Source: Candidatus Woesearchaeota archaeon (GTDB lineage: Archaea > Nanobdellota > Nanobdellia > Woesearchaeales > GW2011-AR4). Taken from it: 64,000 nt of DNA. Below the pieces are notes generated by a model that was given only the letters and a program-made list of their open reading frames with translations, had not been told where the DNA came from and searched no databases. The translations under genes and the position numbers were made by a program. Below are positions 1 through 64,000 of the stretch, one piece after another (the stretch's first letter is position 1; each line of letters starts with the position of its first letter). Where the stretch lies: assembly GCA_018303655.1 (NCBI GenBank), contig JAGVXT010000012.1, positions 17,996 through 81,995 on the forward strand. Reading direction: 5' to 3'.

Positions 1-126
1 ATATGACGAAAGTGCAATGCATCTTAATAGATATAGGGGGATATCAAGCGAAGTTGCTCCTTCAGTCGAAGCATTTCAGCTTGCTGGATTTAGGAATTTT
101 TTTAACATGTTTGCAAGAAGATAAAA

Positions 127-924
127 ATGGACTTATCACTTGTTATACCGGTTCATAGCGACGTAAGAATTGAAAGATGCGTCCAAAGCATCGACCAAGC
201 AGTTGAAGTTGTGGTTGTTATGAATAATCCCACGAAAGAAGTATCAGATATAGTTGCTAGATTAGGCATTAGGTCAGTTGTAATCCCGCAGCAAAATCTT
301 GGCATATGCTACAATCAGGGAATGGACGCTTCTAATAATGAACTGGTTTTATTTATGGATAGCGATTGCGTTTTTGCTGCTGGAACGATTGAAAAGATGT
401 ATGTTGCAAAGGAAAAAAATCCACAAGCCTTGGTAAGAGGTAATGTGGCCTTCCAAGAAAACTCATTTCAGTCTAGGATAACTAAATCAGCGAGAGAAGT
501 GACTACTTCAAACGTGCCTTATGCGTTTATTCCGCCTCTCTTGCTTGACAAGGACGTTTTTGGAAGAATTGGTGATAGATACAGGTTTGCCGAGGATGTT
601 GGATGGTGTGTAGACTTTGAATTTGAGATAAGACGCAGAAAAGCAGGAATAGGGCTTGTTCATTTGGCGGATGCGCCAATATATCATGACCCTATTACAA
701 TTATGGATGATTTTAGGAGTGCTTTCAAGTATGGAACAGGAAAGAGGATAAGGCATGAGAGAACAGGGGAGCAAGTTAATTTCTTAGATGTGCTGAAGGA
801 CCCCATAATCAAAGGTTACAGAGAAAGAGGCTTGTCAACTGCACTTTACCTTAGTTTATGGAAAGCTGTGCTATATTCAGGCTATTACGCCCAGGCACTA
901 AGATTGTACAAAGCAAATAGGTGA
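127..924 (+). CDS. family-2-like glycosyltransferase
   Basis: 265-aa ORF. The N-terminal LVIPVH segment and the FMDSDCVF (DxD-like) motif are typical of GT-A fold GT2 enzymes. Confidence 0.65.
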   Translation: MDLSLVIPVHSDVRIERCVQSIDQAVEVVVVMNNPTKEVSDIVARLGIRSVVIPQQNLGICYNQGMDASNNELVLFMDSDCVFAAGTIEKMYVAKEKNPQALVRGNVAFQENSFQSRITKSAREVTTSNVPYAFIPPLLLDKDVFGRIGDRYRFAEDVGWCVDFEFEIRRRKAGIGLVHLADAPIYHDPITIMDDFRSAFKYGTGKRIRHERTGEQVNFLDVLKDPIIKGYRERGLSTALYLSLWKAVLYSGYYAQALRLYKANR

Positions 925-930
925 TGTAAT

Positions 931-2193
931 ATGGAGCCACAGACGGTAGATGATTTAAGAAATTTAACGTTAAGGGATACAGCAGTATCTGTTAAGACTG
1001 GCAATCCCGCAATTGACTCGAAAGTAATTGAAAATATAAGGAAAAGGGGAAGAGTTCCTTTTATATTATCATTTGATTCAAGCTACAATGGAACAAGCGG
1101 TGATATTTTCAATGATGGAGGTTCATACTACCAATTCTTTTCAATCGACGATGTATTAAATCGAATAGCAGAAAATACTAATTCGACATTATTTGATGCT
1201 AGAAATACATTTGGTTACTTTCTTTTTATGTATTCAGTCGCTGTTGCCAGAGCTGAGTCAATGGCATCATCGGCAGTTGTTATTCCTCAAAGTGTTATTC
1301 CTGTCAGGCCCAGAGATCCCGACCAATTGCATCAACTACTTCAGAAATTAACCGATGAAGGCACTTCTAGAGATACAAACATCACATTAGACCTTCTATT
1401 AGCAGACGATACGAAGCAAGGACACGAAGAAAGAGATATTGCTAAAAATAATGTAGCTGTGTTGATATCGGGCGGTACAGACAGCATCGGAGTTGCTTAC
1501 ATAGAACGAGGCTTAGGTAAAGCAATATCCCCCGTTCAAATTCTTTATGGACAGGCTGCAAGGCATCAAGAATCTTGGTGCGTCGAAAGAATTGCTGAGG
1601 ATTTAGGGCTTGGTTTAGACATGCTCTGCAGAGTCGATATGCCAGTTCTAAAAAGATTTGGTGCATCTGGGTTGCTAAGAGATGATGTGAAAATTACTGA
1701 AAAAAATAAAAAAATAGAATATGTTCCATTTAGGAACACTGTATTTATCTCTCTTGGAATGATACACGCTGAATTAACAGGCACGCCATACATTGCAATT
1801 GGTGCTAACCATGACGATACATTAGCTCCTGACGGAACTCCGTCTTATGTTGAAGCTATCAATGCCGTTATTGAATCGGCGGGTTGGCCTATACGCATTA
1901 TTGCACCACTGCTGGGATTTGGTGGCAAGCCGGAGATAATTAGAACAGGAAAAGAATTAGGTGTTAATTTTTCCCATACATGGTCATGCCACAGTTATAT
2001 TCCCCCAGAAGAAGTTGGATCAAAAGCAAGAGCATGTGGAACTTGTGGCAATTGCTCAACAAGGTACTCTGCTTTTTTGAAACTTGGATTTGAAGATCCT
2101 ATTGGGTATAAAAAAGTTCCGAAAATAAGAACAAACTGGGCAGGACCTCAGCACAATTATGAAGCGTTAAGGAGGACATTAAATATTAAGTAA
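931..2193 (+). CDS. QueC/ExsB-like PP-loop ATPase with an unknown ~170-aa N-terminal domain
   Basis: 420-aa ORF. The C-terminal ~245 aa carry SGGTDS (PP-loop), YGQ..RH, YVPFRNT and the CGTCGNCSTR zinc motif, as in 7-cyano-7-deazaguanine synthase. I do not recognise the N-terminal domain. Confidence 0.7.
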   Translation: MEPQTVDDLRNLTLRDTAVSVKTGNPAIDSKVIENIRKRGRVPFILSFDSSYNGTSGDIFNDGGSYYQFFSIDDVLNRIAENTNSTLFDARNTFGYFLFMYSVAVARAESMASSAVVIPQSVIPVRPRDPDQLHQLLQKLTDEGTSRDTNITLDLLLADDTKQGHEERDIAKNNVAVLISGGTDSIGVAYIERGLGKAISPVQILYGQAARHQESWCVERIAEDLGLGLDMLCRVDMPVLKRFGASGLLRDDVKITEKNKKIEYVPFRNTVFISLGMIHAELTGTPYIAIGANHDDTLAPDGTPSYVEAINAVIESAGWPIRIIAPLLGFGGKPEIIRTGKELGVNFSHTWSCHSYIPPEEVGSKARACGTCGNCSTRYSAFLKLGFEDPIGYKKVPKIRTNWAGPQHNYEALRRTLNIK

Positions 2194-2195
2194 GC

Positions 2196-2975
2196 TCATT
2201 GCTTCTGTAAAACTAGAATATACCTGCATGAATTAGTCTTGATCCCATATTTAGTGTTATGTTTTTTTGATATGTCTCTGACAAATTTACAATCTTTGTG
2301 GATATTGAACCGAGGTATTATTGGCGTATTTTCAAGTAAGAAGATTAAATCATTGTACTTATAATACTCTGTAGCGCAGTAATGGCTTTTTCTCACTATC
2401 TTGAATCCGAGTTTTCTTGCTTCAGCAGAATACTTATTTATCAAACTACCCTCCCTCTTTTTGTAAGACTGTCCCCGGCCAAAAATACCCTTTATGTTCT
2501 GCTTATCCCGTTCACCAACCTGTTGGGTGATAAATATGCCTTTTTTCTTCAAAACTCTGTAAATTTCCCTTAAATTAAATGGTGAATGCCTGCAGCTTAC
2601 TGTGTCAAATTCTTCGTCTTTGAAAGGCAGCTTATTAGAGTCTGCAAGCTTAAATTCTACATTGCTGATTTTGGCATTAATAAGATTTTCATTTGCTTTA
2701 TTAATCATAGATTTAGAATTGTCAATGCCTATGACTTTATTGCATATTATTGGGAGTTTGAAAAGTTTCTCACCACTCCCCGCCCCTATATCTAGTAATT
2801 TTCCGTTTTTTTTAAGAAATTTGGCAACTTCTTGGTAAAAATCCCATTTTTTGTTTTTAACAATTATCCTGCTATTTAAAACAGAAAAATCCCAGCCAAT
2901 TCTCTTGCCCACAGACTCATAGAACTGTTTCTGTTTAACCATTAGATAATGATAGAATATGTGATATTTAAGCAT
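2196..2975 (-). CDS. class I SAM-dependent methyltransferase
   Basis: Motif I is LLDIGAGSGEK. The start is probably the internal Met at 2942 (MVKQKQ), which leaves a divergent promoter gap. Confidence 0.7.
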   Translation of the reverse strand: MLKYHIFYHYLMVKQKQFYESVGKRIGWDFSVLNSRIIVKNKKWDFYQEVAKFLKKNGKLLDIGAGSGEKLFKLPIICNKVIGIDNSKSMINKANENLINAKISNVEFKLADSNKLPFKDEEFDTVSCRHSPFNLREIYRVLKKKGIFITQQVGERDKQNIKGIFGRGQSYKKREGSLINKYSAEARKLGFKIVRKSHYCATEYYKYNDLIFLLENTPIIPRFNIHKDCKFVRDISKKHNTKYGIKTNSCRYILVLQKQ

Positions 2976-3023
2976 TTAGTATTTCAGAAATATTTTTATT
3001 GCTTCCTTAATTACCAATTGGCA

Positions 3024-3824
3024 ATGGTGTATGAAAAAGAAGTTCAAAGATTTTATGACAGGGTGGCGTCAGGCTATAGCGCTACGCATGCTGGAAGATT
3101 TTCTGATGAGATTATGGAATATTTTTTGCTTAGAACTCTTCCAGCAGGAAGACTGAGAATACTTGACGCAGGCTGTGGGGTGGGTAGATTTGCAATGCCT
3201 TTGGCACGCATGGGTCACGAAGTTACTGGAAGTGACTTGTCAGCAAAGATGCTTAGGCAATTAGAAAAAAATGCGTCACGAGAGGGAATTGAAATTAAGC
3301 TTGTTCAAGGGTCATTGACTGATATGCCTCAGGTTGAAAGCGATTATTATGATGTTGCAATTGCCTTAAACCAAGTCTTGGATATTGTTGCAGATTATAA
3401 CCTGGCTTTAGCCGAAATAGCAAGGGTAACTAAAACAGGAGGTTTGCTAGTCGGTTCAGTAAATAACAGATTTGCATATGCAGTTATTGAAGATTTGCAA
3501 AAAGGTTATTTTAGAAAGTTCAGAAATGCAATGGAAACTGGCGATAGATATGTTAATTGGACCGGTAAAGGCAAAGGTCATGTCAGTCACGAATTTACTC
3601 TTGAGGAATTGACAGCAGCACTTGTGTCCAACAGTTTCTCGGTCATTCAGATTTTAGGTATATTTAACCTGTTTAATAAATACCAATTGCCAAAATGGAT
3701 TAAAGATCCAAAAAAAAGAGAAGCGCTGAAGCAACTCCAAATCGAGTTTGCACAAAAACCAGAATTTATAAATAACTCGCAAGAGTATTTTTTTGTCGCC
3801 CAAAATCATAAAAATTCAGATTGA
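3024..3824 (+). CDS. class I SAM-dependent methyltransferase
   Basis: Motif I is ILDAGCGVGRF. The ORF-track start at 2949 overlaps the divergent gene, so I prefer the in-frame ATG at 3024 (MVYEKEV). Confidence 0.7.
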   Translation: MVYEKEVQRFYDRVASGYSATHAGRFSDEIMEYFLLRTLPAGRLRILDAGCGVGRFAMPLARMGHEVTGSDLSAKMLRQLEKNASREGIEIKLVQGSLTDMPQVESDYYDVAIALNQVLDIVADYNLALAEIARVTKTGGLLVGSVNNRFAYAVIEDLQKGYFRKFRNAMETGDRYVNWTGKGKGHVSHEFTLEELTAALVSNSFSVIQILGIFNLFNKYQLPKWIKDPKKREALKQLQIEFAQKPEFINNSQEYFFVAQNHKNSD

Positions 3825-4099
3825 AAACAAACTATTCTAACAAAGGATAGCCCATTTCATCATTTTTGATGTAATTGCTGAGAAACATCTCTAAGAAGCT
3901 GATGGTGAAGGTTTAAATATCTTTCTCATTTTCTTTAAACAATGCCAAAACTTCCATTCAAATTCTGGCTTCTCAGCAACGTCGAAAATTTTTAAATTTT
4001 CGGAGTTTCTGAAATCTAAAGGATTTCAGCAACATTTATAAAGCAAGATTATTTCTCCGACGTAATCTCAAAAAATTAGTATTTTGGAGAAATGGCAAA

Positions 4100-4873
4100 A
4101 TGAGCGTTGCAATTGACTTAAAAGGAAAAAAGGCAATAGTGTTTGGGATTGCGAATGACAAGAGCATTGCATGGCACATTGCTAAAAGGCTGAATGAGGC
4201 AGGATGCAGGATTGCAGCAGGCTACCAGGAAAGGATTGAGCCATTGTTCATGCCGCTGATGAAGGAGCTGCACAACCCAGTTTATGAAAAATGCGATGTT
4301 GTAGATGACGCTTCAATGGATGCTTTCTTTAAAAAAGTGCAGGAAGAGTTTGGCAAAGTTGATTTTTTGGTTCACAGCATAGCTTTTGCCAAAAGAGAGC
4401 ATCTCCAGGGCAAGTTCATGGATGTTGACAAAAGAGGCTACCAGGTTGCCCACGAAGTGAGCGCTTATTCATTGGTAGAATTAACAAGGCGGGCAGCGCC
4501 TATGCTTAAAAAAAACGGCTCAATAATCGCAATGACTTACCTTGGAAGCGAAAAAGCAGTTCCGGGCTACAATATAATGGGCGTTGCAAAAGCAGCCCTT
4601 GAATCATGCGTAAGGTACCTTGCAGTTGACTTGGGAGAGAAGCAGATAAGGGTCAATGCAATCTCTGCAGGCCCGATAGCAACGCTTGCTGCATCAGGAA
4701 TCGCAAACTTTGCCGATATGCTTCTAAACTATGTTGCGAAAGCGCCATTGAAGAGAAACATTACAGCTGATGAGGTTGCAGACTGCGCATTATTCCTTTG
4801 CAGCGACCTGTCAAAGGCAATTACAGGGCAGGTTATTTACGTTGATGCTGGATACAGCGCGATGGGTATATAA
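4100..4873 (+). CDS. fabI: enoyl-[acyl-carrier-protein] reductase (NADH), FabI type
   Basis: 257 aa, collinear with bacterial FabI: GIANDKSIAW, VHSIAFA, YLGSEKAVPGYNIMGVAKAALE, RVNAISAGPI.TLAASGI, FLCSDLS..ITGQVIYVDAGY. Confidence 0.85.
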   Translation: MSVAIDLKGKKAIVFGIANDKSIAWHIAKRLNEAGCRIAAGYQERIEPLFMPLMKELHNPVYEKCDVVDDASMDAFFKKVQEEFGKVDFLVHSIAFAKREHLQGKFMDVDKRGYQVAHEVSAYSLVELTRRAAPMLKKNGSIIAMTYLGSEKAVPGYNIMGVAKAALESCVRYLAVDLGEKQIRVNAISAGPIATLAASGIANFADMLLNYVAKAPLKRNITADEVADCALFLCSDLSKAITGQVIYVDAGYSAMGI

Positions 4874-4900
4874 ATATTAAAATTAGTTTTAGGATTCGCT

Positions 4901-5446
4901 ATGGGCAATGAAAGAATTTTAATTTTTCAGCCACATGATCTGGCAGGATACACTAATTCTCGAGAGGGTATCGAGGATTTTGTGGATAACGTGAGGCAAT
5001 GGCATCCCAACGATATTAAGGGGCAATTTCAATTATTCCCTTACGTGCTTCCAGACATAGGAAGAAAAGGCTGGAATTATGCAGGAATTGTTTACAGAAG
5101 AGAAATGAAAAACATTGATGAACATCCTTTAAATTTTATTCCAGGTCAACAAGTTGTTGAGAGCTTTCGCGATTTGGCATCAAGATTAGGCGCTGAAACT
5201 CGAGACTTGGAATTTTTTAAGGGCAGAATTGAAATACCAGGACCAACCCAAGAGCAATATTTAAGAACTATTGAAGCTGCTTACTCCCCTACACATGAGG
5301 AGTTTAAAGCTGCAGGATTAAGGAAGCCAAAACAGGTAACAAGATTTTTTTTGAATTTACATGATTCCCTAGTTGAACAAATTATTATGCCTTATCTTGA
5401 GTTGATGGGATTTAAAGGGGATATTAATGTTAAAAAAGTGGCCTGA
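4901..5446 (+). CDS. hypothetical protein
   Basis: 181-aa ORF in an operon-like array. No motif recognised. Confidence 0.5.
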   Translation: MGNERILIFQPHDLAGYTNSREGIEDFVDNVRQWHPNDIKGQFQLFPYVLPDIGRKGWNYAGIVYRREMKNIDEHPLNFIPGQQVVESFRDLASRLGAETRDLEFFKGRIEIPGPTQEQYLRTIEAAYSPTHEEFKAAGLRKPKQVTRFFLNLHDSLVEQIIMPYLELMGFKGDINVKKVA

Positions 5447-5474
5447 TTTGTAAAATGACCAAAACCGTGCCACT

Positions 5475-6098
5475 ATGATAACTGTACAACCTTATACCTA
5501 CGAAGATTTATTTAGGGATTTGCCGAACTTGGGCAACGGCATTCTTTTGGATTTGGGTTGCGGTAGCCAGCGGGGATTTACAAGAACCTATATCTCATAT
5601 TTATACAAGAGATTGGCTGCTGATACGAATCCTACAGCAATGGCAGAGGCTTCAAGACGCCCAGAAAATAATACAATTGCTGTAGATTTAGAACATAAAC
5701 TTCTGGAGGCATTACCGCTTGGAAAATCTGTCTGCTCTGATGCGAGATGTCTGCCTTTCAGCGATGCTTTTTTTGATATAGTTGCAATGGGATGGTTATT
5801 GGATCGCCTTAAAGGCAAGCAAGAAATTTATAAAGTAATGAGAGAGTCATCGCGCGTTTTGAAAGAAAGGGGATACTTAATCGGAGACGTGGCACTTCAC
5901 CCAATTAGGTCAGTTCACGAAAGACTTGGAGGAGCGGAACTTTCATTTGATTTGCCAAGCTATTACAGACAAATGGTGTTTTATCGCAATATACTTCCCA
6001 AATTTGGTTTTAACATATTAAGTAGTGGTATGGGTTTTAATTCTGAACAAATTGACGAGTATCATACTTTTTATTTTGTGGCACAAAAAGTAACTTAA
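5475..6098 (+). CDS. putative SAM-dependent methyltransferase
   Basis: Motif-I-like LLDLGCGSQRG and a later FDIVAMGW segment. Confidence 0.55.
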   Translation: MITVQPYTYEDLFRDLPNLGNGILLDLGCGSQRGFTRTYISYLYKRLAADTNPTAMAEASRRPENNTIAVDLEHKLLEALPLGKSVCSDARCLPFSDAFFDIVAMGWLLDRLKGKQEIYKVMRESSRVLKERGYLIGDVALHPIRSVHERLGGAELSFDLPSYYRQMVFYRNILPKFGFNILSSGMGFNSEQIDEYHTFYFVAQKVT

Positions 6099-6133
6099 AA
6101 ACCTTTATAAACACTTATTCTTACTCTTTTATT

Positions 6134-7237
6134 ATGAAGCAAAGCTACCAAGACAGAGAATCAAAAGCTGTTGATGCCATTAAAAAAAATATACCTTCTT
6201 CTTTGAAATCAGGCATGCTGCCCCAAAGCAAGGGCATGTTTGCCGAATTGTTTGAAAACAATGAAGCGTTTCCAAGGCATTACATTGCAACTGCAATTGA
6301 CAGCGTGGGCACAAAAATAATGATTGCAGAGGCTATGGAAAAATATGGCACAATTGGAATTGACTGCGTTGCAATGAGTGCAAACGACTTGGCAACTTTG
6401 GGCGCTGTAAATCCTTTTTTGTTCATGGACTGCATATCCTGCCAGCCTGAAATTCAGGAAAAGGCAATAACAGGCGACATAGTAAATGGGATGTCAAAAG
6501 GATTGGCGCAATGCGATGCGTCAAAAATACTGAGAAACTCGATAAGGGTAAATTTTGGCAAGGGCGAGACAGCCTCTGTTGACGAGCTTTTGAGCTCTCC
6601 AAAATCTGGTTACGGGTTTGAACTTGTCGGTTCAATGATTGGGTTTGTAGAGAAAAACAAGATAAAAAAGCAAAAAATAAAGCCCGGGCAAAAAATAATT
6701 GCATTAAAAAGCTCAGGGACTCATTCCAATGGGTATACTGATTTAAGGCATTGTTTATTGAAAGGAGATTTTGAAACAAGAACAGAATTCAAGAAAAAGT
6801 ATAAAGGCAGGTTTTCTCTGGACGACGGGTTTGACGGCTCGACAATTGGCAAAATTTTGCTTGCGCCAACCAAAATTTACATTGAAACAATGGCTAAAAT
6901 ATCAAAGAACTTTGATGTTGTTGGGTTTAACAATACCGGATATGGATTGAAGAATCTAAACAGGGCAAAAGAGAAAGTTGAATTCAGAATCAATGCTCCT
7001 TTAAAGCCGCAGCCAATCTTTGATTTGATGCAGAAGGAATCAAAGTTCAGCGATGAGAAGATGTACGGCACTTTTAATATGGGAATGGGTTTTTTTGTTG
7101 TATGTGGTAAAGATAATGTTGATGATATTTTAGATATTACAAAAAATGCTGATGTTGTTGGAGAAGTCAAGAAATCAAATAAAACAATGACCGTTCTGGA
7201 AAAAAATAATAAGAAGATTGCGTTTGAGGGGTATTGA
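6134..7237 (+). CDS. PurM-like (AIR synthase-related) protein
   Basis: 367 aa. AIDSVGTKIMIA, IGIDCVAMSANDL, GETA, SSGTHSNGYT, LLAPTKIY and TFNMGMGF align with PurM landmarks, but the protein is divergent. Confidence 0.7.
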   Translation: MKQSYQDRESKAVDAIKKNIPSSLKSGMLPQSKGMFAELFENNEAFPRHYIATAIDSVGTKIMIAEAMEKYGTIGIDCVAMSANDLATLGAVNPFLFMDCISCQPEIQEKAITGDIVNGMSKGLAQCDASKILRNSIRVNFGKGETASVDELLSSPKSGYGFELVGSMIGFVEKNKIKKQKIKPGQKIIALKSSGTHSNGYTDLRHCLLKGDFETRTEFKKKYKGRFSLDDGFDGSTIGKILLAPTKIYIETMAKISKNFDVVGFNNTGYGLKNLNRAKEKVEFRINAPLKPQPIFDLMQKESKFSDEKMYGTFNMGMGFFVVCGKDNVDDILDITKNADVVGEVKKSNKTMTVLEKNNKKIAFEGY

Positions 7238-7409
7238 TTATTTTAGCCACGGCATTCCGCAATTCTAGCATATTTTCCGTTATGGGTATATGGACGTTCT
7301 TCAAGCTCTATGTACAAAAACCACTGAAAATTTGATACAAAATAGTAAAAATTTGTCTTCTTTACCCTAAATAAGCCCGATTTTGCTCTTTTTTAGCGCG
7401 ATTAAACCT

Positions 7410-8528
7410 TTATATTGTCTGATTCACAGGCACTTTTTGATGCACCTGCATGTCATTCCAGTCGAAATACAGGTTTTCAGGCTTTGGCATTGAAGATTCA
7501 TTCAAATTCAAGCTGAAATAATAAGTTGTTGTCTGAATCTTCTCATAGCATTCCCTATGCTGCCATGCTGTGTTAGCGCTATCAACCCATTCCCTGATGG
7601 TATTTAGGTTTCCATCAACATACTCAACATACCATCTGCCATCTATTGCCTTTGCGCATGTTACAAAGGCTTTTTCTGTCCATATAAGATTTGGTGAGTT
7701 CTGGCTTAATGTCCCATATGCTAGGTTTCCTGTTATATTTGCGTTTCCTGACACATGCAATGTCCTTGTAGGACTCGCTGTTCCAATACCGACGTTGCCG
7801 GTGCTTGTTATCCTTACCTGTTCTGCTGGCGCGGCATTGTTGGTAAACAACCGTATATCATCAGCGCCATTGCCAATTACCATCTCATTCGATGCACCGA
7901 CATAAATAACGCGCAAGTTTGCTGTTCCTGCAGCATTCCTTACCCCAAACCCGCGATCATTGCCAGTAATGATGGAGGCGGCGCCAGTTGTACCATCAAC
8001 ATGCAAGAGTGTCTGTGGTCCCGTCGTCCCGATGCCGACGTTGCCAGATCCCCCTTGTATCCTCATATACTCAGTTCCTCCGAGCTTGAAAGTCATGTCA
8101 TTTACCCCGCCTGCCGAACTACCAAAAACTAAATTATTAGCGCCATCGACTTGAATAATATCAACACTTGTACCAGCACTATTTAGTGAGCGATAGTAAT
8201 TTTGCCAAGCGAGTCTTAAATTTCCATTAACATCTAACTTCTCTCCAGGACTCGTCATCCCGATGCCGACCAACCCGCTTGCGGAATTTACATATAATGT
8301 AGTTGTGTTGACTATTAAGCTATTTGAAACGTTTAAATCCCCATTTTCAACTGTGATGCCTGCTCCGCTGATGAATAAAGCAGCCATAAGGAATAGAGCT
8401 AACGCTATGGTAAGCTTTAAGATTGAGGTGAAATATTTATTCAATTTAGGTGTATTATTTACACCAAATTTTTCTATCTTATTTTTCGTATATATTCTAT
8501 TTATTTCTTTCATTTTATTCCACCTCAA
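7410..8528 (-). CDS. membrane-anchored or secreted fibre-repeat protein
   Basis: 372 aa with an N-terminal TM segment. The motifs VGIGMTSPGEKLDVNGN, GNVGIGTTGPQTLLHVDG and GNVGIGTASPTRTLHVSGN recur and resemble tail-fibre or adhesin repeats. Confidence 0.55.
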   Translation of the reverse strand: MRWNKMKEINRIYTKNKIEKFGVNNTPKLNKYFTSILKLTIALALFLMAALFISGAGITVENGDLNVSNSLIVNTTTLYVNSASGLVGIGMTSPGEKLDVNGNLRLAWQNYYRSLNSAGTSVDIIQVDGANNLVFGSSAGGVNDMTFKLGGTEYMRIQGGSGNVGIGTTGPQTLLHVDGTTGAASIITGNDRGFGVRNAAGTANLRVIYVGASNEMVIGNGADDIRLFTNNAAPAEQVRITSTGNVGIGTASPTRTLHVSGNANITGNLAYGTLSQNSPNLIWTEKAFVTCAKAIDGRWYVEYVDGNLNTIREWVDSANTAWQHRECYEKIQTTTYYFSLNLNESSMPKPENLYFDWNDMQVHQKVPVNQTI

Positions 8529-8616
8529 TTAAACATTTTGAACATATTGTGGGCTAAGGGGGTGGTTAATACACGGTAAAAGAGGTATAAAACCGTTCTT
8601 CAGCCAACAATTAGCA

Positions 8617-10410
8617 TTAAGGGTTACCATTTTGCGTTAAAGTTCCTTTTGCAAACAAATACCCAGTTTCATTGATATTAGTCTTGAACTCGCCATTCCA
8701 TTTAAGCCTGAATTCATTCCTGTCCATGTCAACATTTATTGTTCCTTGGTTTTCCTGCAAAGTTCCATCAATATACATACTTCCATTGTTTTCAATTATT
8801 AAAACATCATTCAAGTTATTTCTTATTTTGAATGCAAAATTATTTGTTGCAATGAAATTTGAGTTTTGCTCTAAAACACCTTTTAAGACAATGTTTCCAG
8901 CATCTCCAAACCAAGCAATATTGCTTCCGCTTGCATTTTTGATAAGGAATTTGTCTATATCATGATAAATTGAAAATGTTTCTGATGTGTCATTACCAGT
9001 ATTAATTCCGTCAGTAGCTAAAATCTTTATTTTGTACTGATTGCTTTCTACAAAATTGGTTGAATTTATTGTTAAGGTAGTGTTAGGGTAGTCTATTTCT
9101 AAAGTTGAGAATGTGTTGCCATTGTCGGAAGAGATTAAGACGGCATAATTAATAGTGTCATTATCTAAGTCGGAAGCGTTCCAAGTTAATGTAAATGATT
9201 TATCGAAGGTTTCACTGCCTGATGGGGAGGTTATGGTTATGGTTGGGATGTTTGCAGTGACGTTGATCTCTTGTTTTACCGTATTATTCTCCTTGTATAG
9301 TATTTTTGCTAAAGTTTCGTTGAAAGGTACAATAAAAACAAAATAAGAGCCATTCACTTCTTCTGCTGTACCCTTTTGGTCATAAACAATTGAATTATTA
9401 AACCTTAGGTTAAACAATGGATTGCTATTGTTATCAATTAAATTTATTTCATATTTGCTATTGTTTATACTTAAATTTTGAGTTGTTATAAAGCCTTCAT
9501 CAAGTATATAAGTGTTATCTATAGTTAAATTTGTTGCACCTGTAGATTGGGAACGCACAAATTTTCCACTAAACATGATTCTTTTTGGTACAAAAAATAG
9601 TGATTCAAAAAATGAGCTCTCAGTTTTATTTAAAAGAATCGAATAGGTCTCATTACTAACCCAAGAAGTAGCGTTATTATTATCACTCCCCATAAAATTA
9701 TGTAGTTTTGTATTATCCGGCTGTCCTGTTAAGGGTTCTATACTAAAAGCTTCACATCCGTCATTTGTGTTACAATCATCATCAAGTAAATCTGGAATTG
9801 GACCTTCAGCATTAGGACAAAATGTACCATCTCTATTGTTACGATCCCAAGCACTTCCATCGCCTTCATCACATAAGTCTGCTAAATCATGTGATATTTC
9901 ATGAGTGGCAGTGGTTCTTGTATTTGTTTGTGCTAAAACTGCATTTAAACCGCATGATAAGCCTGTTGAATTTTCATAGCCAATGTCAGCAAAAAAGCTT
10001 TGTGGGGCTATGCCAACAACATAATCCGCTAAAAACTGAAATCTTTTCAATCTTTGCATGATTTTACAAGCAGCTTCATTCCTCTTAATATCGTTATTTT
10101 GAAATTCATCAATTATTTCGGTGAATTCAAAAATCTTATCAGTATCAGTTTTATTAACTAATCCGTCATCACTAAGTGGATAGACTTTTTTCATAAAATC
10201 GGTATTATCCGTTGCCATTATGTGAAAATTTGCAATATCTCTGATTGGTAGATATTCTAACGTAAAGTCTACAGTTCTTTTCACAGTAATGTTTATACTC
10301 ATAGCATTATTAGAGGTATCAAAATCCGTTAAACTATAAGCATTTTGAACTATTATAAAAACTAAAAGTAAGCATACAACTTCAAATTTTATTATTTTAT
10401 GCAGTTTCAT
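8617..10410 (-). CDS. secreted protein with a HExxH zinc-metalloprotease-like motif
   Basis: 597 aa. It has a signal-like N-terminus, THEISHDLADLCDE followed by a Cys/Asp-rich stretch, and many N-x-S/T sequons. Confidence 0.55.
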   Translation of the reverse strand: MKLHKIIKFEVVCLLLVFIIVQNAYSLTDFDTSNNAMSINITVKRTVDFTLEYLPIRDIANFHIMATDNTDFMKKVYPLSDDGLVNKTDTDKIFEFTEIIDEFQNNDIKRNEAACKIMQRLKRFQFLADYVVGIAPQSFFADIGYENSTGLSCGLNAVLAQTNTRTTATHEISHDLADLCDEGDGSAWDRNNRDGTFCPNAEGPIPDLLDDDCNTNDGCEAFSIEPLTGQPDNTKLHNFMGSDNNNATSWVSNETYSILLNKTESSFFESLFFVPKRIMFSGKFVRSQSTGATNLTIDNTYILDEGFITTQNLSINNSKYEINLIDNNSNPLFNLRFNNSIVYDQKGTAEEVNGSYFVFIVPFNETLAKILYKENNTVKQEINVTANIPTITITSPSGSETFDKSFTLTWNASDLDNDTINYAVLISSDNGNTFSTLEIDYPNTTLTINSTNFVESNQYKIKILATDGINTGNDTSETFSIYHDIDKFLIKNASGSNIAWFGDAGNIVLKGVLEQNSNFIATNNFAFKIRNNLNDVLIIENNGSMYIDGTLQENQGTINVDMDRNEFRLKWNGEFKTNINETGYLFAKGTLTQNGNP

Positions 10411-10768
10411 ATTTTTGCTTTAATTGTTTATACAATTTTATAATAAGTGATGATAGTATGTAAAGGATTGCTAAATCCAAAATTAAATTCATTATCCTAA
10501 TCTTATAATTCGAATCACAAGTAATGACGTCACCAGCTTCTACAGCATTTGCACACCCAAAATAAAGAAAAGGCAATGGCAATCCTGATTCATAAAAATA
10601 TGTGTCATCTCCTTGTTTAAGTAAAGGAAAAGTACCATATGGGGTAAAATACCCCCAGATAAAAGATAATATCCCAAGTACAATAAACAATATTATTTTA
10701 CCTTTACTAGGTCTAAAAAAAGCTTTTACCTTCCCCATAAAATCATTATTTTTCCTTTCCATCCTCAT
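10397..10768 (-). CDS. small membrane protein
   Basis: 123 aa with two hydrophobic segments. Its start and stop overlap both neighbours, consistent with one operon. Confidence 0.5.
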   Translation of the reverse strand: MRMERKNNDFMGKVKAFFRPSKGKIILFIVLGILSFIWGYFTPYGTFPLLKQGDDTYFYESGLPLPFLYFGCANAVEAGDVITCDSNYKIRIMNLILDLAILYILSSLIIKLYKQLKQKYETA

Positions 10769-12801
10769 CCCACACTCACCTCCGCTATAATACTGCTAGT
10801 CCCAACGGTACTTGGATTAAAGCTAAAATCAAAAGTTTGATTTTTAGAAACATTAATCAATTTAGTTGCACTATCTCCTGGGTAAACACTTAATAAATTA
10901 CCATCTAAAGTAGCATTTACTATTGCATTTGCATTTAAAGGTCCTTTATTCTTAACAACAACTCTTACAATGCCGGATTTGTCCTTAACCATATCGACAT
11001 CTTTAACCACTTGAATTGGGATTATCTCTAAAATTTCAAGGTCTGTAGAATTTGCAGGCGTTAAATTGGATTCATACCAGTTTATTGAATTATCATTGAA
11101 ACATGCACTTAATGCATCAACATCATTATCTTTATCTATATCTATTGCATAGACCGATTTTGCATTATTACAGTTAGTGCTTATATTATGTACTGTCCAG
11201 CCCGGTAGAGAAGATCCATTGTTCTCGTACCAAGCTATTCTACCATCAGCTCCAGAAGCACTCAAGACATCAATGTCATTATCGTTATCTATGTCTTTGG
11301 CAAAAACGGCAAATGCCCCAGCAGCAGAAGTAGTTATATTACGAGCAGTCCATGAAGGAGGAGATGAGCCATTATTCTCGTACCATGTTATTTTATTGTC
11401 AAGGCTAGACGCACTTAAAACGTCAATATCGTTGTCCTTGTCTATATCTATTGCGTAGACTGACCTTGCTGAATCAGCAGAAGTAGTTATAATCCGAGCA
11501 GTCCAATTTGGAGGGATGCTACCCTTATTCTCGTACCACGCTATTTTGTCATCAACAGATGAAGCACTCAATACATCAGTGTCATTATCTTTATCGATAT
11601 CTATTGCAAAGACAGATCGAGCATTTATGGCAGATGTGTTTATGGTATGGGTAGTCCAATTTGGAGGATAACTGCCATTGTTTTCATACCAAGCTATTTT
11701 ATTGTCATTGACAGAAGCACTTAATACATCTATATCCTTATCACTGTCTATGTCTATTGCAAATACTGAAAATGCGAAGTTAGTAGTTGTAGCTATAGTA
11801 TGTTTAGTCCAACCTGGAGGTGAGCTTCCATTATTTGCGTACCACTTTATTCCACCAGAATCTGAGGCACTTACTACATCTATATCGCTATCGTTATCAA
11901 CATCAATTCCATAAACTGACCTAGGACCAGCAGCAACAGTGTCTATAGCACGTCTTATCCAACCCGGGGGTGTGCTGCCATTGTTTGCATACCACATTAT
12001 TTCATTATTAAAATTTGCTGCGCTGACTACATCTATATCACTATCTTTGTCTATATCAATAGCAAAAACTGAATGCGCACCATTATCTAATGTGGTTATG
12101 GTACGGGTCGTCCAACCAATCACAGGATATACTATAAATTCACTTAAACCTCTAATATCTTGGCTTATTTCTAGATTAATATAATCTTTATTATTCAAAG
12201 AATATACAGAAACAGTATAATTCAAATCAATAACATCTTTAAAATCATAATAATTGTTTCCAAAAGTCAATGTATGTCCAGTTAAAGAGGTTTCATTAAA
12301 ACCAGGAAATATTTCTTCTTTAACTTCAAAAGCTTTAAAATAAATATGCCCATTACTAATAGTATATTTTGTGCCGTTCCAAATAATGAAATCAGAATCT
12401 ATCTCATATAGAATATTTAATTTTATATTCTTTTTCGTGTTTAATAAATTCCTAAGAATATAAGTTTGCTTTACTGGTTTTTCATCAACATTAAAAAAAC
12501 TTGTATCAATTTCTTCGTAAACACTCTCGATTTCTGTGTTTTGCGATTTAAACTTGTTTCTTATCTTTTTACCAGAAAAAGGAAGAGTTTCTTTATCAAA
12601 TGCTTCAACAGCAATATTATCATAGTCAATACTAAATCCAATCTGCTTAAACCCTTTTAGATGATTAAATTTATCAACAGCCACTATATCACTAATAATT
12701 GTTTTTGATTTATTATCGTTTAAATCAACAGCACCAACAAATAAAGATAGAATAATCCCTATAAAAATCATAAAAAGAAGATTTACTTTATTCAAATTCA
12801 A
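10765..12801 (-). CDS. secreted FG-GAP/VCBS-type seven-repeat (beta-propeller) protein
   Basis: 678 aa with a signal-like N-terminus. It has seven ~57-aa repeats of the form SVFAIDIDKDNDIDVLSAS...I.WYENNGS.PP.WT, with Ca-binding-like DxDxDxD. Confidence 0.7.
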   Translation of the reverse strand: MNLNKVNLLFMIFIGIILSLFVGAVDLNDNKSKTIISDIVAVDKFNHLKGFKQIGFSIDYDNIAVEAFDKETLPFSGKKIRNKFKSQNTEIESVYEEIDTSFFNVDEKPVKQTYILRNLLNTKKNIKLNILYEIDSDFIIWNGTKYTISNGHIYFKAFEVKEEIFPGFNETSLTGHTLTFGNNYYDFKDVIDLNYTVSVYSLNNKDYINLEISQDIRGLSEFIVYPVIGWTTRTITTLDNGAHSVFAIDIDKDSDIDVVSAANFNNEIMWYANNGSTPPGWIRRAIDTVAAGPRSVYGIDVDNDSDIDVVSASDSGGIKWYANNGSSPPGWTKHTIATTTNFAFSVFAIDIDSDKDIDVLSASVNDNKIAWYENNGSYPPNWTTHTINTSAINARSVFAIDIDKDNDTDVLSASSVDDKIAWYENKGSIPPNWTARIITTSADSARSVYAIDIDKDNDIDVLSASSLDNKITWYENNGSSPPSWTARNITTSAAGAFAVFAKDIDNDNDIDVLSASGADGRIAWYENNGSSLPGWTVHNISTNCNNAKSVYAIDIDKDNDVDALSACFNDNSINWYESNLTPANSTDLEILEIIPIQVVKDVDMVKDKSGIVRVVVKNKGPLNANAIVNATLDGNLLSVYPGDSATKLINVSKNQTFDFSFNPSTVGTSSIIAEVSVG
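11076..12081 (-). repeat. seven tandem ~171-nt coding repeats (propeller blades)
   Basis: The periodicity is visible in the translated repeats of ORF 10765..12801 and in the antisense ORFs that mirror it. Confidence 0.7.
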
Positions 12802-12967
12802 ACTTCCACCCCTTTATTATAAATTGTAAACTGCAACTGCTATTTATACCTTTCTTTTTGTCGTCAGCAAATTCAACATGACTTACACTATTAAAATGAT
12901 TCTTTGTCTTATCTTTGCACAAATTGAGAATACCCAGCCATGTTACGCTGTTTGTTACTTTATGTCA

Positions 12968-13216
12968 AAAACCACCCATCAGTCGAATGCGAGTGAGCAA
13001 ATCATTCGCTCACAATTCACTGGGTGGCATGTTTAGGTGCTATCCCATTCAGATGGTTTTGGACATCACAAAAACCATAGGTTTTTGGAATCCCGAAAAT
13101 CTGTGATTTTCGCGACTACAAAATTCCACTTATTAATGGATGATTTTTGAGCACATCCAAATTCCATGCAATATGCTTGTAACACATAAACCACTTATGA
13201 AACATAAGTGGAATTT
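12968..13216. other. hairpin-dense intergenic island (candidate structured ncRNA)
   Basis: Hairpins seen: CCACCCA...TGGGTGG enclosing GTGAGC..GCTCAC; ATGGTTTTG..CAAAAACCAT; CAAAAACCATAGGTTTTTG; CGAAAATCtgtGATTTTCG; CCACTTATgaaacATAAGTGG, plus a distal AATTCCACTTAT partner. Confidence 0.4.
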
Positions 13217-13254
13217 TGATGTTTGAAAAATCTTTCACTCAAAAATAAAGAAAA

Positions 13255-14256
13255 TCACTCATAACAAAGCACAGTCCTTGCCACATTCCTGATTTCGACT
13301 GCTGTTGCCTTCAGGTTTTCAATGATTTTTGCAACTGCAACAAGATTTGAGATTGTACCCTTGTTTTTAAGATTAACATGCGTGTTGGTGTACTTCTCAA
13401 GGAACTTGCTGCATGCAGCTGTCCTGTCCTTGTTTGTCACTTCTGCATTAAAGGCTATCTGCTTGTCTTTGTTGTAATAAGACTTCATTACACCGTTATA
13501 AGATTCTGCTATGTCGGTGTGTATCCTGTCAATCTCTGCAAGCGTGCTCCTGTCAAGGCTGGCTGCGCATATGTACCTTGCAATCCTTTTCTGCCTGTCG
13601 GCAATCTTCTCAATGCTTAAAATCATAAGCTCATCAGAGTGCAGCTGCCATGGCCCTATCCCAAGCGATTTAGCAATTCTTGGATTCATAATCGCATTTT
13701 TAATGACCCTGTAGCCAAGGAAATAAAGCCTGTTTACATCAAAATCCCTATTGTGTATGCTTTCATAGTTGCAATTGCCCCTGCAGCATAATATTGCGTC
13801 TTCCATCATTGCCCTTGTTATTATGTCCATCCTTCTTATTATGTTGCTGATGGATATGTCATTGATATTGATAAGGTTTTTAGCCACAATTCTTGTTGAT
13901 GTCTGCTCCATTATCTCCAATCCGGAAAGGTTTCTTATGACATCCTTTATCTTCGGGGCTTCCTTGCTGTTGCTGTCAAACAAGATGTTTATTGTATCAT
14001 AGCCGTTTAAATAAGAAGATGCAATTTCCGCTTTCAGCATTTCAATATCCTTGTTTCTGGAATCAATGTCTATGTCTTTGAACCCGGGCTTTTTTTCCTG
14101 CTGGTTTGCGCTCAGGGTTAATTCAAATCCATCATCATTTACAGAAATCAAATCCCCTTTTTTCAGATTGTTTTTTTCAACCCAGCTTTTTGGCATTGAC
14201 AGTATGAAAGAGCCCTTGCCAAAGCTTATCAGTTTTCTGACATCGATATTAACCAC
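13255..14256 (-). CDS. PhoU-domain regulator with an N-terminal AbrB/SpoVT-like domain
   Basis: 333 aa. The N-terminus (FGKGSFILSMPKSWVEKNNLKKGDLISV) is AbrB-like. It is followed by two PhoU-like helical repeats. Confidence 0.7.
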   Translation of the reverse strand: MVNIDVRKLISFGKGSFILSMPKSWVEKNNLKKGDLISVNDDGFELTLSANQQEKKPGFKDIDIDSRNKDIEMLKAEIASSYLNGYDTINILFDSNSKEAPKIKDVIRNLSGLEIMEQTSTRIVAKNLININDISISNIIRRMDIITRAMMEDAILCCRGNCNYESIHNRDFDVNRLYFLGYRVIKNAIMNPRIAKSLGIGPWQLHSDELMILSIEKIADRQKRIARYICAASLDRSTLAEIDRIHTDIAESYNGVMKSYYNKDKQIAFNAEVTNKDRTAACSKFLEKYTNTHVNLKNKGTISNLVAVAKIIENLKATAVEIRNVARTVLCYE

Positions 14257-14441
14257 CCCTTTATGTTAATTTATTTTGCTTATGTAACTTTAAGGCTTAT
14301 ATAAGGATTATTATTGGAAATTATAGATATTGTAGAATATATTGCAATATATAGATGTGTTCTTTTTTATATAGCATATATGTTATATAGGTTAATTATT
14401 TATATAAAAACCCAACATTTGCTTGTTAGCGGGGCGATAAT

Positions 14442-14588
14442 ATGCTGAAAAAAAAGCGATACAGTGATGGGGAAAGCGATGAAGACAATGACATCTATTC
14501 GAAAGATGCCAGAGAATTATTGCTTGATGACGATGAATTATCCCCAATGGAAGAGGCATTCATGAATGGGTATGGGGATGTTGCATAA
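14442..14588 (+). CDS. small acidic protein (48 aa)
   Basis: Manual translation gives MLKKKRYSDGESDEDNDIYSKDARELLLDDDELSPMEEAFMNGYGDVA. It is below the ORF-track cutoff. Confidence 0.3.
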   Translation: MLKKKRYSDGESDEDNDIYSKDARELLLDDDELSPMEEAFMNGYGDVA

Positions 14589-14602
14589 ACAAAAGGTGCA
14601 AA

Positions 14603-14743
14603 ATGGCAAGATATATCTGCATTAATTGCGGAACTTATATTATGAAAAGCGCGATAAGCGACCCTTACATGTGCAGGGACTGCGAGAAGCTGCTTGAAGG
14701 CGCTGAAGACAGGGAAAGGTACACCTATCTTGACAATTATTAA
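14603..14743 (+). CDS. small zinc-ribbon protein (46 aa)
   Basis: Manual translation gives MARYICINCGTYIM...YMCRDCEKLL, with CxxC...CxxC. Confidence 0.4.
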   Translation: MARYICINCGTYIMKSAISDPYMCRDCEKLLEGAEDRERYTYLDNY

Positions 14744-14749
14744 GGAAAA

Positions 14750-15049
14750 ATGAAATTATACCGGCAGTTTGACCTGAACCTTAATGCATTGAATGTAGGT
14801 GCTTTTAGAGACATAAATATGCCTAAAGCAATAAATGAAATCCCAGCCTTGGTTGAAAAATTAATCAAAGACCTTCTTAAGGACGGGTACATTGTGATTG
14901 AGTCATCTGCTCACCATATGGGAATCCCAAGAAGCATAACTGTTGTCAGGGATTTCACAGGCCCTTTTGCCACAAAGTTTTCCGCAAAAATACAGCATGA
15001 TTTTAATACCCTTTCCAATAGGATAGGAGTTGAGAGATTGTTTGAGTAA
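14750..15049 (+). CDS. hypothetical protein
   Basis: 99-aa ORF following the two small ORFs. Confidence 0.45.
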   Translation: MKLYRQFDLNLNALNVGAFRDINMPKAINEIPALVEKLIKDLLKDGYIVIESSAHHMGIPRSITVVRDFTGPFATKFSAKIQHDFNTLSNRIGVERLFE

Positions 15050-15306
15050 TCGACGTGTCTAAAAACCTAAAATACTGCCATTTTAAGCCTTAAAAAGCCA
15101 TTCTAGGAACGAAAGGTTTATATAGTTAAGTGTTCTAAAAACTACAGAAACAAGGGCTGATTTATCGACTATAAAATTGTGGTTTTTAATATTTTTATAT
15201 AATGAATGAGTAGGCATAAAACTAGCAAAGTTTTTGAGTTGTTTTTAAAAATATAAAATTAAGTATTGCGCTGTGAAAGAGAAAAATACATTCAATTTAA
15301 CATTAA

Positions 15307-17302
<1,996 letters not shown>

Positions 17303-17420
17303 GGGATTTATGAACTCTTTATATAAATTTTCAATCCGCCCCTTCGGGGCAATAGTTAGTGCTCGGCTTCCGCTTCCATTCAATCGCTCCAGCCTCGCTT
17401 ATTGATTCAATAAAAATATC

Positions 17421-17466
17421 AAAAGCGGTTTACTTTCTGCACTTTGCAGCCAAAAGTCGCTCTCGT
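17421..17466 (+). repeat. bipartite dispersed element, copy 1
   Basis: AAAAGCGGTTTACTT-tctgcactttgcagcc-AAAAGTCGCTCTCGT followed by a T-rich run. It lies downstream of a GC-rich island (17335-17400). Confidence 0.7.
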
Positions 17467-17530
17467 TTTATTGATATTTTATTAATTGTTGTTTTATAAT
17501 TTGAATGATTTTTTAATTACTGAAACATAA

Positions 17531-17541
17531 ACCTTTATAAA
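17531..17541 (+). promoter_or_regulatory. TATA box (ACCTTTATAAA) upstream of rps3ae
   Basis: TTTATAAA ends 30 nt upstream of ATG 17572. The same aacctttata/aa word precedes several genes in the window. Confidence 0.45.
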
Positions 17542-17571
17542 GCATAATATTTTCCATAAACTCAATTTAAA

Positions 17572-18195
17572 ATGGCACAAGAACAGGTTGCAAAATTAAA
17601 GAAAAAGCAGTGGTTTCCCATCATTGCGCCAAAGCAGTTTGAAAATGCGGTCATAGGGGAAACTTTAGTTTACTCTCCAAGCCAGATGCTCGGCAAGACA
17701 TTAAGCCACAGCCTGATGAACCTCACAAACGACATGAAGAGGCAGAATATCAGCATTCATTTCAAGGTTGTTGAGGTTGAGGACAACAAGGCAAAGACAA
17801 GCATCATAGGCTACCAAATAACACCTTCTTCAATCAAGAGATTTGTAAGGAGAAACAGCGAGAAGATGGACAATGCCTTCACCTGCGAAACTGCTGATAA
17901 TGTTTTCTTGAAAGTCAAGCCGCTGATTATCACAAGAGGAGATGTAAAGGGCTCGGTTGCAGCAAAGATGCGAAACAATATCACAAGCTTTCTTGCCAAG
18001 ACCATCAAAAAAATGACATATGACGAGATTATCAATGACCTTATAACCCACAAACTGCAGTCCTTAATGAGAGAAAGCCTGAATAAGATTTATCCATTAA
18101 AAGTGTGCGAAATAAGGTACCTTGGCATCGAGGCAAGGGAAAATCCGCAGGAAGCCAAAGCTGAAGCCAAGGAAGAGCAGAAGCAAAACTTATAA
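17572..18195 (+). CDS. rps3ae: 30S ribosomal protein S3Ae (eS1)
   Basis: 207 aa. KKKQWFPIIAPKQF..IGETL and the overall layout are typical of eS1. Confidence 0.85.
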   Translation: MAQEQVAKLKKKQWFPIIAPKQFENAVIGETLVYSPSQMLGKTLSHSLMNLTNDMKRQNISIHFKVVEVEDNKAKTSIIGYQITPSSIKRFVRRNSEKMDNAFTCETADNVFLKVKPLIITRGDVKGSVAAKMRNNITSFLAKTIKKMTYDEIINDLITHKLQSLMRESLNKIYPLKVCEIRYLGIEARENPQEAKAEAKEEQKQNL

Positions 18196-18221
18196 AACAA
18201 AGCTTGTTCTTTTTTGTTTAC

Positions 18222-18310
18222 AGCCCCGTAGTCTAGCGGTCAAGGATAGGGCCCTCTGGAGTTTTTAACATAGAAAGGCTCTGACGGCAGTTCGAATCTG
18301 CCCGGGGCTA
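18222..18310 (+). tRNA. tRNA-Gln(CUG) with a 16-nt canonical intron
   Basis: Manual cloverleaf: acceptor AGCCCCG/CGGGGCT, anticodon stem GGGCC/GGCTC, loop CTCTGG|A, T-arm GGCAG-TTCGAAT-CTGCC. Anticodon at 18256-18258. Intron about 18260-18275. Confidence 0.8.
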
Positions 18311-18348
18311 TACAAATATTTTTAAATAAATCAGTCTTCAATTAGGGT

Positions 18349-18726
18349 ATGGAAGTTTCAACAACACCTCAAGCTTCGGATATTTCTCACCTAGCTACTG
18401 CACCAACACATATGTTTTATAGAGCCACAACTAATGATGAATATAGCCAATATAAAAAAAATGGATTTGTGCCACCTTTTAAAAATTGGGCTGGACATCC
18501 AATTGACGGGATTGGTTTTAGGATACTCAATAGATTAAAACACTGGGTTTTATATGGTGACTTGCTTTTTGGAGATTATAGGGTATTATTAAAAACACAA
18601 GGTTCATTGGAAGAATTTAGAGAAGATGGGATCGAAGCAGGAGTCTATCAAAATAGGGTGCCAATTTCTATTGATAGAATTGTTGAAGAGATTGTGATTA
18701 CTAAAGATGATAAATTACCTTTATAA
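18349..18726 (+). CDS. hypothetical protein
   Basis: 125-aa ORF. No motif recognised. Confidence 0.4.
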   Translation: MEVSTTPQASDISHLATAPTHMFYRATTNDEYSQYKKNGFVPPFKNWAGHPIDGIGFRILNRLKHWVLYGDLLFGDYRVLLKTQGSLEEFREDGIEAGVYQNRVPISIDRIVEEIVITKDDKLPL

Positions 18727-18752
18727 ATAAATTGATTTTTCTATTATTCATG

Positions 18753-19361
18753 TTGAAGAAACTAATCGCGCAGGGAGCTGAAGCGAAGTTATTTCTTGAA
18801 GACAATAAAGTAATTAAAAACCGCTTTAAAAAATCATACAGAATCAAGGAGATAGACGACAGGCTAAGAAACTTCAGGACAAGAAGAGAGGCAAAAATTC
18901 TGCAAAAACTGCAGGCGATAGGATTTCCGGCCCCAAAACTAATAAGAAATGATGAAAAGGAAAATTTAGTGATTGAAAATATTGGCGGAAAGCTGATAAA
19001 AGATATCCTTGAAAAAAATAACTGTAAAAAATTGTGCAGCGAAATCGGCACAAAAATTGCAATTCTTCACAACAACATAATCATTCACGGCGATTTGACA
19101 ACGTCAAACATGATTTTAAACAAACAAATATACTTTATAGACTTTGGACTGTCATTTTTTTCAGAAAAGGCAGAGGACAAGGCAGTGGACCTGCATCTGC
19201 TAAAGGAAGGGCTTGAGTCAAAGCACTACAAAATATGGGAAGGCTGCTTCAAATGCGCGCTTGATGCTTACAGAAAAGAAGCAAATAAAAGCAGTGAAAC
19301 CTTAAAAAGATTGGAGATTGTTGAAAAAAGGGGAAGATATCGTGCGAGGAAGGGAAGCTAA
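18753..19361 (+). CDS. bud32: Bud32/PRPK-type KEOPS kinase
   Basis: Carries GAEAKLF, RTRREAKIL, HGDLTTSNMIL, IDFGLS and a C-terminal RGRY. The start is probably MLKKLIAQ at 18753 (ORF track gives 18732). Confidence 0.8.
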   Translation: MKKLIAQGAEAKLFLEDNKVIKNRFKKSYRIKEIDDRLRNFRTRREAKILQKLQAIGFPAPKLIRNDEKENLVIENIGGKLIKDILEKNNCKKLCSEIGTKIAILHNNIIIHGDLTTSNMILNKQIYFIDFGLSFFSEKAEDKAVDLHLLKEGLESKHYKIWEGCFKCALDAYRKEANKSSETLKRLEIVEKRGRYRARKGS

Positions 19362-19363
19362 CC

Positions 19364-19377
19364 GAAAGATTTATATA
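19364..19377 (+). promoter_or_regulatory. BRE/TATA (GAAAGATTTATATA) for vapBC
   Basis: The TATA ends 23 nt before ATG 19401, which fits a leaderless transcript. Confidence 0.5.
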
Positions 19378-19400
19378 TGTTTAAACATAAACATATGTTT

Positions 19401-19661
19401 ATGGTTGTGAAAACAATAACTGTGACAAAAAAAGCGTATGAGGCTTTGGCTAGTGAAAAAAAGCCTAACGAGAGCTTTACAGAGGTAATCCTAAGAACGC
19501 ATAAGAAGAAAGGAAATGTTGAAGATATTATGGAGTTTGCAGGCGCATGGAGTGACATGAGTGAGGAAGAGGCAAATAAGCTTCATAAGCACATACAGGA
19601 CATGAGAAAAAGAGCTGGAAAGCAAAGACGAAAAGAACTAATGGGGCATTTATCATCATGA
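19401..19661 (+). CDS. vapB: VapB-type antitoxin (archaeal family)
   Basis: MVVKTITVTKKAYEALASEKKPNESFTEVI is typical of archaeal antitoxins paired with PIN toxins. The stop overlaps the vapC start (ATGA). Confidence 0.65.
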   Translation: MVVKTITVTKKAYEALASEKKPNESFTEVILRTHKKKGNVEDIMEFAGAWSDMSEEEANKLHKHIQDMRKRAGKQRRKELMGHLSS

Positions 19662-20056
19662 TTTGCCTAGACTCTAGTTTAATGGTAGATTTTCTTAGGA
19701 ATAAAGGGAATGCAATAGCCCGTATTAGAAGTTTGGAGAACGAAAATATTGTGACAACAATAATAAATGTTTATGAATTAGAGTCTGGAATTTGGGCTAT
19801 GAAAAATGCGAATTATCAAGTCCGTATAGAAAACTTGAGCAAACTCCTTTCCAGGATAGGGTTGCTGCAGTTAGAATCTGAATCGGTCAACAAGTCCGCA
19901 AGGATTTTTGGAGAATTGGGCAGGGAAGGGAAAGTTATAGAGGACATGGATATATTGATTGGAGGCATATGCTTAGTTAATGGATGCAATAAGATAATAA
20001 CGAAAAACGTAAAGCATTTCTCACGAATTAAAGGCTTAAAAGTTGAAACTTATTAG
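19658..20056 (+). CDS. vapC: PIN-domain toxin VapC
   Basis: 132 aa. It has the N-terminal LDSS acidic motif, the right size and coupling to the antitoxin. Confidence 0.7.
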   Translation: MICLDSSLMVDFLRNKGNAIARIRSLENENIVTTIINVYELESGIWAMKNANYQVRIENLSKLLSRIGLLQLESESVNKSARIFGELGREGKVIEDMDILIGGICLVNGCNKIITKNVKHFSRIKGLKVETY

Positions 20057-20275
20057 TAGTAACAGAAAGATTTATATACTAGCTATGCTTTCTAATTGTT
20101 ATGAAACGAGTTGATTGTCTTCATATTGAGTAAAAATAATTCTTGTTTAAATAGTTTCAACTCTAAAAATTCAAAATCAATTTTGAAAATTTATATTGGT
20201 ACTGTAACTTCTGTACATCATCATTGATTTCTTTATTTTTAAAAATTAGTTATAAGACTAAACTACAAATCAAAA

Positions 20276-20302
20276 ACCAGTCGGCGGGCTTAAAGCGCGG
20301 AG
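20276..20302 (+). repeat. conserved leader motif, copy 1 (CGGCGGGCTTAAAGCGCGGAG)
   Basis: Identical 21-nt core to 20728-20748. It ends in a GGAG Shine-Dalgarno 11 nt before ATG 20314. Confidence 0.6.
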
Positions 20303-20313
20303 TAATGGTTAAA

Positions 20314-20634
20314 ATGTCGTACCAAGATGAAAAATTAGAGGCAATTAGCAGAGCTAGAAAAAAATACAATGCTTTGATGGGAGTTTTGCGAAGAGGAGGT
20401 AACCCAGCTATACCGAATGAATTAGCGATAGCCATAGCGGATTACGAGAAATTAGGAGCAGTCCGTAATAGTTATGATTTTGAAACGGCTTTAAAGAGAA
20501 ATTGGAGACAGATAAACATTCCATCCGAATTGAAGCCGAAACTCGAACGAATTGCTATGGAAGATGGTCCTCGATTTTTCCTTGAAGATGAAAGACCGTA
20601 TTGGGAAAGATGGAAGCAGGAGTTAGAACAATAA
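20314..20634 (+). CDS. hypothetical protein
   Basis: ORF track gives 20224..20634. I prefer MSYQDEK at 20314 because of the upstream GGAG. No motif recognised. Confidence 0.45.
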   Translation: MSYQDEKLEAISRARKKYNALMGVLRRGGNPAIPNELAIAIADYEKLGAVRNSYDFETALKRNWRQINIPSELKPKLERIAMEDGPRFFLEDERPYWERWKQELEQ

Positions 20635-20642
20635 AAAAATTT

Positions 20643-20714
20643 GGCAGCAGTATTTCAACGGCAGAATAGACGACTGTGGCTCGTCTGATAGGAGTTCAAT
20701 TCCCCTCTGCTGCC
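20643..20714 (+). tRNA. tRNA-His(GUG) with encoded G-1, no intron
   Basis: G-1 pairs with C73. Acceptor GCAGCAG/CTGCTGC, anticodon arm GACGA-CTGTGGC-TCGTC (anticodon 20676-20678), T-arm AGGAG-TTCAATT-CCCCT with one A-C mismatch. Confidence 0.75.
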
Positions 20715-20721
20715 CTAATAA

Positions 20722-20750
20722 AAAAGCCGGCGGGCTTAAAGCGCGGAGGA
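20722..20750 (+). repeat. conserved leader motif, copy 2
   Basis: AAGCCGGCGGGCTTAAAGCGCGGAGG lies directly after tRNA-His and 10 nt before ATG 20759. Confidence 0.6.
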
Positions 20751-20758
20751 AAATAAGA

Positions 20759-21070
20759 ATGCAACTGAATAAAAGAATTGATGGAATATTGGGTGTAATT
20801 GGAAATAAAGCCTTCCTAGTATATGTAGGAATTCGTGAATGGGCTTCACCTACAGAGGGCGAATATTTAATTGTTGCACCAAGCGGAAACGTTTTGTATA
20901 TAGGACCCTCGCTAAGAGAAAGATTAAGAAAAAGATTAGACGGAGAATATCTGCAAAATCCTGGAGTGCTTTCCTCAAAATCAGCGTATGGAACTTTTTG
21001 GACAGAAGACAAAGTTAGATATGATAGAAAGAGCCCTTACCTTAAAGTTGATATAACGGAAGGTAGGTAA
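20759..21070 (+). CDS. hypothetical protein
   Basis: 103-aa ORF with an SD-like GGAGG upstream. Confidence 0.45.
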   Translation: MQLNKRIDGILGVIGNKAFLVYVGIREWASPTEGEYLIVAPSGNVLYIGPSLRERLRKRLDGEYLQNPGVLSSKSAYGTFWTEDKVRYDRKSPYLKVDITEGR

Positions 21071-21193
21071 AAATGAATGAAAATCAAGGTAATTTAGAGG
21101 ATAAAGCACAAAAAAGTGCTGGTTTAGTTCATAACTCAATTAGAATTTGTTAGAAATAATTACACATCAGAAGAGTTACCGCAAAAATTATTC

Positions 21194-22066
21194 ATGGGCT
21201 TTGGATATAATCCAAACCTGGAAAGAAATGGCGAAAGAATCGATATGTTTAACTTTTTCGCTTGGATGTTAAAACTTCAAGAAATCGGTGTTAGTCAATG
21301 GTTTATTTGGGACGCAAGTGGATTTTATGTTGTAAATAGAATACCAAAGAAAAGAATAGATGGTATTGGAAAACCAAATGGAAAAAAATTACTCGAACTT
21401 ATTATAAACGAGCAAGATGGGCTTGGCTATGGGGAAGGAAGACGCAATGAAGAAAGGAAAGAACTTAAGAAAAATTGGGATTTACGTTCTGTATATCTTA
21501 AGCGTTTAATTAAAATAACAGAAATAAATGGATTATATCTTGATTCTAGAGTTATTTTTAGGACAGACCCAAGATACGCAACAGCATTAGATATTGCTTT
21601 AGATTGTGTTGAAAAACTTAAAAAAGACAATCCAGAGACTTTAGAAAGAATTCTGCCTGCAAACAGTAACAACCCTGCTAGTTGGTTGTATTTGCCACTT
21701 GAGATGGCCGAGGCAATTTACTTTCAGGAAGTAATGGATGTTGAGGGAAAATTTGGGCCAAAAAGTGAGGAATATTTCGATACATTTATTCTTGCAGCAC
21801 AAGAAGGAAGAAAAACACCCTATATGGTTGTTTGGTGTCCTCTAGGCCCAAGTGCCAAGGAGTTTGGTCAACAGAAGCCTGCTTATCTAAGTGACATCGA
21901 AGTTTTATGGACAAAAACGCCAAAGGACTACGTTGCTGATTTATTGGAAAATTCAGTATACCAAAGTTATGTACGACAGTATGCACAAATGTTCCAAAAG
22001 GATGGAGAAACACTCTTGGATTGTGTTATGAGGCTAAAACGTAGACTAAATAGCATTAAAAAATGA
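21194..22066 (+). CDS. hypothetical protein
   Basis: 290-aa ORF. No motif recognised. Confidence 0.5.
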   Translation: MGFGYNPNLERNGERIDMFNFFAWMLKLQEIGVSQWFIWDASGFYVVNRIPKKRIDGIGKPNGKKLLELIINEQDGLGYGEGRRNEERKELKKNWDLRSVYLKRLIKITEINGLYLDSRVIFRTDPRYATALDIALDCVEKLKKDNPETLERILPANSNNPASWLYLPLEMAEAIYFQEVMDVEGKFGPKSEEYFDTFILAAQEGRKTPYMVVWCPLGPSAKEFGQQKPAYLSDIEVLWTKTPKDYVADLLENSVYQSYVRQYAQMFQKDGETLLDCVMRLKRRLNSIKK

Positions 22067-22770
22067 AGCAAAAATACCGAACAATTGGGATACTTGGAGG
22101 AATGGGTCCAGCTGCAACAGCAGATCTTTATAATAGGATAATCAATATATTTCAACAAAGATTTGGTGCGAGGTATGACAAAGATTTTCCTGAAATTGTG
22201 ATAATTAGCTTACCAGTTCCAGATGTAGTAGAAAGTATAGAAAATGAAAATCTAACATTAACAATGCTGACAGATGCCGCAGTGCGATTAGAAAAAATTG
22301 GTTGTTTTATTATAGCCATTCCTTGTAATACAGTACATGCATATATTGGCAAGCTTAGGGGTATTGTGAAAATACCAGTAATAAGCATAATGGAAGAAGT
22401 TGCACTTTATTGTAAGGAAGAGAATTTATTAAATGTCGGTCTATTATCAACAGAATTTACCAAAAATCAAGAATTATATGATTCAGAATTGACTAAATAT
22501 ACAATTAACCTTATTAAATTGAATGATAAAAGACAAAAAATTTTAACCAGATTAATAATGAGTATACTTAATGGAGAGATAAATCAATCAAATAGGGACA
22601 TACTTTTAGAATTAATTAATAATTTTAAAAACAAAAAAGCAGAAGCAATAATACTTGGTTGTACAGAATTGCCATTGTTGATAAATCAGGAGTCCTCCGA
22701 TATTCCACTCATTGATACCATTCAATTATTAGCAGAAGCGTGTGTGAGAGAGTCTACAAAAGTTATTTAA
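22063..22770 (+). CDS. aspartate/glutamate racemase family protein
   Basis: GILGGMGPAATADLY plus the two catalytic Cys contexts IAIPCNTVHAY and ILGCTELPLL. Confidence 0.8.
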   Translation: MKQKYRTIGILGGMGPAATADLYNRIINIFQQRFGARYDKDFPEIVIISLPVPDVVESIENENLTLTMLTDAAVRLEKIGCFIIAIPCNTVHAYIGKLRGIVKIPVISIMEEVALYCKEENLLNVGLLSTEFTKNQELYDSELTKYTINLIKLNDKRQKILTRLIMSILNGEINQSNRDILLELINNFKNKKAEAIILGCTELPLLINQESSDIPLIDTIQLLAEACVRESTKVI

Positions 22771-22794
22771 ATATAATCAAAACAAAGTTACAAA

Positions 22795-24069
22795 ATGAAC
22801 CTTCAAATACCCAAAGGAACGCGAGACTTTTCCCCGGAAGAGAAGATATTGAGGGATAAAATAGTCGGCACTCTAAGGGAAGTCTTTGAGCTTTATGGAT
22901 ATGCTCCTTTGGAAACACCAATCCTTGAGAGATTTGATGTTCTGTCTTCCAAGTATGCCGGCGGTGCAGAGATTTTAAAGGAAACTTTCAGGCTGAAAGA
23001 CCAGGGCAGCAGGGACTTGGGATTAAGATACGATTTAACTGTTCCAATGTGCAGGTACATTGCAATGAATCCAGCTATAAAGATGCCTTTCAAGCGATAT
23101 CAGATAGGGGAGGTTTTCAGGGACGGGCCTGTTGCATCCGCTAGGTACAGGCAGTTCACCCAATGCGATGTTGATGTTGTTGGCTCTTCTTCAATGGCAA
23201 GCGATGCAGAGATTATTGCGTTGATTTATGTTGCATTCTGCAAGTTTAACATGGAAGTCAATATCAAGGTGAATAACAGAAAAATGCTGAATGATGTCCT
23301 TGACTATTGCGGTATTGAGAAAAGCAGGCTGGAAAATGTTATTTTATCCGTAGATAAGCTGGAAAAATTTGGAATTAATGTTGTCAGGAATGAATTAAAA
23401 GAGCAAAAGATTGATGTCGGTAAAATAGACAAAATACTAAACATAATAATCATCAAAGGAAGCAACAATGAGAAACTGTCGCAATTAAAAAAAATATTGA
23501 AAGATTCCCAAGGCTTAAAAGAAATTGAAGAATTGCTGAATTATCTGAAAAATCTTGATTTTGAGGCTGATTTTGATGTTTCGCTTGCAAGAGGGCTTGC
23601 ATATTACACAGGCACCGTCATTGAAGCATTCCTGAAAAACAGCAATGTTAAAAGCTCTGTTTGCGCAGGCGGCAGATATGACAACATGATTGGGGCTTTC
23701 CTTGGCAAGGGAAGCTATCCGGCTGTTGGGGTAAGCTTCGGAGTTGACAGGATATATGATGCTTTGGCTGAAAAGCAAAAGGCAAAGCAAAAAACAAACA
23801 CAAAAGTTTACATAATTCCGATAAAAACTATAAATGAAAGCATGAAAATAGCGCAGCAGATGAGGGACGCTGGCATCAACACGGACATTGACTCGATGGA
23901 CAAGGGCCCAAGCAAGAACCTTGAATATGCGAATTCGCTTGGCATTCCTTATGTTGTTTTTGTCGGAAAGAAAGAGCTGCAGGACAATAAGTTAAAGCTG
24001 AGGGACATGAAAAGCGGGAAAGAGGAATTGCTGGAGTTTAAGGAAATCGTCAATAAATTAAAAGATTAA
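22795..24069 (+). CDS. hisS: histidine--tRNA ligase
   Basis: 424 aa. PKGTRDF, LRYDLTVP, FKRYQIGEVFR, RYRQF.QCD, GGRYD and the anticodon-binding C-terminus. Confidence 0.9.
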   Translation: MNLQIPKGTRDFSPEEKILRDKIVGTLREVFELYGYAPLETPILERFDVLSSKYAGGAEILKETFRLKDQGSRDLGLRYDLTVPMCRYIAMNPAIKMPFKRYQIGEVFRDGPVASARYRQFTQCDVDVVGSSSMASDAEIIALIYVAFCKFNMEVNIKVNNRKMLNDVLDYCGIEKSRLENVILSVDKLEKFGINVVRNELKEQKIDVGKIDKILNIIIIKGSNNEKLSQLKKILKDSQGLKEIEELLNYLKNLDFEADFDVSLARGLAYYTGTVIEAFLKNSNVKSSVCAGGRYDNMIGAFLGKGSYPAVGVSFGVDRIYDALAEKQKAKQKTNTKVYIIPIKTINESMKIAQQMRDAGINTDIDSMDKGPSKNLEYANSLGIPYVVFVGKKELQDNKLKLRDMKSGKEELLEFKEIVNKLKD

Positions 24070-24100
24070 ATTTATAAATATCTAATTTTTCGCTCAATGA

Positions 24101-24661
24101 ATGCCAAATTTAACTTACAATATAATTGTACAAGCAGATAGGGTCGGCTTTAATTATTGGGAAAGAATTCGGGATTTGGCCAAAGCTTATGGAATCCAAG
24201 GCTCATTAATTGTATGCAATACTAATCGTGTAACAGTAGTCAGTTTTAAAGAAAGGCCAATAGAAACTAAAGTATTCAAAGGCAAGCCATATGGCATGAT
24301 GCCCGTAGCAGTTAACGATTATGAGGCAGGCATCCCGCAAACAGACACGCCGCGGTGGGTTATTGCACCGCCTAGTGTTATTGATAAAGTAAGTGAAGGG
24401 CTGCTAAGAAATGCTGGAGTGTTAAAAGGAAGTAAATTCTTTTATGTAGAAATTGGGGCTGTTTATGACAACAATGGTGGTCCAATTAATTATGGCCAAG
24501 CAACACTTCCCGAAGTAAAAAGCCTAGGAGCTGATGATGTGGCTGATAAGATAACTGATGACAGATTAGCCAAATTACTTGAAACTGCCCGAATTCAGGA
24601 GGTTAGAACCGACCCCAAAAGGCCAAATTTAGCAGAATTAATTGAAAAAGTTTCCAGATAA
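24101..24661 (+). CDS. hypothetical protein
   Basis: 186-aa ORF. No motif recognised. Confidence 0.45.
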   Translation: MPNLTYNIIVQADRVGFNYWERIRDLAKAYGIQGSLIVCNTNRVTVVSFKERPIETKVFKGKPYGMMPVAVNDYEAGIPQTDTPRWVIAPPSVIDKVSEGLLRNAGVLKGSKFFYVEIGAVYDNNGGPINYGQATLPEVKSLGADDVADKITDDRLAKLLETARIQEVRTDPKRPNLAELIEKVSR

Positions 24662-24680
24662 TTAAATAGTTAAAATCAAC

Positions 24681-25571
24681 CTATGGTTTGGTCAGCACAA
24701 CAACTTCCCCCTCATCATCAATCAAGATAGAATGCTCTGCCTGGGTTACGATGCCTTTATTGACCTCAACTAATGGCGGAAACTGGTGGATCATGCCAAG
24801 CTGCGTTAATTCCCTTAATGCAAAGTTTGCCTTTGCCCCGAATTTTCTTGTAAGCCATCTTTTTGCAAACGGCAATCTTTCATATGTTTCAATTTCCTTC
24901 AAAACTTCCCTTGTTATCGGGCTTCTTACAGGCCTTTTATGCTCGAGCATGAATACAGTCGGCATGCCGCTGTCAACAACAACCCCAGAGCCTGTTGTTG
25001 CAAACGGCTCTACTGCAAAAGCCATTCCTTTCTGCAGCTTTGTTTTATTTCCATCATCAATGTTTGGAATTGTCGGCTTTGTGTGTATGCTGTACAAATC
25101 CAACCCGTGCCCTGATAAATTCCTTACAGGATTGTACCCGTAGCTTTTGATTGTGTCATTTATTATTTTTCCAATTTCCCTTAACTCTGTGCCAACATTT
25201 ATTATCTTTAATGCTTCTTCCAATGCCTTCTGCGCAGCCCTGACCAGGCCATTGTACTTTCCCAATAAATCAATTGTGTACGCATTGTCGCCGATTGCGC
25301 CATCAACATGAACCCCTAAATCCAAACTTACAACCTGCTCGTCAAAAACGGTTTTGTCATCTTCTTCCACGCAGAAATGGGCAGCAATCTCGTTGCATGA
25401 AACCTGGACAGGAAATGCCGGCTTTCCCCCCAATTCATAAATTTTTTTTTCAATCAATTCTGTTGCTTCAAGAATTGAATTGCCCTTTTTGATTAATGAT
25501 TTCCCGTACTCTAGGGCTTCAGCGGATATTCTGCCTGCTTTGATGTAGTTTTGCTTTGTTTGTATATCCAT
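24681..25571 (-). CDS. map: type II methionine aminopeptidase
   Basis: 296 aa. Pita-bread fold landmarks with the archaeal-type insertion: FPVQVS.NE.AAH, DLGVHVDG, GHG and AQAEHSILI. Confidence 0.85.
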   Translation of the reverse strand: MDIQTKQNYIKAGRISAEALEYGKSLIKKGNSILEATELIEKKIYELGGKPAFPVQVSCNEIAAHFCVEEDDKTVFDEQVVSLDLGVHVDGAIGDNAYTIDLLGKYNGLVRAAQKALEEALKIINVGTELREIGKIINDTIKSYGYNPVRNLSGHGLDLYSIHTKPTIPNIDDGNKTKLQKGMAFAVEPFATTGSGVVVDSGMPTVFMLEHKRPVRSPITREVLKEIETYERLPFAKRWLTRKFGAKANFALRELTQLGMIHQFPPLVEVNKGIVTQAEHSILIDDEGEVVVLTKP

Positions 25572-25611
25572 TAGAAAAAAAATTGAAATGGATTATTTAA
25601 AGGTTTCCGCC

Positions 25612-25625
25612 GAAAGATTTATATA
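25612..25625 (+). promoter_or_regulatory. BRE/TATA (GAAAGATTTATATA)
   Basis: The same 14-mer occurs upstream of vapB. It lies about 40 nt before ATG 25667. Confidence 0.4.
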
Positions 25626-25666
25626 CTTAATATATAATAAGTATATAAGTGATTATATGACTGAAG

Positions 25667-25884
25667 TTACGACAATTCAGCTGGACAAGAGAATTGTGGC
25701 AAAGCTCAAGAAAGCCAAGGAGCACCCTAGGCAGACTTATAATGAACTTCTTGACAAGGCGGTTTCTGTCTTTATGGCAGTCAAAAAAGTAAATAGCTAT
25801 GACGAATTCCTTCATAAGGTGCAACAGCCGAAAATGAGGGAATTATGGGGCAATAAGGAAGACGAGGCATGGGAGAGTGTATAA
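25667..25884 (+). CDS. putative antitoxin partner of the MazF/PemK-like toxin
   Basis: Reads MTEVTTIQLDKRIVAKLKKAKEHPRQTYNELLDKAV. It overlaps the downstream toxin by 8 nt. ORF track start is 25588. Confidence 0.55.
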
Positions 25885-26182
25885 TGCAGGGGACGTGATT
25901 CTCGCACAGGTACAATTTACAGACACTTTTGAGGTTAAAACAAGGCCTGCTGTAGTTCTTTTTGAAGAGTATGGCAATATAGTAGTTGCTGGCGTCACAA
26001 GCAACACTGAAATGGAAGGCATACCATTGACAAAAAAAGAAGGCGCTGTAAAGGACAGCATCATAAAAGTAAATTATATCTTTACAATCTCGGAAAAAAT
26101 GGTGAAAAAAAGATTGTTTTCTTTATCTCAAGAGAAGAAAAGGATTTTGATATCTGAATTCGTAAAAAGGCTGAATAAATAA
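25877..26182 (+). CDS. PemK/MazF-like toxin
   Basis: 101 aa. GDVILAQVQFTD....KTRPAVVL....NIVVAGVTSN is typical of the family. Confidence 0.65.
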   Translation: MYNAGDVILAQVQFTDTFEVKTRPAVVLFEEYGNIVVAGVTSNTEMEGIPLTKKEGAVKDSIIKVNYIFTISEKMVKKRLFSLSQEKKRILISEFVKRLNK

Positions 26183-26478
26183 GCATATTTATGGGTTTTT
26201 GGGGATGGAGTAAGTTGGTTGAAAGTTCATTTAACGTACAATTTTAAGTGAGGTTTTTCTCCTCGAAAAATTCCCCTCGTGAGCAAAATTGAGGCAACCC
26301 ACAAGTTTCAGAGCGGATAAATTTTGTAGAGCTGAAAAAATGTTAGGTTGAGTGAGCGATGCCTTTGATGGCTGAGCGAACGAACTGGCTTTGATGCCCG
26401 ATTTCGTGAGGATTTAGTTGTGAGTGTCGCCCAAATCCGCTTTGATGCGGATTTGGATTTACTTCTCATATTATTTTA

Positions 26479-26541
26479 GTGGAAGAGCGGCTTTTTGTAA
26501 AAAAGTTTCTGAAACTAGTTCGAAAACCCGCCGTAAATCCC
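26479..26541 (-). repeat. left inverted copy of the island-flanking element
   Basis: The reverse complement reads GGGATTTACG-GCGGGTTTTCGAA-CTAGTTTCAGAAAC...ACAAAAAGCCGCTCTTCCAC. The first 23 nt are identical to the split right copy at 31015-31055. Confidence 0.75.
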
Positions 26542-26591
26542 AGTTGTTGCTGTAGTATATCTGTAGCAAATAGCACTGGACATTTGTGGGC

Positions 26592-26603
26592 AAGGTTTAT
26601 AAA
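26592..26603 (+). promoter_or_regulatory. TATA-like box (AAGGTTTATAAA) and SD (AGGGAG, 26631-26636) for the restriction gene
   Basis: Both lie upstream of ATG 26641. Confidence 0.4.
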
Positions 26604-26640
26604 TCAGTTCCATATAATATATCAAAATAAAGGGAGTGAA

Positions 26641-27498
26641 ATGCCAAACAATGTTTTAAGAGGAATTTTGAATATAGCTTCATTTAAGAATAATAACCTT
26701 AAAAGCTATGCTTCTACTTACTTAAACAGGATTAACGCAGTTGGAGAGCAATTAGAATTTTATGTAAAAGACGCCATTGCAACATCTTTTAAGCTACCTT
26801 ATGATAAAAAGCCGGAAGTATATTCTAAAGTATTTTCTTGGCTCGGAACCCAAAACCATCCGCCAGACATTATCATAAAAAATGGTGATGCTTTTGAGAT
26901 TAAAAAGATTGAAACCATAAAAGGCTCACTTCAATTAAACAGCTCTTCTCCAAAAAATAAGCTTCTTGCCACCGATTCTAGGATAACGGCAGACTGCAAA
27001 AAATGCGATGGCGGAAATTGGAAAGAAAAAGACTTATTTTATGTGATTGGGAATGCAAAAGGTGGGGAAATAAGCTACTTATTTTTTGTGCATGGGGTTT
27101 GCTATGCTGCTGACCATAAAGTTTATGAAAAAATCCACGAGCCTATAAAAAAAGAAGTGGATTCCGTCCTTGATTCTCTTGGATTGGAAAAAGGCGAAAC
27201 TGTAGAATTGGGCAAAGTTAGGAGAGTTGACCCGCTTGGAATAACTGAATTGAGAATAAGGGGAATGTGGAGCATAGAAAATCCACTTAATGTTTATGAT
27301 GGATTGTGCGAGCTTGGAAAAAATAAATTTCATCTTTTTGCCTTATTGAGCAAAGAGAAATATCTTTCTTACTCTAAAGAAGACATCAAAGAATTAGAAT
27401 CCCATAAAGAAATTTCCGTTAAAGACGTAAAAATCAAAAGCCCAAATAACCCTGCTAATCTAATGGAGGCAAAGCTAATAGCTTTTGTAATAAAATGA
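26641..27498 (+). CDS. type II restriction endonuclease candidate (PD-(D/E)xK)
   Basis: 285 aa counted from MPNNVL. HPPDIIIKNGDAFEIKK fits PD...ExK. It overlaps the m5C methyltransferase start by 4 nt. The ORF-track N-terminal extension (26479-26640) runs through the repeat element. Confidence 0.65.
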   Translation: MPNNVLRGILNIASFKNNNLKSYASTYLNRINAVGEQLEFYVKDAIATSFKLPYDKKPEVYSKVFSWLGTQNHPPDIIIKNGDAFEIKKIETIKGSLQLNSSSPKNKLLATDSRITADCKKCDGGNWKEKDLFYVIGNAKGGEISYLFFVHGVCYAADHKVYEKIHEPIKKEVDSVLDSLGLEKGETVELGKVRRVDPLGITELRIRGMWSIENPLNVYDGLCELGKNKFHLFALLSKEKYLSYSKEDIKELESHKEISVKDVKIKSPNNPANLMEAKLIAFVIK

Positions 27499-28535
27499 AA
27501 ATTGCATCATTTTTTTCAGGAGCCGGAGGATTAGATTTAGGATTTACTAATGCAGGCTTTAAGCTAGCTTTTGCAAATGACAATTGGGAAGGCTGCTGGG
27601 AAACATTTGAGAAAAACCATAAAATACCTATTAATAAAAAATCAATTACTAAAATAAAGGCTGATGAAGTTCCTGATGTAGTAGGATTTGTTGGAGGGCC
27701 GCCTTGCCAAAGCTGGAGCCTTGCAGGAGCCATGAGGGGCATAAATGACCCAAGAGGCCAAGTTTTTTATGATTATGTTAGGCTTATTAAAGAAAAAAAG
27801 CCATCATTCTTTTTAGCTGAAAACGTTGCAGGGCTATTATCAAGTAGCCACTATCTCGAATTTATGAAAATTGTTAATGCTTTTAAGCAAATTGGGTATA
27901 ATGTTTCCTTTAAACTGCTTGATGCGAATGATTATGGAGTTCCGCAAGAGAGAAAAAGGGTAATTGTAGTGGGCTACCATGAGAAATTAGGAAAAAAATT
28001 TGAGTTTCCAAGCCCATTAAGCCAGAAGCCAGCACTAAAAGATGCAATCGCCGATTTGCCAGAGGCAATTCCAGCAAGCCATTACAATAAAACCAACGGA
28101 AAATTAGAAATTTATAACCATGAGTACATGAATGGGGGATTTTCTACTATTTATATGTCAAGAAATAGGGTACGAAGCTGGAATGAGCCTTCATTTACAA
28201 TTCAGGCAGGAGGTCGGCATGCTCCTTGCCACCCCAAAGCCCCAAAAATGAGGCTTATAGGGAAAGATAAAAGAGAATTTATTAAAGGCAAAGAGAATCT
28301 TTATAGAAGATTGTCAGTAAGGGAATGTGCCAGAATACAAACCTTTCCAGATGATTTTGTATTTTATTATAGCAATGTTGCAGATGGGTATAAGATGATA
28401 GGCAATGCCGTCCCTGTTAAATTGGCTGAAGCGCTGGCAAAGCAAATTATGAAAGACCTTAAAGGAATAAGACCACAAGAAAAATGGCAGACAAGTTCAG
28501 CAAAGCAAAAAGAAGCGCAATTATGTCCAGAATAA
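27495..28535 (+). CDS. DNA (cytosine-5)-methyltransferase, M.HaeIII-like (predicted GGCC)
   Basis: Carries FSGAGGLDLGF, GGPPCQSWS, ENV, QERKRV and GNAVPV. By my recollection the variable target-recognition region (NHEY..STI.MSRNRVR.WNEP.FT.QA.GR....HP.AP.M....GKE.LYRRL.VRECAR.Q.FPDDF) follows M.HaeIII closely. Confidence 0.85.
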   Translation: MKIASFFSGAGGLDLGFTNAGFKLAFANDNWEGCWETFEKNHKIPINKKSITKIKADEVPDVVGFVGGPPCQSWSLAGAMRGINDPRGQVFYDYVRLIKEKKPSFFLAENVAGLLSSSHYLEFMKIVNAFKQIGYNVSFKLLDANDYGVPQERKRVIVVGYHEKLGKKFEFPSPLSQKPALKDAIADLPEAIPASHYNKTNGKLEIYNHEYMNGGFSTIYMSRNRVRSWNEPSFTIQAGGRHAPCHPKAPKMRLIGKDKREFIKGKENLYRRLSVRECARIQTFPDDFVFYYSNVADGYKMIGNAVPVKLAEALAKQIMKDLKGIRPQEKWQTSSAKQKEAQLCPE

Positions 28536-28885
28536 GGTCTAAAAATACTTCTTTAGAGGTTGAGTTCAGAAAACTCCTTTGGAAAAATGGGCTTGGTCAC
28601 TATCGCATTCATTATAACTTGCCTGGAAAGCCCGATATTGTTTATGTTTCCAAAAAAATTGTAGTTTTTCTTGATGGCGACTTTTGGCATGGCTACAATT
28701 GGAAAAAACTAGGCAAAGTTCCGCCTAGAAAGTACTGGCAGAAGAAAATACAGAAAAACATCGACAGAGCGAAAAAGTATAATAAACTGCTGAGAAAAGA
28801 TGGGTGGAAAGTTTTACGATTTTGGGAGCATGATGTGAAGAAAAATTCAAATAGTTGTATTAAACATATAATAGATAGATATTAA
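28484..28885 (+). CDS. vsr: very-short-patch repair endonuclease
   Basis: RSAIMSRIRSKNTSLE and PDIVY....VVFLDGDFWHG. It overlaps the methyltransferase 3' end in another frame. Confidence 0.8.
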   Translation: MADKFSKAKRSAIMSRIRSKNTSLEVEFRKLLWKNGLGHYRIHYNLPGKPDIVYVSKKIVVFLDGDFWHGYNWKKLGKVPPRKYWQKKIQKNIDRAKKYNKLLRKDGWKVLRFWEHDVKKNSNSCIKHIIDRY

Positions 28886-29123
28886 TAAATTCAGTAAAAC
28901 TATTATTATATAAAACAGATATATTAAGCATTTATATATCAAAATTTCTAATAATAAGTATAAATAATCAATATTTAAAATGTTGATAACTCACTTAAAT
29001 ATCTAACTTAAGACTATAAAATGAATAGATTTTTAAATAAGGAGTATACATCATAGAAAATAATAGTTATATTGAACTAATTATTTAATTTTAATATCTC
29101 GTCTATAAATTCAGCAAAAGCAT

Positions 29124-29139
29124 ACATTTATATATAAAA
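29124..29139 (+). promoter_or_regulatory. TATA-like box (ACATTTATATATAAAA) and SD (AAGGTGG, 29158-29164) of the three-gene cassette
   Basis: Both lie in the 285-nt AT-rich spacer before ATG 29171. Confidence 0.4.
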
Positions 29140-29170
29140 TATCCTTACCATATATCTAAGGTGGTTTTAA

Positions 29171-29737
29171 ATGATAGATGAATTAAAAGAAAAAATTAAA
29201 CTTGCTCAGCAAGCAGTTGAAGATGTAATTGACCCTAAGCTTAAAGAGAAAGCTTTCGAGGTTGTATTAAATAATTTGATTAGTGGAAATAATCAACTAG
29301 TGCCAATACTACAAACTGATAGCCAGCCGATTCAAACTCAAAATAAGGTTACGAACGACAAGCTGTACAATTTTCTTAATGCAACAAACGTTACAGAACA
29401 ACAAATAACAAATATTTTTGATTTAGATGGGGAGTCAATTCGAATTATAGGGGCCATTCCTGGTAATACTGACAGCAAAAAGCAAAGAAATGCTACTTTA
29501 ATTTTGCTTACTGCGAAACATTATATAAAAAACGAAAGGGAGATTAATGTACCAGAACTTAAAAAAACACTAGAAGATTTAGGTATCAGATCATTGGTAA
29601 ATTTATCCACTAACCTTAAAGGCTTTGAGAATTTTATAATAATGAAGGGGAGTAAAGGTAGTAAGAGCACTTCTTACAGGATTACAAATCCGGGTGTAAC
29701 CCAAGGAGTCGAACTGATAAAGGGAATGGTGGCATAA
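29171..29737 (+). CDS. unknown protein A (N-terminal helix, Q/N linker, wHTH-like C-terminus)
   Basis: 188 aa. The N-terminus (AVEDVIDPKLKEKAFEVVLNNLISG) is paralogous to protein B. The C-terminus (VPELKKTLEDLGI...SYRITNPG) looks like a winged helix. Confidence 0.6.
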   Translation: MIDELKEKIKLAQQAVEDVIDPKLKEKAFEVVLNNLISGNNQLVPILQTDSQPIQTQNKVTNDKLYNFLNATNVTEQQITNIFDLDGESIRIIGAIPGNTDSKKQRNATLILLTAKHYIKNEREINVPELKKTLEDLGIRSLVNLSTNLKGFENFIIMKGSKGSKSTSYRITNPGVTQGVELIKGMVA

Positions 29738-29738
29738 A

Positions 29739-30230
29739 ATGAATAAAGAAGAGATAGGGGAAATATTAAAACAAGCTGAAAAACTAGTTGCTGATAATAT
29801 AAAAGATGAGTCACTAAAAGTAAAAGCATTTGAGTTGGCTTATAATGAGCTGTTGGGTAAAATAATGCCTCCTGTTACTAAAGAAAGCCATACATTGACT
29901 TCCGGACAACACCAGCAAGTTAAAAAATCAGAATCTATTGTTGAACATTGTAAACGATTTAAGATAAATAACGAAATAGATAGGACCCTAATATTTGCCT
30001 CATTTCTTGAGAAACAAGAAGGGCAAAATTATTTCATCACAAAAAATATTCAAGATTGTTATTTTAAGGCAAAGGAAAAACAACCACCCAACATTCCTGA
30101 TAAAATTAGTAAAAACATCAGCAAGGGTTTTATTATGGAGTCAAATGAAAAACCTAAATCTGGGAAAGGGTATGTGCTAACAAGAACTGGCGAGGAAGAA
30201 GTTAAAAAGCTGGAACTTAAAAATGAATGA
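29739..30230 (+). CDS. unknown protein B, paralog of protein A
   Basis: 163 aa. LVADNIKDESLKVKAFELAYNELLGK matches the A N-terminus. The C-terminus (..GYVLTRTGEEEV) is wHTH-like. It starts 1 nt after the A stop. Confidence 0.6.
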   Translation: MNKEEIGEILKQAEKLVADNIKDESLKVKAFELAYNELLGKIMPPVTKESHTLTSGQHQQVKKSESIVEHCKRFKINNEIDRTLIFASFLEKQEGQNYFITKNIQDCYFKAKEKQPPNIPDKISKNISKGFIMESNEKPKSGKGYVLTRTGEEEVKKLELKNE

Positions 30231-30978
30231 AATAAAACAAATTCTTTCAGAAAAAATAGACCCAGTTATCACGGATAAGCTTATAGCTGAGTATATAAAT
30301 GTAAAAAAATATCATTACTATAATGATATTGAAAAAACAATTCTTCACGGAGCAAGATTTGCAGAATGTTCTTTAGCCGCTATAAAAAATCAATTAGACT
30401 CTAGCATTGTAAATCTAAATGAGTTACATTTTGAAGCAGTGTTTAATGAAATCACTTCAAAACCAAAGAAAAATTCAAACGATGAGCAATTGGCCCTTGT
30501 TATTCCCAATGTTTTAAAGACTATATATTCAATAAGAAATAAAAAAAGAGTTACTCATATGAAGGATGCTTTACCTGATAAGATTGATGCAGAATATGTT
30601 TTATCTGCATGTAACTGGACAATTTCACAATTTTTAATAATTATCAAAGGTATGGATGTCAATTTAATCTATAGATTACTAGAATCAATAAATTCAAAAC
30701 AAATACCCATAATAGAAGAATTTGAAAAGAATGAGATTAAAGTACTCACTTCTGATTTAAGTTTTAAGGACGAATTATTGGTGGTGTTATACAAATATTC
30801 AAGTAGAATTAGTGTGGCTCAATTAAATTTACTTTTAAAGCCAAAAAATAAATCTTATGTTACTACTAATCTTAGTAGGTTAAACATAGAAAGATTAATT
30901 CAACTTAATAATGATGGAGCAATTATCACAAAGTTAGGCATAGACTACATTGAGTCAAAAGTTCTAGTTATAAAATAA
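30223..30978 (+). CDS. unknown protein C (HEPN-like N-terminal domain plus C-terminal wHTH)
   Basis: 251 aa. GARFAECSLAAIK followed by YSIRNKKRVTH fits the Rx4-6H HEPN signature. The C-terminus (SVAQLNLLL....VTTNLSRLNIERLIQ) is wHTH-like. It overlaps B by 8 nt. Confidence 0.55.
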   Translation: MNEIKQILSEKIDPVITDKLIAEYINVKKYHYYNDIEKTILHGARFAECSLAAIKNQLDSSIVNLNELHFEAVFNEITSKPKKNSNDEQLALVIPNVLKTIYSIRNKKRVTHMKDALPDKIDAEYVLSACNWTISQFLIIIKGMDVNLIYRLLESINSKQIPIIEEFEKNEIKVLTSDLSFKDELLVVLYKYSSRISVAQLNLLLKPKNKSYVTTNLSRLNIERLIQLNNDGAIITKLGIDYIESKVLVIK

Positions 30979-31013
30979 ATTTTGTTATGGGGTTTAACGT
31001 AGGCGACAACAAA

Positions 31014-31118
31014 GGGGATTTACGTTTTAGTATCAACGATAAGCGGGTTTTCGAATTGCATTTAATCCTAGTTTAAGACCTGCGTATAAATTTTCAAATT
31101 ATACGAAAGTTCTTCCAC
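31014..31118 (+). repeat. right inverted copy of the island-flanking element
   Basis: GGGGATTTACG[18-nt insert]GCGGGTTTTCGAA[12-nt insert]CTAGTTTAAGACC...GAAAGTTCTTCCAC. Collinear with the reverse complement of 26479-26541. Confidence 0.75.
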
Positions 31119-31197
31119 GACCTGAAAGGAAAAACCATAATGAAGAAGCGGCACGAACGAACATGTAACACAGGTTTAATGAACTTTCTACAATATT

Positions 31198-33090
31198 TTA
31201 CTTCACCCTAACAGTTTCCAGGTTCCTTGGAGCAACTGTCTCTATCCTGAAGCCCTTGTGTATCGAGCTTGCCAAGTCAAGGCATCTTGAGTTTTCACCG
31301 TGGTTGACAATCACTTTTTTCGGGCGAGGCTCGCATTTTGCAACAAAGTTCATCAGCTGGTTTCTTGAGGAGTGGCCCGAAAACCCTTCCACAGTGTGCA
31401 CTTTCATCTTAATCTGCAGCATTTCCTGCTTGCCCCCATCTGAAAATGTGAATTCACGCTCGCCCATCTGCATCCTTCTCCCCAAAGAGCCGTCGCCTTG
31501 GTAATTTACAAAGCCTATTGAATTCTTCGGATTGTCGCACAAATGCTTCAAATATTCTACAGAAGGGCCTCCGGTAAGCATCCCTGATGTTGCCAAAATC
31601 ACGCAGGGCCCTGTGTTTTCAATGATGTCCATCCTTTCCTTTTGCGAGCCTACTCTTTTAAAAATCTCGTGCAAAAACGGGTTCTGGTCCTTGTGGAAAA
31701 TAAGCTTTCTGACTGAATTATTAAGATATTCAGGATAGGCTGTATGGATTGCAGTAACATCCCAGACCATTCCATCTATGTATACAGGAACGGGCGCCAT
31801 CCTTCCTTCCCTTGCCATCTGCTCGATTGCAAGCATGACCTCTTGCGCCCTTCCGACCCCAAGAGTGGGTATCAAAACCTTTCCTCCCCTTCCAGTTGTC
31901 TCTTGTATAACTTTCATTAGCTCCTCATCAGTTTCCTGGCGATGTGGCATTATGTTGTCCTTGCCGCCGTATGTTGCTTCAAGCATCAAAGTTTCAAGCC
32001 TTGGGAACATTGTGACAGCCGGCTCAAGCAATAATGTCCTTCCATACTTCTGGTCGCCGGAATACAATATGTTATGCAGCCCGTTGCCAACATGCAAATG
32101 CACCATTGCGCTTCCCAGAATATGCCCTGCATTATGCATGGTTATCCTCACATCAGGAGTTACATCGCTGACTTCATCATATTCAAGAGTTATTGTGTGC
32201 TTGACCATTTCCTTGATTTCTTCTGACGTGAATATTGGATCAGTGCCGTCTGCTCTTTGTATTTTTATGTAGTCAAGCAAAAGCAAAGCAGAAACATCTC
32301 TCGTAGGCTCTGTGCAGTACACAGGCCCCCTGTACCCGTATTTGAAAAGGTAAGGTATAAACCCGCAATGGTCAATATGCGCGTGGCTTAGTATGACAGC
32401 GTCAAGATCGTTAATGTTGAATTCAGGAGCGTCAAGATAAGGGTACGGCTTTTCGTCTGATGCAACATTAATCCCGCAGTCCAGCAAAACCCTTGATTCA
32501 GGAGTCTGCAAAAAAATGCAGCTTCTTCCAACTTGGCGCCCGCTTCCAAGGTAGGTCAACCTTATCCATTCATGCTTCTTTTCCCTCCTCCAACCATCAT
32601 AAATCCTGTGGCCGACCTTGTCAAGAAATTTTCTCCTGTAATCGCTGTTCTGGTACAAAACAGCCCTTATGTTTTCAATCAGTTTTGACCTTATTGCGGG
32701 CTTTCTCCTTATCAGCGGCACCCACAATGTCTGCATCCTTATGTCCCTCAAAATCGAGCCCTGCTTGCCTATTGCAAGGCCTGGCTTGTCAGCCTCAACT
32801 ATCACCCTGCTTCTTTGAGAGTCAAAAATGACCTGGTCAACTCCCGCTTCCTCCGGGACTATAGCCCTTATTATCTTTTCAGCCTCCTCCAATTCCATTG
32901 TAATGCTCGGGTCCGGCCTTAATTCAACCCTCTTCTTGATATTGTCCACAATTCTCTTTATAATCCCGTTGTTGTTCAGGAAAAAGTCCTTGTCTTTTGT
33001 GTAGAGGACTATGTTAGCGCCCTCAAAATTCACGTCGCTTATCTTGTTCTCAGGCAGGCTCTTCAGAATTTCCTTTACAATGTCTCCCAT
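31198..33090 (-). CDS. aCPSF1/FttA (KH domains plus beta-CASP metallo-beta-lactamase RNase)
   Basis: 630 aa. N-terminal KH repeats, HAHIDHCG, and beta-CASP motifs through to the C-terminal HGE. Confidence 0.9.
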   Translation of the reverse strand: MGDIVKEILKSLPENKISDVNFEGANIVLYTKDKDFFLNNNGIIKRIVDNIKKRVELRPDPSITMELEEAEKIIRAIVPEEAGVDQVIFDSQRSRVIVEADKPGLAIGKQGSILRDIRMQTLWVPLIRRKPAIRSKLIENIRAVLYQNSDYRRKFLDKVGHRIYDGWRREKKHEWIRLTYLGSGRQVGRSCIFLQTPESRVLLDCGINVASDEKPYPYLDAPEFNINDLDAVILSHAHIDHCGFIPYLFKYGYRGPVYCTEPTRDVSALLLLDYIKIQRADGTDPIFTSEEIKEMVKHTITLEYDEVSDVTPDVRITMHNAGHILGSAMVHLHVGNGLHNILYSGDQKYGRTLLLEPAVTMFPRLETLMLEATYGGKDNIMPHRQETDEELMKVIQETTGRGGKVLIPTLGVGRAQEVMLAIEQMAREGRMAPVPVYIDGMVWDVTAIHTAYPEYLNNSVRKLIFHKDQNPFLHEIFKRVGSQKERMDIIENTGPCVILATSGMLTGGPSVEYLKHLCDNPKNSIGFVNYQGDGSLGRRMQMGEREFTFSDGGKQEMLQIKMKVHTVEGFSGHSSRNQLMNFVAKCEPRPKKVIVNHGENSRCLDLASSIHKGFRIETVAPRNLETVRVK

Positions 33091-33147
33091 TTTAGAATTT
33101 TATTTAATTTCGATTAAGATTTTTATTTAGTTTTTTGTTATAATTAA

Positions 33148-33341
33148 ATCCGTCGCTTCGCGACAATATCCAGGCTCGCCGGTGAGATGCGAAAGCTCGA
33201 GATGCACGCGAGTTTGAGATGCTTGCGAGAGTGGAATGCGAAAGCTTGCTTTCGCTCGCTTATCTTACAAGCAAGCTCGCGTTCAACTCGTGCTCGCAAA
33301 CAACTCTTTCGCTCGCTTATCTACCTGCTCGCCTATGCATC
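33148..33341. other. GC-rich hairpin-dense island (candidate structured RNA or repeat)
   Basis: Hairpins GTCGCttcGCGAC and AGCTTGCTT...AAGCAAGCT. The words GAGATGCGA, GAGATGCAC, GAGATGCTTGCGAG and CGCTCGCTTATCT recur (the last twice). Three overlapping plus-strand ORFs here look spurious. Confidence 0.4.
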
Positions 33342-33441
33342 AAAAGCGGTTTACTATCGAAAATGCAAAGCATTTTCGGAAGTCCCAAAAACCAAAGGTT
33401 TTTGATACTTTCAACACCTTGCTGTCAAAAGTCGCTCTCGT
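33342..33441 (+). repeat. bipartite dispersed element, copy 2 (long insert)
   Basis: AAAAGCGGTTTACTA...[72-nt insert with hairpins CGAAAATGCaaaGCATTTTCG and CAAAAACCaaaGGTTTTTG]...AAAAGTCGCTCTCGT followed by a T-run. Confidence 0.7.
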
Positions 33442-33516
33442 ATTTTTTAATCAAATTTTATTTTAACGGTTTATATAAAATTCAAGCAAAGTTTTATTTA
33501 ATATTTTTCAGAAAAG

Positions 33517-34161
33517 CTATAATTCAATCCTCATCTCCAATTCCTTGGAAAATACTTTTTTAATGCCGTCTTTTGTTATTGTGATGATGTCTATGCCGTT
33601 TCCTGATGCTATGTCCCTTTGCACAGCTGCATTTACGCACTTTGCAGCCAGCTTAACTCCTTCATCAACACTTAATCCTTTCTTGTACATTGTTTCCAAA
33701 ACTCCAAACACCATTACAGAGCCGGAGCCTGAAGATATGTAATCATCAACTTCCACAATTGAGCCGTCAGGGCTCAAGTCATAAAGATGAAATCCGCTTG
33801 AGTCCTTTCCCCCTACAATGAAATGGGAAATGCCAGGTATTAAGCTCAGCTTTCTTATATTGCTGTAGACAAAGTTTGCCAATAAATTTGCAGCTTCCTT
33901 CACGCTTGTTTCTCTGCCTGTCCTTATGTCTTTTAATTTAAGCTCTGCCTTGAGGTATTTTGTCAACAGCTGCACATCTGAAACTGTGCCTGCAACTGTA
34001 ACCGCTATGTTGTTTGTCACCTGCATTATTTTGTCAAACTTTTTCCATGCTATCAAGTAGCCCGAAGTTGCCCTTTTGTCTGCAGCCAAGACTAATCCGT
34101 CCTTGCAAACTAATCCTAAAGTTGTCGTGCCTGTTGTAGTTTCCTTGTTATCCATTTTCAA
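33517..34161 (-). CDS. psmB: proteasome subunit beta
   Basis: Propeptide followed by TTTLGLVCKDGLVLAADKRATSG. Confidence 0.9.
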   Translation of the reverse strand: MKMDNKETTTGTTTLGLVCKDGLVLAADKRATSGYLIAWKKFDKIMQVTNNIAVTVAGTVSDVQLLTKYLKAELKLKDIRTGRETSVKEAANLLANFVYSNIRKLSLIPGISHFIVGGKDSSGFHLYDLSPDGSIVEVDDYISSGSGSVMVFGVLETMYKKGLSVDEGVKLAAKCVNAAVQRDIASGNGIDIITITKDGIKKVFSKELEMRIEL

Positions 34162-34238
34162 AACTGGAAGAATTTCTTAATATTTATGATATTTAAGGTA
34201 GTATTTAAATGTTTTGGAAAAATTGATTTATTGAGAGA

Positions 34239-34634
34239 TTATTCCCCTAAAGTTGATTTGACTGCGCCTATAAATTTACCAGTGTCAAATAGATAGCGTG
34301 GTGGAAGGTAAGTCACTTCAATGCCTTCATTTCTTAATGCGGCTATAAGTCGCATAACTTCTGCTTCTTCACGACCGCTTTGGAGCATAAATTTTGTATT
34401 AGGGCTTACCACTCGCACATTTCTGATTAAATCAAGACCACCTAAAGATGGCATTTGCAAATCAGTAATCAACAAATCAATTGAATTCCCGCTTCGAGCT
34501 CTTTGGTCGGCAACATGAAATGCATTTACGGGATCAAAGTCTGTAATCAGTTCGTATCCTGAATCTCTAAAACAAACCCTAAACAAGTCCAAGATATAAT
34601 GTTCATCATCCACAGCCAAAATAGATTTAGCCAT
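34239..34634 (-). CDS. response-regulator receiver-domain protein
   Basis: ILAVDDE, DLLITDLQMP..GGLDL, and CheY-like size (131 aa). Confidence 0.75.
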   Translation of the reverse strand: MAKSILAVDDEHYILDLFRVCFRDSGYELITDFDPVNAFHVADQRARSGNSIDLLITDLQMPSLGGLDLIRNVRVVSPNTKFMLQSGREEAEVMRLIAALRNEGIEVTYLPPRYLFDTGKFIGAVKSTLGE

Positions 34635-34644
34635 TTATAAAAAG

Positions 34645-35415
34645 TTATTTCAAGCTTTCCTCAAACAAAACATTCACAGCATTCACAAAGAAAGGGCTGA
34701 TTATCCAGACTGCAACCTCATAATCAGGGGCAACATTCTGGTTGGAAACTATGAAAAGCATTTCTTTTCCGTCGATTGTCACAAAGCTTGAATTTGCATT
34801 GTACTCAACGTGCTCGACATTTTGCAGCTTCTTGGCAAGGGGCTTGTTTTGGGCAGTGTAAAGCCTTGCCTTTATCCCATTTTTTGAAAATCCAGGGATG
34901 AAATTTTTCAGCAGTTTAACGCTCCTTTCAGCCTGCTCTTGGGCTAACACAACAACAACACTAGATTTTGCTTTTGACAGCATGTCCTTGATGTACCTGT
35001 TGATTCCTGTTCTTCCTACAATTGATTTGGATATGCTTGAGATGTCTACATGCTGAACTCCTGTCTTGTGCAGCAGCTCCAGCTCCTTGAACTCGTCTGT
35101 GTCCTTTATGCTTTCAAACTGTGATGTCAGCTCATCAGCCTCTTCCCTAATGTTTTTCTTGACCCTGTCAAGTATGACATCCGGCCTTACAGCAAGATAT
35201 TTTATCGGCTTTCCTATCTTCATAATTATAAATCCTTTTTTCTCCAAAGATTCAAGAACATCATAGCACCTGCTTCTTGGAACTCCGGAAATGTCAGCAA
35301 GCTCGCCTGCAGAAGCGATTCCCCTGCTTAGCAAAGCCGTCCATATCTTCACTTCGTAAATATTCAATCTAAAGTGCTTCTTCAAATCCAGCAAAAATTG
35401 TTTTTCCTGTTGCAT
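34645..35415 (-). CDS. TrmB-family transcriptional regulator
   Basis: N-terminal wHTH (YEVKIWTALLSRGIASAGELADISGVPRSRCYDVLESLEKKGF) plus a C-terminal TrmB-type domain. Confidence 0.75.
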   Translation of the reverse strand: MQQEKQFLLDLKKHFRLNIYEVKIWTALLSRGIASAGELADISGVPRSRCYDVLESLEKKGFIIMKIGKPIKYLAVRPDVILDRVKKNIREEADELTSQFESIKDTDEFKELELLHKTGVQHVDISSISKSIVGRTGINRYIKDMLSKAKSSVVVVLAQEQAERSVKLLKNFIPGFSKNGIKARLYTAQNKPLAKKLQNVEHVEYNANSSFVTIDGKEMLFIVSNQNVAPDYEVAVWIISPFFVNAVNVLFEESLK

Positions 35416-35479
35416 TCTTGGCTAGAAGTATTAATTATCTGTATTTAAAGGTTTCTATTCTGTAACTACTTTAGAGGGG

Positions 35480-35803
35480 TTATATATTTTGCGGCTGTAC
35501 TTCGTAAGTGCCGTCTGGTGGAATATTTATCCTATCACCTTCATATAGAAAAACCCATTGCCCATTTTTTATAGGAAATCGTGTTCCTCTTGTTCTAACT
35601 TTAAAATATCCGGCTAACACTTCAGCTACAATATAATCCGCTTGGGCAGTGAGCCTCATTTGCGCAAATTCTTGTGCATTATGCTGTGTGGGCATGGCCT
35701 TCTCGAGAATTTTTGTGACGCGCGTGTCTATAACATCGCCGTACCTGTTTGCGCTGCCTGCTTTTATTCTTTTCAATATTAAATGTTTATTATCAGGTGA
35801 CAT
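35480..35803 (-). CDS. hypothetical protein
   Basis: 107-aa ORF. Confidence 0.45.
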   Translation of the reverse strand: MSPDNKHLILKRIKAGSANRYGDVIDTRVTKILEKAMPTQHNAQEFAQMRLTAQADYIVAEVLAGYFKVRTRGTRFPIKNGQWVFLYEGDRINIPPDGTYEVQPQNI

Positions 35804-35842
35804 TTTTAAACATAATAGGACTATAAGAAATATTTTTAAGTT

Positions 35843-36916
35843 TTATCCCCTTCTCCTGAACAGGCTGACAACAAGCACAATGCCCACAATCACGGCAACT
35901 ACTTCTGCAATTATGATTCCTGTTACAAATGCGTTGCTCCTGAAAAAGCCTTCCTGAGATATTGTTGCGCCTTCAGGGGCTTCCTCAACAACTGTTGTTG
36001 TGGTGCTGCCTGTTGTTGGAGTTATGACTGTGACATCTTCGCCCTCTTCACTTGTTGAGCTTGTTGACGAAGTTGTGCTCTTAGCTGCTGCTGTTGCGCA
36101 ATCGTTTACTGTCAAAGTTGCTGTTTCCTCTGCCTTTTTCTTGTCCTCGTCATACAGCACCCTAAAGAGTATCGGATAGCTGCCTGCTTCCGCATCATTA
36201 GGCACGTTAAATGAATATGAATTTGAAAACCTGCTTTCATCCTCGTTTGGCTCTGCGGTCAGCTCAGACACTGCCTGCTCTATATCAATGCCAAGATCAG
36301 AGTTTGACATGCTGATCGTGACATCTTCCTCATCCTCATTGCCGATGTTTATTGCAGTCAGTCCAGCCTGCACGTTCTTTCTGCTGCAGGATATCTCTGC
36401 AGGGTTTAATGTGTTCCTTGTTATCATAATCTTGTGGCTTTCTTTGTCCACCTCAAGCCTTAACCTCATATCTGCCTCATGGTCTGTGCCGTTTTCGTCT
36501 TCTCCCTCAGCATGAATAAGCACGTCGAATGTGTCTTCTTCAACCTCTATCGGAACATGGAATTCTATATTGACTCTCTTGTCCCTGTCTGCCCTTAAGT
36601 CAAAATCCGTGGACTCATCATCCAAATCATCGCCGTCATCTATGCCCTCAACTGTCACCTCAACGGTTATGCCCTCAATGTCCAGGTCTTCAGCGTTTGT
36701 GAAATTATTTTTTACTTCTACCCTGAATTCAACTGCATCGCCGGGCTCTGCCTCGTCATTGATTGTGTCGCCATCATCAAGATTTTTGGATGTCTGGCTG
36801 CCTACCTTTACATCAACATCGGAGAATATAAGCTTGGATTGGGCATAAGCTGCGCTCATCAAAAGTACAAACACAACCAAACAAATCAATAATAACTTAA
36901 TCCTTATTTTAACCAC
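35843..36916 (-). CDS. acidic secreted protein with an S/T-rich stalk and a C-terminal membrane anchor
   Basis: Signal-like N-terminus, D/E-rich body, TSSTSSTS...TTGSTTTT linker, then a C-terminal TM segment plus RRRG. Confidence 0.55.
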   Translation of the reverse strand: MVKIRIKLLLICLVVFVLLMSAAYAQSKLIFSDVDVKVGSQTSKNLDDGDTINDEAEPGDAVEFRVEVKNNFTNAEDLDIEGITVEVTVEGIDDGDDLDDESTDFDLRADRDKRVNIEFHVPIEVEEDTFDVLIHAEGEDENGTDHEADMRLRLEVDKESHKIMITRNTLNPAEISCSRKNVQAGLTAINIGNEDEEDVTISMSNSDLGIDIEQAVSELTAEPNEDESRFSNSYSFNVPNDAEAGSYPILFRVLYDEDKKKAEETATLTVNDCATAAAKSTTSSTSSTSEEGEDVTVITPTTGSTTTTVVEEAPEGATISQEGFFRSNAFVTGIIIAEVVAVIVGIVLVVSLFRRRG

Positions 36917-36972
36917 CTGGGCTGTGCAAAAAGCCCGTAGTATTTAAATTTTACTATTTTTAAATGGTAACG

Positions 36973-37722
36973 TTACAGAAAAATGAGCCCTACTCCCAGC
37001 ACTATGCTTATTGGCACAATTATCCTCTTGAGCCATGCCCCGCTGAACTTCAGTATGAGGCTTGCCCCTATCCAGCCGCCAATAACATTCACTATAAACA
37101 GAGGTATGCCCAGCCTATAGTCAATAATGCCTTGATACACAAAAACCAATGTTGCAATTATGGAAACAGGAAGGGTAACTGCCTTTTGGTTGGCAACAGC
37201 ATCGTGAAAGCTAAGCCCGTAAATCATAACAAGAAGCAAAATAACTAATGTTGCTCCTCCGCCTCCAAGAACCCCTATGTAGCTTCCTATGAATATGCCG
37301 CTCAGAGCGCTCAATGCATGATGCTTTAAGGTTATTTTTTCATGCAGTTTTTTTGGCTTTACGAAGTCTTCAAACAGTACAAAAATCGATACAATTATCA
37401 TGAAAATGCCTATTGCTGTCTTTAATGCCTTCTCATTGAAGCTTGTAAGAAACGATGCCCCTATTAATGAGCCGATAACTCCCGCTATGGCAAATGCCAT
37501 AAAATACCTTGGCCTCAATTTCTCATTCTTTGAAAATTTGGTTATATTGCCAAGATTTATCCCCACCATTGAAAACCTTCCTGTGGCAACAGCTGTGTGA
37601 ACCGGAATTCCCAAAAAAAGCATCACAGGAAGAAGTATGAGCATTGCCATGCCTATCATTGTGCCCATTATGGCTAAAAAAAAGCTTACAACAAGCAGCA
37701 AAGCAAAACTTAGCATTTCCAT
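36973..37722 (-). CDS. TSUP (TauE/SafE, DUF81) family membrane transporter
   Basis: Polytopic, with the GxGGG-type motif (YIGVLGGGGATL). The start is set at MEMLSF (37722) to avoid overlap with the divergent gene. ORF track gives 37839. Confidence 0.65.
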   Translation of the reverse strand: MEMLSFALLLVVSFFLAIMGTMIGMAMLILLPVMLFLGIPVHTAVATGRFSMVGINLGNITKFSKNEKLRPRYFMAFAIAGVIGSLIGASFLTSFNEKALKTAIGIFMIIVSIFVLFEDFVKPKKLHEKITLKHHALSALSGIFIGSYIGVLGGGGATLVILLLVMIYGLSFHDAVANQKAVTLPVSIIATLVFVYQGIIDYRLGIPLFIVNVIGGWIGASLILKFSGAWLKRIIVPISIVLGVGLIFL

Positions 37723-37776
37723 TGCAATTTTGCAACCAGCAGAAAGTTTATAAATCTTGTTCAAACCAATTTTCTT

Positions 37777-38352
37777 ATGGTTGGCAACATCCCTAATTTC
37801 ACAAAAATTGACATCCTGCGCTGTTTTCTTAGGTTCCAAAAAAACACGGGAAGGCAGGAAATCGCAAAAGACCTGGAGCTTGGAGAGGGAACAGTAAGAA
37901 CAGTCCTTGAAATATTAAAATCAAAAAAATTGCTGGATTCAACCAAAAAAGGGCATTTTTTAAGCAAAAGAGGCGAGGAGATATTAAACCAAATTTATGA
38001 AATTTTAAGCACGCCAAGAAATGTTGCAATGCGCCATCTTTACCCTGATTTCAAGAAAATCGGCGTTATTGTCAGGAATGCATCAAACTTGAAGGAATTG
38101 TACAAGCTGAGGGACATTGCTGTTAAAAATGGCGCTGACGGCGCGCTTATCCTCAAGTTTGAGAACAGATTGTATGCACCTGAATCGGACTATGAGCAGG
38201 ACTACAAAGAGCTGGAAAAGAGCTTTGATTTCAGAAATGGCGACGTTTTAATTGTTGCCTTTGCAAATGACAAAAGAAACGCTGAAAACGGGGCTCTTGC
38301 AATAGCGGTTGAATTAAGCAATTTTCTCAAAAGGTTTATAAGCGAGTTTTGA
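37777..38352 (+). CDS. wHTH-domain protein (putative regulator)
   Basis: GRQEIAKDLELGEGTVRTVLEILKSKKLL. Lies upstream of prs. Confidence 0.5.
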   Translation: MVGNIPNFTKIDILRCFLRFQKNTGRQEIAKDLELGEGTVRTVLEILKSKKLLDSTKKGHFLSKRGEEILNQIYEILSTPRNVAMRHLYPDFKKIGVIVRNASNLKELYKLRDIAVKNGADGALILKFENRLYAPESDYEQDYKELEKSFDFRNGDVLIVAFANDKRNAENGALAIAVELSNFLKRFISEF

Positions 38353-38364
38353 AAAGGGGATTAT

Positions 38365-39243
38365 ATGCTAATTGTCAGCTGTTCGCACGGAAAGCATCTT
38401 GACTCTTTGATAGCAAAAAAGTCAGGGATTAATCATTCCATACTTCATGTTGATAAATTTCCCGACGACGAGCTTCGCGTTAGATTTGAGCCGGAGTTAA
38501 AGAATAAAAGCATAGCTTTAATACAATCTTTCTATAAAAATATCAGCGACTGCATTATTGAAGTGATTCTTGCAGCCAAAACTGCCAAAGAATTAGGGGC
38601 AAAAAAAGTCATTTTAGTTGCGCCTTATTTTCCTTATATGAGGCAGGACAAGAGATTCCATAAAGGCGAGGCAGTAAGCCAGCTAATCGTTACAGGATTA
38701 ATCGGCAAATACTTTGATGCTGTTTATTTGATGGACCCTCATCTGCACAGGAAAAATAAACTAGGGCATATTTTCAAAATAAAATCAAAAAAACTGACGG
38801 CAAACGGTCTGATTGCAGCCTACATCAGAAAACACATCAAAAACCCAGCCATTATAGGCCCTGACGAAGAAAGCTACAAGTGGGCGAAAAATGTTGCCGA
38901 GATGATTGATGCGGAATCAATGATATTAAACAAAAAAAGATATTCATCTCATCATGTTGAAATCAAATTAAATAAAAAAATTAATTTAAGAAATAAGAAT
39001 GCCGTTATTGTCGATGACATAATAAGCACGGGCAATACAATTCTGGAAACTGCAAAAATATTGAGAAGGTTAGGCGCAAAGAAGATTTATTGCATATGCG
39101 TTCATGGAATTTTTGTTAATGATGCGCTTTCAAAATTAAAAAAGGCGAAAATAAATGTGATTTCCACAAATACAATTCCCAATAAAGCTGCAAGGATTGA
39201 TGTCAGTGGCTTGATTGCCGAAAGCTTCAAAGATTTGGATTAG
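38365..39243 (+). CDS. prs: ribose-phosphate pyrophosphokinase
   Basis: PYFPYMRQDK and the PRPP loop VIVDDIISTGNT. Confidence 0.85.
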   Translation: MLIVSCSHGKHLDSLIAKKSGINHSILHVDKFPDDELRVRFEPELKNKSIALIQSFYKNISDCIIEVILAAKTAKELGAKKVILVAPYFPYMRQDKRFHKGEAVSQLIVTGLIGKYFDAVYLMDPHLHRKNKLGHIFKIKSKKLTANGLIAAYIRKHIKNPAIIGPDEESYKWAKNVAEMIDAESMILNKKRYSSHHVEIKLNKKINLRNKNAVIVDDIISTGNTILETAKILRRLGAKKIYCICVHGIFVNDALSKLKKAKINVISTNTIPNKAARIDVSGLIAESFKDLD

Positions 39244-39319
39244 TTACTTGGACAACGATGACTTTCAGTTCAAGTAAAATTTTTTCTATTTTTTATGTTA
39301 TTTATTAAACATCATTTGA

Positions 39320-39904
39320 TTAGAAACTCTGGGGAGAATCTTTGGCCTTTTCTTTTAGCGAATCAGTACAAGGTTGACAAAAACTTAAAGATACTTCTTC
39401 AAAAGTTTCTGGAGTGTCTGTATTATTCATTATGCATCTCTTATTACCAACATAATTCTCACAATGAATTTCAGAAAAGTTCCAAGTTGCAGGATGTTTT
39501 AATATTGCATGGGCTATTTCATGACTTGCTATCACAACATTCCCATCGTTACGAGAATTTAGTCCACCTACAACAATAATTCTATCTTCATTATCACATA
39601 GTCCTGCATAGCGAGTACTCCCTTCTTGTTTTCCAATCCATTCGAATACTGATGACTTACCACCACCAGAATAAGAAAAGGGTGTATGTGTAAAAATAAG
39701 TAAATATTCATCTAATCCGCTTGGTGATAATTTTGTGCCTAAATGTCTTAAATTATACATCCACCCACCCCCCTTAGAATATCTTTCTCCCAACACGGAT
39801 AAACTTAAACTAACAGGAACAACTCGTGATACACCTTCTAACAGATGGTCAATTGTTTCTTTGTTCGTTCTTTCTTCAAACAGCACTTGTAATTTCATAG
39901 ACAA
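39320..39904 (-). CDS. archaemetzincin-like zinc metallopeptidase
   Basis: HEIAHAILKH...HCENYVGNKRCIM...(17-20 aa)...FCQPC resembles the HExxH...C...CxM...CxxC archaemetzincin signature. Confidence 0.55.
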   Translation of the reverse strand: MSMKLQVLFEERTNKETIDHLLEGVSRVVPVSLSLSVLGERYSKGGGWMYNLRHLGTKLSPSGLDEYLLIFTHTPFSYSGGGKSSVFEWIGKQEGSTRYAGLCDNEDRIIVVGGLNSRNDGNVVIASHEIAHAILKHPATWNFSEIHCENYVGNKRCIMNNTDTPETFEEVSLSFCQPCTDSLKEKAKDSPQSF

Positions 39905-40109
39905 AGTATACTGTGTGTATTTTTAATTCTTTTGTTAATCTCAAACCACAACTTTATGATAATCAATCTTGCACCTTCCGCATATTCTTGAGTTCTTCTG
40001 CCTTTCAGTAATCTTAAATTTGAAGAAATTGATGTATCTTTTGCAGAATCTTGTTTTAAAGTAATGGAATTTTATTATTCAATACCCTTTCCCGAACAAA
40101 GCCCATAAT

Positions 40110-40334
40110 TCATTTTGACTCTTCAAATTCTTCCAATGTCAAGCCTGCATCTTTTATTATCCTGCTTAACGTGCCTTTCTTCAATTCAGAATGTAGTGGA
40201 ACTGTAATCTTGATAGTTTTATTACCAACATATTTTTCGAGCCTTACATGTGACCCTTTCTGTCTTGTAGCAATAAAACCAGCTCTCTTTAACCGCTTAA
40301 TAACTTTAATTCCAGAAATGAGGGGAAGCTTCAT
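40110..40334 (-). CDS. hicA: HicA toxin
   Basis: 74 aa. KVIKRLKRAGF...RQKGSHVRL. Confidence 0.75.
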   Translation of the reverse strand: MKLPLISGIKVIKRLKRAGFIATRQKGSHVRLEKYVGNKTIKITVPLHSELKKGTLSRIIKDAGLTLEEFEESK

Positions 40335-40531
40335 ACTGAAACAACAACTTTCTCACCACTAAAATCAATAAGCTCGTTTGTGTCTGCCTCTAAATATAAT
40401 TCAATAGCCTCCTTAATATTCTTAATAGCTTCTTCTTTAGTGTCGCCTTGTGAGATACAGCCAGGCAAAGAAGGCACGTATGCAGTAAAACCCCCTTCTT
40501 CTTGCGGTTCCAAAACAATGGTTAATTTCAT
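40331..40531 (-). CDS. hicB: HicB antitoxin (UPF0150)
   Basis: 66 aa. EEGGFTAYVPSLPGCISQGDTKEEA. It overlaps hicA by 4 nt. Confidence 0.75.
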   Translation of the reverse strand: MKLTIVLEPQEEGGFTAYVPSLPGCISQGDTKEEAIKNIKEAIELYLEADTNELIDFSGEKVVVSV

Positions 40532-40579
40532 ACATTGACCAATAATAAAACTAATATATAAATCTTTGCTGTTTTTATT

Positions 40580-42040
40580 TCAATACCCTTTCCCGAACAC
40601 AGCCCATGACTTGGCTTCTGCATTGCATTGAATGCATTTTCCATGCGCCGATTTCTGCTCGAACGGTATGCACCTGCATGTCGCCCCTTCTGCCTTGTCT
40701 TTTATGTTAGTCTCGCATTCATCCTGGCCGCAGAACAGTGCCTTGGCCATTTTCTTGCTTTTGATTGCATTCAAAAAATCATTGAAATTGTGGACTTCAA
40801 CAATGCTTTTCGCCAGATATTCCTTTGCCTTGTTCAATAAGCTGTCCTGTATGTCATTCAATGTATGCTCAACTTTTTTCTCCAAATCCTTTGTTTTGAT
40901 TGTGATTTTTTCGTTTGTGTCCCTTCTTACCAATACAAGCTGGTCAGCCTCGACATCTTTTGGGCCGATTTCAATTCTCAATGGCACGCCCTTTAATTCC
41001 CACTCATTAAATTTCCATCCTGGTGTATATCCATCCCTGTCGTCAAGCTCAACAGCATGGTTTTTTAATTTTAATTTTTTTGCAATTTCCTTGGCTTTTG
41101 TTATTATTGATTCTTTGTTTTCCCTGAAGACAATCGGAACAACAACCACATGCACTGGAGCTATTCTTGGCGGCATTATCAACCCCTTGTCATCCCCATG
41201 CACCATGACAATCGCTCCTATTGTCCTTGTGCTTAGCCCCCAGGATGTCTGCCATGCAAATTTCTCTTTTTCATCCTTGTCAAGGAATTTAATGCCGAAA
41301 ACCTTTGAGAAATTCTGCCCGAGCAAATGTGATGTGCCCATCTGCAAAGCCTTGCCGTCAGGCATGAAAGCCTCAACGGTTGTTGTATAGTCAGCGCCTG
41401 CAAACTTCTCCTTGTTGGTTTTCTTGCCTGCAATTACCGGAATTGCCATGAAATTTTCAATTAAGTCAACATACTCAAACAGCTGCTGCATCACTTCCTT
41501 TTCTGCATCCTCCTTGGTTGCATGCACAGTATGCCCTTCCTGCCATAAAAACTCTCTCGTTCTTAAGAACGGCTTTGCGTGCTTGAACTCCCACCTTACA
41601 ACAGAATTCCATTGATTCAGCAATAAAGGCAGGTCCCTCCATGAGCGTATCCATTTTGCATAGCTTTCGTACATTATAGTTTCTGAAGTAGGTCTTATGG
41701 CTAGCCTTTCATTCAATTCTGTATTGCCGGCTTTTGTGACCCATGCAACCTCCGGATTAAAGCCTTCAACATGCTCTGCCTCCTTTTTCAGCAGGCTTTC
41801 AGGAATAAACATTGGGAAATAGCAGTTTTTATGCCCGGACCTCTTTATCTTGTCATTGAAGATATTCTTAATTTTCTCCCAGATTGAATAAGAATTTGGC
41901 TTGAAAATGATGCACCCAGACACGGAGCTGTAGTCCATCATGTCTGCCTTCAGCACAACTTGGTTGTACCATTCATTAAAGTCCTCTGATTTTTTTACCG
42001 ATAAGCCAAGCTGCTCATCTTTTCCGTCTTTCTGTTCCAT
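40580..42040 (-). CDS. proS: proline--tRNA ligase (archaeal/eukaryal type)
   Basis: 486 aa. Class II motifs and a C-terminal zinc-binding extension ending in GKGY. Confidence 0.9.
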   Translation of the reverse strand: MEQKDGKDEQLGLSVKKSEDFNEWYNQVVLKADMMDYSSVSGCIIFKPNSYSIWEKIKNIFNDKIKRSGHKNCYFPMFIPESLLKKEAEHVEGFNPEVAWVTKAGNTELNERLAIRPTSETIMYESYAKWIRSWRDLPLLLNQWNSVVRWEFKHAKPFLRTREFLWQEGHTVHATKEDAEKEVMQQLFEYVDLIENFMAIPVIAGKKTNKEKFAGADYTTTVEAFMPDGKALQMGTSHLLGQNFSKVFGIKFLDKDEKEKFAWQTSWGLSTRTIGAIVMVHGDDKGLIMPPRIAPVHVVVVPIVFRENKESIITKAKEIAKKLKLKNHAVELDDRDGYTPGWKFNEWELKGVPLRIEIGPKDVEADQLVLVRRDTNEKITIKTKDLEKKVEHTLNDIQDSLLNKAKEYLAKSIVEVHNFNDFLNAIKSKKMAKALFCGQDECETNIKDKAEGATCRCIPFEQKSAHGKCIQCNAEAKSWAVFGKGY

Positions 42041-42120
42041 GATAAGGAAATGCTTTTATTTTGTTTATAAAGATTTTGATGAGCTGTAAAGTAAACGGGT
42101 GTTATTTTGCTCAAAAAAAA

Positions 42121-42282
42121 TTAACTTTTCCTAATAGTTAGTTTTTTGTCTTTAATTTCTGTTTCTAAATCTTGTCCTTCTTTCCATTCAAGTTCTTTAA
42201 TTGTTTCAGGCGGTATAACAATAACCCATTTAGCATATTCTATATTTCCCACTTTTCTAGAAAGTTGTTTTTGTAACTTCAT
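42121..42282 (-). CDS. AbrB/SpoVT-like small DNA-binding protein (53 aa)
   Basis: Manual translation gives MKLQKQLSRKVGNIEYAKWVIVIPPETIKELEWKEGQDLETEIKDKKLTIRKS. It is below the ORF-track cutoff. Confidence 0.5.
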   Translation of the reverse strand: MKLQKQLSRKVGNIEYAKWVIVIPPETIKELEWKEGQDLETEIKDKKLTIRKS

Positions 42283-42384
42283 AAAATAAAAAATAATCAC
42301 TTCTATTTAAATCTTTAGGTACCAACTAGCGAATAGTAACTTAGGTACCGAAAGATATATAAAGAGTAGGTACCTAATTATATT

Positions 42385-43167
42385 ATGAAAGAAATGATTT
42401 GCCCGCATTGCAAAGAGAAGAACATTAAGAAAGATGGATTAAGAACAACAGAAAAAAGAGGAAAAATCCAGAGATATAGATGTAAAATTTGTAATTATCG
42501 ATTTGTCGTAGATGATGGCTTTTACAGAATGAGAAACAATGAAAAAATTATTACAATGTCAATTGATATGTATATTTCTAATTTATCAAGCAGAAAGATG
42601 AGAAATCAATTAAGCAGACATTTAAACACCAAAATAAGCCACATAAGTATTCTTGATTGGGTAAGAAGATATACTCTAAAAGTCAGTAAATTTGTTGATA
42701 AACTACAATACAATATGGGAAGTAGCTTTTATGCAGATGAAACTTTAATTGATTGTGAAGGTAGAGATGATAGATTTTGGTGTTGTCTTGATTGGGATAC
42801 TAGATTAATTACAGGAGTTCATTATAGTTTATCAGGTAATCCAATAGAAGCACAAAAATTCTTATTTAAGTCAATTCAGAAAGGAAAACCTAAATTCATT
42901 CAGACTGATGGCGGAGTTTTCTATCCGAGAGCATTTAGAAAGCTCTTCTATTCCAATAAGATTGGCAGTCTAACAGTTGAGCATAAAATACAAAATGCGA
43001 GTGTTACTAAAATCCACAATTACAGAATAGAAACAGTCTTTATGAAAATTAAAGACAGAGTAGATGATTTTCGAGGGATTAAGGCATTGTGGTCTGCTCC
43101 AATTTTAATGAATGCCTTAGTTATTCAACATAATAAGTTCCATGCAATAGAGCGGGACAGGAGTTAA
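42385..43167 (+). mobile_element. IS6-like DDE transposase gene (element ends not resolved)
   Basis: 260 aa. N-terminal zinc ribbon (CPHC...CKIC), then DDE candidates YADETLI, IQTDGG and NYRIETVFMKIKDR. GGTACC occurs three times in the 85 nt upstream. No convincing terminal inverted repeats seen. Confidence 0.65.
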
Positions 43168-43202
43168 ACTTAGGAGAAAATAGATGGCTAGGGTTGATCC
43201 AT

Positions 43203-43409
43203 TTATCCAGTAGGTAATGCAGGAGGTTGGGGTATTGAACCTCCACCATTAGCAATAGAAGAAGAATCTCCAGTTAGCCAGAAATAAATTCCAATTCCTA
43301 CTCCGATTAAAATTAGAATTATTAAAATCCAAATCCATGCGCTCATCCCTTTTTTGTTTTTTATCATTTTAATTTGGTATTGTTGGAGGCGTTGTAATGC
43401 TTTGACCAA
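43203..43409 (-). CDS. small membrane protein
   Basis: 68 aa with one TM segment (WIWILIILILIGVGIGIYFWL). Confidence 0.4.
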   Translation of the reverse strand: MVKALQRLQQYQIKMIKNKKGMSAWIWILIILILIGVGIGIYFWLTGDSSSIANGGGSIPQPPALPTG

Positions 43410-44226
43410 GTGTACAAGTGGCGGACACCTTAACTGCCAAAGGCATGTATAAATAATTTATGTCTATCTTTGTATTTAATAGTTGGTTAGCTTGTTCTTG
43501 GGCTTCAGAAGAGGTATATTGCCACTTTTGATTTATAGGGTCCCATTGATTTACACTAGTAATTTTACAATCACCAACAACTTCATTAAGAGTTTTATCA
43601 TAAAATCCGGCTGAAAGAAAAATTAAATTCCAGCCCTGAGATAATTTTGTTTTCTTTAAACCATCAGAATAGATTTTATCAACATCTCTAACCTCTAATT
43701 GTGCTAGGGGATACTGGCACTCCATATCTGAATAAACCCAACGAGAAGTTGTATAGACTGACCAAATTCCATCATTTCCACCCATTTCAGAAGACAAATA
43801 ATAATTTCTTATGGCATTGTCTGCTTTTTGTTGAACAGAACTCTCAAAACCATTACTATTGTAATCTATTTTGCCACCAATATATCCTTCTCCTGGAACA
43901 TAAATATAACCATATTTTATTTGATAACCTGAAAAGTCATTTCTCTTATTTCCACAACCCATCTCACTAGAATAGCCAAAATAATTATCAGGACTTCGAG
44001 CAGGGGCTTGAATGCCTTGACCAGGCGAAGGAATTAAATTCCAACCTTTATATATTTTGAACGAAGAAGCAACATAAGGAAGGTCTGATGAACTACCATA
44101 AACAACATCTTTCGCAGTTACTTTATCATTCTGCACTACCCCATAATTAGTAATCGCTAAAACTGAAGTTACAAGTCCAACTAAAATTACTATAATTATT
44201 ATTGGTGCAATCAATTTATTGTTCAT
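43369..44226 (-). CDS. secreted hypothetical protein
   Basis: 285 aa with an N-terminal TM or signal segment. No motif recognised. Confidence 0.5.
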   Translation of the reverse strand: MNNKLIAPIIIIVILVGLVTSVLAITNYGVVQNDKVTAKDVVYGSSSDLPYVASSFKIYKGWNLIPSPGQGIQAPARSPDNYFGYSSEMGCGNKRNDFSGYQIKYGYIYVPGEGYIGGKIDYNSNGFESSVQQKADNAIRNYYLSSEMGGNDGIWSVYTTSRWVYSDMECQYPLAQLEVRDVDKIYSDGLKKTKLSQGWNLIFLSAGFYDKTLNEVVGDCKITSVNQWDPINQKWQYTSSEAQEQANQLLNTKIDINYLYMPLAVKVSATCTLGQSITTPPTIPN

Positions 44227-44324
44227 GATAATAAATATAATGGGAACCTATTTAAAAAGCTTTCGAAAGCTTTGGCACAAACCTTTGGATATTGTGCTAT
44301 AAAGGTTTTAGTCCAAATCTTTGT

Positions 44325-44528
44325 ATGAGCAAATACAAAGAAATGATTTTATCTATTCTCTCAAAAACAGAGATAAAAAGTACAAATGAAATTCTAGAAG
44401 ATTTACAAAAGAAAGCAGACAAGGTAATCAATTGGCATGCTCTCTATAGGGTTTTAATGGAACTTCAATCAGAGAATAAAATTGAAAGATTGGAAAGCAA
44501 AGCAGGATTCCTTTGGAAGAAAAAGTGA
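44325..44528 (+). CDS. small wHTH-like protein
   Basis: MSKYKEMILSILSK...STNEILEDLQKK......YRVLMELQSENKIE. ORF track start is 44292. Confidence 0.45.
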   Translation: MSKYKEMILSILSKTEIKSTNEILEDLQKKADKVINWHALYRVLMELQSENKIERLESKAGFLWKKK

Positions 44529-44579
44529 GCATTTAGCTCCCTTTAACTTTACAGCTCAGATTTTGATTAGTTTTAAAAA

Positions 44580-44671
44580 TGGGGCTGCGGAGACTTTCGA
44601 AAATAATAAATTATTCGAACTCCGGTCACGAGGCCCCGAACCCCGGATACTGCCAACTGTACTACAGCCCC
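44580..44671 (-). tRNA. tRNA-Pro(CGG) with a 20-nt intron at 59/60 (T-loop)
   Basis: Acceptor GGGGCTG/CAGCCCC, anticodon arm CGGGG-TTCGGGG-CCTCG with no intron there, T-arm CGGAG-TTCGAA|intron 44594-44613|T-CTCCG. BHB register: TTCG pairs with CGAA, flanked by 3-nt bulges. Confidence 0.75.
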
Positions 44672-44713
44672 AAAAGAAAGCGATTGACAAGACAATAAAA
44701 AGCTTATTGAAAT

Positions 44714-45298
44714 TTATAACAAAGGCCCGATAATATTCAAAATACCCCCTGTTATGAATTTGACGGCAACTGCCGCCAATATAATGCCCATGATTCTTGA
44801 TATGGCGCTGGTCCACTGCTCGCCCAGTATTTTGTACAATCTTGACGAATTAATTAATATAATCCATGTTGCCAGCAAAGTCAAAAATGCTGCAATAACT
44901 GTCACTAAAATGCCACTTTCTTTAACTAGAATTATGGTTATGGTGATAACCCCGGGCCCTGTAAGCAGCGGCGTTCCGACAGGAACGCTTAAATTGAATC
45001 CATGTGATTTCACATATTTAAGGGACGTGCCAAAAACGTACAATATGCCCATTATCAACAAAATAATGCCGCCTGCGATCTGAAAGCTGTCAAGGTCTAT
45101 TCCAAAGAAATTAAATACCTGCACCCCAAAGAACAGGAAAATGAAAAGAAGCACGCCAGCAACAAAGACCGACCCGTCAACGTTCCTTTTGATTTCCTTT
45201 ATAGGCATGCCCTTTGTCAGGCTGATCAATATTGGAAGATTCCCTATCGGGTCCATTATGACAAATAAAGCGATAAATGCCTCAAGCAACCCTTCCAT
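44714..45298 (-). CDS. MarC-family (UPF0056) membrane protein
   Basis: FIALFVIMDPIGNLPI and a polytopic profile. Confidence 0.75.
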   Translation of the reverse strand: MEGLLEAFIALFVIMDPIGNLPILISLTKGMPIKEIKRNVDGSVFVAGVLLFIFLFFGVQVFNFFGIDLDSFQIAGGIILLIMGILYVFGTSLKYVKSHGFNLSVPVGTPLLTGPGVITITIILVKESGILVTVIAAFLTLLATWIILINSSRLYKILGEQWTSAISRIMGIILAAVAVKFITGGILNIIGPLL

Positions 45299-45306
45299 CT
45301 TTTTTA

Positions 45307-45750
45307 TTAATGTTTATTTGCGTTTTTGGGTGTTTTACCTGCCATTCCTTGGATTAGATTTTTACTGGTTATTTTTTTCTTTGGCAGCAGGATGAACAAT
45401 GAAGTACCCACTACAATGATTGTATAGGTGATTGAGTACCTTACTACATCTGTCGCATCCACTGCCTTATACGCATAAATAACAAGGCCTGCCATACCTG
45501 CAAAAAACAGCAAAGGAGCCAAAGTATGGTAGCCCACTTTCTCGGCATGAAAATAAACCCCAGAAATCAAGAAGAAAGAAATGATTGTTATAAACAAGAA
45601 AACCACAACAATGTTCATATACATTATGTTCTCAAAATGTATCGCGGAATAAATTGATATGTACATTGTAAACAGGAATGCAGCCAAAATAGAAACATAA
45701 TAGAACCATTGCGGAGATTTAGCTGTCTTCACCTCTTTTATTTTCACCAT
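45307..45750 (-). CDS. membrane protein, hypothetical
   Basis: 147 aa with about four TM segments. Confidence 0.5.
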   Translation of the reverse strand: MVKIKEVKTAKSPQWFYYVSILAAFLFTMYISIYSAIHFENIMYMNIVVVFLFITIISFFLISGVYFHAEKVGYHTLAPLLFFAGMAGLVIYAYKAVDATDVVRYSITYTIIVVGTSLFILLPKKKITSKNLIQGMAGKTPKNANKH

Positions 45751-45782
45751 CTTGTTATTCTTAAAATAGCAAATATTTAAAG

Positions 45783-46721
45783 TTATTGGTTTTGCGCCGC
45801 TTCGTAATCGCTTATAATTTTATTGACGACTTGCTTTACTTTATTGGATGATATTGCAAACCCCAGCCCTTCAAATCCCCCAGCCTTGAAATTGTTGACG
45901 CCGATTATCTCGCCTTTTGTATTGATCAATGGGCCTCCGGAATTGCCTGGGTTGATTGGAACATCAGTTTGAATGTAGTTTATTCCATTAAATGTCCTGA
46001 ATGCGCTTACAATGCCCTCTGTTACAGTAAATGCCAATCCAGCGGGGTTGCCTGCTGCAATGACTTTCTCCCCAATCTTGACATCATCTGAGTTGCCAAA
46101 GTTAAATGCCTTCAAATCAGGCGCTTCAATCTTCAGCACAGCTATGTCAGCAGCGGAGTCGTAGCCAACAAGCACATTCACACCATATGTCTTGCCGGCG
46201 TATGTAACTGCCTTTACGATTGATGCGCCGCTTATTACATGGACATTTGTCACAATATAACCTTTAGTGTCGATTATCGCGCCAGAGCCCTGGCCGACAT
46301 TTGTCTTTATGCTAACCGTGGACTGCAATACATCCTCCACAATTGCCGAGAAATCAGCGCTTTTTATCCTGATGTTTTTTAGCTCGTCCTTTAATTCATT
46401 TAATTTTATATTGCTCTGCTGCTCTATCTGGTCAATTAAATTGGACAGGGTGTTTATCTCTATCTGGTTCTGGGTCTTGAAGTTTTGAAGGCCCATATCA
46501 ACCAGCCCAATCTGCGACGAAAGATTGGAGCCCAAAAGCGATATCTGATTTTTTAAATCTTGCAAATTTTGTGTAAATTGCTCATTTAACTCAAGTATCT
46601 TTGTGCCGTAGTCCTGCCTGACAAGATTCAGGCTGTAGTTAAAGTAGTAAATCACGCCTCCTGTCAGCATCAATACTCCTAAAATTATCAATATTGTGTT
46701 CTGTGTTTTTTTATTAACCAT
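45783..46721 (-). CDS. membrane-anchored trypsin-like serine protease (HtrA-like, no PDZ seen)
   Basis: GSGAIIDTKGYIVTNVHV, DIAVLKI and NPGNSGGPLIN form the His/Asp/Ser triad context. It also has an N-terminal TM segment and a coiled coil. Confidence 0.75.
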   Translation of the reverse strand: MVNKKTQNTILIILGVLMLTGGVIYYFNYSLNLVRQDYGTKILELNEQFTQNLQDLKNQISLLGSNLSSQIGLVDMGLQNFKTQNQIEINTLSNLIDQIEQQSNIKLNELKDELKNIRIKSADFSAIVEDVLQSTVSIKTNVGQGSGAIIDTKGYIVTNVHVISGASIVKAVTYAGKTYGVNVLVGYDSAADIAVLKIEAPDLKAFNFGNSDDVKIGEKVIAAGNPAGLAFTVTEGIVSAFRTFNGINYIQTDVPINPGNSGGPLINTKGEIIGVNNFKAGGFEGLGFAISSNKVKQVVNKIISDYEAAQNQ

Positions 46722-46722
46722 C

Positions 46723-47049
46723 TTATTCTTTTATTTTGTATTCTGCATCAAGATATTCGGCATTTTTGTGCTTTTTATGAACTTTTTTAAATTTAATCAT
46801 TGTAACCAAAAATATCAGCAAAGAAATTAGTATAACAAATAAGATAACTGCCAATGACAGCAGCATCAAGCCACCGGCAATTATTAAGTACCATTTTGAT
46901 ACCAAAGCCAGCAAAGTCCATTCTTTCTCTTTAGAATGCAGATATATAAAATATACGGCTATAAGGCTGAAAATCGTGCCCACTCCAAAGTTGAACGCGA
47001 GCCCGCGAGCGTTCTCGCGCGCATCTCCCCATCTTTTTTGAATGATCAT
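46723..47049 (-). CDS. small membrane protein
   Basis: 108 aa with 2-3 TM segments. Confidence 0.45.
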   Translation of the reverse strand: MIIQKRWGDARENARGLAFNFGVGTIFSLIAVYFIYLHSKEKEWTLLALVSKWYLIIAGGLMLLSLAVILFVILISLLIFLVTMIKFKKVHKKHKNAEYLDAEYKIKE

Positions 47050-47050
47050 C

Positions 47051-47434
47051 TTATTTTACAAAATTCTGCTGTATGAAAGAAGCCATTTGCGTATTGTCCG
47101 CAGCTTCATAGGCTTTTGCTGCCAATTTGTAGCTTTTTGCCTGAATGCAGAGAACCGCAGCGCTGCTTAGCCTTTGCTTGTCCTTTGTGGGAATAAAGCA
47201 AAGAGTTGCAAGCTCTGTTTTGCTTTCTGATAAAAACAAATCGCCCAATTTTGTTAGTTTCTCGATGTCATTTGCCTTGGCCATTATTTCAATGGCTTCC
47301 GCAAACTTGTTCTGTTTGTACAGCCTTTCCGCAGCATCGCTTAAAATCCCCCTTCTTGCGCTTTCGTCAAGCATTGAAAGGTTTACTGAGTTAATGCCGT
47401 CCCTAAGGATTTTTTCAACGATTGGGTGTTCCAT
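47051..47434 (-). CDS. hypothetical helical-repeat protein
   Basis: 127 aa with TPR-like A..A..Y periodicity. Confidence 0.45.
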   Translation of the reverse strand: MEHPIVEKILRDGINSVNLSMLDESARRGILSDAAERLYKQNKFAEAIEIMAKANDIEKLTKLGDLFLSESKTELATLCFIPTKDKQRLSSAAVLCIQAKSYKLAAKAYEAADNTQMASFIQQNFVK

Positions 47435-47545
47435 AGGTGTTTCTTAAGAATTGGTTTATTTAAAGGTTTTTATTAAGGTTAATTTTTGGTTATCTTTATT
47501 GGCATAACTTTTTAAATTAGCCATGATAAATCCGGGAAGTTCGCA

Positions 47546-48316
47546 ATGAAACAAACGACAACCCTGAGAACGCTGTCTTTTGACGGGCTCGAGACGAGGA
47601 TTTTGTCATTGAGTGAAATAATGTTGGGCCGTATTGGATCAAAAGAACAAAAGTATCCGGCAAAGCCTTTTGAAATAAGCCTCCTAATTGAGGAAGTAGT
47701 TGCTGAATATACTAAGGTTAATCCTTTTCTTGATGCAAAACTTGTTTCTGAAGCGGCCAGGATAAGTTATGAAGCTCATGAAGGCTACAAAAGAAAAAAC
47801 GGGCTTCCTTATATAGTTCATCCATATCAGGTTGGGTATATTCTTGCATTGATGGGCATGGACTTTGAAACTATTGCAGCAGGCCTTAATCACGATGCCA
47901 TTGAGAAATCAGGCGCTGGGAGAAAAAATATTACTGAAAAAATAATGAAGTCATTAGGAGAACATGTTCTTGAAATGGTTTTGGGTGTAACCAGGATTCC
48001 GGACAGTGAAATATCTTTGTCAGGTTATGATTGCGACACCATGGATAAACTCCTGAGAATGATGAAAGAAAAAAAACCGGATGCAAGAATCGACGCAATC
48101 AATGTGGCCGATGGCATCAGCAATCTGCTGTCTATGGATGGGTTAAAGGCAGGACCAAATAATTTTTTTGATGAAAGAATGAAAAGCATACAAAACTCTG
48201 AATTATATGTGAAGCCTGCCGCATCTAGGCTTGATAACACATTCGGCTTGGATGGAAATTTCAGATTTTACGATTTTGTTGTTCTGCTAATACAAAGAGG
48301 CAGAACCAGCATATGA
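47546..48316 (+). CDS. RelA/SpoT-type HD-domain hydrolase (stand-alone)
   Basis: GLPYIVHPYQVGYILA....DFETIAAGLNHDAIEKS matches the (p)ppGpp-hydrolase HD pattern (Y..HP..VA..L....D......LLHD..ED). Confidence 0.6.
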   Translation: MKQTTTLRTLSFDGLETRILSLSEIMLGRIGSKEQKYPAKPFEISLLIEEVVAEYTKVNPFLDAKLVSEAARISYEAHEGYKRKNGLPYIVHPYQVGYILALMGMDFETIAAGLNHDAIEKSGAGRKNITEKIMKSLGEHVLEMVLGVTRIPDSEISLSGYDCDTMDKLLRMMKEKKPDARIDAINVADGISNLLSMDGLKAGPNNFFDERMKSIQNSELYVKPAASRLDNTFGLDGNFRFYDFVVLLIQRGRTSI

Positions 48317-48323
48317 ATTGTAG

Positions 48324-48412
48324 TGAGCCTGGGGGGATTCGAACCCCCACTGCCCGGTTTCATCTTATTGCAAAGCCGAAGCCGAGTCTGCTATCCATTA
48401 CAGCACAGGCCC
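48324..48412 (-). tRNA. tRNA-Arg(UCG) with a 17-nt canonical intron
   Basis: Acceptor GGGCCTG/CAGGCTC, anticodon stem CTCGG/CCGGG, loop CTTCGG|A (anticodon 48377-48379), intron 48359-48375, T-arm GGGGG-TTCGAAT-CCCCC. Confidence 0.8.
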
Positions 48413-48508
48413 AGTGTCTTGTGAGCGAGTAGCTCACTCGCATTTCACTATTATTTTCTTATTGATTATTAAAAGTTTCTAAAGAAATACCGCAAGAATA
48501 CAGAATAA

Positions 48509-49954
48509 TTATCCGCCAACGCTTGCCCTGTTGGAGTTGCTTATGATTACTTTGTCTCCAATTTTGGTTCTTGCGCTTGCAGCAGGCAGGTTAAGCTCTC
48601 CCAATATCGGAAGCCTTGACTTCATCCTGTAGGATAATACCCTTTCATCGCCTGCTTCCAAAGTTTCTATGTTCCATCTTATCATAATCCCTTTTTTAGG
48701 GTGCTTCAATATAGCATGGGGTTGCATGGAGCCGATTGAAAGCTCCTTTTCAACATGTGCGATATGGGGAAGATTGTCCACAACCTCAATATCTGTTATT
48801 TGATTTTGGCTCCTGTTCTTGACCCTTACAACAATCTTTGCCTCTGAAATTCCGCCATAGCTCATTCCAACATTTCCAATTGCTTTGCTCACTACGATGG
48901 GGCTTCTAAACAGGAAGTACAAAACTATTGCAGCGATTACCAATAAAATAAGAACAACAATTGGCCTGTAATTTTCACTTGTGCGGATAGAAATTGTCTT
49001 GTCCGGGCCGACTTCCACCTCCCATACCAAATAATTCCTGCCATTTTCCTTTACTACCTCGGCTCTTGGAGAAGCTGTCATGAACAGATTTTTGATTGGG
49101 GTTGTTTCAACTTTTACGATGCCCTTGTAATCGGGGTTATTCGACATAACCTTTATTCCTTTTCTTATTTTTAAAAAAGACTGCTCTTTTGGAAGGTCTT
49201 CCTGAACCGCATACTCAATAACCTCAAATTCCTTTACAATGGGGCTGACAATCAGCCTTTCATCCTTGAATATGGCAATAACCAGCCTGTCTTTTTGAGG
49301 CACAGTCATATCATCCAGTTTTTTTGTTACCTCAATTGTCCTGTCTTTTTTTGGGCCAAGTTGCACATATAACTCGTCCTTAAAGAGGTTGCTTTCAATC
49401 TTTATTGTGAGATTTGGGTAGTCCAAAACATTTTGGTTGTTCAGCACAATTGTTATTGTAAAATCCCCCCTAGGGTCAATCTTCTCAGGAGAAATGCTTG
49501 TGCTGGTCAGAACTGTTGGTATGTAGCCCCCTATCAAAGGCTCTGTTGATTTTATTCCAACTGTAATTGGCACTTTTTGCTCCTGGCCTGTGCTCTCAAG
49601 AACAATGCCCATATCAAGAGTATATGTGTCAACAGAGGTGATATACAAAGGGTCAACAAAAAGCTTTATTGATGATGTGCTTTGTGCAGGCACTTTTAAG
49701 GTGATGGGATTCTGCAATGGCTTGGTATACATGTCCCAAAACGGGTAGCCTGCCTTTTTTATCAGGTATTCCTCGTCTGTATCAAGATTGTTTTGGACAT
49801 CTATGTCAAATTCCGCAACTTCATCCACTACAATCTTGTCTGTTATAGGTGTGACTTTCACATCAAAAGATGCGGCAAATGCGATATTTACCAATACAAG
49901 GAGGACAGTTGCAAGAATGAAGAATTTGCCCATTTTTCCCGTTAAGCGCGTCAT
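48509..49954 (-). CDS. surface or membrane protein with a late TM segment
   Basis: 481 aa. Signal-like N-terminus, beta-rich ectodomain, TM at about aa 330-350 (PIVVLILLVIAAIVLYFLF). Confidence 0.55.
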   Translation of the reverse strand: MTRLTGKMGKFFILATVLLVLVNIAFAASFDVKVTPITDKIVVDEVAEFDIDVQNNLDTDEEYLIKKAGYPFWDMYTKPLQNPITLKVPAQSTSSIKLFVDPLYITSVDTYTLDMGIVLESTGQEQKVPITVGIKSTEPLIGGYIPTVLTSTSISPEKIDPRGDFTITIVLNNQNVLDYPNLTIKIESNLFKDELYVQLGPKKDRTIEVTKKLDDMTVPQKDRLVIAIFKDERLIVSPIVKEFEVIEYAVQEDLPKEQSFLKIRKGIKVMSNNPDYKGIVKVETTPIKNLFMTASPRAEVVKENGRNYLVWEVEVGPDKTISIRTSENYRPIVVLILLVIAAIVLYFLFRSPIVVSKAIGNVGMSYGGISEAKIVVRVKNRSQNQITDIEVVDNLPHIAHVEKELSIGSMQPHAILKHPKKGIMIRWNIETLEAGDERVLSYRMKSRLPILGELNLPAASARTKIGDKVIISNSNRASVGG

Positions 49955-49989
49955 TTTTTACGAGATTTTTTATTCAATTACTTATATTG

Positions 49990-50150
49990 CCAACCACAAC
50001 AAAACCTATTTATTTTTGTGGTCGGCAAGAGTCAGTTGTGAGCGAGTTCGCAGTGAGTTGCGAGAGCTCGCCTCTCGCTCGCTCATCTCCCAGCTCACTC
50101 GCATGTCACTCGACAACAAACAATTTGTAATATCTAATTACTTTGTTGTT
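49990..50150. other. GC-rich hairpin-dense island in a divergent intergenic region (candidate ncRNA)
   Basis: Hairpins GCCAACCACAA...TTGTGGTCGGC, GAGCGAG...CTCGCTC, the GCGAGAGCTCGC palindrome and GACAACAAA...TTTGTTGTT. It contains GCTCACTCGCATGTCACT, which is shared with 48437-48455 and with the tRNA-Ser T-loop intron. Confidence 0.4.
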
Positions 50151-50224
50151 CGGCTATATATAAATCTTTCCTAACAATTTTGGGCATAGAAACCTTTATA
50201 TATTATTATATTCAGGAAAAATTC

Positions 50225-50788
50225 ATGAAGCCGGAAGACATTATACATTTCTCAGAAGCTGGCGCAACACCCGTATATATACAATACAAGGGAATTTTTG
50301 ACATGCAGGACCTTTACGAGACAATTGCGGATTTTTTCAGGCAGAAAAAGTTCAAGTTTTATGAAATCCAGCAAAGGCACAGAAGACCCGGTCCTTTCGG
50401 AGCAGAGGTTCTTTATCAGTTCAAAGCAACACGCAAAGTTGAAGAGTTTTATGAATGGATTGTTAATGTCACAATAGAAACCTTCGACATGCACGACATA
50501 GAAGTTATCATGAAAGACGGAACAAAGAAAAAGATGGCAAAAGGCAGGATATGGATACAGATTTTAGGCAACTGTCTAACAGACTATGAGGGCGTATGGG
50601 AAAAGAGTGCATTTCTAGCACATCTTAAGAGCTTTTACAACAAATACATAATAAAGAAAAAAATTGAAGGGGTATGGTGGGATGAATTGCAGTACAAGAT
50701 AGTGCTGAGGCTTCATGCTTTAATAAAGGAAAGACTGAAAATGGCATCTGAAGGCTCTGAGTTCAGGCACATGGCCGGCGTGCATTAA
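50225..50788 (+). CDS. unknown-family protein, paralog 1 of 3
   Basis: Distant similarity to the next two ORFs: Y.G.F...LY..I.DFF, DG.KKKM.KGRI.I.I.G, Y.KYI. The start is probably MKPEDII (ORF track gives 50180). Confidence 0.55.
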   Translation: MKPEDIIHFSEAGATPVYIQYKGIFDMQDLYETIADFFRQKKFKFYEIQQRHRRPGPFGAEVLYQFKATRKVEEFYEWIVNVTIETFDMHDIEVIMKDGTKKKMAKGRIWIQILGNCLTDYEGVWEKSAFLAHLKSFYNKYIIKKKIEGVWWDELQYKIVLRLHALIKERLKMASEGSEFRHMAGVH

Positions 50789-50806
50789 CTTCAAAAAAGA
50801 GGCATC

Positions 50807-51334
50807 ATGGGACATATAAAAATAATTGTTGATCATGACAAGATAGACTACAGCGGGCCCCTTAATGTGACAGAACTGCTCAAGATGGTTGAAAATTTCA
50901 TATTCCACATGGGCTTTGACAAGAGGCAAGACAAGGATTTTGAGCAGAACACCGCTAATGGAAAGTTCATAGAATGGCAGATATCGCCATGGAAGTGGAT
51001 AAGCGACTATGCAAGGTACATCATAAAGGTAAGGGTGCTTGGCTACGACATAATGAAGGCTGATGCAATTGTCAACAGCAAAAAAGCAAAGGTTGACAGC
51101 GGAAGGATGCTGATTGTAATCGACGGGTTTGTCGAGTATGACTTGCAGAGCAAATGGGAGCAGAACCCTGTTTTTCATTTTTTAAGGGCGATATACGACA
51201 ATTTCATATACAAGGCTTACACCGAAAGGTTTGAGCAGAGGCTGGTCAACGATGTAAACCACCTCCATGAGGAGATTGAGAAATTTTTCAACCTTTACAG
51301 GCATTATTCAGTCATATCGAAGCAGGGACCATAG
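50807..51334 (+). CDS. unknown-family protein, paralog 2 of 3
   Basis: Clear similarity to paralog 3: YSGP, GF.K, GK.IEW.I, LI.IDGF, P..F.RA..D.F.Y, FFNL. Confidence 0.6.
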   Translation: MGHIKIIVDHDKIDYSGPLNVTELLKMVENFIFHMGFDKRQDKDFEQNTANGKFIEWQISPWKWISDYARYIIKVRVLGYDIMKADAIVNSKKAKVDSGRMLIVIDGFVEYDLQSKWEQNPVFHFLRAIYDNFIYKAYTERFEQRLVNDVNHLHEEIEKFFNLYRHYSVISKQGP

Positions 51335-51341
51335 GTGCATA

Positions 51342-51854
51342 ATGTCAGAAAAAAAACAAGTGCTTTATGACTTGAGGACGGCTTACAGCGGCCCTTTTGC
51401 AGTCGAGGATTTCTATGCTGAAGTTGACAGATGGATAAAAGAAAAAGGTTTTGAAAAAGAGCCGAAAAAAAAGATGGAGCACGTTACAAAAAGCGGCAAA
51501 AAGATTGAGTGGGTTATTGAGGCGCACAGCCATCTGGACAATTTGCACCATGAAGTTATTGTGCTAAGGGCGCTGCTCGACAATGTAAAGGAATCTGTAA
51601 TTAAAAAAGACGGCAAAAAAATAAGAATAAATAATGGCGATGTTCTTATTAACATAGACGGCTTTATCCAGTCCCACATACACGGCAGCTTTTACCAGGC
51701 AAAGCCAATCTATTATTTCATAAGGGCATTGGTTGACAAGTTTGTTTACATGTTCTGGTCCTTCAAGTGGGATGGCACAGTCAATTCTGACGGCAGGGAA
51801 TTGTTCAAGAGGATTACTTCGTTCTTTAATCTGCAGAAGTTCAAGTATCAGTAA
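51342..51854 (+). CDS. unknown-family protein, paralog 3 of 3
   Basis: Start set at MSEKKQV (ORF track 51267 overlaps paralog 2). The motifs are those listed for paralog 2. Confidence 0.6.
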   Translation: MSEKKQVLYDLRTAYSGPFAVEDFYAEVDRWIKEKGFEKEPKKKMEHVTKSGKKIEWVIEAHSHLDNLHHEVIVLRALLDNVKESVIKKDGKKIRINNGDVLINIDGFIQSHIHGSFYQAKPIYYFIRALVDKFVYMFWSFKWDGTVNSDGRELFKRITSFFNLQKFKYQ

Positions 51855-51930
51855 AGCGATAAAAATCCAATAGTGAAAAGTTTTTAAGAATAAAATATGA
51901 TAAAAATAAAAGAACAATCGCTTTAATCAT

Positions 51931-51944
51931 AACCTTTAAATATA
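51931..51944 (+). promoter_or_regulatory. TATA box (AACCTTTAAATATA) for the tRNA-Leu/tRNA-Thr pair
   Basis: It ends 34 nt upstream of tRNA-Leu position 1. Confidence 0.45.
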
Positions 51945-51977
51945 GTTTTCTACTTCAAAAATATTGCCAGACAATTT

Positions 51978-52155
51978 GCGGGGGTAATTCCAAAGCATTA
52001 GTTTTGGAATCCTTAGAGCGAAGTCTGGCCAAACGCGCAGGACTTAAGGAGCACCTATTGTAAATAGGATTTCAGATATCCTGTTCCTTAGTGGATCCGA
52101 GGGTTCAAATTGCAGCAAGCGAGCATGCTTGCGCATGCATATCCCTTCCCCCGCA
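51978..52155 (+). tRNA. tRNA-Leu(UAA) with three introns (8/9, 37/38, 59/60)
   Basis: Exons assemble to an 86-nt class II tRNA: GCGGGGG-T-A-GCG-AAGTCTGGCCAAA-CGC-G-CAGGA-CTTAAGA-TCCTG-variable arm-GAGGG-TTCAAAT-CCCTT-CCCCCGC-A. Introns are about 51986-52016 (31 nt), 52049-52077 (29 nt) and 52110-52141 (32 nt). Each has a BHB-like register. Confidence 0.75.
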
Positions 52156-52162
52156 TTATTAT

Positions 52163-52247
52163 GCCTCTGTAGCATAGCAGCCATTGCGTTGCCTTGGTAA
52201 CATTTCTAAATAGGCAAAGGTCGGGGGTGCAAATCCCCTCAGAGGCT
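52163..52247 (+). tRNA. tRNA-Thr(GGU) with a 12-nt canonical intron
   Basis: Acceptor GCCTCTG/CAGAGGC, anticodon stem TTGCC/GGCAA, loop TTGGTA|A (anticodon 52196-52198), intron 52200-52211, T-arm GGGGG-TGCAAAT-CCCCT. Confidence 0.75.
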
Positions 52248-52307
52248 TAACCCAAATAAGTAACCATTCGAAACCTTTAAATACTTCGGTATATACTGTA
52301 CTTACAG

Positions 52308-52517
52308 GTGTTACAACTGGCAATCTTATTCAGCAGGCATGCAAGAGAGCAGATGGTTGCCAGGGGAATTTCAATTTTTGAAGTTCAGGAAGCTATTAGT
52401 AGGGGTTCAAAACAAATCCAGAAACCAGATAAGATTTTGTCTAACTACCGGTATTTTTGTGTAGTTTACAAAAAAATTAAAAACAATATTTTTGTTATAA
52501 CAGTGAAGCCAAGGTGA
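52308..52517 (+). CDS. DUF4258-like putative toxin
   Basis: 69 aa with a GTG start. FSRHAREQMVARGISIFEVQEAI is typical of that family. Confidence 0.5.
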   Translation: MLQLAILFSRHAREQMVARGISIFEVQEAISRGSKQIQKPDKILSNYRYFCVVYKKIKNNIFVITVKPR

Positions 52518-52523
52518 TTTAAA

Positions 52524-52850
52524 ATGAAATGTCCGGTATGCGCAAAAGGTGATATTAAAACAGGAAAAATCAAGGAAGAAATGTTTGGAGTTTACTTAGG
52601 GGAATTTCCGGCCCAAATATGCAGCAAGTGCAATGAATCTTTTACTGATGAAGAAACTACCAGAAAAATAGAAGACGCGGCAAAGGCAAAAGGAATCTGG
52701 GGCCTTGGGAAAAAGACAAAAATTACTAAAACTGGAAACTCATTAGCGATAAGAATACCCAAGGAAATTGCAGATTTTTTAAATCTAAAAGAAGGCAAGG
52801 ATGCTTACATTCATCCAGATAAAAATAAACTAGTAATTGAATCCCCTTAA
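52524..52850 (+). CDS. zinc-ribbon plus AbrB/MazE-like putative antitoxin
   Basis: N-terminal CPVC...CSKC, and a C-terminal KITKTGNSLAIRIPKEIADFLNLKEGKD (SpoVT/AbrB fold pattern). Confidence 0.55.
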   Translation: MKCPVCAKGDIKTGKIKEEMFGVYLGEFPAQICSKCNESFTDEETTRKIEDAAKAKGIWGLGKKTKITKTGNSLAIRIPKEIADFLNLKEGKDAYIHPDKNKLVIESP

Positions 52851-52865
52851 TGACTACTTTTTCGG

Positions 52866-52887
52866 GTCGTTCCCTTCAGAGGCTTAT
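52866..52887 (+). repeat. partial duplicate of the tRNA-Thr 3' end
   Basis: TTCCCTTCAGAGGCTTA compared with TCCCCTCAGAGGCTTA at 52233-52249. A degenerate T-arm (CGGGTCGTTCCC) precedes it. Confidence 0.6.
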
Positions 52888-52978
52888 TTAACTTAATTTT
52901 ACACATTTATAATTTATTCAAAAAAACAAGCGACCCATTTGCTTCTAAAGAAGTTGAATTGGCACCCCGCAGTTCTGT

Positions 52979-53025
52979 AAAAGCGGTTTACTTTTATCAC
53001 CTTTACTTATAAAAGTCGCTCTCGT
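52979..53025 (+). repeat. bipartite dispersed element, copy 3
   Basis: AAAAGCGGTTTACTTTTATCACCTTTACTTATAAAAGTCGCTCTCGT followed by a T-run. 46 of 47 nt are identical to copy 4. Confidence 0.75.
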
Positions 53026-53124
53026 TATTTTTTGGATAATTTTTTATTTGGATGTGCCGCCAATTAATCCCGCATAATCATAAAAATTAAATACTCCTGC
53101 AAAATAAGCAAAAATTGGTTTGGG

Positions 53125-53817
53125 ATGCCTAAAAAACTATTGGTAATTTTTTTCATAATATCTGTCTTCGTATTGGGATGCTCTTCTGATGAAGGCATTA
53201 CCGGAAAGACTGCGGCAGCCGAGCCAAGTATCTATGAAGATGATCCGGCAACTGAGCAGCAGGCTGAAAATCAAACCCAGAGTGAAGACCAAACCACTGA
53301 AGAAGCCACAGGGGAAAACATTACTGACGTGCAGGAGATACAGATCAAAACCGGAGAGGAATATTATGACGAGCTCGTGAATGACAAGCCCAAAGAAAGC
53401 ATAAACCCGGAAGAATTCAAGTTCAGCCCTGAAAGCATTGTTAGCACCCAGAATAACATCTCGCTTTCGCTTGACGGCATCAGGCATGAAATTAAAAATG
53501 AGTACTGGGGCAAGATAATTGAGTTAACCTCAACAGTGCTAAACAAGGAGCATGGCGCTTTTAAGCCTAAGCTGCTGGTCTTGCTGTACGACGAGAAAGA
53601 CTTCAGGGAAGACTGGCTCAAGCCAAAAGCGGAAATAGGATTTGATATTGCGCAGCTAAACCCAGGAGAGCATGCAACTCGGCAGGCAATTGTAAGCATA
53701 TCTTTTGATGATCTTTCCCTGACAAAGCACTTTAAATTGATACTTGTTGATGCTGCTGACATTGGCAATAAGCCTTTGGTTGTTGTCGAGAAAGAATTCA
53801 ACCCTGTGCTTGGATAA
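53125..53817 (+). CDS. putative lipoprotein or secreted protein
   Basis: Signal plus lipobox-like VLGCSS, then an acidic Q/E/T-rich linker. Confidence 0.5.
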   Translation: MPKKLLVIFFIISVFVLGCSSDEGITGKTAAAEPSIYEDDPATEQQAENQTQSEDQTTEEATGENITDVQEIQIKTGEEYYDELVNDKPKESINPEEFKFSPESIVSTQNNISLSLDGIRHEIKNEYWGKIIELTSTVLNKEHGAFKPKLLVLLYDEKDFREDWLKPKAEIGFDIAQLNPGEHATRQAIVSISFDDLSLTKHFKLILVDAADIGNKPLVVVEKEFNPVLG

Positions 53818-53842
53818 TTATATTATTTTAAACTAAAAAGGC

Positions 53843-54511
53843 CTAAGGCGTTACATCAGCGTCTGTTACGCTATTGACAGCCAACTGCTCAAACCTGTAG
53901 GTTTTGCCGCTTGAATCAGCTTTCAAAGGAATGCCATAGAAAGTGTCCACCCATAAAATGCCTTTGTCTGTTTCAATTTTCCATGTACTTCTTGATTCAA
54001 TAACTTCTTCTCCCACCTTCTTGGCGCTTGTAACGCTAAGCCAGTCAAAGACTGTGCCTATATAAGCATCATCATAATTCAGGTTATCTTTTTTCCCTTT
54101 GTAAGTGCAATACGCAGCCGTGCAGTAAGATTGCGCAGTCTTAGCAACTTTGTCAATAAAAATAGCATCATATGAATCTGGCCTGTCTAAGGTTTTTGTT
54201 TCAAGAGATGGATTGTATTTTATTTTGTTTCCTTTTACATAGAACTCATGAAAGTTGCTGCCTGTTTCAGGCCCCCTGTATTTATAATAAACGCCGGTTA
54301 TCTTAGTCTTGTGCTTGCTTAGCAAATCCTTGACATCTGCTGCAATTTCTCCTGCTGGTTTTTCCTGAGTCGTTGTGGCTTGTGTTTTAGCTTCTGCACT
54401 TGATTCAGTCTTTGGTGCAGTTGCTGTTTTTGGCGCTTCCTGTGCAGGCGCGCAGGATACTATTAAAACTAAAAGAGAAACAATGCACAATGCTGACAAT
54501 CCCCCTTTCAT
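53843..54511 (-). CDS. putative lipoprotein or secreted protein
   Basis: Signal plus LIVSCAP, then an A/T/E/K-rich linker. Confidence 0.5.
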   Translation of the reverse strand: MKGGLSALCIVSLLVLIVSCAPAQEAPKTATAPKTESSAEAKTQATTTQEKPAGEIAADVKDLLSKHKTKITGVYYKYRGPETGSNFHEFYVKGNKIKYNPSLETKTLDRPDSYDAIFIDKVAKTAQSYCTAAYCTYKGKKDNLNYDDAYIGTVFDWLSVTSAKKVGEEVIESRSTWKIETDKGILWVDTFYGIPLKADSSGKTYRFEQLAVNSVTDADVTP

Positions 54512-54562
54512 AAATTAAGGTGAGCCAAACTCATTTAAAAGCTTTTCCAATGCAAACACACA

Positions 54563-55078
54563 ATGCAAACTCATACGAAAACTTTTTATATGACCAGCAT
54601 AATAAAATCATTGATGGCAAGAGTTAGTAAAATAATGTTAACTGACGTTCCAATCTTGAAAAAAGAGGCGAAAATAGAAGAAGCAGGTAAATTGCTGGTC
54701 CAAAATCAAGTTGGCTGCGTGATGATAGTTGAAGATAAAAATCCAATAGGCATTGTGACAGAGCTTGATTTTGTGAGAACTGCAGTTTCTAAGGGAAAGA
54801 GCCTGAAAGAGCCTGTAAGCAGGATAATGAGCTCTCCGCTCACCCTTATGACGCCAAATATGAAGCTTGACGAGGCGCTGAAAATCATTGACACGAAAAA
54901 ATTCAGGAAGTACCCTGTTGTCGAGAACGGGGCACTGGTTGGGCTGGCTACAAAGAAAGATGTTGTAAATGCCATAAGCGACAACCTAAGATTCCATAGG
55001 AATATACAAAATGCTGTGCTGATACTTTTTATCCTGTTTGAGCTGTTTGTTTTTGTAATTGGAAGGTACATACCGTAA
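54563..55078 (+). CDS. CBS-domain pair protein with a C-terminal TM helix
   Basis: Two CBS repeats (GCVMIVED..PIGIVTELD and KYPVVENGALVGLATKKD) and a hydrophobic tail. The start is uncertain. Confidence 0.65.
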   Translation: MQTHTKTFYMTSIIKSLMARVSKIMLTDVPILKKEAKIEEAGKLLVQNQVGCVMIVEDKNPIGIVTELDFVRTAVSKGKSLKEPVSRIMSSPLTLMTPNMKLDEALKIIDTKKFRKYPVVENGALVGLATKKDVVNAISDNLRFHRNIQNAVLILFILFELFVFVIGRYIP

Positions 55079-55095
55079 TATTTTGCTTTTGGGGC

Positions 55096-55572
55096 TTGAA
55101 AATGATAAAAATAAGAAGCATAATGACAAAGGAGGTTGTAACGATTTCGCAAAACTCAAGCATAGTCGAAGCTGCAACCAGTATGTCGTCTAAATTTGTT
55201 AGCAGTTTGCCAGTAGTCATTGAGAAGGATAAGCCTATTGCCATTATAACGGAAAAAGATATAATAAAAGGCGCCATTTCCAAGAAAAAAAAGGTTAAAG
55301 ATATCATGAATAAAGAATTTAAGATTATCTCAACCGATGCAAGATTTTCTGAGGTCATTAAGTTTTTGAAAGAAGGAAAAACTGAAAGATTTATTGTTAT
55401 GGAAAATGAAAGATTAATGGGATTGATAACAGAAACTGACGTAATACAGGCAACGAGGGACTTCACAAGATTCCACCAGATGGTGCAAGAGGCCATACTG
55501 GCCATTTTTGGTTTTGCAACAGCCTTCTTTTTATTTTACTTCAGCCCAATGGGAGCATCTGTTTTTGGGTGA
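55096..55572 (+). CDS. CBS-domain pair protein with a C-terminal TM helix
   Basis: Tandem paralog of the previous gene (SLPVVIEKDKPIAIITEKD and RFIVMENERLMGLITETD). Confidence 0.65.
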   Translation: MKMIKIRSIMTKEVVTISQNSSIVEAATSMSSKFVSSLPVVIEKDKPIAIITEKDIIKGAISKKKKVKDIMNKEFKIISTDARFSEVIKFLKEGKTERFIVMENERLMGLITETDVIQATRDFTRFHQMVQEAILAIFGFATAFFLFYFSPMGASVFG

Positions 55573-55620
55573 ATAGCCATCAGAAAAATATATATACATC
55601 ACGAAAACCAAATGTGCTGA

Positions 55621-55787
55621 GGGCCTGTGGTCTAGCGGCTATGACATCGCCTCGACATTTGCTTTAATTCAGCTATCGGCACGGCGAAGGTCACCAGTTC
55701 GAAATGTCGAGTCCCGAGATGCGAGGTTCGCGAGAAACTCGCTCACCAGCTACCGAGACTCGCAAACCGAAAATCTGGTCGGGCCCA
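55621..55787 (+). tRNA. tRNA-Val(GAC)-like with two introns (37/38 and 59/60) and an unusual C33
   Basis: Acceptor GGGCCTG/CGGGCCC, anticodon stem TCGCC/GGCGA, loop T-C-GAC-A|C, intron 1 at 55658-55681 (24 nt, good BHB). T-arm ACCAG-TTCGAA|intron 2 at 55704-55773 (70 nt)|T-CTGGT, with TTCG pairing to CGAA and 3-nt bulges. Confidence 0.65.
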
Positions 55788-55852
55788 TTTATTACATAAA
55801 AAAAGGTGAGAGAATTAAATCAAGGCTTTATCCAAGGATATTCTTCTCTGTA

Positions 55853-56896
55853 TTGTTTTTTGCAATCTTGCTGCTTGCTTTCTACATAACAAGGCCTTTT
55901 CTGCCGGCGCTTTTCACAGGAGCAATCATAGCCTATTTGGCGTATCCATTGTATGAGAAAATATTAAGGCGCATCAGGAAAAAGCACATTGCTGCATTTA
56001 TTGTCACAATATTTATAATTCTTCTATTCACATTGCCATTTGTCCTTATTCTTGGTGTTGTTTCAAAAGAAGCTTACGCCACATATATAACCTTAAGCCA
56101 GCATAACCTTGGGACAAACTTCCTGAAGGTAGTATGTAAGGATGAGAACTGGCTGTCCTGCAAATTTACAAAATCCTTTGTCGGATTTTTGCCGGAAGAA
56201 GACCTTGATTATTACCTTCAGGCCACAATTAAAAGAATAACGGGCTTTATTATAGACAATGCCTCTAAATTTGTGGCTACAATCCCCTCAATCCTGTTGA
56301 ATTTCTTTGTCATGATTTTTGTGGTTTATTATTTGCTTAAAGACGGCGAAGCAATAGGAAAGAGGATAAAAAACATACTGCCTTTGAAAGAGTCCCACAA
56401 GCAGCATGTGCTCGATAAGTTCAGTGAGGTTACATCAGCGGTACTCTATGGCAACATCTCAACAGCGCTTATGCAGGGCATTTTGGGTGGTCTTGGATTC
56501 TGGATAATTGGAATGTCATCGCCGATTTTATGGGGGTTTGTGATGATGCTGTTTGCATTAGTGCCTTATTTCGGCACAGCCATTGTGTGGCTGCCAGCTG
56601 CATTAAACCTCATATTCATAGGTTATCTTCAAAATGACAACTCATCTACAATTCGTGGCATTATTCTGGTTGCCTATGGGATATTGGTTATAAGCAGCAT
56701 TGATAACATACTTAAGCCAAGATTGATAGGAGCAAAAGGAAAAGTGCATCCTGTTTTGGTGCTTCTTGGAGTCTTAGGCGGCCTGAGCCTGTTCGGGTTT
56801 ATAGGGTTAATTCTGGGGCCTGTGATGCTTGCCCTGCTGATGACGTTTGTCGGCATATATGAAGAGGAAAAAGCAGAGCTTGAGAAATATTTTTGA
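55853..56896 (+). CDS. AI-2E family (PerM/UPF0118) transporter
   Basis: 347 aa, polytopic, with a characteristic C-terminal half (ALVPYFGTAIVWLPAAL...ISSIDNILKPRLIG). Confidence 0.75.
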   Translation: MFFAILLLAFYITRPFLPALFTGAIIAYLAYPLYEKILRRIRKKHIAAFIVTIFIILLFTLPFVLILGVVSKEAYATYITLSQHNLGTNFLKVVCKDENWLSCKFTKSFVGFLPEEDLDYYLQATIKRITGFIIDNASKFVATIPSILLNFFVMIFVVYYLLKDGEAIGKRIKNILPLKESHKQHVLDKFSEVTSAVLYGNISTALMQGILGGLGFWIIGMSSPILWGFVMMLFALVPYFGTAIVWLPAALNLIFIGYLQNDNSSTIRGIILVAYGILVISSIDNILKPRLIGAKGKVHPVLVLLGVLGGLSLFGFIGLILGPVMLALLMTFVGIYEEEKAELEKYF

Positions 56897-58386
56897 CCAA
56901 AATGAAGCTTAAGATTAAGGATATAGCCATCGCAAGCGGCGGCCCTTTAATTGCAGTCATGAACAGTAAGGATGCTGCAATGTTTGATATCCACGTGATG
57001 GACAGGATAAAGATAAAAAAAGGGAAGATTATTGAGACTGTTGTTGTTGATATAGCACAAAGCAAAAAAGTAGTCCCAAAAGGCAGGCTTGGTGTTTTTG
57101 AAGAAGTGATCAGATCTTTGAATTTAAAAAATAATGACATTGTAGATATCGCCATTGCCAGAAAGCCCCTGTCGATTGATTACATTAAGAAAAAACTAGA
57201 TGGGCAGAGATTAAGCAAAGAAGAAATTAACCAGATAGTGTGGGATATTGTGCACAACAAGCTAAGCGCTGTTGAAATGACATATTTTGTTGCAGCATGC
57301 TATACAAATGTCATGACAACTGAAGAAACAATATTGCTGACTAAGGCAATGGTTGAGCACGGCGATGTGCTAAAGCTGAACAAGTATCCAGTTGTGGACA
57401 AGCATTCTATTGGAGGAATCCCTGGCAACAGGACTACACTTGTTGTTGTCCCGATAATCGCTGTTGCCGGATATTACATTCCAAAAACCAGCTCAAGGTC
57501 GATAACAAGCGCTGCCGGAACTGCCGATACAATGGAGGTTCTTGCAGATGTGACCTTTCCAATAAAAAAGATGAAGGAAATTGTCCTGAAAACAAGAGGA
57601 TGCATTGTATGGGGCGGTGCATTAAACCTTGCTCCTGCTGATGATAAGATTATAGCAGTTGAAAGGCCTTTGGAGATAGACGCTGAAAGCCAATTGCTTG
57701 CTTCAATAATGGCAAAGAAGCATTCTGTTTCAAGCACCCACATCCTCATTGATGTTCCTGTCAACAAGGACTCAAAAGTAAAAAACAGGGTTGAAGCTTT
57801 AAAACTCAAGAAGGAATTTGAGAAAATCGGAAAAAAGCTGAAAAAGCATATTAAGGTGCTGATAACAGACGGCAGGCAGCCAATAGGCAATGGCATAGGA
57901 CCTGCTTTGGAAGCAAGGGATGTACTATGGGTGCTGAAGAGGGATCCTAGGAGACCAATTGATTTGGAAAAAAAATGCCTGATGATGTGCGCCAATATTT
58001 TTAGCATGGTTGGACTAAAAGAAGGGTATAAAAAGGCTTTATCAATTCTAAATTCTGGCAAAGCTTACCAAAAAATGGTTGAAATAATAAAAGCCCAAAA
58101 CGGCAAGGAAATTGCAGCAGAAGACATTAAGATCGGCAAATACTCTTATGATGTTTTGTCAGCAAAAAGCGGCAGAATTATCGACATAGATAATGTGCTT
58201 GTTTCAAGAATCGCAAGGATTGCAGGAGCTCCTCACGATAAAGGCGCTGGAATTTATTTGTATAATCATATTGGCAGCAAAGTAAAAAAAAAGGAGAAAT
58301 TGTTTACAATCTATTCTGAAAGCAGGCACGAGTTTGAGTATGCTAAAGATATGGCTAAGAGTTCTAAGGTGTTTATTATAAGATAA
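56893..58386 (+). CDS. deoA: AMP phosphorylase / archaeal thymidine phosphorylase family
   Basis: 497 aa. The N-terminal extra domain (KLKIKDIAIASGGPLIAVMN) precedes the glycosyltransferase-family-3 core (DKHSIGGIPGNRTT, SRSITSAAGTADT). Confidence 0.8.
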   Translation: MTKMKLKIKDIAIASGGPLIAVMNSKDAAMFDIHVMDRIKIKKGKIIETVVVDIAQSKKVVPKGRLGVFEEVIRSLNLKNNDIVDIAIARKPLSIDYIKKKLDGQRLSKEEINQIVWDIVHNKLSAVEMTYFVAACYTNVMTTEETILLTKAMVEHGDVLKLNKYPVVDKHSIGGIPGNRTTLVVVPIIAVAGYYIPKTSSRSITSAAGTADTMEVLADVTFPIKKMKEIVLKTRGCIVWGGALNLAPADDKIIAVERPLEIDAESQLLASIMAKKHSVSSTHILIDVPVNKDSKVKNRVEALKLKKEFEKIGKKLKKHIKVLITDGRQPIGNGIGPALEARDVLWVLKRDPRRPIDLEKKCLMMCANIFSMVGLKEGYKKALSILNSGKAYQKMVEIIKAQNGKEIAAEDIKIGKYSYDVLSAKSGRIIDIDNVLVSRIARIAGAPHDKGAGIYLYNHIGSKVKKKEKLFTIYSESRHEFEYAKDMAKSSKVFIIR

Positions 58387-58389
58387 AAA

Positions 58390-58575
58390 TACGCCGCGAC
58401 TCGGACTTGCATGTGGCAAACAGTGACATGCGAGGCTCACTAGGGACTCGCTCGCCATTTACCCGCTTGCCACAATTTGAACCGAGAAACCCTTGCGGGA
58501 ACCAGCTTTCGCATTGCGGGGAATTCCCATGAATTCCAGCTCAAGGCTAGCGCAGTGCCAGATTGTGCCATCGCG
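58390..58575 (-). tRNA. tRNA-Ser(UGA) with two introns (37/38 and 59/60)
   Basis: Acceptor GCCGCGA/TCGCGGC plus G73, anticodon stem CTAGC/GCTGG, loop CTTGAG|A (anticodon 58539-58541), intron 1 at 58506-58537 (32 nt). Long variable arm (CCCgcaaGGG). T-arm CTCGG-TTCAAA|intron 2 at 58404-58473 (70 nt)|T-CCGAG. Confidence 0.75.
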
Positions 58576-58690
58576 GCAATAAGAAAAAGTTTTACTGGTT
58601 AATTTAAATTTATTGATTAATTTTTAATCAGAAAGCTAATCCCGTCAAAAACCTCTGGTTTTTGGGGTGCTCGAAAATCTTTAATTTTTG

Positions 58691-58766
58691 ACACTTTGCA
58701 GGGTTTGAACCCAGACGTCCTTGCGGACGGGAGGTTCTCAGTCTCCTGTATGCCACTTTGAGCGGC
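58691..58766 (-). tRNA. tRNA-Leu(GAG)-like sequence without a matching 5' acceptor strand
   Basis: On the minus strand: GCC-GCTCAAAGT-GGC, GGAGA-CTGAGAA-CCTCC, variable arm CGTCCgcaaGGACG, T-arm CTGGG-TTCAAAC-CCCTG, 3' CAAAGTG. No CACTTTG 5' strand, and 4 extra nt sit before the anticodon stem. A TTTATAAA box lies about 40 nt upstream. Confidence 0.3.
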
Positions 58767-58848
58767 CTTTTATTTCTTCAAGTAAATGTAGTAGGACTTC
58801 TCTTTTATAAATATCACGTGAAGATGTCCAGTGGTAGAAAAAGCAAAT

Positions 58849-59058
58849 TTACTTAGTTTTAGGCGGCAGCAACACAGGAACACCTTCTTTTATTGGATAC
58901 TTTTCGCCGCATTTAGAGCATAAAAGCCCTTTTTTGTCTTTTGTGTACTCCAAGTCTGCCTTGCACAGTGGGCAAGCCAGAATATCAAACAAATCCTTTG
59001 GAATTGGGTCATTGACACTTTTAGTTGTTTTTGCCATTTTACAGTTCCCGAGGGACAT
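58849..59058 (-). CDS. trm112: Trm112-like zinc-ribbon protein
   Basis: 69 aa. LFDILACPLCKADL....LLCSKCGEKYPIKEGVPVLL. Confidence 0.75.
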   Translation of the reverse strand: MSLGNCKMAKTTKSVNDPIPKDLFDILACPLCKADLEYTKDKKGLLCSKCGEKYPIKEGVPVLLPPKTK

Positions 59059-59261
59059 CCATTCTGCCTAGACGGTGCATAGGTCTCCTATTTTTGAATC
59101 ATAGGTTTTTACCGCTTTCAAACCGAAATCTTTATATATAACCTCTTGCTACTTCTTTATAAATCTTACCAAAGTCATCGACACTGTTGGTTTTTCAATT
59201 GGGGGTAGGGGTTAATAAACATTGTTGTTTTAGAAAACTATTTTGCACAGGTGAATCAAAA

Positions 59262-60188
59262 ATGCCAGAGCTAGTAAAGAAATGCCCGGAATGCGGCGGA
59301 ATAAACCTTTCTTGGAATAGAGATAGGGGCGAGATTATTTGCAGGGACTGCGGATTAGTTATAGAAGAGAAAATGGTTGATTTCTCCCAGGAATGGAGAG
59401 AGTTTGATTCTGAAGAAGGAGAAAAAAGAAGGCGTTCAGGCGCTCCAATGACTTACACTCAATATGACCAGGGCTTGGGAACAGAGGTTGGCCAGAAGGC
59501 TGACTTGTTCAAGCTTGGCGGCAAGGACAGAAACAAGTTCTTTAGGCTAAGAAAATGGCAATACCGGATATCAACTGCCATTGAAAGAAACCTTAAATTA
59601 GCTTTGGCTGAATTGAAAAGGGTTAGCTCTTACTTGAAACTGCCAAAATCAGTTGAGGAAGAGTCAGCTAGAATTTACACTTTGGCTGTCCAGAGAGGCC
59701 TTGTAAGAGGAAGAAGCATGGAATCTGTTGTTGCTGGCGCTTTGTACGCTGCATGCAGAAGGCATGATGTCCCAAGAACACTTGACGAGCTTAGCGAAGC
59801 TTCTGGAATTGAAAAGAAAGAAGTCGGAAGAACATACAGGTTCATCACAAGAGAGCTTGGAATTACAATTTTGCCATCAAACCCAGCAGACTACATTGCA
59901 AGGTTTGCAAGCGCATTAAAATTAAGCGCAGAAACCCAAAGCAAGTCAATCGAAATTCTTGAGCAGGCCCAGAAGTCAGAATTAACAAGCGGTAGAGGGC
60001 CAACAGGAATTGCAGCTGCCGCTTTGTATGTAAGCGCATTGATACATGGCGAAAAAAGAACACAAAGGGAAGTTGCTGATGTAGCTGGAGTAACAGAAGT
60101 CACAATCAGGAACAGGTATAAGGAACTCTTGGACGAGCTTGACCTTGAAGACGACATCAAGAAGACCAAGAAAAAGAAGAAGAGATAA
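59262..60188 (+). CDS. tfb: transcription initiation factor IIB (TFB)
   Basis: Zinc ribbon (CPECGG...CRDCGLV), B-finger and two cyclin repeats. The start is MPELVKK at 59262 (ORF track gives 59187). The tail is K-rich. Confidence 0.9.
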   Translation: MPELVKKCPECGGINLSWNRDRGEIICRDCGLVIEEKMVDFSQEWREFDSEEGEKRRRSGAPMTYTQYDQGLGTEVGQKADLFKLGGKDRNKFFRLRKWQYRISTAIERNLKLALAELKRVSSYLKLPKSVEEESARIYTLAVQRGLVRGRSMESVVAGALYAACRRHDVPRTLDELSEASGIEKKEVGRTYRFITRELGITILPSNPADYIARFASALKLSAETQSKSIEILEQAQKSELTSGRGPTGIAAAALYVSALIHGEKRTQREVADVAGVTEVTIRNRYKELLDELDLEDDIKKTKKKKKR

Positions 60189-60315
60189 TTCTTTTTTGTT
60201 TTATTTTTTAAAATGATTAATTCTACAGCTGACAGGGTAAGCGCCTTGATTAAGTACACTTTCTAATTAATGATAGTATATAATAATTTACTGGCTACTT
60301 CATATGATTTGTATT

Positions 60316-60330
60316 CGAAAGATTTATATA
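60316..60330 (+). promoter_or_regulatory. BRE/TATA (CGAAAGATTTATATA) inside the IS630 left end
   Basis: It ends 24 nt upstream of the ORF start at 60354. Confidence 0.4.
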
Positions 60331-60353
60331 TATGTAGCCCTTAACTAATTTGG

Positions 60354-61010
60354 GTGATTCTAATGCACTACGAAATATACAAAATCAGAGGTAGAAAATA
60401 CAAATATGCTGTTGAAAATTATAGAGCTGGTAAGAAAGTGAAACACAAAAAAACCTATATCGGCGCTTTGGAGCCGATAAACAAAGCCAAAAGGAAAAAG
60501 GGTGGTGGTAGAAAACCAGTCCTCTTTGTCAGACAGATTACAGAGGAAGAAAGAGCAGAACTTATGAGAAACTCAAAGAGCCAAGATGCTTTCATAAGAG
60601 ACAGAGCAAGACTAATTCTGTTCTCTTGTCAAGCCTTAAGAGTCAAAGAAATAGCAGGCAACATGAGTTGCGGCATAAGAAAAGTCAGAAAAGCAATAAA
60701 AGACTTCAATAAAAAGGGGCTTGCTGCTTTGCAGAGAGGCAAAGCAAAGGGCGCTGTTCCTAAATTTGACAATGTGATAAAGAAAATGATTCTTATGCAC
60801 TTCTCACAAAAACCAAGCAAATTCAACTATCATTTCACAACATGGACACTGCCAAGATTTACAAATCACCTTATAGACTATAAAGTCGTTGAATCCATCA
60901 GCATAGAAAAGGTTAGGCAGATACTCGAAGAGGCTGGAGCAAGGTTGAAAAGAAGCAAGCGATGGCAATACTCTCCAGATAAAGATTTTGATAAAAAAAA
61001 CTTGCAATAG
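60354..61010 (+). CDS. IS630 transposase, N-terminal HTH part (orfA)
   Basis: 218 aa. HTH and winged-helix segments (RARLILFSCQALRVKEIAGNMSCGIRKVRKAIKDFNKKGLAAL). It ends just after the GATAAAAAAAAC A8 run. Confidence 0.75.
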   Translation: MILMHYEIYKIRGRKYKYAVENYRAGKKVKHKKTYIGALEPINKAKRKKGGGRKPVLFVRQITEEERAELMRNSKSQDAFIRDRARLILFSCQALRVKEIAGNMSCGIRKVRKAIKDFNKKGLAALQRGKAKGAVPKFDNVIKKMILMHFSQKPSKFNYHFTTWTLPRFTNHLIDYKVVESISIEKVRQILEEAGARLKRSKRWQYSPDKDFDKKNLQ

Positions 61011-61045
61011 AGCAAGCTATTGCGTATCTTCCGCAAAACAGCGTT

Positions 61046-61522
61046 TTGCTATCTTTTGACGAGAAAGGAAAGACTGCAATCAAAATCTATGGAGGGCAAA
61101 AGTATGTCTTTCGAGGGTACTATCACATACCTTATGGGCAGAAAATTAAAGGAATTTGTGATTTATTCATGGCCCGCAACATTCATACAGGCAAAAGGCA
61201 TTACGCCTTTTATGACTGGAAAAACAGCTTTATTGTCACTGAATTTCTTGAAAAGTTGTTGGAGATTTATCCAAACATGGACATTTACATAATTTGGGAC
61301 GGATGGAGCGCTCATAGAAGCGAGCATACAAAGATGTTTTTGGATTTACATCCGAGAATAAAGATACTGCCTTTGCCAACAAAGGCATCATGGCTAAATC
61401 ATGTTGAAAGGGATTTTAGCAGCATACAAAGATTTCTGCTGAATAATAGTAATTTTGAAAGTGTGGTTGAATTTATCCAAGCAACAGAAATATTTATTGA
61501 AAAGGAGCTATGTTCTAGTTGA
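61046..61522 (+). CDS. IS630 transposase, DDE_3 catalytic part (orfB, -1 frame)
   Basis: The frame is open from 60995 (KKLAIEQAIAYLPQNSVLLSFDEKG...). It carries LSFDEKG, IIWDGWSAHRS and LPTKASWLNHVERDF. Confidence 0.75.
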   Translation: MLSFDEKGKTAIKIYGGQKYVFRGYYHIPYGQKIKGICDLFMARNIHTGKRHYAFYDWKNSFIVTEFLEKLLEIYPNMDIYIIWDGWSAHRSEHTKMFLDLHPRIKILPLPTKASWLNHVERDFSSIQRFLLNNSNFESVVEFIQATEIFIEKELCSS

Positions 61523-61748
61523 AAGTGTAATTAAGGCATTGGAAATAAAAGGTCATGAAGACAAAGCATTGGAAGTTGCCACAAGATTTTCCGATTTAAA
61601 CATATTAGTTGATAGGGATATGGCGCTTAGCACAAGAGATATGCGTGCTGTTTTTTCAGGAGTAGAGGATAGATTTAATCAAAGAGAAGCTTACCGAAGA
61701 AAGCTTTATGATAGGTTTATTAAACCTTACGAAGCATTACTGGATTAA
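61455..61748 (+). CDS. hypothetical ORF adjoining the IS right end
   Basis: 97-aa ORF. Its first ~28 codons overlap the IS630 end, so it may be a remnant or start later. Confidence 0.25.
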   Translation: MKVWLNLSKQQKYLLKRSYVLVESVIKALEIKGHEDKALEVATRFSDLNILVDRDMALSTRDMRAVFSGVEDRFNQREAYRRKLYDRFIKPYEALLD

Positions 61749-61766
61749 GAATAACTAAAAGATAAA

Positions 61767-62303
61767 CTAAACGCTTCTCGGCGCTGTTGGATGCGATTCC
61801 TGCACTTTAGGCCTTGCGGGCATTCTTGGAGCGTGCTGCGGGTGATGCTCTTTCTTTAGCTCTTTTATCTCTTCCTTCTCAATCTTTTTTGCCTCTTCCG
61901 CCCTTTCTTCCTTTATTTCCTCAACTTCTTTTTCAAGCTTCTCCTCTGGCTTTTCCGCTTTTGCTTCTTTTTTCTCTTTTTTTGCAGCTTTCTTTTCCTC
62001 AACTTTGGGCTTTTCTTTCGGAGCACCAACCAGTTCAACAAAAATCTTGCCTTTGTCGTCTTTCACTGCATTTACTTTAACATGATGCGGCGGGTTTTTT
62101 GCGCCATGTTCCCAGATTTTCAAATTGAGGCGTTTTCCAATCATAACATTCTCTGACTTCATGTGCTTCGAGATAAACTGCTTCACTGTTTTCACAGCCT
62201 TGTTTGCTTTTTTAAAAGGAGGAACTTTCAAAGTTTCCCTTCTAAGCGGAATGTTGTAAACCCTTTCCAAAACTGTTTTTGATGATTCCTCTTTCTTTGC
62301 CAT
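61767..62303 (-). CDS. rpl31e: 50S ribosomal protein L31e (eL31) with a ~90-aa K/E-rich C-terminal extension
   Basis: The core is YNIPLRR....PPFKKANKAVKTVKQFISKHMK......IGKRLNLKIWEHGAKNPPHHVKV. The tail is EKKAAKKEKKEAKAEKPEEKLEKEVEEIKEER... Confidence 0.85.
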   Translation of the reverse strand: MAKKEESSKTVLERVYNIPLRRETLKVPPFKKANKAVKTVKQFISKHMKSENVMIGKRLNLKIWEHGAKNPPHHVKVNAVKDDKGKIFVELVGAPKEKPKVEEKKAAKKEKKEAKAEKPEEKLEKEVEEIKEERAEEAKKIEKEEIKELKKEHHPQHAPRMPARPKVQESHPTAPRSV

Positions 62304-62305
62304 TT

Positions 62306-62803
62306 TTATTCCCCTTGTGGATAAATGAAAAGTATTTCTCTTGGTGCATATCCAAAACTTTGTGCTGTTTGCCTGACTGCATCTTCCAATTCTGGACGGA
62401 TTTCTTTTGGGACTAGCCCATCAAATAAGATTGGTTTGGTATCCATATCACCTGAAGTTTCTTTTGGATCAGGCATTTGTTTGCGAACCGAATTGATTAA
62501 GATAGTTACCTTTTCCAATCCCCCAGTTGCAGGTAAATTGGTTCTGCCAGGCACTTCAGCAATCGGTGATAAGTCATGAATTTCTGCTGAAAACTCCCTA
62601 ACGGTATATTGTAAATGATGACCCGAATATGCCACAATAAAACTTAAAGGTCTTCCACTTTTAATATCGCTAAGGCTCATTGTCATTTTTTTCACGCCTT
62701 TGTCTTTGTCCTTCGCCAGCTTCTCTTCAGCTTTGTGTGCCTGCCGGGGTGGATTCTTCTTGTCTTGCCGTATATCTTTGGCACTGTCCAGAAAGGCGCC
62801 CAC
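62306..62803 (-). CDS. hypothetical protein in the ribosomal-protein operon
   Basis: 165-aa ORF between the PDCD5-like gene and rpl31e. No motif recognised. The start could be the internal MTMSL. Confidence 0.4.
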   Translation of the reverse strand: MGAFLDSAKDIRQDKKNPPRQAHKAEEKLAKDKDKGVKKMTMSLSDIKSGRPLSFIVAYSGHHLQYTVREFSAEIHDLSPIAEVPGRTNLPATGGLEKVTILINSVRKQMPDPKETSGDMDTKPILFDGLVPKEIRPELEDAVRQTAQSFGYAPREILFIYPQGE

Positions 62804-62865
62804 CTTGTCTGCTTCCTTATTCTTGCCAGCCTTTTCTTCCTGCTTGGATGCTTGTATCGCGCCAT

Positions 62866-63201
62866 TTAAACTCTCTTTATTTTGATTTCTTTCTTCTTTG
62901 GAGTTAATTGCTCCAAAACCTTTTTCAGTGTTGAATCGTCGATTTTGCTTTGAACCTGTCCTTTTTGTATTGCCTGGAACAAGATCAAAAGCAGTTGCAG
63001 CGCCTTTTCCTGATGCGCTGTCTTCAAATTTCCGTACCTTGCCAGCGCTTCTTTTGTCATGAACTGCCTGACAATGGTTTCCATCTGCTCAATCTGCTGC
63101 TGTATCTGCGCATGCTCATTGGACTGCCCCTGCATTCTTTCCTGCTGCAGCTGCATCAATTCCTCAAGCTTTCTTTTTTTTATTTCGTCAAGAGTAGGCA
63201 T
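62866..63201 (-). CDS. PDCD5/TFAR19-like DNA-binding protein
   Basis: 111 aa. KRKLEEL..LQQ...., FMTKEALARYGNLK...... The position between rps19e and rpl31e is typical of archaea. Confidence 0.7.
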   Translation of the reverse strand: MPTLDEIKKRKLEELMQLQQERMQGQSNEHAQIQQQIEQMETIVRQFMTKEALARYGNLKTAHQEKALQLLLILFQAIQKGQVQSKIDDSTLKKVLEQLTPKKKEIKIKRV

Positions 63202-63206
63202 TTGAT

Positions 63207-63731
63207 TTACTGCTCTTTGCTCTCTTCTTTTTTCACTGCCTTTTGTTCCTGCTTTATTTCTGCAACTTCTTTTTTTGGTTCAATCTGAATTTCCTGCCTT
63301 GGCCTGATGCCGTGAATCTTAGTAGCTATCTTGTCCAAGAAGGATTTTCCTTTTGGAGTTATTATTCTTCCCTTATGGACGCCTTTTTCCGCAAACTTGA
63401 CAAAGCCTGCTTTTTCCAGCTGCTGCAGCGCCTTTCTTAAAATATTTCCTGAGCCTTTGTAGAAATGCTCTTTCTTCACGCCCCTGTTTTTTTTGCCGCC
63501 GTATTTTGTCCTTAATTTTGAAACTCCGACAGGGCCGTAGCGGTAGATGTTCCTTAAAACAGATGCGCTTCTCACATACCACCAGTCTTCGTCTACAGGA
63601 GGCCTTTCCTTGTGCATGCCTGTCTTTACAAACTGCGCCCATGAAGGGGCTTTTATTTCAGGTATTTTCTTCAGCTCTTCGGCCGCTTTGTTTATCAGCT
63701 CCTGCGGCTCCGCATCATACATTGTTGTCAT
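63207..63731 (-). CDS. rps19e: 30S ribosomal protein S19e (eS19) with a K/E-rich tail
   Basis: [42 protein letters not shown]. Confidence 0.9.
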
Positions 63732-63881
63732 TTTTGTTGCAAATATTTTATTCCTGAATTTTATTTATTTTAATCCAAAAATTTTGTATACAAAATTTTC
63801 ATAATTTGTGCGCGTCGGCATTCTCCTGCGGAGTAATAATCATTTTTGTACTACTCCTCCGCGCCAACTCATTAAAACACC

Positions 63882-63928
63882 AAAAGCGGTTTACTTTTAT
63901 CACTTTTACTTATAAAAGTCGCTCTCGT
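63882..63928 (+). repeat. bipartite dispersed element, copy 4
   Basis: AAAAGCGGTTTACTTTTATCACTTTTACTTATAAAAGTCGCTCTCGT followed by a T-run. It is preceded by a GC-rich long hairpin at 63806-63868. Confidence 0.75.
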
Positions 63929-64000
63929 GATTTTTAATTTAATGATTTATTATTAATTATATTTATTCGCACCTTGCGGTGTTAGACTGGCTAACTCGGT

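Follow-up and report, generated by a model that had tools for sequence, protein, structure and literature searches.

The stretch of DNA that we analyzed (the window) comprises 64,000 nucleotides of contig JAGVXT010000012.1, which belongs to an assembly labelled Candidatus Woesearchaeota archaeon. On the plus strand, positions 56893 to 58386 hold a deoA gene of the thymidine/AMP-phosphorylase type with the domains Glycos_trans_3N, Glycos_transf_3, and PYNP_C. The closest relatives of this gene (76 to 89% identity) all come from MAGs of groundwater or sediment that carry the label Woesearchaeota or Nanoarchaeota, which places the organism among the DPANN archaea. Next to it, the minus strand from 58577 to 58392 carries a pre-tRNA-Ser(UGA) gene of 186 nt with a mature length of 84 nt and no encoded CCA. 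The gene reads GCCGCGA...TCGCGGC-G, which supplies a 7-bp acceptor stem and a discriminator G at 58392, and its interior is GC-rich by contrast with a genome of about 38% GC. A minus-strand gene adjoining deoA is what the first-pass annotation of this DNA had described, and such a gene is present. That annotation also had the gene starting 4 nt past the deoA stop codon. The two are indeed adjacent, but the tRNA faces the deoA stop with its 3′ end rather than its start.

The signals around the gene fit this orientation. A run of five T residues (58385 to 58389, minus strand) lies directly 3′ of the tRNA gene and is likely an archaeal terminator. The deoA stop codon on the other strand overlaps this run, so the two genes are convergent. 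A Trm112-like open reading frame is found upstream of the tRNA gene, also on the minus strand. Furthermore, a TATA-box-like element, AATAAATTTAAATTA (58600 to 58614, minus strand), is located 22 nt upstream of tRNA position 1. The element, which is kept as AATAAATTTATATTA in most of the orthologous tRNA-Ser loci, presumably corresponds to an archaeal TATA box and would serve as the promoter.

Two introns split the gene into three exons, all on the minus strand. Exon 1 (58540 to 58577; 38 nt) covers tRNA positions 1 to 37, includes the anticodon TGA at 58543 to 58541, and is the same as the 5′ part of the orthologues. It is followed by intron 1 (58508 to 58539; 32 nt), which occupies the canonical 37/38 position and was delimited by ARAGORN and by DNA contigs of relatives. 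Exon 2 (58476 to 58507; 32 nt) spans positions 38 to 59, that is, the 3′ anticodon stem, the long variable arm, the 5′ T-stem, and the T-loop up to A59. Intron 2 (58406 to 58475; 70 nt) lies at 59/60 and was delimited by an hBHBh′ splice motif and by covariation. Exon 3 (58392 to 58405; 14 nt) completes the gene with positions 60 to 73, comprising T60, the 3′ T-stem, the 3′ acceptor strand, and G73. Both intron lengths agree with the first-pass annotation, in which the two intervals had been set 2 nt too low. Those intervals (58537-58506 and 58473-58404) leave a C·U mismatch in the anticodon stem next to the loop and a G53·U61 pair; the intervals 58539-58508 and 58475-58406 yield a perfect cloverleaf in ARAGORN. 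With ^ marking the ligation point, the predicted junctions after splicing are ...CCTTGAG^AGCTGG... between exons 1 and 2 and ...GGTTCAAA^TCCGAG... between exons 2 and 3.

Once the 37/38 and 59/60 introns are removed in silico, the resulting 84-mer is a canonical class II tRNA, consistent with the tRNA-Ser(UGA) identity proposed earlier. ARAGORN calls it tRNA-Ser(tga) with every stem perfect. When intron 2 alone is taken out, the program itself reports a 32-nt intron, i(37,32). The spliced product has a 7-bp acceptor stem, a 3-bp D-stem, G18G19, a 5-bp anticodon stem, the anticodon loop CTTGAGA with U33 and a purine at position 37, and a T-arm of CTCGG-TTCAAAT-CCGAG, in which a 5-bp T-stem closes a TTCRANY loop. 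Its variable arm consists of a CCC/GGG stem and a GCAA loop. Serine identity in archaea involves a long variable arm, a G73 discriminator, and, for this isoacceptor, the UGA anticodon. The spliced tRNA has all three, with G73 at 58392 and TGA at 58543 to 58541.

The unspliced gene, meanwhile, was not found as a tRNA by ARAGORN or by Rfam in either gathering or E-value mode. We turned to orthologues that naturally lack introns. The spliced product is identical to one of these (L153) at 82 of 84 positions, and the two differences make up a single compensatory pair in the D-stem (C-G to G-C). Against the Rfam tRNA model (RF00005; gathering score, 29), L153 scored 46.2 bits, and the other two intron-less orthologues, L146 and L151, scored 51.9 and 50.1 bits. 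Given the 82/84 identity and the 46.2 bits of L153, the gene is above the covariance-model threshold by proxy after intron removal. Rfam returned no match for L003, L006, and other intron-containing orthologues, which are therefore unusable as controls.

Intron 2 interrupts the T-loop. Its outer helix is the 5-bp T-stem (CTCGG/CCGAG), and its central helix joins T54 to A57 (TTCA) to TGCA with three of four pairs formed, the fourth position being a U55·C mismatch. The inner helix, TGTGGCAA/TTGCCACA, contains 8 bp and can be extended to 12 pairs. The two bulges are AA^T and AG^T, where ^ denotes the expected cut. An archaeal bulge-helix-bulge (BHB) motif has one 3-nt bulge on each strand, a 4-bp helix between the two bulges, and cuts after the second nucleotide of each bulge. 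Intron 2 shows this arrangement, with the 5-bp T-stem as flanking helix h and 8 to 12 bp as flanking helix h′, and its motif is thus a nearly strict hBHBh′. The arms named in the first-pass annotation are present, at 58474 to 58467 (TGTGGCAA) and 58419 to 58412 (TTGCCACA). Its description of the splice register, a TTCA/TGCA helix with 3-nt bulges ending in T, was likewise correct, and the identical register recurs at 52103-52140 in the window's tRNA-Leu(UAA) gene (51969-52149), which has three introns including one at 59/60. Because both flanking nucleotides are T, positions 59/60 and 60/61 are indistinguishable from the mature sequence, and we chose 59/60 on the basis of bulge geometry. Intron-less orthologues read TTCAAATCCGAG at this site. 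Together with the T-stem, intron 2 folds into a long stable hairpin (−38.9 kcal/mol).

Two further analyses support the motif of intron 2. First, we scanned for BHB structures with a scanner custom-made for this analysis, which proved specific for intron 2 and not for intron 1. Among 300 shuffles of the pre-tRNA, there were two BHB candidates in total with an outer helix of at least 5 bp and an inner helix of at least 8 bp; the corresponding values for the real intron 2 are 5 and 12. Second, we built an alignment of motif cores from 14 introns at 59/60, 11 of them in tRNA-Ser orthologues or variants and three in tRNA genes of the window, namely Leu(UAA), Val-like, and Pro(CGG). Paired cells accounted for 93.5% of this alignment compared to 76% in shuffles, a comparison that leans toward the proposed structure because the 14 rows were assembled by hand around it. 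Double-sided changes occurred in 8 of the 12 pairs, including A57-U versus G57-C of the central helix and all three inner-helix pairs. When the partner strand was slid by one to three columns, pairing dropped to between 19 and 50%. The register of intron 2 is also backed by variation within these 14 related introns, which include TTCG/CGAA and TTCA/TGAA versions of the central helix.

Intron 1 sits at the canonical position, with a motif of relaxed form. The anticodon stem serves as its outer helix, AG^C and AA^A are the two bulges, and the 3′ splice site falls within the second of them. The central helix, CUUG/UGCG, is weak, consisting of one Watson-Crick pair, two G·U pairs, and one mismatch. 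A 7-bp hairpin, GGAATTC(ATGG)GAATTCC, is not contiguous with the central helix, the offsets being 1 and 6 nt; this hairpin shows one compensatory change, in L156. In the BHB scan, the intron 1 motif was not separated from background, and RNAalifold applied to five homologous copies of the intron preferred a different local fold and did not recover the BHB. The predicted boundaries of intron 1 rest instead on comparative evidence from intron-less alleles. Specifically, DNA contigs of related strains from public groundwater and soil metagenomes skip exactly 58508 to 58539, with no positional ambiguity.

We recovered about 25 orthologous tRNA-Ser(UGA) genes with a pattern scan for the variable-arm region. 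Individual relatives have between zero and four introns in this gene, located in the D-loop, at 37/38, at 53/54, and at 59/60, with an additional site in the anticodon stem in two of them. There is no intron in L153, L146, or L151, a 37/38 intron alone in L003, L006, L150, L147, and L156, and a D-loop intron alone in L158 and L165. The window gene shares the combination of 37/38 and 59/60 with L026, L149, L004, L145, L168, and L162, to which L005 adds an intron in the anticodon stem (near 29/30). Introns at 53/54 and 59/60 are found together in L148, and with a 37/38 intron as well in L154 and L166. Among genes with a D-loop intron, L009 also has one at 53/54, L002 has one in the anticodon stem and one at 53/54, and L021 has one at 53/54 and one at 59/60. 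All four main sites (D-loop, 37/38, 53/54, and 59/60) are occupied in L022, which is the same as L144. Metagenomic DNA contigs of related strains also carry shorter versions in place of the 70-nt intron.

These shorter versions bear on where intron 2 came from. At the same 59/60 site, the relatives L026/L170, L149, and L005 have an intron of only 32 to 33 nt. The 70 nt of the window contain the complete 33-nt L005 intron in order, with the same TGTGGCAA/TTGCCACA helix, meaning that the window intron has 37 extra nucleotides in its apical loop. A short form with the layout TTG-stem-GCGAGCATG-stem-CATGCAAG is present at 59/60 of tRNA-Ser in L148, L154, and L166 and in the window's tRNA-Leu(UAA). 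The tRNA-Leu(UAA) intron is identical to the tRNA-Ser introns of L148 and L154 at 28 of 32 positions, a score that none of 2,000 interior shuffles reached. Common ancestry of the 59/60 introns had been suggested from the first inspection of the window, and the Leu/Ser identity supports it. A transposed intron family is recognized by near-identical introns in different isotypes and by presence or absence between close relatives, and both of these features are observed here.

The extra 37 nt resemble a hairpin repeat that is dispersed through the window and through related genomes. The consensus of the repeat, approximately CAGTGAGTTGTGAGCGAGTTCGCAACGAGCTCACTCGCATGTCACTG, is an imperfect palindrome of about 47 nt that folds into a long hairpin interrupted by a 3-by-3 internal loop (−27.6 kcal/mol). 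Some variants of the repeat are shorter, and others are longer and nested. When we scanned a sequence collection for GCTCACTCGCAKGTCAC, the matches listed included more than 60 in Woesearchaeota or Nanoarchaeota MAG contigs, several per genome, while the rest of those listed were scattered in high-GC bacteria in a chance-like manner. Copies are often found at the apex of host hairpins, in one orientation or the other; the hosts are AT-rich intergenic hairpins, two recurrent RNA-like contexts, and T-arm introns of tRNAs (L009/L029, L056, and L070). The flanks of repeat copies pair with a stem of at least 7 bp in 33% of cases, compared to 12% for mismatched flanks. A search of 17 loci that contain the repeat against Rfam revealed no known RNA family around the copies, and we found no published description of the repeat. 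The repeat is ruled out as a BHB intron in its own right, since its two 3-nt loops face each other as a 3-by-3 internal loop and lack the 4-bp stagger.

With a profile built from 44 copies, which had been chosen through an exact 17-mer anchor, nhmmer identified copies in the window at 50030-50110 (E = 3e-9), 48414-48449 (E = 6e-9), and 13021 to 12987 (E = 5e-5). In addition, it matched a diverged copy at the tip of intron 2 (58456 to 58421, minus strand, in the sense orientation of the tRNA). This match, which accounts for the 37 nt missing from the 32- to 33-nt introns, is weak (E = 0.0015), with about 73% identity by eye. A link between intron 2 and intergenic islands of the window had already been claimed on the basis of a shared motif, GAGCCTCGCATGTCACT. 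The motif is present in intron 2 (58438 to 58422, minus strand), but the 17-mer is unique in the window even when three mismatches are allowed. What does recur is the 13-mer CTCGCATGTCACT, at 50098-50110, along with a version matching at 12 of 13 positions inside the repeat copy at 48431-48449. Both of these island matches are on the plus strand, the intron copy is on the minus strand, and the 13-mer match is not significant by itself (BLAST E = 0.16 to 0.24). The link between intron and islands is supported by the repeat profile (E = 0.0015), more weakly than the link between introns. The orthologous site is empty in L005, L026, and L149, which have the same intron without the 37 nt. Meanwhile, L009 has the same repeat in the 53/54 intron of the orthologous gene, at a site that is empty in L021 and L002. 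No target-site duplication was seen at intron 2 or in L009 compared to L021. Taken as a whole, the extra 37 nt probably represent a diverged copy of this repeat that is nested inside an intron of earlier origin.

Despite the fit of the spliced product to a tRNA, the locus could have been misassembled or could have lost its function. We view an assembly artefact, in which the 70-nt insert stems from a chimera of strains, as extremely improbable. Contigs of many strains do break inside the tRNA, but the window's own 58300-58501, the whole 70-nt intron included, is matched without differences by contigs of three runs that stem from separate samples and studies, and other metagenome contigs cover 58475-58578 with none either. 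Recovery of the identical 70-nt version in three runs argues against an artefact. A dead tRNA gene with two insertions that are never removed is also very unlikely, if slightly less so. It would agree with the silence of the standard tRNA finders at the locus, and the genome could contain a second copy of tRNA-Ser(UGA). It would also agree with the single metatranscriptome that shares words with the locus, in which we saw no spliced RNA. The contigs in question belong to relatives and look like unspliced genes: one skips 58508-58539, coming from a relative that lacks intron 1, and still has its 53/54 intron, and the other retains intron 1 together with the genomic 3′ flank. Yet the exons are intact and differ from the intron-less orthologue by nothing except the compensatory pair, both insertions lie exactly at positions and in motifs that permit splicing, and the promoter box and terminator are conserved. 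Moreover, at least four other tRNA genes of the window are interrupted in the same way, and they cannot all be dead. We consider it highly probable that the minus strand from 58577 to 58392 is a functional two-intron tRNA-Ser(UGA) gene of a Woesearchaeota-type DPANN archaeon, which would be transcribed, cleaved, and ligated.

Even if the gene is functional, the enlargement of intron 2 could be explained in other ways. The strongest competitor, which we regard as unlikely but credible, is that the 37 nt are a GC-rich hairpin grown locally, with the GCGAGCATG loop of the intron itself slipping or being duplicated, and that they resemble the repeat by chance or convergence. The exact word common to intron and repeat is just 13 to 14 nt long, the E-value of the profile match is modest, the ancestral GCGAGCATG loop is already similar to the CTCGCATG end of the repeat, and the insertion left neither a target-site duplication nor a clean boundary. 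The resemblance nevertheless goes past that word, which GAGCGAGT precedes and CTCGCATGTCACTG follows, both correctly ordered and spaced. Two further points against local growth are the repeat in the 53/54 intron of L009, where L021 and L002 have an empty site, and the typical placement of the repeat on hairpin tips, as in intron 2. A different possibility is that intron 2 persists because the 70-nt RNA, once excised and probably circularized, plays a role by itself, such as that of a stable protein-binding hairpin. There is precedent for intron-borne RNAs, in that C/D box guide RNAs are encoded within certain tRNA-Trp introns of euryarchaea. The length and stability of the hairpin that intron 2 forms with the T-stem, and the conservation in sequence of the carried repeat across many genomes, would be in line with such a role. 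However, intron 2 matches no Rfam family and has no C/D boxes, and no C/D box guide RNA or K-turn was seen in the sequence of either the intron or the repeat. In addition, L026, L149, and L005 manage with 32 to 33 nt and other relatives with no intron at all, so any such function is dispensable. We judge this explanation improbable, and insertion of the dispersed repeat into an older intron remains our preferred account of the extra 37 nt.

Based on established archaeal tRNA processing (PMC4090602, PMC3239211, PMC5829648), we propose how the gene would be expressed. Transcription from the conserved TATA-like box would produce a 186-nt precursor with two introns. The splicing endonuclease EndA would then cut between the second and third nucleotides of each 3-nt bulge, leaving 2′,3′-cyclic phosphate and 5′-OH ends. 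RtcB would join the exons of 38, 32, and 14 nt and would probably circularize the introns, with predicted circular junctions of ...CATGCAAG^TTGTGGCA... for intron 2 and ...ATGCGAA^CTGGAATT... for intron 1. RNase P, RNase Z, and the CCA-adding enzyme would finish the ends of the tRNA. EndA is expected to be of the alpha4 type with an L3 loop, as in the other DPANN archaea surveyed in PMC5829648; that survey linked DPANN enzymes with the L3 loop to numerous disrupted tRNA genes. For ARMAN-2, an intron at 59/60 has been cleaved in vitro (PMC3239211).

Multi-intron tRNA genes with introns at 59/60 have already been described in DPANN and in Thermoproteales, and the gene structure itself is not new. 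The Thermoproteales genes (Sugahara et al. 2007, 2008; Fujishima et al. 2010; reviewed in PMC4090602) also have near-identical introns across isotypes and rapid gain and loss between close relatives (PMC4090602). The sharing of an intron between tRNA-Leu and tRNA-Ser corresponds to a pattern termed intron transposition (Fujishima 2010, summarized in PMC4090602). Unlike those genes, the one described here belongs to a mesophilic groundwater organism of the DPANN/Woesearchaeota with about 38% GC and a presumably different EndA type, and one of its introns has a nested dispersed hairpin repeat. Closer in phylogeny is ARMAN-2 (Micrarchaeota, DPANN), in which pre-tRNA-Cys(GCA) has a 59/60 intron and pre-tRNA-Pro(GGG) has introns at 53/54 and 59/60 (PMC3239211). 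The T-loop site is the same, and the combination of 53/54 and 59/60 is also found in the orthologues L021, L022, and L148. The ARMAN-2 Cys intron, however, measures 13 nt, and an epsilon2 enzyme cleaves it at a relaxed hBH motif (PMC3239211), whereas intron 2 has 70 nt and a nearly strict hBHBh′ motif. It differs as well from the 59/60 intron of the window's tRNA-Leu(UAA), which is in the short 32-nt form without the nested repeat. The repeat itself invites comparison, as an analogy only, with bacterial REP/REPIN sequences and Rickettsia palindromic elements. The nested element is, like them, a short and imperfectly palindromic sequence that recurs many times in a genome, faces either way, and often occupies the tips of hairpins and the interior of structured-RNA genes; unlike these bacterial repeats, it is archaeal. 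The unusual detail of the tRNA-Ser gene is therefore likely to be the enlargement of intron 2 by a copy of a scattered hairpin repeat.

Our observations have consequences for how genomes of this clade are read. The tRNA-Ser gene and several other tRNAs of the window are invisible to ARAGORN and Rfam, and as a result genomes of the clade will seem to lack tRNA-Ser(UGA), which will make inferences about completeness or codon usage wrong. What the locus adds to known cases are exact natural controls for intron boundaries, an intron family shared by tRNA-Ser and tRNA-Leu, and a nested repeat. A single orthologous gene provides a clean natural series, with zero to four introns, alleles exactly without intron 1, and both short and expanded forms of the 59/60 intron.

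The intron family in two isotypes and the nested repeat bear on how archaeal tRNA introns arrive and grow. We propose that intron 2 began as a 32- to 33-nt member of the TTG-stem-GCGAGCATG-stem-CATGCAAG family at 59/60. A copy of the dispersed GC-rich hairpin repeat would then have entered its apical loop, lengthening the inner helix and leaving the splice motif untouched. With the bulges and central helix intact after the insertion, splicing should be unaffected. More tentatively, it is possible that this short-intron family passed from one of two genes, tRNA-Ser(UGA) and tRNA-Leu(UAA), to the identical T-loop position of the other, and that it was later colonized by a repeat that lands on hairpin tips across Woesearchaeota genomes. 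Under this scenario, tRNA introns might act as safe landing pads for a small mobile palindrome, and such palindromes could provide new DPANN introns with their raw material or with a vehicle. A 2026 survey of Asgard archaea reports that no route of intron arrival was found (bioRxiv 10.64898/2026.10.13.758758). If our scenario is true, it would offer a concrete route of arrival, and intron 2 may preserve a trace of the way in which tRNA introns of archaea become larger and perhaps spread.

Four tRNA genes in the 64-kb window carry an intron at position 59/60: tRNA-Pro(CGG), tRNA-Ser, tRNA-Leu, and a Val-like tRNA. tRNA-Pro(CGG) (44580-44671, minus strand) has no other intron; its insert at this site is AT-rich and 20 nt long, with a TTCG/CGAA central helix and the bulges AA|T and AG|T. 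The Val-like tRNA (55622-55790, plus strand), which has an apparent C at position 33, contains a 37/38 intron together with a 70-nt 59/60 intron, and the latter has the central helix TTCG/CGAA with bulges AA|A and AA|T. GCGAG/CTCGC words are abundant in the Val-like tRNA intron, which scored below significance (E = 0.22) against the nhmmer profile of the hairpin repeat, a dispersed GC-rich imperfect palindrome of Woesearchaeota.

According to a 2011 paper (PMC3239211), archaeal tRNA genes have at most three introns each. The tRNA-Ser(UGA) orthologue of one relative (L022 / L144; CAZSIU010000018.1), which adjoins deoA, has four introns, located in the D-loop and at 37/38, 53/54, and 59/60. In another relative (L011; JACPIE010000029.1), deoA adjoins 22 nt that duplicate the 3' end of tRNA-Ser from within the T-loop onward (GAATCCGAGTCGCGGCGTTTTA). 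The duplicate (3906-3925) is separated by ~930 nt from the full tRNA-Ser gene (4848-4962), with two small open reading frames (88 and 125 aa) in between. This arrangement resembles the integration of a small cassette at the 3' end of the tRNA, with its crossover near the 59/60 intron site. In the window itself, ~110 nt upstream of tRNA-Ser, there is a body resembling tRNA-Leu(GAG) (58691-58766, minus strand). Its CTGAGAA loop is like that of an anticodon arm, its variable arm is of class II, and its T-arm contains a single mismatch, but its 5' acceptor strand is not recognizable; it may be a fragment or else a split or permuted gene.

In the window, nhmmer found the hairpin repeat in three clear copies. 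The copy at 50030-50110 (plus strand; E = 3e-9) is a longer, nested variant; that at 48414-48449 (plus strand; E = 6e-9) is in antisense orientation within the tRNA-Arg(UCG) 5' leader; and that at 12987-13021 (minus strand; E = 5e-5) is borne on a CCACCCA/TGGGTGG hairpin. A further non-coding stretch (26330-26460, plus strand) contains three spaced units, GCCTTTGATGGC, GGCTTTGATGCC, and CGCTTTGATGCG, which may be repeats of a motif that binds protein or RNA.

Among relatives, the hairpin repeat recurs in a non-coding context of the form TAGGCGAGGCAAAA...[repeat]...TTTTGCCGAGCAC...GGCGAAGCC, found at loci L120, L132 (= L006 6850-7050), L066, L050, L140, L128, and L088, and in antisense at L133, L134, and L034. 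The repeat occupies the hairpin tip of this context and occurs there in both orientations. The context had no match in Rfam; it could represent either a small RNA not yet described or a composite repeat of larger size.
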